Made by a program: the position numbers and the translations under genes
DNA from: Callorhinchus milii
Lineage: Eukaryota
NCBI RefSeq assembly: GCF_018977255.1
Contig: NW_024704742.1
Location: 88,662,001 to 88,726,000, forward strand
Length of the DNA stretch: 64,000 bases
Direction: 5' to 3'
The notes under the pieces: generated by a model
Told to the model about the DNA's origin: nothing
Seen by the model: only the letters and a program-made list of their open reading frames with translations
The model's database searches: none
Shown here: positions 1-64,000 of the stretch, piece by piece
Layout of the letters: each line of letters starts with the position of its first letter
How positions within the stretch are numbered: position 1 is the first letter of the stretch

Positions 1-1045
1 AACCACCCCTAATAATTCTCTTCCTTGGAATCCAAATCTGCTTTGCAAGAACAGACACCGTTTTCAACCACGATCAATTGAGCACATGCAACATACATAT
101 TTATACACAGTTGATCTATTTTGGTCATTTTATCATTACTCATTTGGCTAAACTGGACAATTCATACAAATGTCTAAAATTATATACAGGACTATGATCT
201 TTAGGTTTGCTGGTTTTAGAGCCATGTGACTTTCCTTATTTTTCTATTGTACTTACAAGCAATGTTCGTTTTTATAAGCAGTAAAACTAAGTGCATTTTT
301 TTTGCAGTTTTGAGAAATCCCAATTTAAAATGGCATTGTGATTGTCATGAGCCTGCACTTCTACTCCCATCTAAATCAGATTTTTTTGTTAGACTTTCCA
401 GTGGAGTCCTACAAGCACAATACTTGGATGATGTTTTGGACCATCACAGTGTATTTCTTTTGAGGGCTATGACAATCTTCTCATAGACAATCTGTGTTGC
501 GCACCACTCACTTGGGTTTAATTCCAGGAGTGGGACATGACTTCAGCTTGCTGCATGACATTGTTTCTTCCAGGCATTTCATGAGGCATCATTGGAAGCC
601 AGAACACAGCACACAAACATTTTTCATTAATAAGTGCCTAAGAGACAACTCTGACATTAGACTCTAAAGCTTCTCCAACTTGGATCCAATTGCTTTTCAA
701 CACCCGGGTAGCTACAAGCACACTCTCATTACTGGTGCATACATTAATAGTGACTTAACACAATATTAGATAAATGAGATATGCAGTTGTCTATTTGAGG
801 TTACCTTGCCTCCTTTTAAAGCCTGTTTCTTATTGGAATCCCTCATAGGAAAGAATGCATGTGGTAATTCCTTAGACACTCAGCTACAGCTATTCCTAAT
901 TTTAAAGGTAACCGCAACCAAAGAAAGCATTTCTTCTTAAGTTGACAGCCAACAGATATTAGAAGTGGAAGTTCTTTTAAAAAATAAAAGCACCTTTATT
1001 TCATTTGGATTTCAAAAGGCTCCGTGTTGGTGTCATCTCCACTGT

Positions 1046-1347
1046 TGGCAGCCTGTCTTAGTTGGTAGCACTCTCATGTCTGAGTTGAAAGGTTGTGGAT
1101 TCAAGCTCCACATCAGGACTTTGAGCTCACAGTCTAGCCTGACACCCCAGTGGAGTGCTGCATTATTGGAGATGCTGTCTTTCAGTTGAGACGTTAAACC
1201 ATGATCCCATCTGCATGTTCAGGTGGTTATTAAAGATCCTGTGGCACTATTGTATTCGAAAAGAGAAGGAAGATTGTCCTGGCAAACAATTCCCCAGACA
1301 AAATTGGGCATTTACTGCATGGCTGTTTGTGGAACATAGCTGTGCAC
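1046..1347 (+). mobile_element. DeuSINE (AmnSINE1/SacSINE1-like), decayed and 3'-truncated
   Basis: tRNA-like head (ttagttggtagcactctc...ggttgtggattcaag) followed by Deu-domain motifs gagacgttaaacc, ctgcatgttcaggtgg, aaagatcctgtggcactatt and ggctgtttgtgg. Confidence 0.75.
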
Positions 1348-1363
1348 TTTCCAGTTGACATCT

Positions 1364-2960
1364 AGAACATAAGAACATAAGAATTAGGAGCAGGAGTAGG
1401 CCATTCGGCCCCTCGAGCCTGCCTCGCCATTTGCTAAGATCATGGCTAATCTTCAGACGTAACTCTAATTACCTGCCCTATCCCCTAATCCCTCTATTTT
1501 TTAAAAATCTATCAGTCTCAGCCTTGAAGATGTTCAAGGACTGAGCATCTACAGCCTTCTGGAGTAGTGAATTCCTACCCTCTGAGTGAAGAATTGTTTC
1601 CTCAACTCTGTTCTAAAAGGTTGACCCTTAATTTTAAGACTGTGACCCCTGGTTATAGATTCTCCTACCAGGGGAAACAGACCCTCAGTGTCTACTTTAT
1701 CCAGCCCTTTAAGAATCTTATATGTTTCAATAAGATCCCCCCTAATTCTTCTGTACTCTAGAGAATACAGCCCTAGTTTATTCAGCCTATCCTCATAGGT
1801 CAGTCCCCTCATCCCAGGAACTAACCGAGTGAATCTACGCTGCACCCTCTCTCGGGCAAGTATGTCCTTTTTTAAATAAGGAAACCAAAACTGCACACAA
1901 TACTCTAGGTGCGGTCTCACCAAGGCCCTATACAGTTACAGCAAGACTTCCCTACTCTTGTACTGTAAACCTTTTGCAATGAACGCTAACATGCCGTTCG
2001 CCTTCTTAGTTGTTTGCTGGACCTGCAAGCTAAATTTCTGAGACTGGTGTACAAGGACACCCGAATCCCTCTGAACACTAACACTATCTAATCTTTCCCC
2101 CTCTAGAAAATAATCTGTTTTTCTATTTTTTCTACCTAGGTGTATAACTTCACACTTCCCCACATTAAATTCCATCTGCCACCTACTCGCCCACGCCCCT
2201 TGCCTATCTATATCCTGTTGCAATCTTTTTGCATCACCTCAGAGCTTACTCTCCCACCTGGTTTAGTGTCATCCACAAATTTAGATACGTTACATTCAAT
2301 GTCCTCGTCTAGATCATTGATGTAAATTGTAAATAGCTGAGGCCCAAGCATTGATCCTTGTGGCGCTCTACAAGTCACATCCTGCCAATTCGAGAATGAC
2401 CCGGTTATCCCTACTCTCTGTTTTCTACCCGTTAGCCACTCTTCAATCCATGCTAATATGTTCCCATTAATCCCGTGGGCCTTAACCTTGTGCGGCCTTT
2501 TGTGTGGCACTTTGTCAAATGCCTTTTTAAAATCTAAATATACTACATCTACTGGTTCCCCCCTATATAACCCGCTAGATACATCTTCAAAAAAACTCTA
2601 AAAGATTAGTTAAGCATGACTTCCCTTTTGTAAAACCATGTTGACTTTGCCTAATCTTGTTATGTTCTTCCAGGAATCCCATAACGACATCTTTAATTAA
2701 GGACTTAAGAATTTTCCCTACCACTGATGTCAGACTAACTGGTCTACAGTTCCCCAACTTTTCTCTCCCACCCTTCTTAAATAGTGGTGTTACATTTGCA
2801 ATCTTCCAATCAATGGGAACCATTCCAGAATCCAGAGAATTTTGGAAGATCAAAGACAAGCCATCCACTATCTCAGTAGCCACCTCTTTTAAAACCCTAG
2901 GATGTAGGCCATCAGGTCCAGGGGATTTTGTCAGTTTTAAGACCTGACAATTTAACTAAA
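1364..2960 (-). mobile_element. CR1 LINE, 5'-truncated (frameshifted RT and 3' UTR)
   Basis: Minus-strand fragments IFQNSLDSGMVPIDWKIANVTPLFKKG, QHGFTKGKSCLTNLLEFF, PQGSMLGPQLFTIYINDLD, SKFVDDTK and VRPHLEYCVQFW. 3' octamer tail reads (agaacata)n on + at 1364-1383. Confidence 0.95.
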
Positions 2961-4224
2961 ATCATTTCTTTACTAATATTATTTCCCCCAAGTTGCTCAC
3001 TAACATTGTCTTCTTGGTTCCCCTCTATCTTAGCAAAAGCTGGTTCTATCTGCTTTGTTCGACCTCTTATTAGTGTGTACTCAGAAGACTTTCTAACCTA
3101 AATAGAAAAGCTTTGTCTTCATTGTTTTGAATAAGAAAAATATCTAAAATTAACTACAGCGTAATACAATTTAATCCTCCTAATGGCTCTTATATTTTTG
3201 CCCCCATGTTTTGGACTTGCCAACAAGTGCAAACAGCTTCTCAAAGTCCACCCTATTGAATTCTTTCACAATCTTTAACACCATAATCAAGTCCCCTCTC
3301 AATTGCCTCATCTCGCAGTTGATTTAGCAACACACACCTGAGATACGATAGATCATCTTTTTCTATGTTTCACAGTGTGTGAGATAATAAGTATAAAATT
3401 GATAAGATTTTCTTTTCACAGAGAGGTTTACTTTGAATCATTGTTTGTACTTTTTGTTCTGCAAGACTTGGGCTGTCTCTTAAACTGTTCAGAATGAAAA
3501 ATGTGCACCTTCCTGGATTCTAAGCACCATGTCGGAAACTCTTTGAATTCCCCATTTCTTTGCCGCCATTGGTTTTGATTTTGCAAAATCAAACTGAATA
3601 ATACTCATTTAACAATATAATGGTAGATGTAGTGTTCATTTTACTACTTTTTTAAACTTTTTGTTTTGTTTATTGTTCTTGTGCTTGTCCAAGTGAGGAT
3701 TGCTAGTTCTGAGAAATAGGATTGTTTCTCATGGGCATCTGTTACAGTTATTAAACCACTCTCAGATCAGGTGCAGTTGGTTACAGAATAATGTTACTGT
3801 CCAGCCTCCAATAATGCACATCAGCTCAAATCTCGGGAGGTATAAATCTACTGGACTAATCTGACATTTTGCATCTCTGATAATACTTCCTATATCTTCT
3901 CTAAGATTGGCAATTATGATTTCCAATTTAGTGCTGAATTAAGGGCAGGGTACTGGAATCTGTGTTGATACCCTACTATGTATTCACCTCCGACTATTCC
4001 CTATTCACGATTTGTGCTATGAACCTAATCTTAGGAGGAACTGTCAAAATTATCCCAGTATTTACTGTCAAATGTCCCACAAACAGTCGTGGATTGAGTG
4101 ACCAAATTATTATTATTTATTTTAATTTTTTTAAATTTTAAGGTAACAGACAACACTGTGTGTTTTATTAGTGTTTTACAGAGCAGCTCTGTAATGCCCC
4201 GTGGCAAAGTTAATTTCCATATGA

Positions 4225-4374
4225 ACAAAACACAAAATACTGCAGATGCTGGAAATCTGAAACAAAAACAAAGAGAGCTGGAAAAACTCAGCAGGTCAGG
4301 CAGCATCTATGGAGAAAGGAAAGTGAGTCAACGTTTCGGGTCCACGACCCTTCGTTTTCCCAGCTCTCTCTGTT
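4225..4374. mobile_element. Penelope-like terminal-repeat insertion with partial fold-back and 15-bp TSD
   Basis: Same repeat as at 6467, 25796 and 38706 (aaatactgcagatgctggaaatctgaaa...ctcagcaggtcaggcagcatct). Flanked by TTAATTTCCATATGA at 4210-4224 and 4375-4389. Confidence 0.75.
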
Positions 4375-5121
4375 TTAATTTCCATATGATATTGGTCTCC
4401 ACCTCTTCATAGCAACCCTTGGTTCTACCCCTATTGCTGTTCTGACTGCCTGAAAGACCTAGATGAGCCAAAATCATCTGAGTGTAAATGAGACTGAAGC
4501 CATCTTGCTTAGTTCTCCATAGAATCTATGTGCCTCTGGCTATGCAGTCAACTTCCTGCGCTCTGGAAGACTGAATCATGTAGTGCACAACAATGCCGGT
4601 ATACTTAACCATAAGATGATTTTCCTCAGATTTGGTCCATAATGAAAACTGCTTTCTTCAACTCCATTTAATCTGCCATTGCTGTCCAAGCCTTCAGGCA
4701 CCAAGACCATGTCTCTGAAGGCTTCTTCGAAAAACACTGTCTTATACCACACCCAGAATGCATCGTGGTGACCTTGCTTTGGGTCCACATTTTTAAAACA
4801 ATCTCTGCCAATTTTTGTCAAATGGGCTTTAGCAAATTCAAATTGTTGTCTTGATCTCAGACCTTTATTTTTATGTATTCCATATATGCCAAGAAGGCAG
4901 AGCCTGCATTTCTATTCTGCATTGGCAGATTTGGAGTTCAGAATAGCCAGCACAGTTAGAGGTAGCTTTATCTTGCTGTCTTCAAAAAAAACTCTAAATG
5001 GCACTTTGCAGGCAGCAGCACGGCCGATAAATCCAGGATAAGTTATCTTAGAGATTCTTGATGTTTTTGCTGGTAAATATCAAAGTGTAAGGTGTCATTC
5101 CTCAAGGAGGAGAAAAAGACT

Positions 5122-5497
5122 GGAGTCCTGTAGTTCAGTGGTTAGAGCACTCGCCTCGCAAGCGAGAGACCCGGGTTCGATTCCCGGCAGGGCAGAATGT
5201 TGGGCAAGTTTCTTTACTCCACACACCTCTGTTTACCTAGCAGTAAGTAGGAACCCAATTGTTAGTCGATTGGCGGATCACTTTTCCGGGCGTAATATTT
5301 TCTTCAAAAAAAAATTGTTATATATTGGTCACTTCGATCCATGACCTTTTGCGGGACACAGCTGTAATGCAATTGGCTGCCTCATTTCGCCCACAAACTA
5401 TACAGTCAATTCACATTACAGTATATTCTGTGAAGTGGTTTGAGACGTCTCGAAGACGCTATAAAGCGCTATATCAAATGCAAAGATTATCATTATG
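5122..5497 (+). mobile_element. tRNA-Ala-derived SINE, long subfamily
   Basis: A box tagttcagtgg and B box ggttcgattcc, then a CORE-like segment, a Deu 3' body and the tail gcgctatatcaaatgcaaag(att)n. Confidence 0.9.
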
Positions 5498-6289
5498 ATA
5501 AACCATTGACATTGGTAAATTTGAGACTTGGAAGGCTTTTCCAGTGAGCAGTTTTACTGGTTCAATTCCATGTATGTTGGGGTTCCTAAAACCTTTGCTT
5601 TTACCAACAATGCATCAATAGTCTCTGTTGGAAGACAAGCATTGGATATTCGGAGCGGAACTGATGTTGCAGTCCAGAATTAACAACAAAAGCTCTACTT
5701 TTGTGAGTTCCCAAGAGCTGGACAGGGAAACTCTGAAGTACAGCAGAGGGCTTCCTCACATATCGTCCTCCCAGCTCAACAAAAATAATATTTGTAACTC
5801 GTCACTCTTTTTGGGTTCACAAGTGGGAATGTAATTATTTTATAATGATGACTAAGGGAATTCCCATGTAATATTTCGCTAGCTCGAGTTGAATTTTGAA
5901 ATCAAATATAAACATGTCTGTTAGCTGTTATTTTACTGTTGATCCTGTCCCTGCTGAATTTTACTCCGACTAAGCTGCCAAGACTGAACTCTCAGCAGTA
6001 AGTAATTTTAAAACCACCTATTCTGAGGCATGATGTGTACTTACTTATTTTGGCTTCCTGTGTGCGAGCGCTGTTTTGAATCGCTGATTAAGCCGGCTTT
6101 CTTTCTGAGCACTTGCACAGTGATTGCCAAGGGCCTTTCTAGCGATCCTGCCTGAACAACGCATTATAGCGTTTGTTGAAATTTTATGGACTGCAACTAC
6201 TGCATTATAGTTGGATTCCACTGTAATGTCTAAGCATGCAAAAAAAAAAAAACATAGAATCTCACTCGAAAGTCTGGTGCATAAAGGAT

Positions 6290-6452
6290 ATTTGCAGTGT
6301 TGCCATGCAGACCAGAAGTCACAGGTTCAGTTAGCAGTTAATGCTGAGTTAGTTGTTTTTCTGCCGAGGCAGGAGTTGAGCTGTTGTCATTGGCCTGAGA
6401 ATCGTGCATTGGAAAGAGCAAAATCAACCAGACTTCCCTCTCATGACCAGTA
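6290..6452 (+). mobile_element. Ancient AmnSINE2-like SINE fragment
   Basis: Ordered motifs gccatgcagaccagaagtcacaggttc, tgctgagttag, attggcct and aaaatcaaccag resemble the recalled AmnSINE2 consensus. Confidence 0.45.
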
Positions 6453-6466
6453 TTAGAATCATCCTT

Positions 6467-6695
6467 AAACAAAAGGCAAAATACTGCAGATGCTGGAAAT
6501 CTGAAATAAAAACAAGTCGCTGGGAACACTGAGCAGGTCAGGCAGCATCTATGGAGAGAGGAAAGTGAGTTGACATACGGGCGATGACCTTTCATCAGAG
6601 TTCTGACGAAAGGTCAGAAACCTGAAATGTTAACTCACTTTCCTCTATCCATAGATCCTGAGTGTTCCCAGCGACTTCTGTTTTTATTATATGTG
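6467..6695. mobile_element. Penelope-like fold-back (inverted terminal repeat) insertion
   Basis: Left arm 6467-6598 and inverted right arm 6603-6688 (ctgagtgttcccagcgacttctgtttttatt is complementary to aataaaaacaagtcgctgggaacact). Possible 8-bp TSD TCATCCTT at 6459-6466 and 6696-6703. Confidence 0.75.
6598..6636 (+). ncRNA. Minimal type I hammerhead ribozyme motif
   Basis: GAGUU / CUGACGA / A / AGGU-cagaa-ACCU / GAAA / UG / UU / AACUC. Stem I is GAGUU:AACUC, both catalytic boxes are intact, stem II is present and the cleavage triplet is GUU. Helix III carries a C-to-T change relative to the ACGU seen in sister copies. Confidence 0.65.
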
Positions 6696-6739
6696 TCATC
6701 CTTGTTGGAAAGTGCCTTTTGTGTGCTCCCTTGACCCTA

Positions 6740-8203
6740 TACCTCTCCTTACCTCCCAGCTCCACCTCCTTGCCCCTCATAGACATAAAATACCTGTCCA
6801 CTGGCGCCGTTCCCACCCCTTTAAAAACCAGCGTCATCACTCCTATCCTTAAAAAACCCTCCCTGGACCCATCCTTGCTCTCAAACGACCGCTCCACCTC
6901 CAACCTCCCTTTCCTTTTCAAAGGTCCTGGAACGAGTTGTTTCTTCCTAGCTTCGCTCCTTCCTCTCCCGACATTCCCTTCACGATCCCCTCCAATCGGG
7001 TTTCCGTGCCGCCCACAGCACAGAAACAGCATTGGTCAAAGTGAGAAATGACATTCTGTCCATCTGTGACCAGGGCTCCCTCTGCCTCCTCATTCTCTTT
7101 AACCTCTCTGCTGCCTTTGATACCGTTGATTACTCTTCTTCTCCACCGCCTCTCCTCTCACCTCAACCATCATGGTTCTGTCCTTGAATGTTTCAGATCT
7201 TACCGTCTCCACTTCATCTCCACAAACGGATTCTCCTCTAGCCCCCCACCAGCTGGTGCAGCATGTCTTAGGGCTCTGTCGTTGGTATGCTCTCTCTTGG
7301 TGACATTCTCAGATATGGGGACAACTTTCACATGTAAACGGATGACACCCAACCCAATCTCTCTGCCTCCACCCTTGACTCCAGGACCACTGCTGTCCTG
7401 ACAGAATGTCTTCAAACATTAAGTCCTGGATGAGAGCTAACTTTCTTTAGTTGAATGTCAACAAGACCGAGGCTCTCATGATTGGCTTCCGTCAGCACCT
7501 CCACACCTTGGGCTGACAGCATCACCATCCAAGGATGCAAACTCTGGCTGACTAAGCCAATCTGGAACCTTGGTGTCTTGTTTGAATTTCAACTATCCTT
7601 TCTACCCCACATCTGTGCCATGACCCACTCTGCCTTCCCCCACCTCTGCATCATCGGCTTCCCCAACTCCTCCCTCCATAGGCTGCAGATCATCCAGAAC
7701 TCTCAGCTCGTGTCCTCTCCCTCACCAGGCTCCGTGACCCTATCATCCCCATCCTCGCTCGACTCCACTGGCTTCCATATCACACAAGACAAAGTTCAAA
7801 ATCCTGGTCCTCACCTTCAAAGCCCTCCACGGTCTTGCTTCCCCCTACCTCTGCGACCTCCTAAACCCCTACCAAGCTGCCTGCTGCCTCTGCTCAGTGG
7901 GCTGTGGCCTGCTTCACATCCTCCGCCTCGTCCGTCTCACCATTGGCTAGCAGGCCTTCAGCCACTGCCCCCACCCTCTGGAACTCCATCCACAGTCCCT
8001 CTGCCTCTCCCCCTCCCTTGCCTCCTTCAAGACCAATTTCAACACCCTCATCTTCGATTGTGCCTTTGATCACCCTCCTTCCCCCACCGCGCCCTCAACC
8101 CTCCTCGATCCCGACCCCAGCTCGGGTCTGAAACACTGACTTGGGACATCCTCCTGATGTGAAAGGTACTATACAAATGTAATTTTGTTGTTGGTGTTGG
8201 TTG
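6740..8203 (+). mobile_element. L2-clade LINE, 5'-truncated
   Basis: Fragments STGAVPTPLKTSVITPILKKPSLDPS and NSSLHRLQIIQNS. 3' end gggacatcctcctgatgtgaaagg...tacaaatgtaatttt(gtt)n. Confidence 0.9.
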
Positions 8204-9058
8204 CTGTAATATCCCCACAGATGGTTCAAGCAAAATTGGGGTCATGGAAAAGGTAAAAATGCAGGCTAACCTTGGAAATTTTTATCTGCTCCACCGTTGA
8301 AACAGAAATGATTCCAGAACATATCTGTAAACTATCAGTGCTGTCATTTGGAATTCAGTAAAGTATAATAGTACAGTATTGTGAAGTTTGCTCAACTGCT
8401 GCAGGCTTTTTTTCCTAGTAGGATTTCATCAAAATCTAGGGCTGAGTGGGTTGCAGTTTTGTAGAGTTCACTTGAAGTGTGAAAAAAAATGATCATGCAG
8501 AGATCTAGCCCTTCCAAAAAACCTCTGACTAGAGAAAACGATTTGAGCTGCACAACATGAGGGTGGATAGAGGTAACACCATTACTAGGAGAAAGAGTAT
8601 CCCACGAGAAATGTATACATTATTAACCTAAGCGTTGGTATTTTCTGTGGCTTATTTCTATCAGTATGCTAAATCAGATGAGTGACAACACTGATCATTA
8701 TTTAAGGATGTTTATGAAAATATGGTTTGTTGACTCTCACGCTTGCCGATTCAGTGCCTATTTTTGTCTATTCTGCTTTTTTTGAAACGATAACAATGAA
8801 CTGAACTCTGCTTTATTTTACATTATTAAAAAGTCATTTTTTTCTATGTGGTTTTTCTCTTTTAGCCTTCATTAACTTTATAAACCATGTTGAGCAATGC
8901 CTCGGAGTAGCCACATGATGGCAGAAGCTGTCCACACCAGTGAATGTTGTGTTTGTTAGAAATGCTGTTAAATTTATTTGATAACCTGCATTGCTGAATG
9001 TATTCTGAAACAAAAGGGAAAAAAAACAAGTGTTGAGGCTTTGACCTTTTTTGTCCAG

Positions 9059-9132
9059 ACAGGATAATAATATAGATTCCACCTCATCCCATAAAGCACA
9101 CAATAAAATCGCGACACTGGAGCAGAAACAGG
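9059..9132 (+). CDS. CAAP1: CAAP1 penultimate coding exon (74 nt, phase 2 to phase 1)
   Basis: Acceptor ctttttgtccAG and donor G|GTAAGT. Encodes QDNNIDSTSSHKAHNKIATLEQKQG, resembling the recalled mammalian CAAP1 segment QDICIDSASSVRENKQPEGLELKQG. Its phase matches the next exon. Confidence 0.85.
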
Positions 9133-9569
9133 GTAAGTGGGTTTTGAATTTTTATTTTCTGTTTTGTGGGGTGCTGAGGGTTGTTAGTATACGAACATTT
9201 GTATTTCTTAAAAGTGATGATGTGGTTTACATTTGCGTTTAATTATCAGATCTTAGAAATATGAATGAAACTATTCTCTTCACCCCATCTTCTTTGCATC
9301 AGGATTCTCTCTAAATTTATTTCCACAAACGTCATCGTTGTTCAATAGTATGTTTTAAGCCTTTTTAATAAATAGTTATACTATTAATAAATAGTTATAG
9401 TATTGCATGATTACAAGGTGACAGAAAGTTCAGCTTCTATGAATTTGTGTCCAAGAAAGGAATTGTACTATCTGAAATTGCAAATTGCTTACACAAAATG
9501 TTGAACACAAGAGGGTGCTATTTTCCACAGTTTTTACCCTTTAGTATAATTTCTGTACGTGGAGCTACG

Positions 9570-9897
9570 TGGAGTCCTGTAGCTCAGTGGTTAGAGCACT
9601 TGCTTTGCAAGCAAGACACCTGGGTTCAATTCCAGGCAGAGGGCGAAACCTTGGGCAAGTTTCCTTACTCCACACGCCTAATAATAATCCCTCCAAAAAA
9701 CCCAAAACAATAATAAATTGGTCATTTTCAATCTACGACTGTTTGTGGGACATTGCTGTGCGCAATTGGCTGCCGCGTTCGCCCACAAATATACAGTCAA
9801 TTCACTTTACAGTATATTCTGTGAAGCGCTTTGGGACGTCCTCCCGACGTGAAAAGCGCTATATCAAATGCAAGGATTATTATTATTATTATTATTA
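9570..9897 (+). mobile_element. tRNA-Ala-derived SINE, short subfamily with L2-like tail, in a CAAP1 intron
   Basis: A and B boxes, internal deletion after ccacacgcct, tail gggacgtcctcccgacgtgaaaagcgctatatcaaatgcaagg(att)n. Nearly identical to 45500-45816. Confidence 0.9.
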
Positions 9898-12711
9898 TGT
9901 AGCCTGTGCAGAATAGCGTTAAACGCAATATTTTTAGTTCTTACTTTGTTTCATGATACAATTTAGTGTTGTCTGGAACAAAGTGAAGTCTGAATAAATA
10001 GCTGATTTCAACTCTTTGTGTTTGGCTATTTCTTACACACTTCCTGGACATAGCTCAACAGAAGAGGAAAATTGTTGTTCCTCTCTTGTCCAGAAACCAG
10101 AGTGAGCTGTGTATAACCCCTGTCTTTGGAAACCACGATAAATTAATTTTATGCAGCCTTTCAAACTTATCAGCAAATACCGGCCTGTTTTGGTTCTGTT
10201 CCTGTTTGATCAGCCCCACCATCGGTGGATAAGTTTTCACCCATTCTGCACCTGCTCTCTGCCTTGCCCTCTTCATCTTCAAAACCTGAGTTAACACCTA
10301 TTTTTGACTATGTTTTCAGATGCCTTTCTCCCTCTCCCCCTCACGGCTTACCTACCAGTCAGCTATGTAAAGTGCTTTGAGACTTCAATGTACTATATAT
10401 TTATATTGTTGTCTGGTTAATTTATCAGATCCAATTAGTAGTTAACTTAGTATCGGTTCAGTTGTAATGCTAGCTTTTTGAGAAAATGTAAATGTAGAGG
10501 GCTTTTCATTTACATATTTGTGAAAAAAAGAAAGAGGTAAAACTGAGAAGGACCACATGGCAGGAAACACAATTTCTGGAGAAGTGGAAAGATGTGTAGC
10601 TTGACCTTTACAAATGCCCTATTAAACTGACATATACTTGTTTAAATATGCATGTTGGTCCTTTGCACAATTACTGGAAGAGCCTGTGAACTGTTACTCA
10701 CACAATCAAACCTCTTATTACCAACTTGCAACTCGTAGAAAATCCTATCCTGTGGCACAATACATGGAATTGCCGATTGATGTGATTACAGTTGGCGAGC
10801 TGTCACATTATTGCAGCAAGTTAAACATTTTGTTTTGATGTGTGGCACCAATTCATCCTTACACCTTTGCTATTCTGCAGTGTTTGGAACTGAAATGCCA
10901 CAGGTCAAAACTAGCACTGTAGCAATTACCCTCTTTGGGCTTTGAACATTCTTTAACAATAAAGCTCTGAAGCTGTTGATACTCATTAATTCAGTGATGC
11001 CGCTCTTTTCATACATGTTAATCAGATGCAGATTAATCTTTTACCCAAAAAGAATTCACAGACTTCACTTTTTTATGTGGGTGTTGAGTTATTGAAGTTG
11101 TAAATTGTGTTTCTGACATTGCGTTTTTGTCACCAGTCTAACCAGTCTCTCAATGTGAAATTTAGATACAAAAAATGACACAAAACAATGAATATTTTCA
11201 AAACATGGTAAATCTATGCAGGGGAGGAGTGGGGAGGGAAGGAGAAGAAGAGGGCTTTTGCTCTTACTGCTGAGAAGTAGCAGTTCTGGCATTGTGGGCT
11301 TCCCATGCATCTGGGAGAAAGCATCGTCATTGACTATTCAGTGTTACATGGCAAAGTCAACAGTTTGTAAAACACTAAATCCAGAATACTGCCAACCATG
11401 ACAACCTTGTGCCTTAATAGGCATAAATATTGGAATGTAAAATAATATTTTTAACCTGTGATTTAGTGCTCTGATGCAAAACGGAGTTACAAGGAAAGAC
11501 TAGAAGAATTGGGACTGCAAGTATCCAACGAATGAGCTCGAATTAATGGCCCTCTCCTCTGCTGGAATTTCTTTGATTCTGATTTAGACAAGAAAATTCA
11601 ACATTTAGCACGCAAAATATGAAATGAGAAATCTACCATTTGGCCCATTGAGTCCATTTTTTTCTCACTGATTGTAAGCTTTAAATAAATTGATGGGATT
11701 CTGTGGAACAAAACCCCAAACTTCTGGAACTCTCTGCCTCAATCCTGCCACATTGCCCCCTTCAGATCGCACCTGAAGACATGTGCCTATTGTTTTCGGC
11801 CATGCCTACTTACGGTCATTTCCCCTCTCCCGCTGGCTTGGTGTCAAACTACACCATTGTTAAGTGCTCCAAGACACTGCTCCACGTGAAGGGCACTGTA
11901 TAAATGCAAGTTGTTGAATCTCTTGAGAGTGAGAGAGGTTTAAGTAATCATAAGTAAAATTTGGCATTTAATAGGCATATTGATGTGAAAAAGAAATGGC
12001 ATTTCTATCCGGATGTAATTAAGCAAATAATAGATATTTAAAATGACCAGTTATATTCCACAGATAATATTCTATGTTTCTAACAGCAGGCAAATGTATC
12101 CTTCAATTCATTAACTGTAAATTTCCACAATGTTGACCATGTTTGCAAGAAGCAACTCAATGCTTGCAATAGTTGACCTCATATTTCCAGTTCATTATTA
12201 GCTCTAGAGATTACTTAATCATTTAACCTATTTTAATTGTGAGGGCTTTAATAAATAATAAATGTGCATCAAATAGATATACAAAGGTCTCTATGAATGT
12301 GGTTGGTTAACCTTTGGAAAGATATATTTATACTGACTTTCTTTTTACTATGATGAAAATTCTGGATATTCTCCATTACAACATTTCAGTTGTGTTTCAG
12401 CTCAGCACAATTTCTCTCCCGTTAAACAGTTTGCTGATTGCACCCAACTCCATTACTGGTTTCCTTGGAGATTAAATGCTGATGCACAAACACAGCTTAA
12501 TACGTGGAAGTAGTTGATTTTAATTGGGTCTTTATTACCCAAAGAGCTTTGAGCAAGTTACTAATTCAGTAATGCACTAAATAAATAGGAAAGTTGCCAG
12601 TTTCTCGTTTATTACTGTGTTCACAGAAGGCTGTGTATGTATTTTACATCATTCTTAATACTGATACAATTAGTTAGTAAGTAATACAAATTTTTGTCCC
12701 TTTTGTACTAG

Positions 12712-13106
12712 GTGGGGAGTCGGGAGATGAAAGTGATGCCCTCAGCATTAATGCTGATGCATACGATAGTGACATAGAACAAAACTGCAATGAACCTGAT
12801 GTTGCTGTCAGCCTTGTAGTGCCAGNAAAAAGCACAACCATTCGGGTTGGTGTTGAAGATGAGCTTCAAAAGGACATTGAGAAGAGCGTGAATGAGATTC
12901 TAGGTCTGTCAGGCCCAACTGTGGAGGAATCTGAATCATCTGGTTCTCCTGATCCAGATGGAGCGGGCACTCAGCCTTCAGCACAACAACTGGAATTGCT
13001 AGAACTGGAGATGCGGGCCAGAGCAATCAAGGCCTTAATGAGAGCTGGTGACCCCAAAAAGCAATCTGAAGGTTTGTCAAAGTACGATAAGAATGAGAAG
13101 ATGTGA
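12712..13106 (+). CDS. CAAP1: CAAP1 (caspase activity and apoptosis inhibitor 1) terminal coding exon
   Basis: Acceptor tttttgtcccttttgtactAG. Reads ESGDESDALSINADAYDSDIE...ELQKDIEKSVNEILGL...QPSAQQLELLELEMRARAIKALMRAGD to a TGA at 13104-13106. SINADAYDSDIE and AQQLELLELEMRARAIKALM are CAAP1 C-terminal motifs as recalled. One N at 12826 keeps the frame. Confidence 0.93.
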
Positions 13107-13736
13107 GTTGTAAAGTACCTTACTGCAGACCAAATACCAGACCTATGTCCATTTCAGCCTCGCCCCTCCCATTTCACTTACATTTGGAAACTACTTTGTG
13201 CTTCCAGGTAGTAACAAATGTTTTTTTGTTTTTTGCTTGCCCATATCCATTCTGTTTGCTATCTTACATTTCAAAACCAGGAAAATGGGTACCACAAATA
13301 TGCATTCTGAGCTAAAGCACCCAGAACACCACTGGATCTTCCAATTAGTACTCTGGGTAGGCTGGCAGTAAAATGTAAGAAATCTGTCTTTTGATTGAGA
13401 ATATCAAATCTAGTGTCCAGAATTAAAAAGATTTTGTGTTTATAATTTCAACCATCAGGAATCTATGAGCCCAGCTCATTGTTCAAAATCCTGGGGAATG
13501 TAAAATGCACCACAGGGTTAGAGCTATTGAGGAGTTTATAGCCCAGCTTGTCAACTCTCAGTATTCCACAGTGGTTTATGTGACAGGGCAACAAAGGAAC
13601 AGAGGTGTAAGAATTTAAAAAGCAAATCACACCAATTAATTTTAGTGATGCCACATTGTGAAGCTTTATAAAATTGTTTATACACATCTGAACCACAGAT
13701 GTATCTATGATGCTGCCAGTAAAGGTGATTTTTTTA

Positions 13737-13774
13737 AATAAATCTTTTACTAAAGATTTTCTGTTTCCTGTTTT
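13737..13774 (+). terminator. Candidate CAAP1 polyadenylation signal
   Basis: AATAAA at 13737-13742 followed by a U/GU-rich tract (ttttctgtttcctgtttt), ~630 nt after the stop. An alternative ATTAAA lies at 13422. Confidence 0.4.
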
Positions 13775-14303
13775 CAAGAGGATAACCTACGCTTTTAAAT
13801 TAGGCAAATCTTCTGCAACAAGAACAACAACAACTTGCATTTATATAGTGCCCTTCATGCTGGATGGCGTCCCTGAGTGCTTAAAAGGGTAAAGGGTTAG
13901 TCATGGAAACCAGAGAGTTCTGAATATACTGGTCGATACTCTGAAGTGTAGAGAAAGCATGTACCACAACATAAGGTTACTGAATAAATGGGGGAAATAA
14001 GTGGAGCATGGAGCACTTAAAATTCAAACTATTTAGTTTTACATATGGATTGCAGAGAAATATGTCTAGCTGAATTACATTTCAGTGAAGTAATTGCCTC
14101 GTGTCGTCTGTTGCAAAACCAATAGAAATTATTTTGCAATAGACACGAACAGTATAAAGGTAGCATAGGCCGGGAGATGCACCTGAATGCCTGCGAGTCA
14201 TCTTTACTCCTAACGTTTCCTGGTTCTGGCGGTTGTTATTGTGGTAGTTGGGATTGCAAAAATAAATTTCCAATATTTTGCACACAAGAGTGTCTGACAT
14301 CAG

Positions 14304-14350
14304 TGTGGTGTGAGTCAGCGTGTGGTCGTGTACTTATGCGATGACGTCAT
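14304..14350. promoter_or_regulatory. Dense transcription-factor motif cluster (RUNX, AP-1, RUNX, CRE)
   Basis: TGTGGT at 14304-14309, TGAGTCA(GC) at 14311-14319, TGTGGT at 14321-14326 and the palindrome ATGACGTCAT at 14341-14350. Confidence 0.4.
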
Positions 14351-16189
14351 ATTTGTGTACTCACTGATCATCATTAGCTCCGATTGTTGATTGCAGAGTT
14401 GAGTTGAATCTCCTCGATGCAGAAACAACAGGAGATCAAACTTGGCACTCATTGTTTGCGAACCAACCTTTTCTCGTTGAGTTTCATGTAGAGGCAGGCA
14501 TGTCTCTGGAGTCAAACTGGTTATATAAAAGCAGCATTAGTGGTTGTGAAAGTGCTTCAACTCCACAATCACAATACGAGAACCCAGTTATCCTCTGTCG
14601 CTCATTCCGCCAACTGTTTTATACACTTCATACTAGAGCATTTGTTTACACCAGTTTCTTGCATTGCAGGCTAATCTTCTGAAATGTGTAGAAATGAAAC
14701 TTTTCCTCTCATGTGAAAGTAGCCATGGGCAACTGTCTATGGTTAACAGAGCACAGAAATCATTCCCTGTGCCATTAAAATTGGAGAACATTCCCCCAGA
14801 AAACAGGATGGCATTTCCTAGTGTTTACTGTTGTATTAGTTGTGGATCTTTGAAATGATTGCAGTCGAGATGCAGATGCAATTAAACTACACAAGGTGAT
14901 GTGCATAATTTTTCAATATTGTGTATTTGTCTCCATAATTTCAGTCCAGTTTAATTATGTAGACTTATTCTGAACAAGTTTTTTTTTCTGACCTGTCAGT
15001 AATTGTTAATATGAGTTGGCATTTATACCACTAGTGAATGTTGACTGAAGTCGTGTCTTGGAAGTGTATTTGGCTCATTGATAGGCTGTGTTTTAATAAG
15101 ATCAACAGCAGAGTAAGCTCCAGCAGCCTACACAGATCGTGTTGAAACAAGGGCATTGAAAGCCACTTCTGGGGAATGAGAGTTTATCAAAGACTTTGGC
15201 AACACAAGAGCTATTGAAGCATAAATTAGATGCTGGGGAATTTAAATCTAAATTGAATTGAATTTTTTTTCGCTTTATTTCAAATCTCAACCCATACTTG
15301 AAAATCTACTGGCGTGGTAGTTTTGCTGTTCACATTTCTGCCTGAGCAATTCTACAACCCACTCCGAAGTCCCAGGCTTGCAAACCACCCACCTGATTAT
15401 TGTGCAACTAATCTATCTCACTGCAATATAATCTCCAGCATTGAATGTGGTATCTATGGGGGTAGGTGTCCTGATCGTGAATATTGATCGATATCCATGA
15501 AGCCTAAAGAAGAGAAGATAAGATACAATTCTGAATCTAATATGAGCACCATGCATAGGGAGCAAAACTTGAATTGTTAGGTAAATTCAGTTGCATGATG
15601 TGTGCTAACTAACTTGGGGAAGAAATTGCTGATTAATTCTGGATTAAATATTGGAAAGGCATTGGGGATGGTTGGTATTACACCTGACATCAGAAAAGGC
15701 AGTGAAACTGGCTCCAAGCTGTTAAGACTGTCTGAGCTACATCATTCAAGTTAACAACATGGAAGGCAATATAATGGGTAACAATTGCAAAGACAGTTGC
15801 AACATTTTATAGGAGGGTCAGATGGTAGTTCTAAAATCAGGAGAAGCCTAATTTGGACCCACTGTGAAAAGTGAAGATATAGTACGTTTCATAATAAATA
15901 CGTATTCCTGTTTAAAAATATTTAGTTTGCATTATCAAGAATCTAGCAGTAAACATCATGTCTGAAAGTCCTTGCTGTAACTTGAAGTACAATTTTATCA
16001 AATAACAGTAATGAGGCATAATGCATATCCCTAGTGGGTGGGGGTAAAACAAATAATTTTAATGACAAACATATTTCATTGAGTGATTCTAAAAATACTC
16101 TTTTTGGTTCTAAGAGTCCCATGGGAATGAGGAGGCATTCTCAATGGAGTTCTGGTGGAAAACCTCTAATTTGTATTCAATTGGCAATA

Positions 16190-16320
16190 AATTAAGCAGA
16201 GCACCAGGTGAATGGCACCCAAGGATCCTTAAAGAAAGTGGGGAGGAGATAGCTGAGGCACTAGTGTGTAACTCATTAGAAGAATGAGGGCATTTTCCTG
16301 GCTGAAAGATTGTGCATGAC
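16190..16320 (+). mobile_element. Old CR1 RT fragment
   Basis: Translates APGEWHPRILKESGEEIAEALVCNSLEE, matching the CR1 motif PGPDGxHPRVLKExxxEIxxxL. Confidence 0.6.
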
Positions 16321-16329
16321 GATGATGAT

Positions 16330-16740
16330 AATAACAATACTATAATTGCAATCCGTACAGTTGACACAATGTCTTATCACGTCTTAAAGACATCTCAAAG
16401 CACTTCACAGGGTATACTGTATTTTGTAATCAGTTTACGCACAGCAGCGTCCCACAAACAGCCATGGAGTGAGTGACCATTTTTATTTGGGGGATTTATT
16501 GTCCAGGACACCGAGAGAAACTCCCTTCCCTTTTTGTATATATGAGATCTTTAGCATCTGCCTGAACAAGCAAACGGGATCTTGGATAACGTCTCATCCG
16601 TAGGCTGAACCTGACATTGCAACATTCCCCAGGACTACATTGGAGCATCAGCTTAGACTATGATTCCAAGGCCCAACATGGGGTTGGTACCCACAACCTT
16701 CTGACTCCAAGGTGAAAGTGCTATCACTGCTACCACAGGT
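16330..16740 (-). mobile_element. DeuSINE, near full length, decayed
   Basis: Reverse-complement Deu motifs cccacaaacagccatg, gtccaggacacc, cgtctcatccg and cccacaaccttctgactc. Confidence 0.75.
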
Positions 16741-18737
16741 GAGAAATGATGGTGCGGGATAGAGCAAGGAACATGGAGTAGGCCGGGCAAGGGGAACTGC
16801 TGGGTCCTTAATGAGGTTGCAGAGATGGGGTGAGACCATTGATGAATTTAAATGTGAAGATGATCTTGAACTCTATTCGCTGGGGGATGAGTAACTAGTG
16901 GAGCCAGGTGAGGATGGGGTTGATAGTACTCGTGGAGCCTCGTATGGGAGAGGACTTGAGCTGCAGAGTTCTGGATAGTCTGCAGCCTGTGCAGCAAAGA
17001 GCTTAGGAGTGTCTGCTGTACAACCCTTTTTTTTATTCATCAATTTTACAGCAAAATCCTCATTTTCATCTGGAAATTAAAATGTCAGTAAATTAAATGA
17101 CAAAATATTAAATGACAAAGACATCTTAAAGTTAGCACAGTAATTGAGGGGATAATAGCTAGGGCTGCAGCTAGAATTTTCCAGAACTGATGACTCAATA
17201 TCCTAATATAAAGCAATACTGACATCTGTGATGAATAATATTTCAGGGATTCTCCCCTAAATCCATGTTATTAAGAGAATATGTACCTTTTAAAACGCAA
17301 TTAATTTTACCAGTAGCTATAATTTTGTAGAATTATGTTTTGCGATGTGTGATTACTGCTATTATTTCACTATTAATATTCATTGTACCCTTCCATTCAC
17401 AATGTCCCATCAGAAAAACCCGAACAGTGTTCCACAGGAAGGATACCTCTCACTGCATCAGAATTGCAATGCAGATTGACCAATTTTACCAACCAAATCA
17501 TATTCCTAAACCATAGAGATCCAAAACTAGCGGTGAGAATGTTTTTCCTGGGTTTGGTTTTGGATGCAAAGTCCAGGTACACTATTAAAAGTTTGAAGCC
17601 CAGACCCTTCATGGACAAATACAGAAATAGGTCTTGGCACTTCAGCACCACACTAACAGCTCACATTCATAAAGAGTCCTTCGTGTGGGGTAGTGTCTCA
17701 GAGCACACCAAGGTGTGTTTTGTGCCGCTTCCGTGTAAAGCAAATGTAAGGAGTGCTCTTCGTAATATATCCACTCTGAATACCTATTAAAGTTATTGAA
17801 GGAAAAATATATCCCGCTAATTCCTAAATGTTACAAAGGGAGATCACTGCTTGTTAGTGAATCAGTCATCCCTATTTTAAGCCCTGACCCTTTAAATTTT
17901 CTGCCCTCAAGGCATGTCGTAGGGTTCCATGGGAGGTATTAGTCTTCTGGTACCTCACCTAAGTGGCTGGTCTTCATGTGTGAAGCTATAAATAGTTCTA
18001 GTAGACTTCTGTCAGTCAGAACCCTTCTGATGTGTTTTCCACACTTCGTTGACTTTAAATAGAAGAGTTGTATGCTTAAGATGAAAGTATACTCATGTTT
18101 AAATTCTGGGTGAGAGTCGAGTCAGATACTAGCTTGGTTTACCTTGAAAATCTCAGACTTACTCAGCTATTCTTTGTTCAAATCAACAACAACTTACATT
18201 TGTATTATTATTACATTTGTATATCGTCTTTCACTTCGGGAGGATGTTCCAAGGCGGTCAGCATAATCCCAAATCAGTGTAATTGTAATCAAATAATTTA
18301 CGCTCTCATTCCAAATGAATCACCACATGCCAGGAAGCTTGTGTGTGAATAATGTTTTAATGTTCAAGCACCCCAGGATGCTACCCCACATGCAGACCGT
18401 GTGTTTTTATTGACATGCAATAATACTGGGTCTTTGATTACAAGCACCAAGAAAAATATATAAAGAGTATTTTTGTATAAAAAGTCAGCTGCTATTAATT
18501 GTGCTTTCTTGATTTTGGGGTTGAAATACCTTGTGTTTGTCGAATCTACGTTATTGCTTTGGTTTTACAGAACATTTCTTGAAAATTAGTAATTTCCTAT
18601 GCAAGTTAATTGATGCTAAATATTGAGCAAACCAGGGTTAATTTGGATGTCGGACAACACTGTCTCACACAACAGCGACCTTTCTTTCTTTGAAATATTA
18701 AAACTTGTGAAATTCAGACGATCCACCATAATAGGCG

Positions 18738-19099
18738 TGGAGTCCTGCAGCATCGTGGGTAGAGCACTTGCCTCACAAGCAAGAGGACCTGGGCTTGATT
18801 CCTGGGCAGGGCAAAATATAGGCAAATTTCCTTACTCCACACTCCTTTGTTTACCTTGCAGTAAATAGGAAACCGGTCGTCGATTGCCGGATCACTTTTC
18901 CAGAGGTAATAATTACCTTCAAAAAATAATAATAATTTGGTCACTCAATCCAAGACTGTTTCTGAGACACTGCTGTGCGCAATTGGCTGCCGCATTCAAC
19001 CACAAAATATACAGTTAATTCATTTACAGTATATTCTGTGAAGCGCTTTGAGACGTCTCGAAGACGTGATAATGCGCTATATCAAATGCAAGTTATTAT
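18738..19099 (+). mobile_element. tRNA-Ala-derived SINE, long subfamily
   Basis: Colinear with 5122-5497 from head to tail. Confidence 0.85.
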
Positions 19100-20469
19100 A
19101 AAACTGCATCTATTACTATGGATATCTTCTCAGGAAATGTGCAAAATAAGATTAATTTTAAAAAGTACAGAGGTACTCTTGACATAGCGAGGGTTTGCTT
19201 ATCTAATTTTGGATAGTTTTCAAATTTTAATTTGTATGTTGTCATGAAATGCAGCATTGAAATTTGTTTTATTTGGGGTTTTTTTCTATCCTATTTTAAT
19301 TTTCTTTACATTATGAATTTAAATGTTTTCTAGACAATTTGAAACCACTTGCTTGGGGGAGGCAGTGAAGGGGGAAGCTTAGTACTATAATTGCATATCA
19401 AACTATGCGGTTTGAATAGACCAAAGGGAAATGCTATAATAAAAGCGTGATGGGTCACCTCAGAAGCCAGAGGCGTCTATATGTCAAGTTGTTCCAATAC
19501 TGCTGCCTATTTCTCCAATTAATATACGGTAATATTTAAAGTTCAGAAGTTTTTTTTCATTTATAGCTCAAATATTAAATTTTCCTTTTAACAGGCTGGT
19601 GCTATATATTAGCAAAGACTGACATGTAATTTTGAGGCATATGATATTTTCTCCCTGGTGTTCCTTAAAACCAATTTTCTTGAAATAAAAGCTTGTGTTG
19701 GGGGATATTAACCTCAGTACTGCTTCCAATTGACTTACCTGGGTGAGTTCTTTCAGCTTTCCATCTCCCTCTGGGGATTTTTCTTTTTCTTAGCACTTTA
19801 CTATTAGTGAAATGTTTGCCATTCGTTTATTCCCCTCTAACGCTGCTCACCAATCATGCAGTCCCCCTTCATCTTTAAAGTTTGTAGCACTCTGAGCCAT
19901 TGGGTTTTCATTGGCTCTTGCCAATGGGACTCAGTGATTAGTGAGCAGTTGCCGTGTTCCCTTGAAATAAATGATTCAGTGTCAGTTATTTTGTCTCTTC
20001 ATCTTCTACAGCGACTTTCCAATCCCGGTCAGAGAGGATCATTTGTTTCATAGTTGTTTGTGGAACATTGCTGTGTGCAATTGTGCTGCTGCGTTTGCCT
20101 ACAAATACACACTGCACTTCAAAGTAAATCCTGTGAAGTGGTTTGAAACTTCCTTCTGACTTGGTAAGGCACTATGCCAAATGCAACGATTATCATTATT
20201 ATTTTTCCAACAAGAGATGCTTCAACAGGAGTGGTAATACGTCCCGACAGGGAGGACATTTCACTTAGCATATAATAATTTAACACTGGCACTGAAATTT
20301 GCATTAATTTAGCAACATAGGAGCAGGCTTAGACCATTACCTTCCATCCCCCACTCCCATCGTGTGCTCCTCCAAACATAGGGAGCTGTTTATTTTGAAG
20401 GTTCAACCAACCTTTGAAGCTACGTTATCCAAACACCACAGTGGATGAAATCAATCTAAAGTTCAGGTG

Positions 20470-20672
20470 CAGTGGGATATTTAACAGCCACCTGAACAGG
20501 CACACAGGGCCTCAATGTAACATCTCATCCAAAGGATGACATCTCCTGACAATGCACTATTAGCTCCGCATTGGAGTGTCTGCTTATATTGGGATTTCCA
20601 AGTTCCAACGTGGGTGTGAACCTACAACCTTCTCGCTCAGGTAAGAGTGTCACCAACTCAGCCAGGCTGACA
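20470..20672 (-). mobile_element. DeuSINE 5' half
   Basis: ccacctgaacaggc, catctcatccaaagga and aacctacaaccttct are reverse-complement Deu and head motifs. Confidence 0.65.
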
Positions 20673-20683
20673 CAGAAATATCT

Positions 20684-21003
20684 AATAATAATAATAATAA
20701 TCCTTACATTTGATATAGCACTTTTCACGTCTTCCAGATGTCTCAAAAAGCTTCACAGAATATGCTGTAAATTGTATTGACTGTATATTTTGTGGGCAAA
20801 ACACGGCAGCCAATTGTCCACAGCAGTGTCCCACAAACGGTCGTGGATTGAGTGACCAAATTATTATGTTTTTTTTTTCTTGATGGATTATTATCAGGCG
20901 TGTGGAGTAAGGAAACTTGCCCAAGGTTTCGCCCTGCCGGGAATCCAACCCAGGTCTCTCGCTTGCGAAGCAAGTGCTCTAACCACTAACTCCATAGGAC
21001 TCC
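20684..21003 (-). mobile_element. tRNA-Ala-derived SINE, short subfamily
   Basis: (aat)n tail at 20684 and head ctcgcttgcgaagcaagtgctctaaccac...aggactcc. Confidence 0.9.
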
Positions 21004-22155
21004 ATATATACAGTTTATATCAGATATGTTGATGTTTCCTCTTGTGTATCTCAGTATATCAACCAACATACATTTAATACTAAAAAAAAGCTGTTTAAAT
21101 TTTTTTGAATACATTTGATACTTTTGAGTATCCAGCTCTATCGGTGAGAATGGGTTTCTCTGAATATTGTAATAGATTGCGCTGTTCCTGCAACTTAGAT
21201 TGATTTCATCCACGCTGGGATGTCCTGGCCAACAATCCTTCACATAAAATTGATCATTCATTTCATGGTTGGTTTGTGGGGCAAATCTGTGCACAAATTG
21301 GCTACCATGGTTTGCCTACAAAATACACTTAGTCAATACACTATATAGTACACTCCGTGAAGCACTTTGAGATGTTCTGATGCGAAAGGCGCCTTACCCA
21401 TTTGAATTTAAAAGCCTAAATCACCACAGTGGTTTATTATTTAACACTTTTTTCCTTAATTTCCTCCATATCAAATGAAGGATTACTATAACTATTCCCT
21501 TATCCAATATTACTATCTCTACGTCTCTCAGTGCCACACTGAAAGTTTCCAGGTTTCTGCCAACGGAGATCCTGAGCTGGTTACTAACAGGTATGAGGGA
21601 ATTGCTGGCAATGGTAAAGAGCAGTACGACGATTCTTTCTGATATTTAGTTTGTCGACTTGAAAATCTACGAGCTGTCGCTATGAGTACTTTATCCACCA
21701 AGATTACTATGCAGGTGGAAATATTTCTTGGTAGCTATGTCTGAAGCACTCCAGCATTTATTCACCGTTAAGAAAACTGTTTGAACCTTACTCTGTATGG
21801 CCAGGGAAATGAACTGCTAAAATAACAGCATCGTCTTGCTCCAGATCAAGCACTCATTGCAATATAATTGACATTAAGTGAATTTTTAAAAGCCTAACCC
21901 CCCACAGTGGTTGTTATTTAACACTTCTTCCTCCATTTCTACAAGTCTCTGCACACTGACATCAAGCAAGTGATATGCTCCCATATTTCTGTCAAAACAT
22001 ACCTGGAAAAGCTGTACTTAATCAGATGCAGCCCAATAAACTCAAGCATTTACTATGAAACATTGACGCATATTTTGATTAAGAGATACACATTTCAGAG
22101 CAGGAATAATTACAACTCATTGTTTGTATATATGATTGCACTGGAATTACTACCT

Positions 22156-22330
22156 TCAAGGCACGTCTCATGACCTTCTGCTTTGACCGTGCTTTTGGCT
22201 ACCCTCCTGCCCTCCACCCTCCCTGATCCTTCCCCCCCCCTCCCCTGCTCAGGTCCAAATCCCTGACTGTCCCGCGTCTTGGGACGTTCTCCCGATGTGA
22301 AAGGTGCTTTACAAATGTAATTTTCTATTG
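22156..22330 (+). mobile_element. L2 3'-end fragment
   Basis: cttgggacgttctcccgatgtgaaaggtgctttacaaatgtaatttt. Confidence 0.75.
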
Positions 22331-22442
22331 CATTGAAATGACCACTAGGGCATGGGTTGAAACAGCTTGGATTAATTTACCTTATTGATAATCATTCCCT
22401 CTGAAAATCACCTTAGCCCAAGTGCCTTGATGTGACAGGTAT

Positions 22443-24605
22443 CAACAACAACAACAACAACCTGCATTTGTAGAGCGCTCCTCTCGCAGGGTAGGTTCCC
22501 TGGACAGTGGTGGGGCACGAATCCGAGCCGGGGCAGTGGGGGAGGTGACTAGGCATGGTTGAATAGGAAGGTCTTCAAATGCGACCTGAAAATGGGGAAG
22601 GAAGAGGCACGGCAGAGGGATAGAGAAAGTGTTTCAGGGTGCAGTGGCTGAAAGTGCGGCCACCAATGGTAGAACGGAGGGCACAGGAGTCAGGCAGAAG
22701 GCGAGTCGAGCGGAGGCAGCGGATTGTACGTTGGAGGGTAAGCAGGTCAGAAGGGTAGGGAGGTGCCAGGGCATGAAGGGATTTGAAAAAGAGTGGGAGG
22801 ATCTTGAAATTGACCCGTTCATTGACTGGGAGCCAGTGGAACTTGGCTAGAACTGGTGAGGGGTATGGAGTTTAGTATGGGTGAGTATGCAGGCAGAGTT
22901 TTGGATCAGTTGGATCCTGTGCATGATGGAGCTGGGGAGACCGCCAAAGGGGGGCATTTTAGAAGTCCATTCGGGAGGTGACGAACACATGAACGAGTGG
23001 GGTAAGGTACAGTTGGAGGTGGGCAATGTGGCAGAGGTGGAGCAAGGCGGTCCTGGCTAGAGACTGGTTGTGGGGAAGGAAGGACAGCTGTGGGTCGAAC
23101 GCTTAGGTAACGGACTGGTTCGGTAAGTCTCACAGATAGACTGGGGAGGTTGAGGAGATCAGAGCTGCAGGATATAAGACGTTGACAGGAGCCAAGGTGT
23201 ATGGCTTCCGTCTTGTCAACTTTGAGTTTAGGAAGTTTTCACTCATTCAGGCCCTGATGTCCGCTAGATGAGAACATCAGCAGACCTGGACTTCCAGCTG
23301 GAGGAGAAGTGTGTGTCATCTGCATACCTGTGGAAGTTTACCCTATGTCTGCGGATGATATTGCCTGGAGGGAACGTACAGATGAGGAAGAGGAGGGGGC
23401 CAAGGATGGAACCCTGGGCTACACCACAGGTGACCAGGCGGGGGTGAGAGGAGAAACCATTTGAGGAGATAAAGTGAAGGCAGTTTGTTAGGTAGGATTC
23501 GAACCAGGAAAGTGCAGTCCCACTGAGGTGGATGAGGGAAGAGAGGCAGTGGAGGAGGATGGCATGGTTGACTGTGTCGAAGGTGGTGGAGAGAACCAGA
23601 AAGACGACGAGGCAGAAGAGCCCTGGTCACAGAGAGTACAATACATTGTTTGTGACTTTGACAAGTGCTGTCTCTGTGCTGTGGGCAGTGCGAAAAGCAG
23701 ACTGCAGGGGAGTGGAGGGAGAGGTGAGAGCAAAGCTGGTTAGCGACAACACGTTCCAGAGTTTTGGCAAGGTTGGTAATTTGAGGGTGGAGAGTCAAGA
23801 GTGGGTTTTTTGAGAAGGGGAATGATGACAACGGTTTTAAGCAAGAGAGGAACAGAACATGAGGAGAGCGACTGGTTGACTGTTGGCCATTAGCAGGGAG
23901 AGAAGGGGGAGTTTGGGTGACCAGCAGTTGGGTGGGGAGGCAGTCTTGGCAACAGGTGCTGGGCTTCATCAGGGAGATGGTGGTTGAGAGGGAGGTGGGA
24001 GTAATCAGGGCAAAGGAGTGCAGAGAGGGAGGAGTGGTCGGGGCCATGGTGGAAGGAGGGGGTGGTGTAGATGCTCTGGGAGGTGCTGAAGGGGAGGAGG
24101 ATTCAGCCAGGCAGATGTTTTCGATCTTTGACACAAAGAGATCAAGGACCTCTTTGCACTTGGCATCAGAGGTGAATGGAGGCAGCTTGAGGATCTGCGC
24201 GGAGGAGGGGATGGACAGTGGAGAACTGTGCTTTTGGGTTGTTTTTGGCCTCCAAAATGGTTTTGGAGTAAAAGGCAGTTTTCGCCTGCGAGAGGGAGAG
24301 GCGGTAGTTGCGGAAACCATCGAGCCACAGCTGGCAGTGGATTGTGAGGCTGGATTTGTGCCATCTGGGCTCAAGCGTCCGGATTTTAGTTTTGAGGGAG
24401 TGGAGGTGACTGTTAGACCAGGGGGAGTGGGTAGATTTAGAGACAGACCTGGATTTCAGGAGGGCAAGGGAGTGGAGGGTTTCAGAGAGGCGATCGTTTA
24501 GCAGCTTGATGACAGCATCAAGATCGCTGCGGGTGGAAGGCCAGAGGGAGAAGAGATCCAAGGAAGCGAAGGCGTTTGTGAGGGACTTGGGTGGAAGCTT
24601 TTTGA
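22443..24605 (-). mobile_element. L2-clade LINE, ~2.1 kb, frameshifted
   Basis: Minus-strand ORF2 remnants SPWSNSHLHSLKTKIRTLEPRWHKS, LDLFVSKIENI and NLAKTLERVVANQLCSHL. (aac)n tail at 22443-22461. Confidence 0.9.
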
Positions 24606-25465
24606 AAAAGATCAAGAGCTTAGCAGTGCATTGCCATTTTTTAAAAAAAAAGCCTTACATAAGATACTTGAGCAGAAGAAAAGCTGCTTCAATATTCATT
24701 GAAGAAGAAAGAAACTGACGGATAAGACAGTTGTTTGCATCAATGAGATTGGTAGAATATGACTGCTAAATGCTATCTATCTTTGCAATGTACCCTCACA
24801 CTTTTTTATTGATCTCTCTTAACTTTGATATATCAGGACTCGCTTCATTCAAAGACCCGAGTATTTGGACATCTGTACTTAATCAGATGCAGCCCAATAA
24901 ACCCAAGCATTTACTATGAAACATTGACGCATATTTTGATTAAAAGAGATATACACTTCAGAGCAGGAATAATTGCAATATATTGCTTGTATATATGATT
25001 GCACTGAAATTACTACCTAATTGGTGAGTATTTTTAAGTAATTAACATATTGCGCATACTCATTTTGAGTTAATATGATGGTGTGCAATTTCATAAAATT
25101 AAAATTAATATTTTTCTGTATTTACTGACCATATTATACCCAATACAAATAGGCATTGAAACCAAGACAAAGAGACTTAGGAGTGTTACCACTGATTAAA
25201 ATAATTACAATTTTGGTCCACTTTAATTAAAATCAGTACAAATTCACATTTATACAATGCTTTTCACATTGGAGGATGTACCAAGACACTTGACAGTCCT
25301 GGCTTGGCACCCAGGCTGGGAGCTGAAGGGGTGGGGAGGAGAAAGATCAACAAACATTTAGGCATAATCTTCGGATTGATGGCTATCAAGCTAGAGAGGT
25401 TTAAGCTAAAATTTGTAAGTTTCTGTTAGTGGTATTCAGTTGAAAGATGTTTTAAAATATACACA

Positions 25466-25770
25466 ATACAAAATTACATTTGTATAGAGCCTTTCATATT
25501 GGGAGGACTTCTCAAAGCGCTGGGCAGTCAGGGATTTGGACTCGAGCAGGGGGGGGATGGGATCAGGGAGGGTAGAGGTAGGAGGGTGGCCGAAGGCGAG
25601 GTCGAAGAGGAGGGTTTTGAGATATGGCTTGAAGGAGGCAAGGGAGAGAGCGAGGTGAAGGGAATGTGGGACGGAGTTCCTAAGGGTGGGGGCCAAGAGG
25701 CTGAATGCCCGCCCGCCAATGGTGGGGTCGGACCAGGCGGGGCACGTGGAGCAGGTAGAGCTTGCTGAGC
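25466..25770 (-). mobile_element. L2 3'-end fragment
   Basis: PTIGGRAFSLLAPTLRNSVPHSLHLALSLASFKPYLKTLLF plus the L2 tail. Confidence 0.85.
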
Positions 25771-25795
25771 AGAAACCTGATTTATATTTCCTGCT

Positions 25796-26075
25796 AAACA
25801 AAATACAAATTACTGCAGATGCTGGAAATTTGAAACAAAAACAGAAGTCGCTAATAACACTCAGCAGGTCAGGCAGCATCTATGGGGAAAGGAAAGTGAG
25901 TCAACGTTTCAGGTCCAGACCCTTCGTCAGAACTGGGGCATGTTGGGAGGGAGAGACTAACAGAGAGGGGAGGCAGGGCAAGAAAGACAAAGGAGAAAAT
26001 GGGGTAGGAGTCAGAACAGCGTCAAAAGAGGTCTAAAAGTCAGAACAGTATCAGAGACAAGAGAGAGAGGCCAAA
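25796..26075 (-). mobile_element. Penelope-like terminal repeat, single arm with purine-rich extension
   Basis: Same repeat as at 4225, 6467 and 38706. It continues past the ribozyme motif into a GA-rich tract; the right boundary is uncertain. Confidence 0.65.
25899..25934 (-). ncRNA. Minimal type I hammerhead ribozyme motif (best-preserved copy)
   Basis: Minus strand reads AGUU / CUGACGA / A / GGGU-cugg-ACCU / GAAA / CG / UU / GACU. Core intact, palindromic helix III ACGU, GUU cleavage triplet, 4-bp stem I with one U-G pair. Confidence 0.7.
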
Positions 26076-26161
26076 CAGATTTGTCGGTAAAACCTTTTTT
26101 TTAACATTTAATATTTTACTTACTACGTTTAAAGTGTGAGGATGGACGGAGTATATAAATT

Positions 26162-26435
26162 CATAATAATAATTCTTACATTTGATTTAACGCTTTATCA
26201 TGTTGTTGAGGTGTCTCAAAGCGCTTCACAGAATATACCGTAAAGTGAAATGACTATTTTGTGGGTGAAACAGGGCAGCTAATTGTGCACAGCACAGATT
26301 TTTTTTTTTTGGAGGGATTATTACCCCCGGAAAGCAATCCGCCAATCAACTAACAACCAGGTTCCTGCTTACTGCTAGGTAAACAGGCATATGGAGTAAG
26401 GAAACTTGCCTGAGGTTTTGCCCCATCCGGGAATT
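26162..26435 (-). mobile_element. tRNA-Ala-derived SINE, long subfamily, head lost
   Basis: Reverse-complement tail and body, e.g. ggttcctgcttactgctaggtaaacag and ggagtaaggaaacttgcc. Confidence 0.75.
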
Positions 26436-27761
26436 CCTTTAGCAGTTGGAAATAAAATCTGATTATTAATTGGAAAAGGAACTGCTATAATTGCTGATGT
26501 ATTTCCAACCTTATTTTGCAGAGACTGAGGAGTGAGTTCCCAGAGTGTTATTGTCGGCCCAGGTTACGTGCACTTGATCGTTTTAGCCTACGTAATAATA
26601 ATAATAAGTAATCAGTGCACAGTGTATAGTATCAGAATAGGGTCAGATGGAGCGAAACCCAGTACAACTGAGATTTGTAACAATCAAGAAAGGGATGACA
26701 GGTCATTCAGTATTAGATGTAACAGTCCATTGTAAATTGGTGACACTCATCTGAAAAATGCCCAACAGACTCAAATTAAAAACAACTGTGCCCTTTACAA
26801 TAACAGCAATAAAAAGTTTATATTTTCCAAACAATCAAAGGAAATGAAAATATACTTTAGAAACTTTGCTACCGAAGCTCATATTATTTTACTCTGAGTG
26901 CTAAGGTTAATCCCTGTGAGGCAGTAAATGTAGAACTTTTGTTTTTATGAAATCCTGAAACCTTTGAAAAAATGCCGGTTAATCTTGCAGGACCAGAGCC
27001 TGAGCACATCTCCCAAATTGCTGCTTGTGGTTTAGAGGAATTCTAATTAGTCTTGTTTGAGATTCATAGGATTAGAGAGACAGTCACATGCTTCTACCAG
27101 AGATTACAGCACTGATACTGATAGATAGTGGAAGTCCCTTTAGGATTTTAGAAATCCAATGTTCACAGAAACCAAACTCGATAGGGACACAACCACAAGT
27201 GTCATTTAAGGATCACCTACATGCTGGAGTTTAAGTTGTGGCATTTCTTGAAGGGATTCATTGATAAGAAATCTTAATCGTGCAAATGGGGACTTTTTCT
27301 TTTAGCTGGAAGTATATTAAGCCGACCGCATGGAGAATCCACTCTGACAGATTGGAAGAAACTCCCGTAGGTTGACACAGATTCTAATTGGAATATCCAA
27401 GTTAGACTCAACTGTTGTATTTTTATACAACCTCAACACCTGCTGAGAAAAATGTGGAAATAAGTGAATATGTATTATCCATGCCTTTAATCAAGGATGT
27501 TTTAGGGAAAGGAGATTACATGAATGATATTGGTTTAAATTCCATCTCTTTATACAAGCATTCCTTAACTCTCAAGACCCATTTTAAATGACTTCCAAAC
27601 TAACATTGAATTTGAGAAGTTCTCACAATTCTGTACCATCTCAGACAAAATGATCTTGCGGGTCACACAAGGTGAAATTCCAGTCTTTAAGTGTTGGAAT
27701 GCTGGAGGTTATGGGAGAGGGCACAATCTATGACATTTCCTGAAAATGTTTCTGGTGAATA

Positions 27762-27945
27762 TAATAATAAATCTTGCATTTGATATAGTGCCTTATCACG
27801 TCGTTGAGACGTCTCAAAGCGTTTCACAGAACATACTGTAAAGTGAATTGACTTTATATTTTGTGGGCGAAACGCAGCAGCCAATTGTGTACAGCATGTC
27901 CCACAAACAGTCGTGGATTGATTGACTATATTATTATTATTATTT
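27762..27945 (-). mobile_element. SINE 3' half
   Basis: cttgcatttgatatag...gagacgtctcaaagcg...cccacaaacagtcgtggattg. Confidence 0.75.
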
Positions 27946-29018
27946 ATTTATGAAAAGTCGTGCTTGAAATCAACAAAGATTACCCCGTAAACAATAGAGC
28001 TAATGCCAGCCTTCTAGGTTTTCCCATAGATAGCGAAGCCTCTGACATTTGCATGAGCAGGTTCTATCGGACTGTGGCACCTCGCTGAGATGTCAGGATG
28101 TGGTTCCACCAGTCTGACAGTGTAGGTTTAACAGTGAGGTCATTGTCCCAGTAACGATTGAACAGTTAACAACAATTTTTACATTTGACATTGTGCTTTA
28201 TCGTGTCCTTGACCCATCTCGAAAGTGTTTCACAGGATGTTTGCCACGGACTGCACTGACAGCAGCAGCAGCCAACTTGCGCAAGGCAGTATTCCACAAA
28301 CAGCCATGAAGTGAATGACAATGACTGGCCAAAGCAAGCCAGGATCTGCATGTTTCCCATGGAATGTAGCGAAACTCAGACTGAGGCGTTTTTGAGCTGC
28401 CCTGAGGGACATCAGAGCAATATTAAGAGCCTTGGAACGTACATATCAGAAATAACACATGAGCTGAGAAGAACACAGGGTAATTTCATATTCAAAGTCC
28501 CTTTGTACACAAAATACAAGTATTTTACCTGTTTTAAGTATGAATTTCCCTCAACGCCCGCTGAGCAGCAGTTATGCGTGATTGAGAGCAGCAAAGATCT
28601 TTTTATTTTTGTTTTAACATTTAAGAAAAACAGGAGAGATTTCAGCCAGCCCCAATAGCCTGTGCCAGAATGTAAGCTTCGCTATCATCTTATGAACCTG
28701 AAGACATTCATAATGCACGTCCTGTGAAGAAATTAAACAACTAGAGAGCATTCGGATCAGAGAAGAAACACCCTTAATTCCTCAACAAAAAGCAAGAAAA
28801 TGCTTACAACCATAACTTGCATTTATATAACGCTCTTCGTGTGGGGTAGCGTCTGGAGCGCTTAATACCAAAGCGAGTTTCTCCTGGTAGCCTGACCAAA
28901 AATCCCCCCAAATAAAATTAGTCATTGATTTCATGGCTGATTGTGGAACATTGCTGTGTGCGAATTGGGTGCCACATTCAACCACAAAATACACAGTCAA
29001 TCCAGTGACTCCTTTACT

Positions 29019-29411
29019 CTACAAGAAACCCCCAATTACCGGGTATCTAGAAATTGTACCTAACTGGACTGGGGCCAGAAAAAAGCTTTTAAAAATTTCC
29101 ACAGATCCATGCGCATTTAGACTCCCATCGACCACTTTCCTTGTGTGTGCCCCAACCTCATCGTACTTGCTGCCTGCAGTGGGCAGGGATATCGACTTTG
29201 AAGCCTGCGAGGAGAAGGTAACTTATTTGCTATAATCTGCTCACCGGATTCAAACAATTACAATGCCAGTATTTACTGGTATATTTAATCACTGAAAAAG
29301 ATGCTGCTCAAAGCAGCCGGTACCGGCATTGTAGTTACATTTAGCTAGAAATTCCAGCTCGCTGGACTGGATCTTCCCCTCCCATTGGTCCGGCTAGCCG
29401 GGGTTTTAGTA
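29019..29411. mobile_element. Possible decayed Tigger/pogo-type MITE
   Basis: Left end tacaagaaacccccaattaccgg versus right-end reverse complement tactaaaaccccggctagccgg. Subterminal direct repeats ctagaaatt...ctggactgg at ~29047 and ~29345. Confidence 0.35.
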
Positions 29412-29476
29412 CAGTACAGTAAACCAATATAGTTTTGGGGATTAGCAGTGTTCTTTCAGCTGACAAGTTTAAATAT

Positions 29477-29808
29477 GTGGTTAGAGCACTCGCCTGGCAA
29501 GAGAGACGACCCGGGTTCGATTCCCGGGCTGGGCAAAACCTTAGGCAAATTTCCTTACTCCACACGCCTCTGCTTATCGAGCAGTAAGTAGGAACCCGGT
29601 TGTTAGTCGATTGGCAGATTGCTTTTTGGAGATAATAATCCCTCAAAAAAAATTGGTCACTTAATCCACAACAGTTTGTGAGAGACTGTTGTGCGCAACT
29701 GACTGCCATGTTTTGCCCACAAAATATATAGTCAATCTACTTTACAATATATTCTGTGAAGCGCTTTGAGGCATCTCAACAATGCAATAAGGCACTATAT
29801 CAAATGTT
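29477..29808 (+). mobile_element. tRNA-Ala-derived SINE, long subfamily
   Basis: gtggttagagcactcgcc...ggttcgattcccgg, then the CORE-like segment, Deu 3' body and tail. Confidence 0.85.
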
Positions 29809-31950
29809 AAAGTCCTCATTCCTCTCCTTTTCCGTGCTGCATATTTGAACAAAAATAAATCTTTTGAGTGCTCTGTGATTTAGTGACTTGCAATCAGGTC
29901 TGATTGCTTTCAGGACAAACCTCTTTGTAAATTCCACCCTTCCAGTATTATAGATGCTGATCGGCTGCTATTGTAACATTTAATCTGATTATATCCATCT
30001 GATTGTGGAGTGTGTGTTTTGACTTTTTTGTTTGGTGAAGTGATTAGAACTTTCATTTAAAAAATAAATCAAACCAATTTGCACACACGCTGACACGCAA
30101 TAAATAACAAAGTGTGACAGAGTGGCTAGACAAATATGTTACCTCTGGCAATCATTTATCTCCAACCTTTCATTATCATCAGTTAAAGAGAGTGAACGCT
30201 TTTTGTCAGCAGGCTTACGCGAGCAATATTTAATTCTATCAAAAACACACGCGACTCCTTTCAAGTACGCAAGACGAAAATTTCCATGCATTTAATCTAA
30301 GAAATAACAATAGAATGAGCAATTCATTCACTAATCCTGAAGGTATTTCGGACAAGACATCGCTAATATTGGTTACATGGGTATGTATCTCTGGGTACTA
30401 ACACCTGGCAAGACTTAACAAAGGAAGGGCTTGGGGATACAGGGCCCATGCACAACTGTTAAAGCAAAGCTCTTCCCTAACTACTAAAAACTGAGGAAGG
30501 AAATTGGCTGAACAATATACGGATCAAGTTTAGGTGCATTAATTGCCTGTTTCTATGCTCTATGATCATATGATTGTCATGATTGTCATTACCAGAATGT
30601 CATGTACCAGAATCAAAGGAAACTTGATGAAGATCACTGATACAGGACAATTGTTCAGATGGATGAAAATGAACCAAATCTATTGATTCAGAAGAAAAGA
30701 GCTATGATAACTGTGAATAGATATTGCTTCTAACTATTCTAGAGAGAATAAACTGATACAAAGCTACTAATCCAGAAAGCACTTGAGATATTTTCTCTGT
30801 CGAAGCTGGTAGTTGTTACAAGCATGCAAAGAGATACTAGTGAATAATTATCAGTGGTCTTGAATAACAGATAAGTCAGACAAGGCTTATTGAAGAGGGA
30901 CGGTGTCAGAATGGTTGTTAATGTCATTAATGCATTGCGATAATTTGTCCAGAGCTGTGGATTATGATGCACTGATTTAATGACTTAATCACAAGGAAAT
31001 TACTTACCTTGTTGCTCATTTCCTTTCTTCTCGTTGTTTTTTCCTGACCTACTTGGGTAGTAATTTAACATTTTAAAGGATAATTGACTTATTATTGCAC
31101 ATTCGTCTCAATTAGTTCCACCTAGAGTTTGACCTGTGCGTAACAAAGACCTCTGTGGCTGACTTCAGCCCTCCCTGCATGTCGTCTGCAATCTGAATCA
31201 TCCACTTATTGCTGAGGCTGCTCTTCAGGGGCTCGCTGTACAAGAGTAGTCCTTGTTTCAGCTCTTGAAGGAAAATGTCACACTGGAGTACTATACTTTC
31301 TTTAAAATATTCATTACAAAAGCTACATATTTATGAACCTCAAATAATGCTTTTTTTGGCATTGGTACTATATTATTATTTGATCTGATTTATTACTACA
31401 TACCTACCTGTTCACCCTGCTCACACCGCATTCCTCTAACTGCCCTCTTAACTGGCTGGCTTAGGTGCATCCCTCATCCCCTCCGCTCTATCAGCAGCAG
31501 CCGTACTTTCAGCTATTAAGCCACGAAAATCTGGAATTCCCTGGCTCAGTCCCTCTGCCTTATTTCCTCTTTACCCATTTTCAGATCTCACTTGAAGACT
31601 TTCCTCTTAACACGTGTTTATGTTCATACTTCCTCTTTCTCCCCATCAAACTATGCCTTTGTTAAGTGCTCTGAGACATCAGCCCCCATGAAGCGTGCTA
31701 TATAAATGTAGGTTGCTGACGTTGTTGCTGTTGTTCGATATTCTAAATCCTTTGATAAGAAACAGTGAATGTTGGAATAATGTAGAATTGCTTTCTTTAA
31801 CGCAACCAAGTGATTATGTCTCCAATGGGAGTCTGTACACTTTTTCTTGATCTGCAGAGATACATGTGTCAGACACACTATGCTTAAAAGTATCCAAACC
31901 AAACTAAGAGTTCCACGCATCCCACCTACACATGGGAATTCCTATATATA

Positions 31951-32157
31951 CAGGGTTACCAAAAAGTCCTGATGCCATTTTTTAAAATAATAATTACTTT
32001 ATTTCTTCAAAGACATTGTTCAGTGCCTAAAACAGCAAAAGTACAGACTTTGCTGTTACATTCTTATTAAATAAAATAAAATATTGTTTTAAAAAATTAT
32101 AATTTCTTTAAGATGTATTAGACATTGTAATGGTAGCATGACTTTTTGGTCACCCTG
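31951..32157. mobile_element. Tc1/mariner-type MITE (207 bp)
   Basis: 29-bp TIRs CAGGGTTACCAAAAAGTCCTGATGCCATT and (reverse complement) CAGGGTGACCAAAAAGTCATGCTACCATT, 4 mismatches. TA on both flanks (31949-31950, 32158-32159). AT-rich non-coding interior. Confidence 0.85.
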
Positions 32158-33231
32158 TAGTATGGGATGTGCACTCTCTCCTGTACACTGAGTGTCAGCA
32201 GGCCCCAGCTCTTAAGTATATATTTTCAAGCATTCACAGTAGCTTGTGTAGTGTAATAAAGATTAATTTATTGAGCTTTTTTATGGCTCATTTAATTTCA
32301 CGCAAAAACTTTGAAGTATGAAAAATTCCAGCTTTACAGCATTTCTGTTGTTATCAGTTGTTTTTTAAATAGAGTACCAATTTCAGATACTGTATCAGCT
32401 TTTCCACTCTTGGTGATGCAGACAATGGGTGGAAATTGCCACGTATGATGTGTAAATCATAATGATGGTGCTAATTCTTACAATGTTGGGAAAAATCAGT
32501 TGATTGTTAAATTATGAAATAGTCTGTAAATGTGCCGTGTGCAGAAGCCAGAGGGTTTCGACGCCTGACTCACAGATCACAACATTGGATGCCGATTGGT
32601 GGGGCACTGGCTTTTATTCGGTCAATTACTTTATAACTTTGTGGGACATTGCTGTGCACAAATTGACTGCCGCGTTCACCTTCAAAAATGCACAGTCACT
32701 ATACCACAGAAAACTGTGTGAAGCACTTTGAGATGTTATGACTTCAGAAGGTGGGTTATCAACTACAAGGATTGTTTTTATTGTTGGATTTACCCGAATT
32801 GCATTAACGGGCAGACCAGTGCCATGGTCAGTGAGTCAGAGGTCAAAGGTTGGCCAGCTGTTGGGTGTAAGTAATGTTGATGGTTTCAGGGTTGTGCTGT
32901 TTATTCCAATTCCTTGCTCTCCGTATTGCCCAGCTCCTCCTTACACAAGCTACAGACCATCCAAAATTCTGCAGCACATGCACTCTCCTGCACCAGACTC
33001 TGAGCCTATTAGCCCCATCTTTGCTCAGATCCACTGTCTCCCCATCTCCCAGCAGATCGAATTTAGGATCCTTGCCCTCACGTCCAAATCCCTCCATGGC
33101 TCGGCCCATACTACATCTGGGACCTCCTGCACTCTAACCGATATCGCCCTCATTCATGTCCCTTCCCAGATTTGCCAACCAGTAAAGGGTAGTCAATTAC
33201 AATTAACCAGTTGGAGATCTCTGCTCTGAAG

Positions 33232-33822
33232 ACAACAATAACAACAACCAAATTACATTTGTATAGCGCCTTTCACATCGGGAGGATGTCCCAAGGCGCT
33301 GGACAGACAGAGTTTCGGACTCGAGCTGGGGGTCGGGGTCGGAGAGGGTGGAGGGCAGGGGGGGAAGCAGGATGATCAAAAGCATGGTTGAAGAGGAGAG
33401 TCTTGAAGGAGGTAAGGGAGGGGGTGAGGCAGAGGGACTGTGGGATGGAACTCCAGAAGGTTGGAGAGGAGTGGCAGAAGGCCTGCCGCCAATCGTGGGG
33501 AGAGCGAGGCGGGGGACATGAAGCAGGCTGGAGCCCACTGAGCAGAGGGAGCGAGCAGGATGGTAGGGGGTTAGGAGGTCGCAGAGGTAGGGGAGAGCAA
33601 GACCATGGAGGGCTTTGAAGGTGAGAACCAGAATCTTGAACTGTATCCTCTGTGTGATGGGAAGCCAGTGGAGTCGGGCGAAGATGGGGGTGATAGGGTC
33701 ACAGAGCCTGGTGTGGGAGACAACATGGGCTGCAGAGTTCTGGATGATCTGCAGCCTATGGAGGGAGGAGTTGGGTAGGCCGACAAGCAAGGAGTTTGCA
33801 TAATCAAGCCTCGATGTAATGA
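33232..33822 (-). mobile_element. L2 3' fragment
   Basis: ITSRLDYANSLLVGLPNSSLHRLQIIQNSAAHVV...LHWLPITQRIQFKILVLTFKALHG plus an (aac)n tail. Confidence 0.92.
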
Positions 33823-34613
33823 ACAATAATAATAATAATCCTTGCATTTGATATGGCGCTTTTCACGTCATTGGCAAGATGCACTTAAGTTCACCAAGAA
33901 AGGGGTCTCTGATGTATATGAAAGGTGGATAATCTTTGGATAGTCACATTGCTACATCGTTTGATATCATTTGTGTTTCAATAGAACTTTAGCTCACGTA
34001 GCCTTTCAAGTTAAGTGAGGCTTGTACTAAATAATCTACAGTCTTAAAAGCTTTATAATTACATAGAGCTATGCAAAGTTACATAGAGTGATGTGGCATG
34101 GAGACAGGCCATTATATCACCTTTAATGGGAAGCTGATGCATCTATACCATCTGGAGTGAATATTAGATATTCTGGCTAGTTTCCATGCACCATTAGAAT
34201 AATCTTATTTTGAAGAATCGAAGATCACTTGTAAATCTGTTTGCTTTGTAGGTTTACAGTAAACCTATTTACCAATCTTCAGATGTGTTAAACATTAGTC
34301 TGTGGAAGTTCTTTGAACAATGCCAGCCTAATGTATGTATTAATAAAATAAATCATAAATCTCCTTAACAACACAATATAAACATCAATCATCAATACAA
34401 CGTATAATCTGAATTTATATTTTTCTTAGGCTGAGTGTTATGAGAAGAATGTTTAAGGATTGCAGTGCAGGATCAGATAACATATTGTACTCGGCAGACA
34501 GTGGGACAGAGCAAACATATTGTAAACTATATCTAAACTGAAATTGTAACTCTCTCCAATGCTAATCGCCCCTTATTATACACTTCAATGTTACCTTGGT
34601 GTTTGCAGTTGTT

Positions 34614-34950
34614 TGTCAGCTTGGCTTACCTCTGGGTCAGAGGCTGTGGATTTAACCCAAAATCAGTATTGGAGCTCAGAAACCAGGCTTTTTGTAGTAC
34701 TGGAGGGAGCGCTGATTGTCACAGGTGCCGTTTTTCTGATATGGTTGTTCAGCTGGATCATGTCTTACCTTTCTATTCAGGTGGATTGTTAAAGATCTCA
34801 TGACACTATTTGAAGAGAGTTCAAAGAGAATTTAAAGAGAGTTTCTCAGTGTCTGGGCCACCAATCTCCCATATTAATTGGTTATTCACCTCATGTTTGG
34901 TTGTGCTACCTTGCATCTAAAAGCAAAAGTTTGCGTCTAAAAACACTCAG
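34614..34950 (+). mobile_element. DeuSINE, highly decayed
   Basis: gtcagcttggct...agtactggagggagcgctg...ggtgccgt...ttcaggtggattgttaaagatctcatgacactatttgaagag. Confidence 0.6.
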
Positions 34951-35004
34951 TTGAAGTAATGGAGCTGAGTTGGCACCAAGGTGACGTAACAGTATGTCAG
35001 AACT

Positions 35005-35513
35005 GAGTGGCAGTCTCAGTAGTCTGGTTCCTTAGCCAGGCTGGTACACACTCTTCCAAGGCATTGCCAATGACAGATCAGCCATCTTAGTTCATTGGCA
35101 GAATTTGGAGGGACAGACCCCCTGTAACTGAAAGCAGGGATTATTGTTAACCCTGGCAGGTGCCTGAAAACCAAATGAAAGGGTTGGCTGGTTCTAGTTG
35201 GACAAGCAGCGGGAATCTTGCCAGATAGTGCTTTCAATGGCAAGGAAAGACATAACAAAGGAAGGACGACTTGGGGCTACAGGTCCCAAGCTATGCGGTT
35301 TTAGCTGGTTAGACTCCAGCAGCAGCACAACACACACTCTGAGGGGCCCAAGTCTTGGTTCTTGCCAAATATTCTTGGAAAGTAGAATGTGTCATCCAGG
35401 AAGAGTGTGTGAATTCCATTCCAGGCACAAATCTATGAGTAGCTGGCCTACACATGTGGAACTCTCAGTTTGGTTTTGATACTTTTAAGCATGTTGATGA
35501 GTTTTTGCATGCG
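35005..35513. repeat. Unclassified ~500-bp interspersed repeat, copy 1
   Basis: Colinear homology with 41903-42353 (tagtctggttcct, tggacaagcag, tcaatggcaag, ggttttagctggtt.gactccagcag, caacacacactctg, ttccattccag, gatact.ttaagcatg). Confidence 0.7.
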
Positions 35514-36159
35514 TCAGACATTAGGCTGATAAAAAAAAAATTCCTGGGGCAAACTCTCTGAGCAACTTGGTTTATTACTTTAAAAAGTCAAGTGTGTGTG
35601 TGTGCTTTTGCAATCTGCCTGGTCTTTCTCACAGATTGTTCAATGATACAATGCGCTCATTCACATTCAGGTCAGACAGACCTTATCTGATTCCTTTAGT
35701 AATAAAGCCACATGTTTTTAATATACAAGCAGGTTAGCAAGTAGCACGCACTCGACAATCAGATACATTTAATCAAATAAAATATCACCAATGATCGTCT
35801 GTAATAAGTGGACTTTGGGATGATTAGCAATCTGTAAAACTTGATTCTACTCAATTATAGGCTTTAGGTTTAAAATTGCTAGATATATCAAAGGACAATA
35901 AATTGTCTTTTGCCCATTAACCCTATGTTCACCNTTTTTTTAACGCTCAGTACAAAAATAGATGTCGGGAGGCACGTTCAAGGGAAATTGTCTGGAGACT
36001 CTGCAATGTACCTGACATGTCTTTTTCTGTTTTCTTTTTACAGTATTTGTTAAGTATTATAGTAGATTATGCAATGATTCTTAAATAGTAAAATTAAAGT
36101 TATAAAATATTGATTAGAAATACTGTAAAAATGAAGTTAAAACAGTAAGTAATAATAAG

Positions 36160-36375
36160 GTGTCAGCTTGGCTTAGTTGGTAGCACTCTCGCCTCTGAGT
36201 CAGAAGTCCCACATCCGGCCTTTGAACTTACACAGTCTAGGCTGACACTCCAGTACAGTGCTGGGAAGTGCTGCATTGTTTGGATGTGCTGTCCTTCAGA
36301 TGATACATCGAACCGAGTTCCTGTCTGTGCCTGTTCAGATGGATGTTAAACATCCCATGTCTCTGTTCAAGAAGA
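36160..36375 (+). mobile_element. DeuSINE 5' half
   Basis: gtcagcttggcttagttggtagcactctcgcctctgagtcagaag...gctgacactccagtacagtgctggg...ctgttcagatggatg. Confidence 0.75.
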
Positions 36376-38635
36376 GAATAGAGAAGAGAAGGAAAATCAT
36401 TCGCATGGATCATTATTTTTCAATGTCTCCATGGCAATGAGTTTCCAAACGTGTCAGACACCCGGTTTAAACAAAAACAAAAAGAAGCCCTGGGGTAGTT
36501 TTATCTGTTTGCTTTGTTACGTTATGTTGTTTCTGTTTGTATCAGGTCTCACGACAGGATTCCACAGCTCTTAACCTCCATAGTGCTAATAACAATGATA
36601 TTGTCAGTGCGGATTTCATAATTGGGCATAATCACTCCATGTCTATTGAATCCAGCAGTGGGTATGTATCATAGGTAAACATTATCATGAAAATTCTGGA
36701 CTAAAAAATCATTCACCGCAGAGTGGATTTTTATTAAATGAGTGGGTATGTGAAGAACTGACAGCAGAGGAGCAGATTCCAGTTTGCTGGAGTGCAAGGT
36801 GCATCCTTGCAATGCTGGGGTTGATGAGATGGTGTTTGCAATACCCTTTCCCTAGATTAACAATAGTGTAATGCAGCCCCACCTTCCCCCCCGAGTAGGG
36901 CAGCTAAACTCACACAGAGAATCTTGGCTATAGCTTGGCAAACCCTTTAAACATTAACTGAACTCACACCAACCATGTAGCCAACCACTTTTTGGCACCA
37001 TGACATTTTTGTTACTCTGATGACAGCATTTAAGTACTGCTTCACAGGATTCTGATTGAGGTAATAATAATAATTATAATAATTAATAATAATAATCCTT
37101 GCATTGTTATAGTTCCATATCGCAATGTAAAAACATCTCAGGCACTTCACATGATTTTACTGTAAGGTGTAGCGAATGTGCATTTGTAAGCTAAGTTGCA
37201 ATCGGGTGCAGAAATGGAGCAGAGAAATTCTCCGACCTTGAGCTGGACGGTGGTGTGGGGGGGGGGGGGCTGGAGGTGGGGGAAGGAGAGGGGAAGGGTG
37301 AAGAAGGAATGATGCTGGCTGGTGGATTGAAAACATTGCATTCTGGCTAAAGTTGGTGTGTTCACAGCCAATCTTTAGGAATAGATGGAGAACTGGGGTG
37401 TTTCATAATGTGTTCCATTTAGGAAACATCAGTTAGGAAACATTGCAGCTTTCACCCCAAGATGTTTTTAACAGAGAGGCCATAGCCCCAGTTGATCTAC
37501 CCACAATGCCAGCTGATGCGAGCAGTTTCTTTTTGTTTATGTGAGAGCGAATGAAATGGACAGAAACCTGCCAAACTTTAGTAAAGTTTCAGGCTAGCAA
37601 TTGAATCGGAATAGCAAAAATTCAGAGGAAAAAAAAGAAACATTTGTTATCAGTCTTAGCATAACAAAAAGTTTTTAATAACAGGAAGATAGATACCTAT
37701 GGCAATTAATGGAAAAAACATCAAATTGAAGTCTTATGAAGAGTACGTGCTCTGGGTAGACAGCAGGCTGTCAACATAATATTAACAAGTTACCGCAGCC
37801 AGCAGGTGTCAAGTTTACAAGTTAATGAATTTATAGAACCTACAATAAACATGTCATGCAACTGCCTATTTCTTGTTAATGAAGAATCTTTATTAAGTCA
37901 ACTGGTCTTGTATGGCTGTTTGAAAACATTCTTATTTTCCAACCCGCATGTGGAGGCACCAGAGCTACCGTTTCAGCTTCTTTTGCAAGATTGAATTCAT
38001 GGAGGAAAAGTGCAGTCATTCGATGTAAAGTAACGTATTGCTAATGTGCACATCTGATGTTGGTGGGGAAAGATTTGCTACATGGAATATTTGGACAAAT
38101 GGGTCAACCAAAAGGGAATGTAGCCCTCACAAGTCCTGTTAACACAGCAGGACATTCATTCACAAAGAGGAAGGTTGGGAAATGCTAATTATGACTTTTT
38201 TTTCCATCTAAGTTGCACTATTTGTAAAAGTACTTTGAGACAACCTCCTGTTGTGACAGGTGCTGTTTAAATGCGCTCCAAGACGCTACCCTGTGTAAAG
38301 GGTGCTATATAAATGCAAGTTGTTCTTGTAAATAATACTGTATTTTAAATTACATTGTAAACTGTATTGTGAAGTCCCATACAAAGGTACAACTAAAAAT
38401 TCCATTCAGCATTAGATGTAATGCCTTTAGCAATGCACAACTATAATGGGAAATCCCATTAGTGGCCAATACGCACATCATCGACCTCTCCATGTCAAAT
38501 GATACCCTTCCTACCTCCTAAAAACAGCTGTCATCACCCCTATCCTAAAAATAACCTTCCCTGGACACATCACTGCTCATTAACTACTGCCCCATCTCCA
38601 ACCTCCCTATCCTTTCCAAGGTCCTTGAAAGAGTT

Positions 38636-38975
38636 CACGTTGAAGAAAAGAGCAAAACTTCTTCAAGGTAGGCATTCCTAGAAGAGAAGTGGCAGTGAAT
38701 TAAATATAAACAAAACCCCAAATACTGCAGATGCTGGAAATCTGCAACAAAAACAGAAGTCGCTGGGGACACTCAGCAGGTCAGGCAGCATCTATGAAGA
38801 AAGGAAAGTGAGCCCACTTTTCGAGTCTTCAACGTTCTGATGGAGGGTCATGGACCCGAAATGTTGATTCACTTTCCTTTCTCCTCATACTGCTGCCTGA
38901 CCTGTTAAGTGTTCCCAGTGACTTCTGTTTTTGTTTCAGATTTCCAGCATCTGCGCTATTTTGCATTTTGTTTCT
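38636..38975. mobile_element. Penelope-like fold-back insertion with 11-bp TSD, nested in L2
   Basis: Inverted arms of ~105 bp (38708-38813 and 38868-38973). TTGAAAGAGTT duplicated at 38625-38635 and 38976-38986. Degenerate hammerhead CUGAUGG-A-GGGUC-aug-GACCC-GAAA-UGUU at 38837-38865. Confidence 0.8.
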
Positions 38976-39196
38976 TTGAAAGAGTTGCTGCTTCCAGGCT
39001 TCACTCCTTCCTCTCCTGCCACTCCCTTTACAAACCCCTCCAATCTGTCAAGATGACAAATAACAAAAGCCCTGGTCAAGGTGACAAATGACATTCTGTC
39101 CATCTGTGACCAGATGTCTCCTTGTCATCCTTGATCTCTCTGCTGCCTTTGACACTGTGGACCACTCTACCCTCCTCCACCGCCTCTCCTCTCAAT

Positions 39197-39530
39197 TATA
39201 ATAATGTATATGATATAATCCCTGGATTTGATATATCGCCTTATCATGTCTTCGAGATGTCTCAAAGTGTTTCACAGAATATACTGTAAAGTGAATCGAC
39301 TGTATATTTTGTGGGCGAAACGCAGCAGCCAATTGTGTACAGCAGTGTCCCACAAACAGTCATGGATCGAAATGACCAATTTATTATTATTTTTTTGAAG
39401 GAATTATTACCCTCGGAAAAACGATCCGTCAATCGACTAACAACCGAGTTCCTACTTACTGCTAGGTAAACAGAGGCATCTGGAGTAAGGAAACTTTTCG
39501 ACGTGCCAGGAATCTGACCCAGGTCTCTCA
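39197..39530 (-). mobile_element. tRNA-Ala-derived SINE, long subfamily, nested in L2
   Basis: Reverse-complement body (gttcctacttactgctaggtaaacagagg). L2 sequence resumes on both sides. Confidence 0.85.
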
Positions 39531-40734
39531 TCGGCTCCACCTTGTCACCACAAATCGCTTCACCTCCATCCCCCGGAGTGTCACGTGTGGCATTCCTCAG
39601 GATTCTGTCCTCGGTCCTCTCCTTTTCAACCTATACATGCTCCCTCTTGGTGACGTCATCCACAGACAGGGGGTCAACTTTCACATGTATGCGGATGACA
39701 CCCAACTCTATCTCTCTGCCTCCAACCTCGACCCTGGGACCACTGATGCCCTGACAGATTGCCTGACAGATATCAAGTCCTGGATGAGAGCTAACTTTCT
39801 ACAGTTGAACGTCAGCAAGACCGAGGATCTCCTGCTTCGCTCCTGTCAGAGCCTCCACACCTCAGGCACTGACAACATCAGCACTCATGGATGCACACTC
39901 CAACTCACCGAGCTAATCAGGAACCTGGGCATCTTGTTTGACTCTCAACTGTCCTTTCTCCCCCACATCCATGCCATGACCCGCTCTGCCTTCCACCACC
40001 TCCACAACATTGCGCGACTCAGCCACTGCCTCTCCCCTCAGACCACCTCATACATGTCTTCATTACAATCAGGCTCGACTATGCCAACACCTTGCTTGTC
40101 GGCCTTCCCAACTCTTCCCTCCACAAGCTGCAGATCATCCAGAATTCTGCACCTCATGTCCTCTCCCGCACCAGGCTCTGTGACCCCATCACACCCACCC
40201 TCGCCCGGCTCCATTGGCTCCCTATCCCTCAGAGGATCGAGTTCAAAATTCTCGTCCTCACCTTCAAGACCCTCCATGGCCTTGCCTCCTCCTACCTCTC
40301 CGACCTGCTAACCTCTTATCAACCTGTCCGTTCCCTCCGCTCAGCCGGCTCCGGCCTGCTCCACGTTCCCCGGCCTATCCCACCGTCGGCGGTTGAGGCC
40401 TTCAGCGTCTCTGCCCCCACCCTCTGGTAATCCATCCCGCATTCTCTTTCCCTCGCTCCCTTCCTTGCCTCCTTCAAGGCATGCCTCAAGACCCTCCTCT
40501 AGGGCCTTGCCTTTGGCCACCGTCCAACCTCTCTGCCATTCCTGATCCCAAACCCCACTCGGGTCCTAATCCCTGACGTGAAAGGCACTTTACAAATATA
40601 GTTTTGTATTCTATCATCTCCGGCTATGTGCATAATGCTGAGCTGAATGGAATTTTTAGCCATACATCTGCAGTGGAGGATTTGACCCCAGAATAGGCGA
40701 GATGATCTGAATAGCCTCCTTCCATTCTATATAT

Positions 40735-40737
40735 TCT

Positions 40738-40770
<33 letters not shown>

Positions 40771-40785
40771 TCTTCTCTCTCTCTC
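40735..40785. repeat. Compound microsatellite (TC)n(GC)5(TC)n
   Basis: Read directly: tctctc...tc gcgcgcgcgc tcttctctctctctc. Confidence 0.9.
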
Positions 40786-41302
40786 AAACATGAACTGAGC
40801 AACTACTTTTTTTCTATACGTAAGTATCACCAGTTATAACAACAACGGCTTGTATTCATATACCACCTCTCTCGCAGGATAGCGTCTCAAAGCACCTGTC
40901 ATAGTTATAATCATCACATACTGGATTTTGCCTGCTACTCTCCTTCACGCAGTTAATCCCCTGATTATTCTTCGAAATGTTAGCCGTAGCCTTGAGCCAT
41001 CTATTGTTGCGTTACATTGCAGATCATTAGTTCATGGCGTACCAAGCTATTCCAGCAGCCGCAGGTTTTACTGCATGTCCAGAACAGACTTTGCAACATT
41101 TTTGTATCCCACATTTCACTTAATGTGTTCTTCCAAAGCTGGATATCTGCCTGCTTCTTCCAGACTCCTGATGTCCCTCAGTTCTCACCGCTAATGATCC
41201 ACGTTTATTCATTCCATCATAAAGTGATGCTGACAGATATTAAGCATTTCCTGTCTCAATGCAATTTAGTTGTCTTACTGCAATTGCAGCTGGCTGCATC
41301 TT

Positions 41303-41611
41303 ATAATAATCCTTGCATTTGATATAGTGCTTTTTACATCTTCTAGACGTCTCAAAGTGCTTCTCAGAATATAATGTAAAGTGAATTGACTGAATATTTG
41401 TGGGCGAAACGCGGCAGCCAATTGTGCACACCAATGTCCCACAAACAGTCGTGGATTGAAGTGACCAATTTATTATTGTTTTTTTTCTTGAGGGATTATT
41501 ATCAGGCGTGTGGAGTAAGAAAACTTGGCCAAGGTTTCACCCTGCCGGGAATTAAACCCAGGTCTCTCACTTGCGAGGCAAGTGCTCTAACCACTGAACT
41601 ACAGAATTCCA
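41303..41611 (-). mobile_element. tRNA-Ala-derived SINE, short subfamily
   Basis: Tail ataataatccttgcatttgatatag and head gcaagtgctctaaccactgaactacag. Confidence 0.88.
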
Positions 41612-41902
41612 CAAAAGCATGCGATCTTTTAATACCGAGGACACTGTGTTGGTACTGAATCCCTCATATCCCATATTCCTGTGGCTAGGACCCAGAAGCC
41701 TTAATGTTGTGTTCATCTATACTTTATCAGAACTAGTCCATATCAGTCCTTTAGTTATGAATTTTCTCTGTTTATGAGCTGCCAATTTATTAATCCTGTG
41801 TGATCCTGGTTCAGTTGTTAGCTCTTCTCTGACACAGGTTTATAGGTTAAAAATTGATGTTGAGACTTTGAACTCGTAGTCTAGGCCTTTTCTCCAATGC
41901 TT

Positions 41903-42353
41903 TGTGGCAGACTCTAGTCTGGTTCCTGGGTCAGGTGGGTCCACAGTACTCCAGGTTGCAGCACAGCCAACCTGGCTCATCAGCAGGACTTGGAAGGGCA
42001 GACTAGTCACTGGGGGCAGGGATTCTTCCAACTCAGCTCCCCTTAATCCTGTAAGCCAAAGCCCTAACAGGTAGAGTTATCCTAGCTGGACAAGCAGTGG
42101 GAAAGCTTGCCGGACAGCAATATCAATGGCAAGCAATTTGGTTTTAGCTGGTTGGACTCCAGCAGTACCCCAACACACACTCTGGGGTCCCCAAGCCTTG
42201 GCTCTTGCCAGCCTGCCCTTAAAACTCTCTGGAATTAGGTAAGCAGAGTGCATTCCTCCAGGAACAGAATGTGTTTTCCATTCCAGACACAAACAAATTT
42301 CCATGAGTATGTAGCATAGATGTGTGGAACTGGTTTGGATACTCTTAAGCATG
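41903..42353. repeat. Unclassified ~450-bp interspersed repeat, copy 2
   Basis: Colinear with 35005-35513 in the same orientation. Confidence 0.7.
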
Positions 42354-44104
42354 GTTCAATACTGACATTCTGTTGGCAAACATTTCAACGGAGCCATTTC
42401 AGCTCGATGAAGACCTCACTTACCTCCCCTCCAGGAGGATTCTCACTAGTGGAAAGGAAGGGAGGAAGAAAGACGGGAAGAAAGAAAGGGTCAGAAAAAT
42501 CACAAGCACAGCACATATAGAAACAGAAGCACACCTGGGTGTTTAATTTCTTAGAAAACTGAACAATTGTAACCTGAAAACAGTTACGCTGGATAATCCA
42601 GACTGACTGGTTTGCTTACATTTAGTCAGTGGTTTCTAAGGCAATGCTGTCATCTTATTTCAGAATGTAGTGTTTGTTTTCTCTTTTTCCATCCAGAGTT
42701 TTCACACACCAACTCTGGGGAAGGAGATAGCTGTCTGCTCCCAGGCCTCAATCCACAAACTAATCAATGTTTGCAAGGATGCAACTGATGGTGTGAGCCG
42801 TTTTCTGATGGCCCTCCCGCCATCCATCCATTAGTCCATCTGTCCCTCCTTCCTTCTCCCTCCCTCATTGTAAGGAAGTGCTGTGCTTTTGCTTAGAAGT
42901 TTCCCTGAACATTACCGCAGTGCCCCATTACTACCACCCTGTGCCCCCTCCCGTTGTAAAGCACCTTACTAATAGTCTCAGGGCAGGAGTGTGATCAGGC
43001 ACTGAAAGGGCAAGAGGCACTTAATCGACCAACCTGACACAGGGAGAAAGGCAAATCATAATGAGAGCCCCCAAATACTCTGCTAAATGAAACTTAACTG
43101 ACTAATGAGCACATAGAGTGCTTGGTAAATCAGCGTGAGATGGAGAGAAATAGCATTAAACAATTAGCACAGCCACAACTGGGCTTGTACCAGATGGTTC
43201 TGTGCAGGAACGTCCTGTATTTATTTATAGTCTCACATTCTGCTGCCTGTCTTGAACGGGATCTAAAGGTGCCATGCTTTCCTATAGGGACCACACTTGG
43301 CTCTTCCCCATAGTGCCTGCTTTCCTGCTGTTAACTGTGCTACTGTCAGTATTCAACCCATATGCCAACAACTCTTTCCCTCAGGTCTCCTCTCCCCCCT
43401 CCCCTGCACCAGGCAGGCTGCCTGCCTCAAGGCCAGTACAGGTCCTGTGGGCAAATGAAAAATGAATATGAAAAAAAATTAATTTAAAAACTAAACAATA
43501 AGTAAACCCGCTGCTATGGTGATAAAGTATAAAGGTACATGTTTGTCTAGATTACGGCGTATTACGATCAATCATCGCAAGTTAAACCAACTTGCCCCTG
43601 TCGCAGGAAACATTAAAAAAAAAGTTCAAGGTTTCTCCTGAAAACCCTGGCATCTGCTGAATAAACAAAATATCTCACCAGTGACAGTGACTGCAACCAA
43701 GCTTTCACTTGTCGTAACTCAAAAGACCACGAACACTCACTCGTGAGTTATGGGTACTCAGTGTAAGTCCCTGTCACAGCCGAAACACTTACTATCTACT
43801 TCAAGATCATGTCCCCTTGCACAGTGTTTATCCTGTGATGGTGACAGCATTGACTGAAGTACATACGGCATGAAGTATGTTAAAGTGTCTAAACGATCAG
43901 GAGATAGATGCACAATGCGCTTTGCGATTTATTTCTGATATTTCCAAAGCGAAACACAGCAGTATTTATGTTAGCACAGAGCAGCCTGGATGTACAGATA
44001 AGAGAGTGTCTGACTCCTTACTAGACCTTTAAACTTGTGCGCCACTCAAACTCATGGATCCTCACCAGGAAGTGGGAATCCAGCGAGTGTCAGTCAGCAA
44101 GGTT

Positions 44105-44312
44105 CCTTCCCCCCCTCCTTCGCCTCTTTCAAGGCCCATCTCAAGACCTTCTTCTTTGACCATGCCTTTGGCCTCACTCCCACCCCACCTCCCGCTACTC
44201 TCCAATTCTTTTGATTCCACCCCCAGCTCGGGTGAAACCCTTAACTGTCAAGCACCCTGGGATGTCCTTCAGAAATGAAAGACATTATATAAATGTACTT
44301 GTTGTTGTTGTA
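44105..44312 (+). mobile_element. L2 3'-end fragment
   Basis: ttcaaggcccatctcaagacc...accccagctcggg...tataaatgtactt(gtt)n. Confidence 0.7.
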
Positions 44313-44659
44313 CTGGTCCTCTTGAAGTATTTATAATGACAACATTTCTGTGGTAACACACCAGCTAGCTGGGTTGGAAACTTTACTGACTAGCTGAATT
44401 TCACCCTGTTGATGCATTTATGTTTGTGGGAGTATGAGAAAAAGGGGAAGAAGGGAGTACAGGAATGGGACTTGCTCCAACAATGCCTCCTGCTGGAGAC
44501 AAAAGAACAGCTTTGACATTGATCACGAGAGGTGTGACTATAGGTCCAGACAACTCCCATTCTCTCAGCTGAAGAAAGTTTTCGGTGGGCAAACCAATCC
44601 TGTAGAGAATAACTGATAGTCTTCTGTGTTTCATTTGGTTTCACATTGGTTATTTAATC

Positions 44660-44890
44660 ATTCTGGCTCATTTGGTACTAGTCTTGTCTATTGAATCCAA
44701 AGTTTGTTGGTTCAAGCCTCATGTTGGGACTTCAAACTCATATTGTCTAAGCTGACACTCCAATGCAGTGCTGGGGGTGTGCTGCATTGTTGCAGCTGCC
44801 ATCCTTGGATGAGATGTTAAACTGAGGCCCTGTTTGCCTGATATCCTCCTGGTGTGGAAGGTGCTATACCAAATGCAAGGATTATAATTG
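44660..44890 (+). mobile_element. DeuSINE, internally deleted
   Basis: gctgacactccaatgcagtgctggg...ggatgagatgttaaactgaggccctg joined to the tail. Confidence 0.65.
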
Positions 44891-45499
44891 TCACTGTAAT
44901 AATAATAATCACACTTTTTTCATAGTTATTGTCAAGAATGTATCAAATGCAATCAATCAATGATTACAGCATGCCATAACTATGCCAACGATTTTGAGTT
45001 AAATATGTACAGGTTTATCTTGTTAGGAAAGCTCCTAAACAATTATCTTGAGGTGAGAAGTGTGTCAGAAGGAGATGGAGAGCTTGTTACAACTTACATC
45101 AAGTGTAAGTCCAAGAATTCCTGAGTGTCTTACAGTCGTAATGCCTTTATTAATATGCACAAAAATGATACTACCAGTTAAGGCAATAAGAGTGTCATTT
45201 TGAGAAATGGTGCATGAAATGGACAGTAAAGAGACCAGCAAAGCCATTCTCTTCACACACTAATTCCTCTCCTCCGGAGAGTAGTGTTTTGTTTGAGTCA
45301 TTATCATTTTATAAATCAAATGAATCTGATCAAGCCATTTGTGTGATTTCAGGCTGGAGGGGAACAGGGGAGCCGACAGCCACCACTGCTTCCTACTAAG
45401 TGGGAAAAAAGTGGAGAAAAGTCTGAGTCGCAAAGAAAGTCATTTAAGTGAAGTTACACTCTGTGTAATAAGCACACTGGGTGCCAATCACTGCAATGT

Positions 45500-45816
45500 A
45501 GAGTCCTGTAGCTCAGTGGTTAGAGCACTCGCTTTGCAAGCGAGACACCTGGGTTCAATTCCAGGCAGGGCGAAACCTTGGGCAAGTTTCCTTACCCCAC
45601 ACGCCTAATAATAATCTCTCCAAAACCAAAGCAATAATAAATTGGTCATTTTCAATCTACGACTGTATGTGGGACATTGCTGTGCGCAATTGGCTGCCGC
45701 GTTCGCCCACAAATATACAGTCAATGCACTTTACAGTGTGTTCTGTGAAGCGCTTTGGGACGTCCTCCCGACGTGAAAAGCGCTATATCAAATGCAAGGA
45801 TTATTATTATTATTAT
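45500..45816 (+). mobile_element. tRNA-Ala-derived SINE, short subfamily with L2-like tail
   Basis: Nearly identical to 9570-9897, including tttgggacgtcctcccgacgtgaaaagcgc. Confidence 0.9.
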
Positions 45817-46254
45817 TCATACAGTGCCTTTCATGCGGGGAGGATATCCCACGGTTCTTAACAATCCAGGCTTGGCACCCGAGCTGGTTTAGAAATATTC
45901 ATGACCAACGGCCAAGCATCGGTGCTAATCACTGTGTATGTGTGTATGGAGATATTACTCTTTGTGAAGAACACTATATAAATGTAAGTTGTTGCTGTTG
46001 TAAATGCAAGTTGGGATTCACCTTTTAATGTTGAACTCCAGCACAATAGTTGGCTCCAAAGACTATCAATAATAAAAATAATAAGAAGAATCCTTGCATT
46101 TAATATAGTGCCATATCATGTCACTTAGACCTCTCAAAGCGCTTCACAGAATATATTGTAAAGTGGAGTGACTATATTTTTGGGGGGAAACATGGCGTCC
46201 AATTGCGCAGAGCAGTGTACCCTAAACAGTTGTAGATTGTTATTATTTAGAAAA

Positions 46255-46660
46255 ATAATTCTTACATTTGATACAGTGCCTTTCACCTTGGGATGATGTC
46301 TCAAAGCGCTTCACAGGATTTACTGTAAAGTGCAGTGACTGGGTATTTTGTAGGCGAATGTGAGAGCCAATTTGCTCACAGCAATGTCCCACAAACAGCC
46401 ATGAAGTGAATGATCAATATTATCTGGGGAATTATTGGCCAGGATACCAGGAGAAACTTGCTTCTCTTTTTGAATACTGCCAAAGGATCTTTAACATCCT
46501 CCTGAACAGATAGACGTTGGTTTAATATCTCATCCAAAAGATGGCACCTCTGACAATGCAGCACTCCCCCAGCACTGTAATGGAGTGTCAGCCTAGACTT
46601 GGGGCATGAGCCCACAACTTTCTAACTCAGAAGAAAATGCTACCAACTGAGCTAGTCCAA
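46255..46660 (-). mobile_element. DeuSINE, near full length
   Basis: Tail, gcaatgtcccacaaacagccatg, ggccaggatacc, ggatctttaacatc, ctcatccaaaagatggcacctctgac and head tgctaccaactgagc. Confidence 0.8.
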
Positions 46661-49252
46661 CACCATCTAGCTCCCTTCACTTAGGATAACATCTCAGAGT
46701 GCTTTACAATAATGAAGCCCACCACCTAAGGTAAGATTCCAAGATGGTGGACAAACAAGTTTGAAAAGAGTCTGTGGACCAAACCATTGGATTGAAATTG
46801 GGGAAAGAAGTGGGAGGAGCAGTGAGGGGGGTTCCATATCCAAACCTGTTGAGAATTAATGACAGGTTTGGATCCACTAGTTATTGCTAGTGGTAATTAT
46901 GATTTTGAATGTCGCATCTGTCACCCCTATAGCATTTGTGTCCTCTGGGAGAGGGGTGTGAGTCTAATGTGGTCGAGAGACTGTACTATTATTAAATCAC
47001 AATTAATCAAATTGGCATCTCATGAAAAATTCAACAATTGGTTATTTTGAGAGATGAGCTGAAAGTTAAGCGGCACACTTTGAAAGCCCTTCAGAGTGCA
47101 GGTACCAAATGTGGATTTATGGTTAAATATTCCCTGTAGCTCGCAAAACTGCAAGCTACACTGCTTTGCCGTGATTAACATTTAAAGTTATGCAAAATGC
47201 ACTCTTATAATTAAAGTGCGATGAAAACGGTTAGGATTTGAGACTTTGAAGCCTGTTCGTAGCCCTCGGGATTAATCAGCAAAAGTGGCTGCTTCATACC
47301 AAAAACCATTATGTTAAATGGCTGAGCTTACCTTTTTCCACACCATCTAACATGTCGTGCAGGCCCTGTGAAAATGGGACACACTTTGAACTCAATCTTC
47401 ACAGACAGTCTTTCTCCTTGTTTCACTTCCAGATGTTCTACAAACACAATACACACACACGGTCTTAAAAATAGACTGATATTCTAAGGAGGGCTGCAAA
47501 TTTCCTATTATGTAGGAATTTTGTACCCTGTCAAAGAGCCCAATGTTCTCCCAGACATCACGTAGACCTGCGGCTCTGCCCTGCTCCAGAAGCGGGTGGC
47601 ATACAAAAAATAAATCCACATAAAATAAAAATGACTGCCGGTTGGGAGAAGATTATGATCAGTCATTCATCCAGCATCCTCTGTGCATTTGGTTTTAACT
47701 CTAGTCAGCAATGTAAAACACCTTAGCCAGACGTAAAATCTAACCTTTAGAAAGCTATCAAAAACCTGAGCCAAAGGGTTAAACAGCCATTTTCAGAGCT
47801 TGGCTCTACCTTTTGTGACCCGCATAAAGAGTCTGACCACTGGTGTGACTTGCAATGGATCACTCAATCCCTCTCAAGCCTCCAGGCTGCCTTTTGCACA
47901 CAATAAAGGTAGTACAGTGAGAATTTACCCTGTAAAACAGTGTCTGTCTTAAGCATACACTACTTAGAGTCTTGGGCACATGTCGTTGCTAATATAATTG
48001 ATGATTAGACTTTTAAAAAAGGTAAACAATGCAACGGAAATGTGTAATTTAAATAACAAACAAATGCCTTGTTTATTCCTCTTGAGTATTCTCCAGGAGC
48101 TGCTCTAACAGGAAGCTACCTGGCAATGCTGCCTCGCATTGTGGTGGACACTACACCTGTGCAGCACAGGCTTGCTTGTTTCCAGGAAATATTATTTTCT
48201 AAATTACAAAATAACTTTCTTTTCACATAGCAAAAAGTGATTGGTGATGTGCTCTTTTCTGTTTAGCAGCCTGGCAAATTGTCTTGCAAGGCAATTGATC
48301 AGACTTCACTGTGCCTTTAAGCTTGTTTTTCTGCAGCGTTGCAGCTATCACGGTCAAAATGGGTGAGTTGCTGGGGAAAAATATGAAGGGTTTGAATGAA
48401 ACAATCTCCCACCTCACCTCACCCCAGAGTACATGGTTTTCAATATTGAATTGCTTACCTATGTTTGTCTACAGTCATTAAACTTTATAGTATATGCTGT
48501 AAAGCATTTTGAGATGTCCTCCTAGAATGAAATGCACTATATCAAATATTACTTGAATGTTTCCACTGAGAAATGGTTCCTCACACAAAGTACCATCAGA
48601 GAAAGAGGTCTTAATGACCAAAGATTCTCTGCATGAACAAGTCTGCACTCCTTGCCTCGGGACTGATGTGCAGAAACCGTCTGATACAAGTGACATTATT
48701 CTGCAGTGAAGTCCATTGGATAGTGTTATGATCTGGAGTCTTTTAGTTTTAACATCACACCAGTCTATTTGCAGTGTCATAATCCCCAGCAGTCATTTCT
48801 GAAGAACTTATCAACCTCATAGTGAAAAACTGCCATGTTATTAGAAGTGCGATTTTTCAACAGTGATGTTGAACATGATGGAGAACAGCTCAGACATTGA
48901 GCTTTGTGAGCAAACCATTGAAAGTTGCCTTCTTGTTGTCGATTAGCCCTCTCTGAAATGACGCATGGTCACCGGAGAGGAGCTTGGTCCCTTTTGTTTA
49001 CTCCTTGACTGCAGTGTTACCTGTTTACTCCAGGGTTAGAAAGCAGTGACAGATTAATCCTTAGCTGTTTATGGTTAAATCAGATCTTGGCCACACAAAA
49101 ATTAACACTGCACATTATCAGAGTTCTATCAAGGGTTAAAGAAGGCCCCTCACTCCAAGATTGAGTCAGACAAATCTGTGTCGGAGTAGCAGAAACCCTT
49201 CTATTATGCATTATATTAAGTGATAATTCCATGAATGTACCAGCACTGGTAA

Positions 49253-49578
49253 GACGTCCTATAGTGTAGTGATTAGCGAGCTGGCCTCGAAAGCGAGAGG
49301 ACCACCTTTACTCCACCCACCTTTGTTTATCTAGCAGTCAGTAAGTAGGAACCCGGTTTAGTCGATTGGCAGATCGCTTTTCGGGAGTAATAATTCCTCA
49401 AAAAAAATGTGGTCACTCAATCTACGACTGTTTGTGGGACACTGCTGTTTGCAATTGGCTGCCACGTTTCGCCCACAAATTACACAGTCAATCCACTTTG
49501 CAGTATATCCTGTGAAGCGCTTTGAGACATCTCAACGACGTGATAAAGCGCTATATCAAATGCAACGACTATTATTAT
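49253..49578 (+). mobile_element. tRNA-Ala-derived SINE, long subfamily, partial head deletion
   Basis: gtaagtaggaacccgg...gtcgattggcagatcgctttt, Deu 3' body and tail. Confidence 0.8.
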
Positions 49579-51339
49579 ATAAGAACCAATGCACTTCAAA
49601 AGCAAAAAATGAACCAGCTGAAAAATTTTGGAGACCAGTTATGACCTTGTCTTAACCTATAAGATTATGACAATTGCACAGAATTGTGGAAAAACCTTGA
49701 ACTCAACCTTACCTTGGAAGCCGAATCTTAAGGAAACTGGGTAAAAACAGCTTCCAAACCATAGATTAAAGAATAATCCACAATTCTCCTCGAATTTAGA
49801 AAATTAAGACCAAATAATCTTACACATTAAGACTGGCCACTTGAATGTTCAGCAATAGTGTAATTTTGTTCCCTTTGCCTCAATCCCTCAATGGATTTCT
49901 TCGATACTTAATATTTGATGATCATTCATTCTGTGCGTTCCAAGGCAGCAAAACCAAAATTTCAGAATTTGTAAAACTGCCATCTGCATTTCCGATTTGG
50001 GGTACAATAATAGTAATAATCGTTATTGTAATAATAATTTATTATTATTGTACAATTACAATGTAATTTATATTTATATACTGCTTTTCACTTCAGGAGG
50101 ATGTTTCCAAGTGCTTTCTACCTCTGGTGGATCCATGGCAATTCTCATGCAGTAAATACTCAATTTGCTCATATTTCCTGGCACTGATCCCTGTTTATCA
50201 TCTCCTGGTTGCTGTGTTTTTTTTGTTGCTTTCTGCATGTGTAATGGGCCAAGCAGAAAAGGTCTCTGCCATCTACTTTTAAGAGACTGTGAAATTTCCA
50301 ATCACACACTTCATGCCACAATTAACTAAAATGTTGAATGTTCTACGAGACCCATTACGTATAATATGAGTTTTCAGATAGCAGAAGGTAGCATTCACCA
50401 ACCTCACGTCGGAGAGCGTGACTCCACACAGCCTTTACCCAACTAAAAAACTGAGATTATCGCAAACAATGCAACTATAATGCAATTTACATTTATAGAG
50501 TGCCTTTCATGTTAGGAGGACATCTCAAAGCAATTAACACTGCTGGCTGGGCATGAGAGGGGAAAAGATGACTGAGAACCCAGTCAAGCAGTATGTCTTA
50601 AGATGAGTCCTGAACGACATCGAATGATGGAGAGAGTCGGAGGAACTGCAGGATGGGGGCCTAATGGCTGAAGGCCCACCCACCGATGGGGGGTGGGTAG
50701 ATCAGGGGACACAAAACACCTGACCATTGTCAAAAAGGAACTTTTTGCTCGCAAAATCCCACCGTGTCTAACAAATGAAGTTAACTTTAGGAATCAGATT
50801 TTGACATCAAAATAACCATGTTTGGGGCATCAATAATAAAATTGTAATCCTTACATTTGGCATTGCACCTTGGATATCACAGTGGGAGGATATCCCAAAG
50901 CAATTCACAGGATGTATTGTAATGTCCAGTGACTGTGGGTCTTGTGGACAAACAACATTTATGAAAAGTAAGCAGGGCTCTGCACTGACTGAGCAGCTTC
51001 CTGCAGGCCAGATGTGTGGACAGGTGTCTCATGTCTGGTTACGCTACTAGTATTCGACACCCACCATTAGACTGACAGCTGTCTGGTCATTTAAAGGAAA
51101 AAATCTCCCCTAAAAGATTTGAAATAAAACTTAACTTGTGTCGTTCCTCCAGCCACAGATGATAGCCACTCACTCACCATCTGCCACTCTTATCAGGGGA
51201 GCTGGTCATGGAGACTTAGGTCGGGAGAATAAGGGCGATTTTTGTATTTATGCATCTTTTAAAGGGACAGGTCTACCCTTAATGCGAAACAGCATGAGTT
51301 GGGCAAGGGTGCAGAAATTTGAGATGTATCTTATATAAC

Positions 51340-51680
51340 AATCCTTGCATCTGTAGGCAAACCTGGAAGCTGATTTGAGCACAACGATAAACCACAAACA
51401 GCTATGAAATGAATGACCAATTTTTTATTTGGGGGATTGTCGGCCGGGACATTGGGAGAAACTAGAACATAGGAACAGGAGTAGGCCATTCAGCCTTCCG
51501 AGCCTGTTACGCCATTTAATTAGATCATGACTGGTCTGTACCTCACCTAATCCTTTCAATTCCAATTTCCCACTTTCTCTCCGTATCCCTTAATACCCTT
51601 CTCTTTTTGAATAGTGCCATGGGATCTTTAATGTCCACCTGAACAGGCAGAAGGAATATCAGTTGAGCATCTCATCCAAA
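51340..51680 (-). mobile_element. DeuSINE fragment interrupted by a CR1 3' end (51463-51600)
   Basis: Deu sequence ...ggagaaact, then CR1 agaacataggaacaggagtaggccattcagcc..., then Deu resumes ctctttttgaatagtgccatgggatctttaatgtccacctgaacagg. Confidence 0.7.
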
Positions 51681-53509
51681 TCCACAGTCGCTACACATCA
51701 CAGTAAAATTCTGTGAAGCACTTTGAGACATTTCGATGAGGTGGTAATGCAATATTAATAACAAAATAAGCCTGCAGCTCTGTTTGTTTGTGTGTTAATG
51801 TATCTGTAAGTATGACAAGGAGAGAACAGAGCTATAAATATCTAAAATAATTATTTTTGCCGTGTTATGATTACAATTAATTAAAGTTTTCCCTGTTCGC
51901 CTGCCTGGCTTTAGCTTACACAAAAACATGGGCTCATAAAGTTCAATGCTTTATACCATTGTACAGTTCAAATCCCTCTCAGTGTAACACAATGGCGTTT
52001 TAAAGATCAGTGGATAATGTTCGAGAACACTTTCAAGACATTTCACTTGGTGATATCAAAGGGATCATCGCAGACCATTAAAGGATCAGATATTACAACA
52101 ACAACAACTTGTATTTATATAGTGCCCTTCACACGGGGCACCATCTAGGAGCAATTTCAGGTTTTTGCGGTTCAGATATTAAGAAGGTTCTTTTGTGGAT
52201 CAGAAAACACAAACCCAATTGGAGTTTGTTCATGCCTATTAATTTGCTTTAACTTTAATACATATGCTCTATGTAGAGTTTATTGAAAAGATGAATTGAG
52301 ACACCTCTGAGTTGGCCTCATGCAGGAGATAAAACAAGTTGAAAACAAGTAGGAGAGAAACCGATGGGAACATGCTTTGCCTGAAGTGCAAAACAAACGT
52401 TCACAAGATTGATTTGGATGAATTATATCAAGGGATTTGGCACAGAAACGAGCCATTTGGACCAACTTCCATGTTGGTATCTATACTCCCCACGAGCCCT
52501 CAACTCTCCGATTCCCCTCACCTACACTCCTCTATTCTTAACACTTTTGTGTTTGGAACTGTATAACACTCCACCCAGCCCTACACTGAAGTGTCAGCCC
52601 AGACTATGAACTCAAAATACCGACATAGGGCTTGTGTTTATGATGAATACGAAAAGGTGCAGTTCAGATTTTCAAGCCAGTTCGGGCTTTAGTTTTGCTG
52701 CATAAATCCAACTTCAAAAGGTAAACAAATGAAGAAAGCTCTTTGGCCCATCTGATCTCATCTTTTCAGAACACTCAGCCTATAGTCTTCCCATCACAGT
52801 ATCAAACTGCTTTTTACATGATTCAGTGTCCTGGCCTCAAGCACCCTTTCCTGCAACTGCTGTTTGTGCAGTGTGATGTGATGTGGAGTGCTGTGATGTG
52901 ATAAACCACGAAACAAGATCCCTCGGAAAATGATGGAAGCAGAAAGTGTTGATTCATTCAAATACAAATTAGATAGATTTTTGGGGAAAATAATATTTTG
53001 GGATACACTATATGAGACATGGCATATAGTAAGTGTACTATGTTTGGAAGAACTAGGCAACTTTGGATCTAAGGTTCTCAAAGCTTTCCACTCTGTTGTA
53101 GACTAGTCCATACAGAATTAATTGTTATCAACATCTTCATTATTGTAGCAAACGACTACCAGGATGGGAGAATGCAAACTAGATGGACCTTAGTCTTTTT
53201 CATCTAGCAATTACTAAGTGGATTGATTGTGATGAGGAGATGCTGCCAAAGGAAAAAATGCAGGAATTCTTAGCCCAGGCTAGACTGAAAAACGATACAG
53301 AGATATGGTAAGCCCTGTCTAAAACCCATAGGAGCCACGTGAAGATAATGCATAAAAAATACCAACATATACATTGAACCAAATACATTTCATCTAAAAA
53401 AAAATGTAAGCAGAGAATGATAACTGAGTCCTGGAGTTACACTTCTATCTGCATTTAGGTTTAGTGGTTCCGTCTTACAAACCATTCAGATTGTCCCTTT
53501 GTACAACAA

Positions 53510-53760
53510 TAATAATGATGATAATCCTTGCATTTGGTATTGTGCCTTTCACGTCATGAGGACATCTCAAAGGGCTTCACAAGATATACTGTAAAGTGGA
53601 GTCACTGTATTTGTAGGTGAGCACGGCAGCTCTCTGCATACAGCTGTGTCCCACAAACAGCCATGAAGTGAATAACCAATTTTATTTGGGGGATTGTTGA
53701 TCAAGAAACTGGTTGAAACTGCCTTCTCTTTTCAAATAGTCCCCTAGGATCTTTAACATC
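53510..53760 (-). mobile_element. DeuSINE 3' half (5' half continues at 55714-55890)
   Basis: Ends ggatctttaacatcc and resumes atccacctgaacaagcag after the intervening L2. Confidence 0.75.
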
Positions 53761-55713
53761 CAACAACAACAAGATTACATTTGTACAGCGCCTTTCACGT
53801 TGGGAGGACGTCCCAAAGTGCTGGACATAGTACAGCATTTCAGACCCGAGCTGGGGTCAGGGGAGAGAAAAGAGAGGAGGGGAAGGGGTGTGGCCTATGG
53901 CTTGGTTGAAGAGGAGGATCTTGAGGCAGGACTTGAAAGAGGCTAAGGAGGGGTCGAGGCAGAGTGATTGGGGGATGGAATTCCAGAGGTTGGGGGCAGA
54001 GAGTCTGAAGGCTCTCCCGCCAATGGTGGGCCGGGTGGGTTGGGGGACATGGAGCAGGCCAGAGCCGGCTGAGTGGAGGGAGCAGGCGGGTTGATAGGGG
54101 GTTAGGAGGTCGCAGAGGTAAGGTGGGGCGAGGCCATGGAGAGCTTTGTATGTGAGGATCTTGAACTGGATCTTCTGAAGGATAGGGAGCCAGTGGAGTC
54201 GGGCGAGAGTGGAGGAGATGGGGTCACAGAGTTTAGTGCGGGAGAGGACACGGGCTGCAGAGTTCTGGATTATCTGCAGCCTGTGGAGGGAGGAGTTGGG
54301 AAGGCCGACAAGCAGGGCATTTGCATAGTCGAACCTGGAGGTGATGAAGACATGAACAAGAGTTTCAGAGGCCTGAGGGGTGAGGTAGTGGCGGAGTCAT
54401 TCGATGTTACGGAGGTGAGGGAAGGCAGAGCGGGTCATGGCTTGGATGTGGGGAAGAAAAGACAGTTAAGATACCTAGGTTCCTGACTGGCTTTGTGAGT
54501 TGAAGTGTGCAACCATGGAGGTTGATGCTGCCAGAGCCTGAGGTGCAGAGGCGCTGGCGGGAGCCAATCAGGAGGGCCTCAGTCTTGTTCACATTCAACT
54601 GTAGGAAATTTGCCCTCATCCAGGACTTGATGGCAGTCTGTCAGGACAGCAGTGGTCCTGGAGTTGAGGGTGGAGGCAGAAAGATAGAGTTGGGTGTCAT
54701 CCGCATACATGTGGAAGTTGACCCCATATCTGCAGATGATGTCACCAAGATAGAGCATGTAGATATTAAAGAGGAGAGGGCCAAGGACAGAGCCCTGGGG
54801 GACGCCAGACATGACAGTGCGCGGGCTGGAGGAGAAACCGTTAGAGGCAACAAAGTGGAGACGGTGAGAGAGATAGGAATCGAACCAGGCAAGGGCAGAT
54901 CCGTGAAGATTGAGTAAAGCAGAGAGGCGGTGTATGAGGATGGAGTGGTCGACAGTGTCGAAGGCGGCAGAGAGGACAAGGAGGCAGAGGGAGCCCTGAT
55001 CACAGATGTTCAGAATGTCATTAGTGACTTTGACCAGGGCTGTTTCTGTGTTGTGGGCAGCGCGGAAGCTGGATTGGAGGGATTCAAAGAGGTAATGGCG
55101 AGAGAGAAAGGAGCGGAGCTGGGACGTGACGACCCGTTCCAGGACCTTGGAGAGGAATGGGAGGTTAGAGATGGGGCAGTAGCTGGAGAGGAGGGATGGA
55201 TCCAGGGAAGGTTTTTTCAAGATGGGGGTGATGACGGCTGTTTATAGGGGGGTGGGAACTGAACTGGTGGACAAGGAGAGGTTGATGACTTCGGACAGGA
55301 GAGGGGTTAGAAGGTGGAGCTGGGAGATGACGAGAGAGGTGGGGATGGGATTGAGGGAGCAGGTGGTGGGTTTGAGTTTGCGAACAGTCGCGGTGAGGGA
55401 GGAGAGAAAGATAGGGTTGAAGGAGTATGGGGGGGATGGTTGGGGGGGTGGGTCATGAGGGAGAGGAGAAGTGGGGGTGGCTGTGGACGTGGCAGAGGTG
55501 ACTGAACATATCCCCTCGATTTTGGATTTGAAGAAGTCCAGCATCTCTTCACAGTTGGAGTTTGAGGAGAGGATTGGCGAGGCATGGGAAGGTGGACGGA
55601 GGAGATGGTTTGTGGTGGAAAAGGAAAACCTGGGGTTGTTCTTTGCCTCCAAGATAACCTGGGAGTAGAAGGAGGATTTGGTAGAGGCAAGAGCGCAGCG
55701 GTAGGTTTGGTAG
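53761..55713 (-). mobile_element. L2-clade LINE, ~1.95 kb, inserted into a DeuSINE
   Basis: RT core [44 protein letters not shown] and MYADDTQLYLS. (aac)n tail at 53761. Confidence 0.95.
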
Positions 55714-55890
55714 ATCCACCTGAACAAGCAGACGGGATATAGGGTTAACATGTCATCCGAAGGACAGCACCTCCGACAATACAACACCTCCCATTGGAAC
55801 ATCAGACTAGAATATGTGAGTTCAAGTCCTGACGTGGGGCTTGAAACTACAACCTTCTGATTCAGACATGAGAATGCTAAACCAGGTGAG
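55714..55890 (-). mobile_element. DeuSINE 5' half
   Basis: tcatccgaaggacagcacctccgacaat...gtggggcttgaaactacaaccttctgattcag. Confidence 0.7.
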
Positions 55891-57177
55891 ATTCTGAGAG
55901 GTGAGATTCAGAAATGAGCCAGACTGATGATACCCACTGTACCAGGCTAACACACAAGTTTTCAAAATGCCTAAAAATGCACAGTTGTGACACTTTATAT
56001 CCTGTGAACGCTTTGAGATGTCCTCTTGACCTGAAAAGTGCTGTAGCAAATGTAAGAATCATTGCTATTTTGTTATCCAGCCTTCTGAAGCTAAGGGACA
56101 AAAACAAAATAAACAGCATCATGGAAAGTTAAATGGCTGAGGTTTGTGAATTTTTCCTAGTTGAACAAAAGCAGCCACTGATGAGGTGTTTACTCACATT
56201 ATGTCGACTGGAAGCTGTGCTGGGTCGTGCCTCTTAACTGATAAACAAGCTGGCAGCATCTTCTGTGGCGTTTAAACCAACAGTTCACAGATATCATTTT
56301 GAAGTGCATTGGCTTTTCATTGTGTTTCTCACTTCAGATCAATAATAATCATTTATCCTCAGGACTTGTTCTCAAAAACTGCTGCTATGGATCCTCTGTA
56401 ACCCTTTCTGTGTAGGAATTTGATGGTCTGACAGCAGGTTTGTCGGTGTCCTGAGTAATTGTTGTACGAGGTGTTATCAACAAAACTAATCAAATACCAG
56501 GTTGCATCTTAAGGGCATTTGTCTACACGTCAAAATAAGTTATTTGTTTGTTGTTTGCTCTGTCTTGTTTTTTCCCCTTCAATTTTCTCCTCTCACCTCC
56601 TGTATGTGCTCTGCCAGATCACTTCACCTTTGAAATGTTACACAATTTTAGAGCTCAGGGACTTCCACTTTACGAATTTCAGCCCCACTGTATGTGATTT
56701 AGGGTCACCCTTGTTCTGGGATTGAAAATGCACTTCAATGTAATAGCAGCAGAAGGAAAGGATACTTCATGGTAGGAACAGGAATCACCTTGGGTCACAG
56801 AGCCATGTCTGCAGGGACTCAGGTACAAGATGCTGATCTCACCACTGACCCTACGCCTGGTCACAGCTGAGTCCTGGCGACATGTAGTCACCTACATGGG
56901 GTTTCCTAGAGGAGTCACACTTTGTGAATTGAGGTGGTGGTTTACTGTCGCAAGATTTTCTGAGGTTTTTTTACCAATGTAAATGCATCAGTCCCAGGGG
57001 CATTTTTCCAACAGGCTATATCAAATGCAAGGACTATTATTGACTATTATTATATAAGAAACAATGCACTTCAAAAGCAAAAAATAAACCAGCTAAAAAA
57101 ATTGGGAGACCAGTTATGAACTTGTCTTAACCTATAAGATTATGACGATCGCACAGAATTGTGGAAAAACCTTGAAC

Positions 57178-57505
57178 AAAATTACATTTGTACAGCACCT
57201 TTCACGCTGGGAGGGGCATTGGACAGTCAGTGTTTCGGACCCAAGCTGGGGGTCGGGATTGGGGAGAGTGGAGGGTGATTGAAGGCACGGTCAAAGAGGG
57301 GGGACTTGAGATGGGTCTTGAGGGAGCAAGGTAAGGTACGAGAGGAGGGACTGCGGGATGGAGTTCCAGCGAATGGGGGCGGAGTGGCTGCAGGAGGGAG
57401 CGCGAAGCTTGGTAGGCTAGGAGGATGCAGAGGTGGGGGGATGCAAGGCCATGGAGGGCTTTGAAGGTGAGGACCAGGATCTTGAACTGTATCCTCTGGC
57501 TGATA
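57178..57505 (-). mobile_element. L2 3'-end fragment
   Basis: PISQRIQFKILVLTFKALHGLA plus the L2 terminus aattacatttgtacagcacctttcacg. Confidence 0.85.
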
Positions 57506-58091
57506 GGAGTCGTGCGAGGATGGGATGATAACATATTTGAGCATTCAAAGTTGATTTTCTCCATAGAGTAGGTAGAACAGCATGTCAATAAAAGCAACTG
57601 GAACTGTGTCAATTAACTCCTTCAAAAGCAAACTAGATAAGTGTCTGGTTGGGAATTGGGAACAGTATTTGAGAACATAGACTGAAACTGAGAAGAACTC
57701 ACTCTTCTGTGTCCTTGGCTAAGTTAAAATGTAATTTGTATGTGTGTGTGTATGTGGGAGGGGGTGGGGGGAAGCCAACTGTGTCTTGCTTCTCCCCTCA
57801 AACTACATTCCAACCCCCAGAGAAGAGAATCCTCTTGAGAAGAGCTGTCTTCAGTGGAAGTCCTTGTCTCATCTACAAATACCGTTCCGACCAAGAGAGA
57901 AAGGGGGGGAGGGAGAGAGAAAGACTTTTTTTTATGGTCAGCCGACGCATTTGGAAACCCATTGAGAAAGAAAAAATAAGGAAAGAAAGATAATTTAGCA
58001 ATAGGAGACAATGCTGGAGGGTATTGTTGAAAATATTAGATACCAACACAATTTTGTTTTTAAAGCCTCACTTTTCACTAAAATCTCATGA

Positions 58092-58770
58092 GATGAGAGC
58101 CAACTTTCTACAGTTGAATGTCAGCAAGACGATGCTCTCCTAGTTGGCTTGTGCCAGCACCTCTGTACCTCAGTCACTGGCAGCATCACCATCCATAGAT
58201 GCTCATTCCACCTCACCAAGCCAGTCAGGAAACTAGACAACTTGTTCGACCCTCAACTGTCCTTTCTCCCCCATATCCGTGCCATGACCCGCTCTGTCTT
58301 CCCCCACCTCCGCAACATTGTCCGACATTGGCACTGCCTCAACCCTCAGGCTGCCAAAACCCTCATACATGCCTGCATTTTTTTTCATTTTTATGCGTTT
58401 TGCCCACAAATATACGGTTCAATTCACTTTACAGCATATTCTGCAAAGCGCTTTGAGACGTCTAGAAGACGTGAAAAGCTCTATATCAAATGCAAGGATT
58501 ATTATTATTATTACATTCATTACATCCAGGCTCGACTTTGCCAATGCCCTGCTTGTCAGCATTCCCAACACTTCCCTCCACAAACTGCAGATCATCCAAA
58601 ACCTTACCCACTGGCCCGGCTCCACCCTCGCCCGGCTCCACTAGCTCCCTACCCCTCAGAGAATTGAGTTTAAAATCCTTGTTTTCACCTTCTAGGCCCT
58701 CCATGGTCTTGCCTCCTCCTGCATATCCGACCTGATAACTTCTTATTACAAATGTAATTTTGTATTGTAT
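58092..58770 (+). mobile_element. L2 fragment with a nested SINE 3' end (~58394-58512)
   Basis: atgagagccaactttctacagttgaatgtcagcaagac, QLSFLPHIRAMTRSVFPHLRNI and ITSRLDFANALL. Confidence 0.85.
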
Positions 58771-59224
58771 GAGGAAAAGTTGAAGTTATTTTTGGTTATT
58801 TTTAGGGGGGCATTTGAGAGAAATCATTGCATGACAAGACAGCGATTTTACTCACCGTTAATTATGAAATGTTCCTGAACCAAATGAGCTTTGAAAACAG
58901 TGAATGGGGAGATGAGCTTCAGCGATATGCATCAGAATCCATTTTTCTGTGAAGCAAGTCATTTTTAATTGCCGAGGTAGCTTTTATCAGCCACTCATCT
59001 CATTCTCTAGGACTTTGGTTGATAAGTGGATGAAATGAATTGCTGCGTATTATTGTGAAAATTAATCAGACTATTGCAGTGTGTAAGCAGAAACTTCCAA
59101 GTTACGATGTGTGTTTATTGGATTGAATAAATAATCCGACGTGAAAGGCGCTATACAAATGTAATTTTGTTGTTGTTGTTGTTGAAGAAATGAACATCAT
59201 CCTGTAGTAACATTTAAGTTAAAG

Positions 59225-59415
59225 GTTCATGCCTTCAACCACTACGCCCCGAAACTTTGTTACTCCCTTCCTTCACCCCTTCGCCTCGGCCTCTCGACCA
59301 CGCCTACGTTCGCCTTCCCCCTTCCCCTGGCTCGGCCTTGGGCTCCGCCATTGTTAAGCGACTGAGAGGCCGCCCGGCGTGGAGAGCGTTATATAAATGC
59401 AAGTTGTTGTTGTTG
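59225..59415 (+). mobile_element. CpG-rich 3' end of a second L2-like family
   Basis: gccttcaaccactacgccccgaaact...cgttatataaatgcaa(gtt)n. Related decayed tails at ~11690-11920, ~13820-13890, ~31480-31735, ~38275-38330 and ~52095-52150. Confidence 0.6.
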
Positions 59416-59569
59416 ATAAGATGAGGTGCCTTCTAATCCAGAGGGTGCTATTGCAGTAATTCTCAATCAGATTCCTTAAGAGTAGAATTCATACTGACCT
59501 AAAGAAACTCAGCTAGAGAAGGAGATTGCATTATTCTTGTCATTTATGTGAATACTTCCCGTTACTAAG

Positions 59570-59920
59570 CTTACACTTCAGAGCAGTACTGGGGAGCACT
59601 GCATTGTTGGTGGTTACATCCTTCGAATGGATGAGACATTTAACCAAGGTCCTGTCTGTCTGTTCAGGTGGACATTAATGATCCCATGGCACAATTCGAA
59701 GAGAGAAGGGAGTTTTCCCCATTGTCCTGACCAACAATTCCCCAGAAAAATTTGGCCATTCACTTCATGGCTGTTTGTTAATATTGCTGTGCACAAATTG
59801 GATGTACCGTTCGTCTACAAAATACACAGTTACTGGACTTCACAGTATATCATGTGATACAATTTGTGATGTCTTCCTGATGCGAAAGGCACTATATCAA
59901 ATGCAAGATTTGTTATTATT
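59570..59920 (+). mobile_element. DeuSINE lacking head
   Basis: gcagtactggggagcactgc...ctgttcaggtggacattaatgatcccatggcacaattcgaagag...ggctgtttg...tail. Confidence 0.8.
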
Positions 59921-60014
59921 ACTATGTTATTAAAGTTTAAATCACTCTGTAGAGGTGGTTTCTAAGTGTTTTTCAGTGTTGGGTCAGCCAGACCAATAAC
60001 ACTGCCATGGATGT

Positions 60015-60720
60015 TATTTTTCTTAGTTTGCTTGAACTTCCTAAAATAGCTACTTTCTGGAGGATATTTTGGACACCAGATATATTGTCAAGCCATTTCT
60101 GAATTGTCTTAAAAGTTGCACCGATGGTTGTAGGAACTTTGCTTGTTTTCTCCTACTACATGCAGATCAATATATTTCATGATCTTCTCTAGTTCCTTGT
60201 TTCGTAAGTTGTATGATAGCCACGTCAATCATAGTGCATGTACAATCATGTTGTTTTTTTTGTTGCAGATTACTGTTCTATCTTTATGTACTTATGAATA
60301 TCAGATTATTGTCATGTTCTTTTTTGGTGTCATTTTTGCTGTTTGATGTTCCTGCCAGTTGGGCTTCACATCAATATCAAAGTGTTTACAAATTATCCAG
60401 TGAATATATTTAACTACATTATTATGTCAAACCAGATCCGCAGATTGTGCTAGGGCTGGACATGATGACAATATGTGGTCTACTGTTTCTGGTATTTGGT
60501 GGCATATTTAGCATTTGAGATCAATGTTTCTCTTTAAGATCTTATTTTCATAATAATAGGTAGTAATAGCATGGTGTTGTGCTGATATTATGAAAGCTTC
60601 TGTTTAGGCTCTTAGATTTTTGTTAATCAACCAGTTGTAGCTTTGTTCCTACCTAGGCCTTGTTTTTTTCATTTCTCTTGGAAATTGACCATGCATGATT
60701 TTCTTCTCCTATTTGACTTT
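60015..60720 (-). mobile_element. Fossil restriction-like-endonuclease non-LTR retrotransposon (R4/Dong/Rex6-like), C-terminal part
   Basis: Manual minus-strand translation across stops and frameshifts: KIMHGQFPRE; SYNWL..TEAFIISAQ; LKC*ICHQIPETVDHILSSCPALAQ (CCHC knuckle); *HNNVVKYIHWIICK; KDRTVICN; MIDVAI; NKELEKIMKYIDL; VPTTIGA; LQKVAILGSSSKLRK. Confidence 0.8.
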
Positions 60721-61861
60721 TCCACAAGACATAATTTTCTTTTTAAGGAAAATTTTCATCCATTGTACCAATTTTGCTGGTTCAGATTAGCTACTTTCTC
60801 TATTATTATTAAATACAATCTATATTATTATCTTATTATTAATTATGTTAAGAAATATTGCATGCTAGATAGTACTTTCATTATAACTTTTCAACCAAGT
60901 ACGAGGTAATGTGCACAAAACAAATTGCAGTGCATGTCTGCCAAGGGAAGGCATACATTCAGGAAATATATGACTGTTTGCAAAAACAACACATTTATGA
61001 TCTAGGTGTGAGGATGCTTAATGGATTATTCATCACTGAAATTCATCACATTAGTCTCGATAAACATTTATCTTGAGATATTATTCTCCAAGGACATGCT
61101 TTGCAGCTCTTAACAACTTCTGCCGCATTACTACATCACATATGACACCCCAGAGAAATGATATCTTCATCACATACTTTGGAGAGGATTCGTGCCCAAG
61201 GCTTGATTCATGCTTAAGGCAGTAGAACAATATTCCAGTGCAGAATCCCAGTCATTCTGTAAGAACTTTGATACAAAAACCTAGTGGAGTCAAAAATATA
61301 GCTATTCTGCAATGCAAAAGAGTAAAACAAGACAGTCTGCGTTTCAATAGTGAACAAGTATTTCACACGGAATTGACAAGCAAACGAATGAGCGAATTGA
61401 AATGGTAAAGAGATTGCTACAACTGCCTGCAATGCATCAGAATATACTGAATCAAGTCATCCTGTGACTTCCCAACTTCTGTTATTTCTTAATTAGAAAT
61501 CAGTTAAGAAATATTGCAGATTAGACATGATTGATTATATTTTCCACAGGAAGAATTGGCAGAGTTTTCTAATTGTTTTCCTGCTTTTCCAAGACTTCAA
61601 GTCTTGGATGTCAGGTAAACTATATGCCATGAATATTTTGCCTGATTTACTTCAATTGCAAGTGAGCGCAGTCCTTTCTGGCTCTAAATATAGAACAGCA
61701 GATGGCCAGGAGTGAGTTATAAATGGGGAATGCAGACGGAAATTGAAATTGAATTTTGACCAAGTGAATTAAAACCACCAATACATTTCCATAATTCTTG
61801 GTCTGACCATCTGAAATGTACACAATTTTATCCCCCTGCATCTATCCAGGAGCAGTGACTT

Positions 61862-62228
61862 TAATAATAATAAACCTTGCATTTGCTATTGTGCCTTTTC
61901 ACATTGGGATAAGTACTTTACAGGATTTACTGTGTGTATTGTGAGTGAATGCAGCAGTCAATTTGCATACATCAACGCCCCACAAACAGCCATGAAGTGA
62001 ATTACAAATTTTATCTCGGGGCTAGTTGGCCAGGACACCGGGAGAAACTTCCTTTTCTTTTTGAATCTTTAATGTCCACATGAACAGACAGACAGAACCT
62101 TGGTTTAACACCTCCAACAATGCAGCACACCTCGAGCAGTGCATGGAGTGTCAGCATTGATCTAGGCCTGAACCCACAACCTTCTGACTTAGAGGGAAGA
62201 GTGCTACCAATTGAGCTAGGCTGATACC
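61862..62228 (-). mobile_element. DeuSINE, near full length
   Basis: cccacaaacagccatgaagtg, ttggccaggacaccgggagaaact and aacccacaaccttctgacttagagggaagagtgctaccaattgagc. Confidence 0.8.
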
Positions 62229-64000
62229 CAAGCATGTATATAAGCACTTGACTTCAAAATGCATAAACATCATTCTTAATAAGATGTTAAGTCAAGGTCC
62301 CATCCGCCTGTTCAGATCGATGTTAAAGATCTCATTAGAAAAGGTGAGTTAGTCCCATTGTCCTGGACAACAATTCCCCCATAGTATTCATCACCAGGGA
62401 ATGGCATGTATTAACTCCCTGTATGTGATATATAATGGCTAGATTATTTCCTGGTAACTGACTGTCAATTATCAAACCTAACAATGATATCCAAAAATAA
62501 CTCTATTTTAGGGTCAAATGAACTATAATCAAAGAAGGAAAGAACTTGCATTTTTATAGGAGTTTTAACATCAGAATATCTCAAAGAAACATAGAAATGT
62601 ACATTGGGAAAAGAAGTAATTCAGGCCATCGAGTCTGCACCGGCTCACAGAGCAAGGAGATAAGTTTAATCCCTGTGCTCTGCCTTATCCCCTTCAAACC
62701 CCTCTCTTTCATATGTCTGTCTACATTCATCTTGAAAGTTACAATGGACTTTACTTATCAGGGTATTCTACATCCCAACAACTTCACATTATTAACTGTC
62801 AAATGTAGTGAGTGTTTTTGTAGGAAAATACTGAATGTAACCTATACACAGTGAGGCCCCATAAACAGCCATGAGTGTGAATGAAACAATTCAAGAGAAT
62901 TGTTTGTCAGAAGCAGTATTCGTGTCCTTTATATGCGTCCATTGGAACCCACTGATTCCAGCACTGTTCCTTAACCTCTGGGGTGGCTTCACAATTCTCA
63001 GTCCAGGGATAAAACAAAGGGCTGAAAGTTAAACAGGGGCCATATCCTTTTATGACCCCACATTACCCAGTCATAGATGTGCTGGTGAACTGTTGCCTCA
63101 TCATTGAAAGGATGAACAAATAAACTGCGGTACCATAAACAAACAAGGTCTTAAATGTCATTTTTATTAGGAGGAACAAGTGGACTATAGCAGAATCCAC
63201 AAAGTATGTTGTACTGTCAGGGTATATATCCTCCGCAGCAATAAACCATCAGCACAGGGAGAGTCAATCCCTTGATAAGTTTGAACCTTTTCAGACATAT
63301 GCAGCAGGAATGATAAAGCCTTGTGGAAGCAATAATACCTTCAGACTTAGCAGAACAATGTTACTGATCCTACCAACAGATTTGGAATAAAATGGATAAT
63401 TTATGAACCCATTACTGGTGTAGATGAGGTTACAGAACCATTAACACCTGGTCTGATTAATCTTTCAATTAAAATAATGTATGTGAAACGGTGTACTTTA
63501 TTTTAAAACCTTACTTTTGTCTGATTTTACTTTTAAACAATTTTTATTGGCTCTCATCCATGTAATGAGGATTACGGTGTCTGTCACCTATTTTATTTGA
63601 ACAATTTGTTATGCTGTTTTTGGGGGAATACGAAAGTTTTTAAGCATATTAAAGCCCTGTGCATGCTTATCCCAATGATGATACCTCTGCGACATTGTGA
63701 AGAGTCAGGCACAAAGCCAGCGGTGGGAGGCAGCCTATTTCATCTGCTGAGCCAGTATCATCTACTGTGAGAAAAATGGGGTCAGGCTGGAGGAGGCAAG
63801 GACATATTGCTTGAGGCTCCCTGCTGGAAAAACAACAGTGGCTCCTCCGGTTTAGTTGAACTTTCAAAGGAGCACTTTTTAGCACTGTATTAATATTAAA
63901 GTGAGACACTGCTTTGCGCAAATTGGCTGCCACTTTCACCTACAAAATACAAAGTCACTACACTTATATCCTGAGCAGTGCTTTGAGATTTGATATAGTG

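Follow-up and report, generated by a model that had tools for sequence, protein, structure and literature searches.

A probably inactive minimal hammerhead in a short repeat of Callorhinchus milii that is very likely a Penelope-like element end

The minimal hammerhead motif at 25899..25934 (minus strand) of a 64,000-nt stretch of Callorhinchus milii DNA, hereafter the window, is real. The repeat copy that carries it (copy A) is, judging by its anatomy, very probably the end of a Penelope-like element (PLE), namely a dead-on-arrival, 5'-truncated pseudo-LTR (pLTR) of an endonuclease-bearing PLE. Membership was inferred from anatomy because no reverse transcriptase (RT)/GIY-YIG ORF was linked to the repeat. 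The arrangement is already known from fish and amphibian genomes, and the family adds a new member to it.

When the minus strand was checked letter by letter, 36 of 36 nucleotides of the hammerhead string were found at 25934..25899 as the original prediction had written them, with the CUGANGA and GAAA boxes, stem II, palindromic ACGU, GUU triplet and short stem I all present. Helix I pairs AGUU (25934-25931) with GACU (25902-25899) and closes on a U2.1.G1.1 wobble. It is followed on the same strand by the CUGACGA core box (25930-25924), an extra A (25923), a 4-bp stem II (25922-25911) with a G10.1.U11.1 pair and a 1-nt deletion in the loop, the GAAA core box (25910-25907) and the ACGU palindrome (25907-25904). 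The predicted cut site lies after the GUU triplet, between 25903 and 25902. In standard numbering, C3 is at 25930, G8 at 25925, G10.1 at 25922, position 11.1 at 25911, G12 at 25910 and U17 at 25903. The minimal type I descriptor that had been suggested as a check (4-bp helix I, optional extra base, 4-8-bp stem II, palindromic 15.2-16.2, U-H) gave two matches in the window, copy A and 6599-6635 (plus strand), and none in any of 300 dinucleotide shuffles. The two core boxes alone were not above chance (2 in the window versus 0.92 expected; 19 of 100 shuffles reached 2). Both boxes together with an N-U-H triplet were present in two of the six arms of the repeat (copy A and C2, see below), and copy A has the PLE-type features of an extra base after A9, a palindromic 15.2-16.2 and a short helix I, which is 4 bp here and 4-5 bp in the published type. 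The isolated 36-mer folded no better than its own shuffles (z -0.14), as expected for a motif lacking helix III. An Rfam search of the window (E<=5) returned no hammerhead family; its miRNA matches at 4.3, 6.6 and 38.8 kb were rejected as fold-back arms scoring under the gathering thresholds.

The motif had been described as intact. However, copy A departs from the family majority: G10.1 faces U, and loop II is one base short. Position 11.1 was C in 74, 66 and 76% of the contig depth in three sequencing runs and in 1177 of 1672 RNA reads (70%). The pair at 10.1-11.1 is G-C in the family majority, A-U in a second subfamily and G.U in copy A, and most family members that span loop II have one base more there than copy A. 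Copy A has lost the G-C pair, most simply through CpG decay at C11.1-G12, together with one loop base. A G.U pair at 10.1-11.1 reduces hammerhead activity. The energy of stem II was -1.7 kcal/mol in copy A versus -5.8 kcal/mol in copies B and D2. When copy A was folded in its natural flanks, the pair probabilities of helix I and helix II were both 0.00. As a dimer, its catalytic fold scored -4.5 versus -28.4 kcal/mol for the best cofold, these scores being nearest-neighbour energies that ignore the catalytic core. Copy A also lacks a tandem partner. With two lesions in stem II, helices that do not form in the modelled flanks and no tandem partner, the activity implied by the original prediction is not supported, and copy A is mutated and probably inactive as a ribozyme. 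No other arm of the six combines both core boxes with the ACGU palindrome and a complete helix I of four pairs, and copy A shares 85-91% identity with its sister arms over the downstream block.

BLAST and nhmmer searches within the 64,000-nt window recovered the four copies that had been predicted as four loci, which hold six arms. Copy A is a dispersed-repeat copy of about 215 bp with a single arm, running from 25795 to about 26010 on the minus strand. Its pLTR-like downstream body (25795..25898, minus) has a fixed 3' end about 108 nt past the cut site and no poly(A) or microsatellite tail; contigs begin at 25795-25797, beside heterogeneous AT-rich flanks. Its pyrimidine-rich, 3' UTR-like upstream part (25935..26010, minus) has CAG at helix I and is 5'-truncated near 26010, and family depth stops at about 26011. 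About 10 nt present in family members near 25955 are absent from copy A, and no convincing target duplication was found around it. Upstream element sequence is joined to the hammerhead unit, as in a 3' pLTR, and no complete tandem was found in the window.

Locus B (4225..4374, minus) has a sense arm at 4225-4355 that starts inside the CUGA box and is preceded by a 19-nt inverted piece carrying B's own variant letters; its target duplication is 15/15 bp, at 4210 and 4375. At locus C (6467..6695), arms C1 (6467-6598, minus) and C2 (6599-6688, plus) lie head to head, joined at helix I, and are identical at 49 of 52 positions, with a target duplication of 8/8 bp at 6459 and 6696. The locus is of the A10.1-U11.1/A1.1 subfamily; C2 kept both core boxes but has U15.2 and a shortened 3' end. 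Locus D (38636..38972) likewise holds head-to-head arms, D1 (minus) and D2 (38833-38972, plus), within an RT-coding LINE relic. Its target duplication of 13/14 bp, at 38622 and 38973, was confirmed because D interrupts an RT frame that matches the RT relic at 54.6-55.2 kb. D1 carries a one-sided extension (tail) of 71 nt (38636..38706, minus) that is absent in the other five arms. It consists of a pyrimidine tract ending in UAG, then an ATG and 13 open codons up to the target duplication; no second copy of the tail in the window and no protein relative was found.

An inverted 5'-truncated arm was seen beside the pLTR at three of four loci (B, C and D), a one-sided tail in one of six arms (D1), and variable target duplications of 8-15 bp at B, C and D, with no poly(A) tail; the flanks of family contigs are AT-rich. 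Arms A, B, C1 and D2 share the position of the 3' end, C2 falls short of it and D1 reaches 71 nt beyond. The starts of B, C1, C2 and D2 lie no more than about 9 nt from the 5' edge of helix I, and none of the six arms starts at the cut site. The core is broken in four arms (CUG is missing in B, GAAA in C1 and the 5' half in D1, and D2 has A9->G), and no arm of the six matches the family majority across the whole ribozyme. If transcribed, loci C and D would each form one long hairpin (-113 to -166 kcal/mol), which by this modelling would bury the ribozyme. Direct tandem hammerhead repeats, the mark of non-LTR retrozymes, were found at none of the four loci, and a tandem retrozyme reading was rejected for that reason; a MITE reading was rejected because the duplication length varies.

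In copy A and in D1, all three frames that pass through the hammerhead are closed inside the unit. On the 3' side of the hammerhead lie three pyrimidine tracts that end in AG, after about 20 nt, after about 70 nt and in the D1 tail (25795-25898 and 38636-38706, both minus). In D1, the first tract is followed by an ATG opening a 37-codon frame, whose stop lies 2 nt before the tail ATG. The tracts are possible splice acceptors, and the 37-codon frame a possible upstream ORF.

The original prediction of a ribozyme-bearing Penelope terminus is supported by the motif architecture, target duplications, head-to-head arms, one-sided tail and fixed 3' end, but the RT plus GIY-YIG ORF that should go with it was not found. 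An inverted 5'-truncated arm with a one-sided tail of 30-40 bp has been described for PLEs (PMC8557442), as have head-to-head junctions with target duplications of 8-10 bp (PMC3846280). In an anole PLE, RT was shown to start internally, at two sites that bound the tail, to extend both nicked strands and to use AT-rich targets and uncleaved templates (PMC11167929). Minimal hammerheads occur in PLE ends of fishes, coelacanth, Xenopus and reptiles; they were inactive as monomers and weak as dimers, and their G10.1-C11.1 pair was termed highly conserved, not invariant (PMC4209133). The anole PLE hammerhead cuts only with the element protein (PMC11167929).

No RT/GIY-YIG ORF was linked to the repeat in the window, where all four insertions are too short to contain one. 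GIY-YIG and PLE-RT regular expressions, run on all six frames of the window, gave no match beyond two short generic patterns. Pfam searches, which covered 9 of 62 long frames and, from 45-64 kb, 10 of 30 six-frame pieces with two plus frames lacking, returned only RVT_1 and a weak zf-RVT. A protein search with the 48-codon D1 frame returned nothing at E<=10. Two matches among 1.84 billion from a second search with the D1 frame (32-43%) were dismissed as tandem-repeat artefacts. Pattern scans gave 0 matches in viral contigs (two scans) and 0 in prokaryote genomes (two scans); two metagenome matches were discarded as chance hits that lie in an unrelated coding frame and resemble the window nowhere else. 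Neither the repeat nor any cartilaginous-fish name was found in the searched supplements of PMC8557442 and part of those of PMC4209133. A search confined to the literature returned no paper on the repeat family itself; the supplements of bioRxiv 2026.07.22.740005 may list it.

Parts of the stretch occur in twenty sequencing runs, none of which contains more than 29% of its words. Four of the 24 runs listed (three contig sets and one RNA set) were aligned to 25760-26160 at 80% likeness. These are probably from relatives, since the unique flank of copy A was uncovered. The three contig sets held 7,181, 14,601 and 4,815 family contigs, and 6,694 of 13.87 million poly(A) RNA records belonged to the family. 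Family depth started at about 25795 with heterogeneous AT-rich flanks and ended near 26011. Summed depth over single-contig depth gave roughly 6-8 x 10^4, a rough figure and not a true copy number; the window density of 62 loci per Mb (95% range 17-160) is of the same order. The very large population that had been predicted is supported for the repeat, which is abundant (thousands of contigs, 62 loci per Mb), but only two of the six arms here retain both core boxes and none equals the family majority across the ribozyme.

Two stem II subfamilies, GGGUC-GUG and AGGUC-AUC, were recognised among the loose ends listed, and C2 (A10.1-U11.1, A1.1) belongs to the second. Between them there is one both-sided change at 10.1-11.1 (G-C versus A-U) with the core boxes unchanged, and this is the sole family-level support for the structure; covariation on the six arms was not above shuffles (236 of 500 reached it). 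The stem II loop had been said to differ among copies with pairing kept. Mostly this is decay, and compensatory evolution was rejected as its explanation: cugg is a 1-nt deletion, aug a CpG change, and cagaa the second subfamily with the fifth pair lost. Across the four runs, G8->A was seen in 9.8, 12.5, 13.5 and 9.2%, C7->U in 15.0, 17.7, 24.1 and 9.2%, C15.2->U in 15-20% and G16.2->A in 14-18%; no other core position was variable among the 40 variants listed of 85. The copies look unselected because the essential G8 decays like the other CpG positions. The decay of the family is near-symmetric CpG decay that does not spare the catalytic base, and it looks neutral.

At loop II, the loose ends with the best support keep to the element sequence as far as the CAG that precedes helix I, beyond which they are heterogeneous. 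In one run (X1), 123 + 127 contigs ended in this way versus 125 that aligned through the gap, a count biased by clipping. These ends suggest a preferred 5' stop at helix I. None of the 24 groups of loose ends listed lay at the cut site (896 more fell beyond those listed). RNA reads over the core were on both strands (1,228 and 1,145), and 83% continued into unlike sequence; the RNA reads of the repeat are passive read-through. Their ends showed no pile-up, which is a weak test of cleavage in a poly(A), fragmented library with another organism label. In run X21, groups of 485 and 370 loose-end reads with high agreement were seen at window positions 25800 and 25830, and point to a few abundant host transcripts containing a copy of the repeat.

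The surroundings of the four loci contain other repeats and one exon-like frame. The C-terminal part of that frame, at 12681-13106 (plus), resembles CAAP1; chordate Atlas look-alikes scored 0.86 and 0.75, a lead only, and no Pfam match was found for it. Copy A is on the other strand, about 12.7 kb downstream of this frame. No RNA run was listed as containing the stretch. Six tRNA-like heads (5124, 9577, 18742, 20929, 41537 and 45502), each leading into a common body that ends in a short (TTA)n tail, represent a tRNA-derived SINE family with many headless copies. Broken RT-coding LINE relics, presumably of CR1 and L2 types, lie at 1549-2955 (minus), 22906-24654 (minus), 33203-33862 (minus), 39466-40430 (plus) and 53857-55907 (minus), with RVT_1 Pfam matches at 2.6-2.9, 39.5-40.3 and 54.6-55.2 kb. 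Copies A, C and D are within or adjoin such relics. A weak zf-RVT match (E 0.001) at about 60300-60650 (minus) is probably the end of a third kind of LINE.

If the repeat is a PLE end, its copies could have arisen as follows. Published PLE work suggests that the source elements would carry a minimal hammerhead near the pLTR 5' edge, cutting weakly, either as a dimer through ACGU or aided by protein. The GIY-YIG endonuclease of the element would nick AT-rich DNA in a staggered fashion, giving the 8-15-bp duplications observed at three of four loci. RT would start at a fixed internal site about 108 nt past the cut site, where fixed 3' ends were observed, and sometimes at a second site 71 nt further on, as the single tail suggests. 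Both nicked strands would be extendable, and such priming could yield the head-to-head arms that were observed. Since none of the arms starts at the cut site, the RNA serving as template would have been uncleaved. Once inserted, the copies would decay neutrally, copy A losing G10.1-C11.1 by CpG decay along with one loop base. We tentatively propose, as a possibility we consider somewhat doubtful, that the stubs are not random truncations: they would be run-off copies, bounded on one side by the internal RT start and on the other by a template whose 5' end is the first base of helix I. A single-unit transcript could then give only a hammerhead-headed retroposon of about 140 bp, synthesised on one or both of the nicked strands with uncleaved RNA as template, and solo pLTRs would number in the tens of thousands. 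At helix I, the sequence CCAGUUC fits an initiator consensus; it follows a pyrimidine tract and can also be read as a 3' splice site. Helix I is where an intron of D. virilis Penelope ends (PMC4209133), and the promoter of that element is internal (PMC2377424). That an initiator or splice acceptor at helix I sets the 5' boundary is speculative.

Against the PLE reading stand the missing RT/GIY-YIG link, a 71-nt tail longer than the described 30-40 bp, the lack of a target duplication at copy A and the null covariation of the six arms. In the main rival reading, a PLE end gave rise to a non-autonomous unit of about 140-360 nt, resembling a retrozyme or SINE, and this repeat unit is itself transcribed and mobilised in trans by PLE protein. 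Such a reading would account for the very high copy number of a short unit, for the start of four of six arms within about 9 nt of the helix I 5' edge and for the absence of any ORF found, and hammerhead retrozymes with a mean of 363 bp in one cartilaginous fish were argued to be pLTR-derived (bioRxiv 2026.07.22.740005). We consider it unlikely, however, because a tandem arrangement was seen at none of the four loci, because copy A and D1 extend beyond such a unit, by 76 nt upstream and 71 nt downstream respectively, as would be expected of fragments of a longer element, and because the ends at the cut site that retrozyme circles predict were not seen.

It is very unlikely that the repeat is unrelated to Penelope (a fold-back DNA element, a LINE 3' end or a solo LTR) and that its likeness to a hammerhead is incidental or a captured relic. 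The full descriptor was absent from all 300 shuffles, the duplications vary in length (8-15 bp), copies with one arm occur beside copies with two, there is no poly(A) or microsatellite tail, and the change between subfamilies at 10.1-11.1 is both-sided, even though no ORF was linked, Rfam returned no hammerhead and the isolated motif folded like its shuffles (z -0.14). Variable duplications of 8-15 bp are unlike those of cut-and-paste or LTR elements. Copy A might be a host-exapted working ribozyme, retained at its locus to cut a transcript, and it alone of six arms has both boxes, ACGU and four helix I pairs, with family sequence present in poly(A) RNA reads. This we regard as most improbable, given the two stem II lesions, an identity of 85-91% to sister arms as in any relic, the lack of the fold in natural flanks and of a dimer partner, and RNA reads that lie on both strands, run in 83% of cases into unlike sequence and show no end pile-up.

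A single motif of this kind carries little weight, since PLE-end hammerheads are already known and copy A looks damaged. The family is of some use, by contrast, as its many short insertions record where reverse transcription started on the 3' side and where it stopped on the 5' side. That the insertions end at the outer edge of the ribozyme and not at the cut site agrees with one biochemical study, in which PLE insertion proceeded from uncleaved RNA, and a genome-wide tally of insertion ends would bear on the role of the PLE hammerhead. The run-off proposal, if true, would explain solo and fold-back pLTRs generally, and the genome would be a natural record for a ribozyme acting against versus for transposition.

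Compared with the published minimal PLE hammerheads (PMC4209133), the motif has the same type I topology, an extra base at A9/10.1, no loop III, a palindromic 15.2-16.2 and a short helix I. Those hammerheads, like this repeat, number in the thousands per genome, mostly as single copies (about 4,000 in coelacanth and 9,000 in Xenopus), although the copy number here may be, as a rough estimate, about ten times the published numbers. Stem II is 5 bp in the repeat family and 4 bp in copy A. Where G10.1-C11.1 was published, copy A has G.U and one subfamily A-U; the triplet here is GUU, and no ORF is linked. The insertion units of endonuclease-bearing PLEs (Arkhipova et al. 2013, PMC3846280; Craig et al. 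2021, PMC8557442) share the head-to-head inverted arms, one-sided tail, target duplications and strong 5' truncation. They differ in that here the pLTR stub stands alone (about 150-340 bp), the tail is 71 nt and not 30-40, and duplications reach 15 bp. Non-LTR retrozymes (bioRxiv 10.64898/2026.07.22.740005), likewise short, non-coding, pLTR-related units with a type I hammerhead, are present in one cartilaginous fish, but they are defined as tandem repeats, and a direct tandem was seen at none of the four loci here. The anole Poseidon PAc (Frangieh et al. 2024, PMC11167929) also carries its hammerhead some 100 nt upstream of the 3' end of the insertion, has 3' ends at two positions and AT-rich targets, and shows no RNA ends at the cut site. 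The ORF of PAc starts in stem II, whereas here the frames through the hammerhead close in copy A and D1, and the first plausible ATG for a long ORF lies in the tail.
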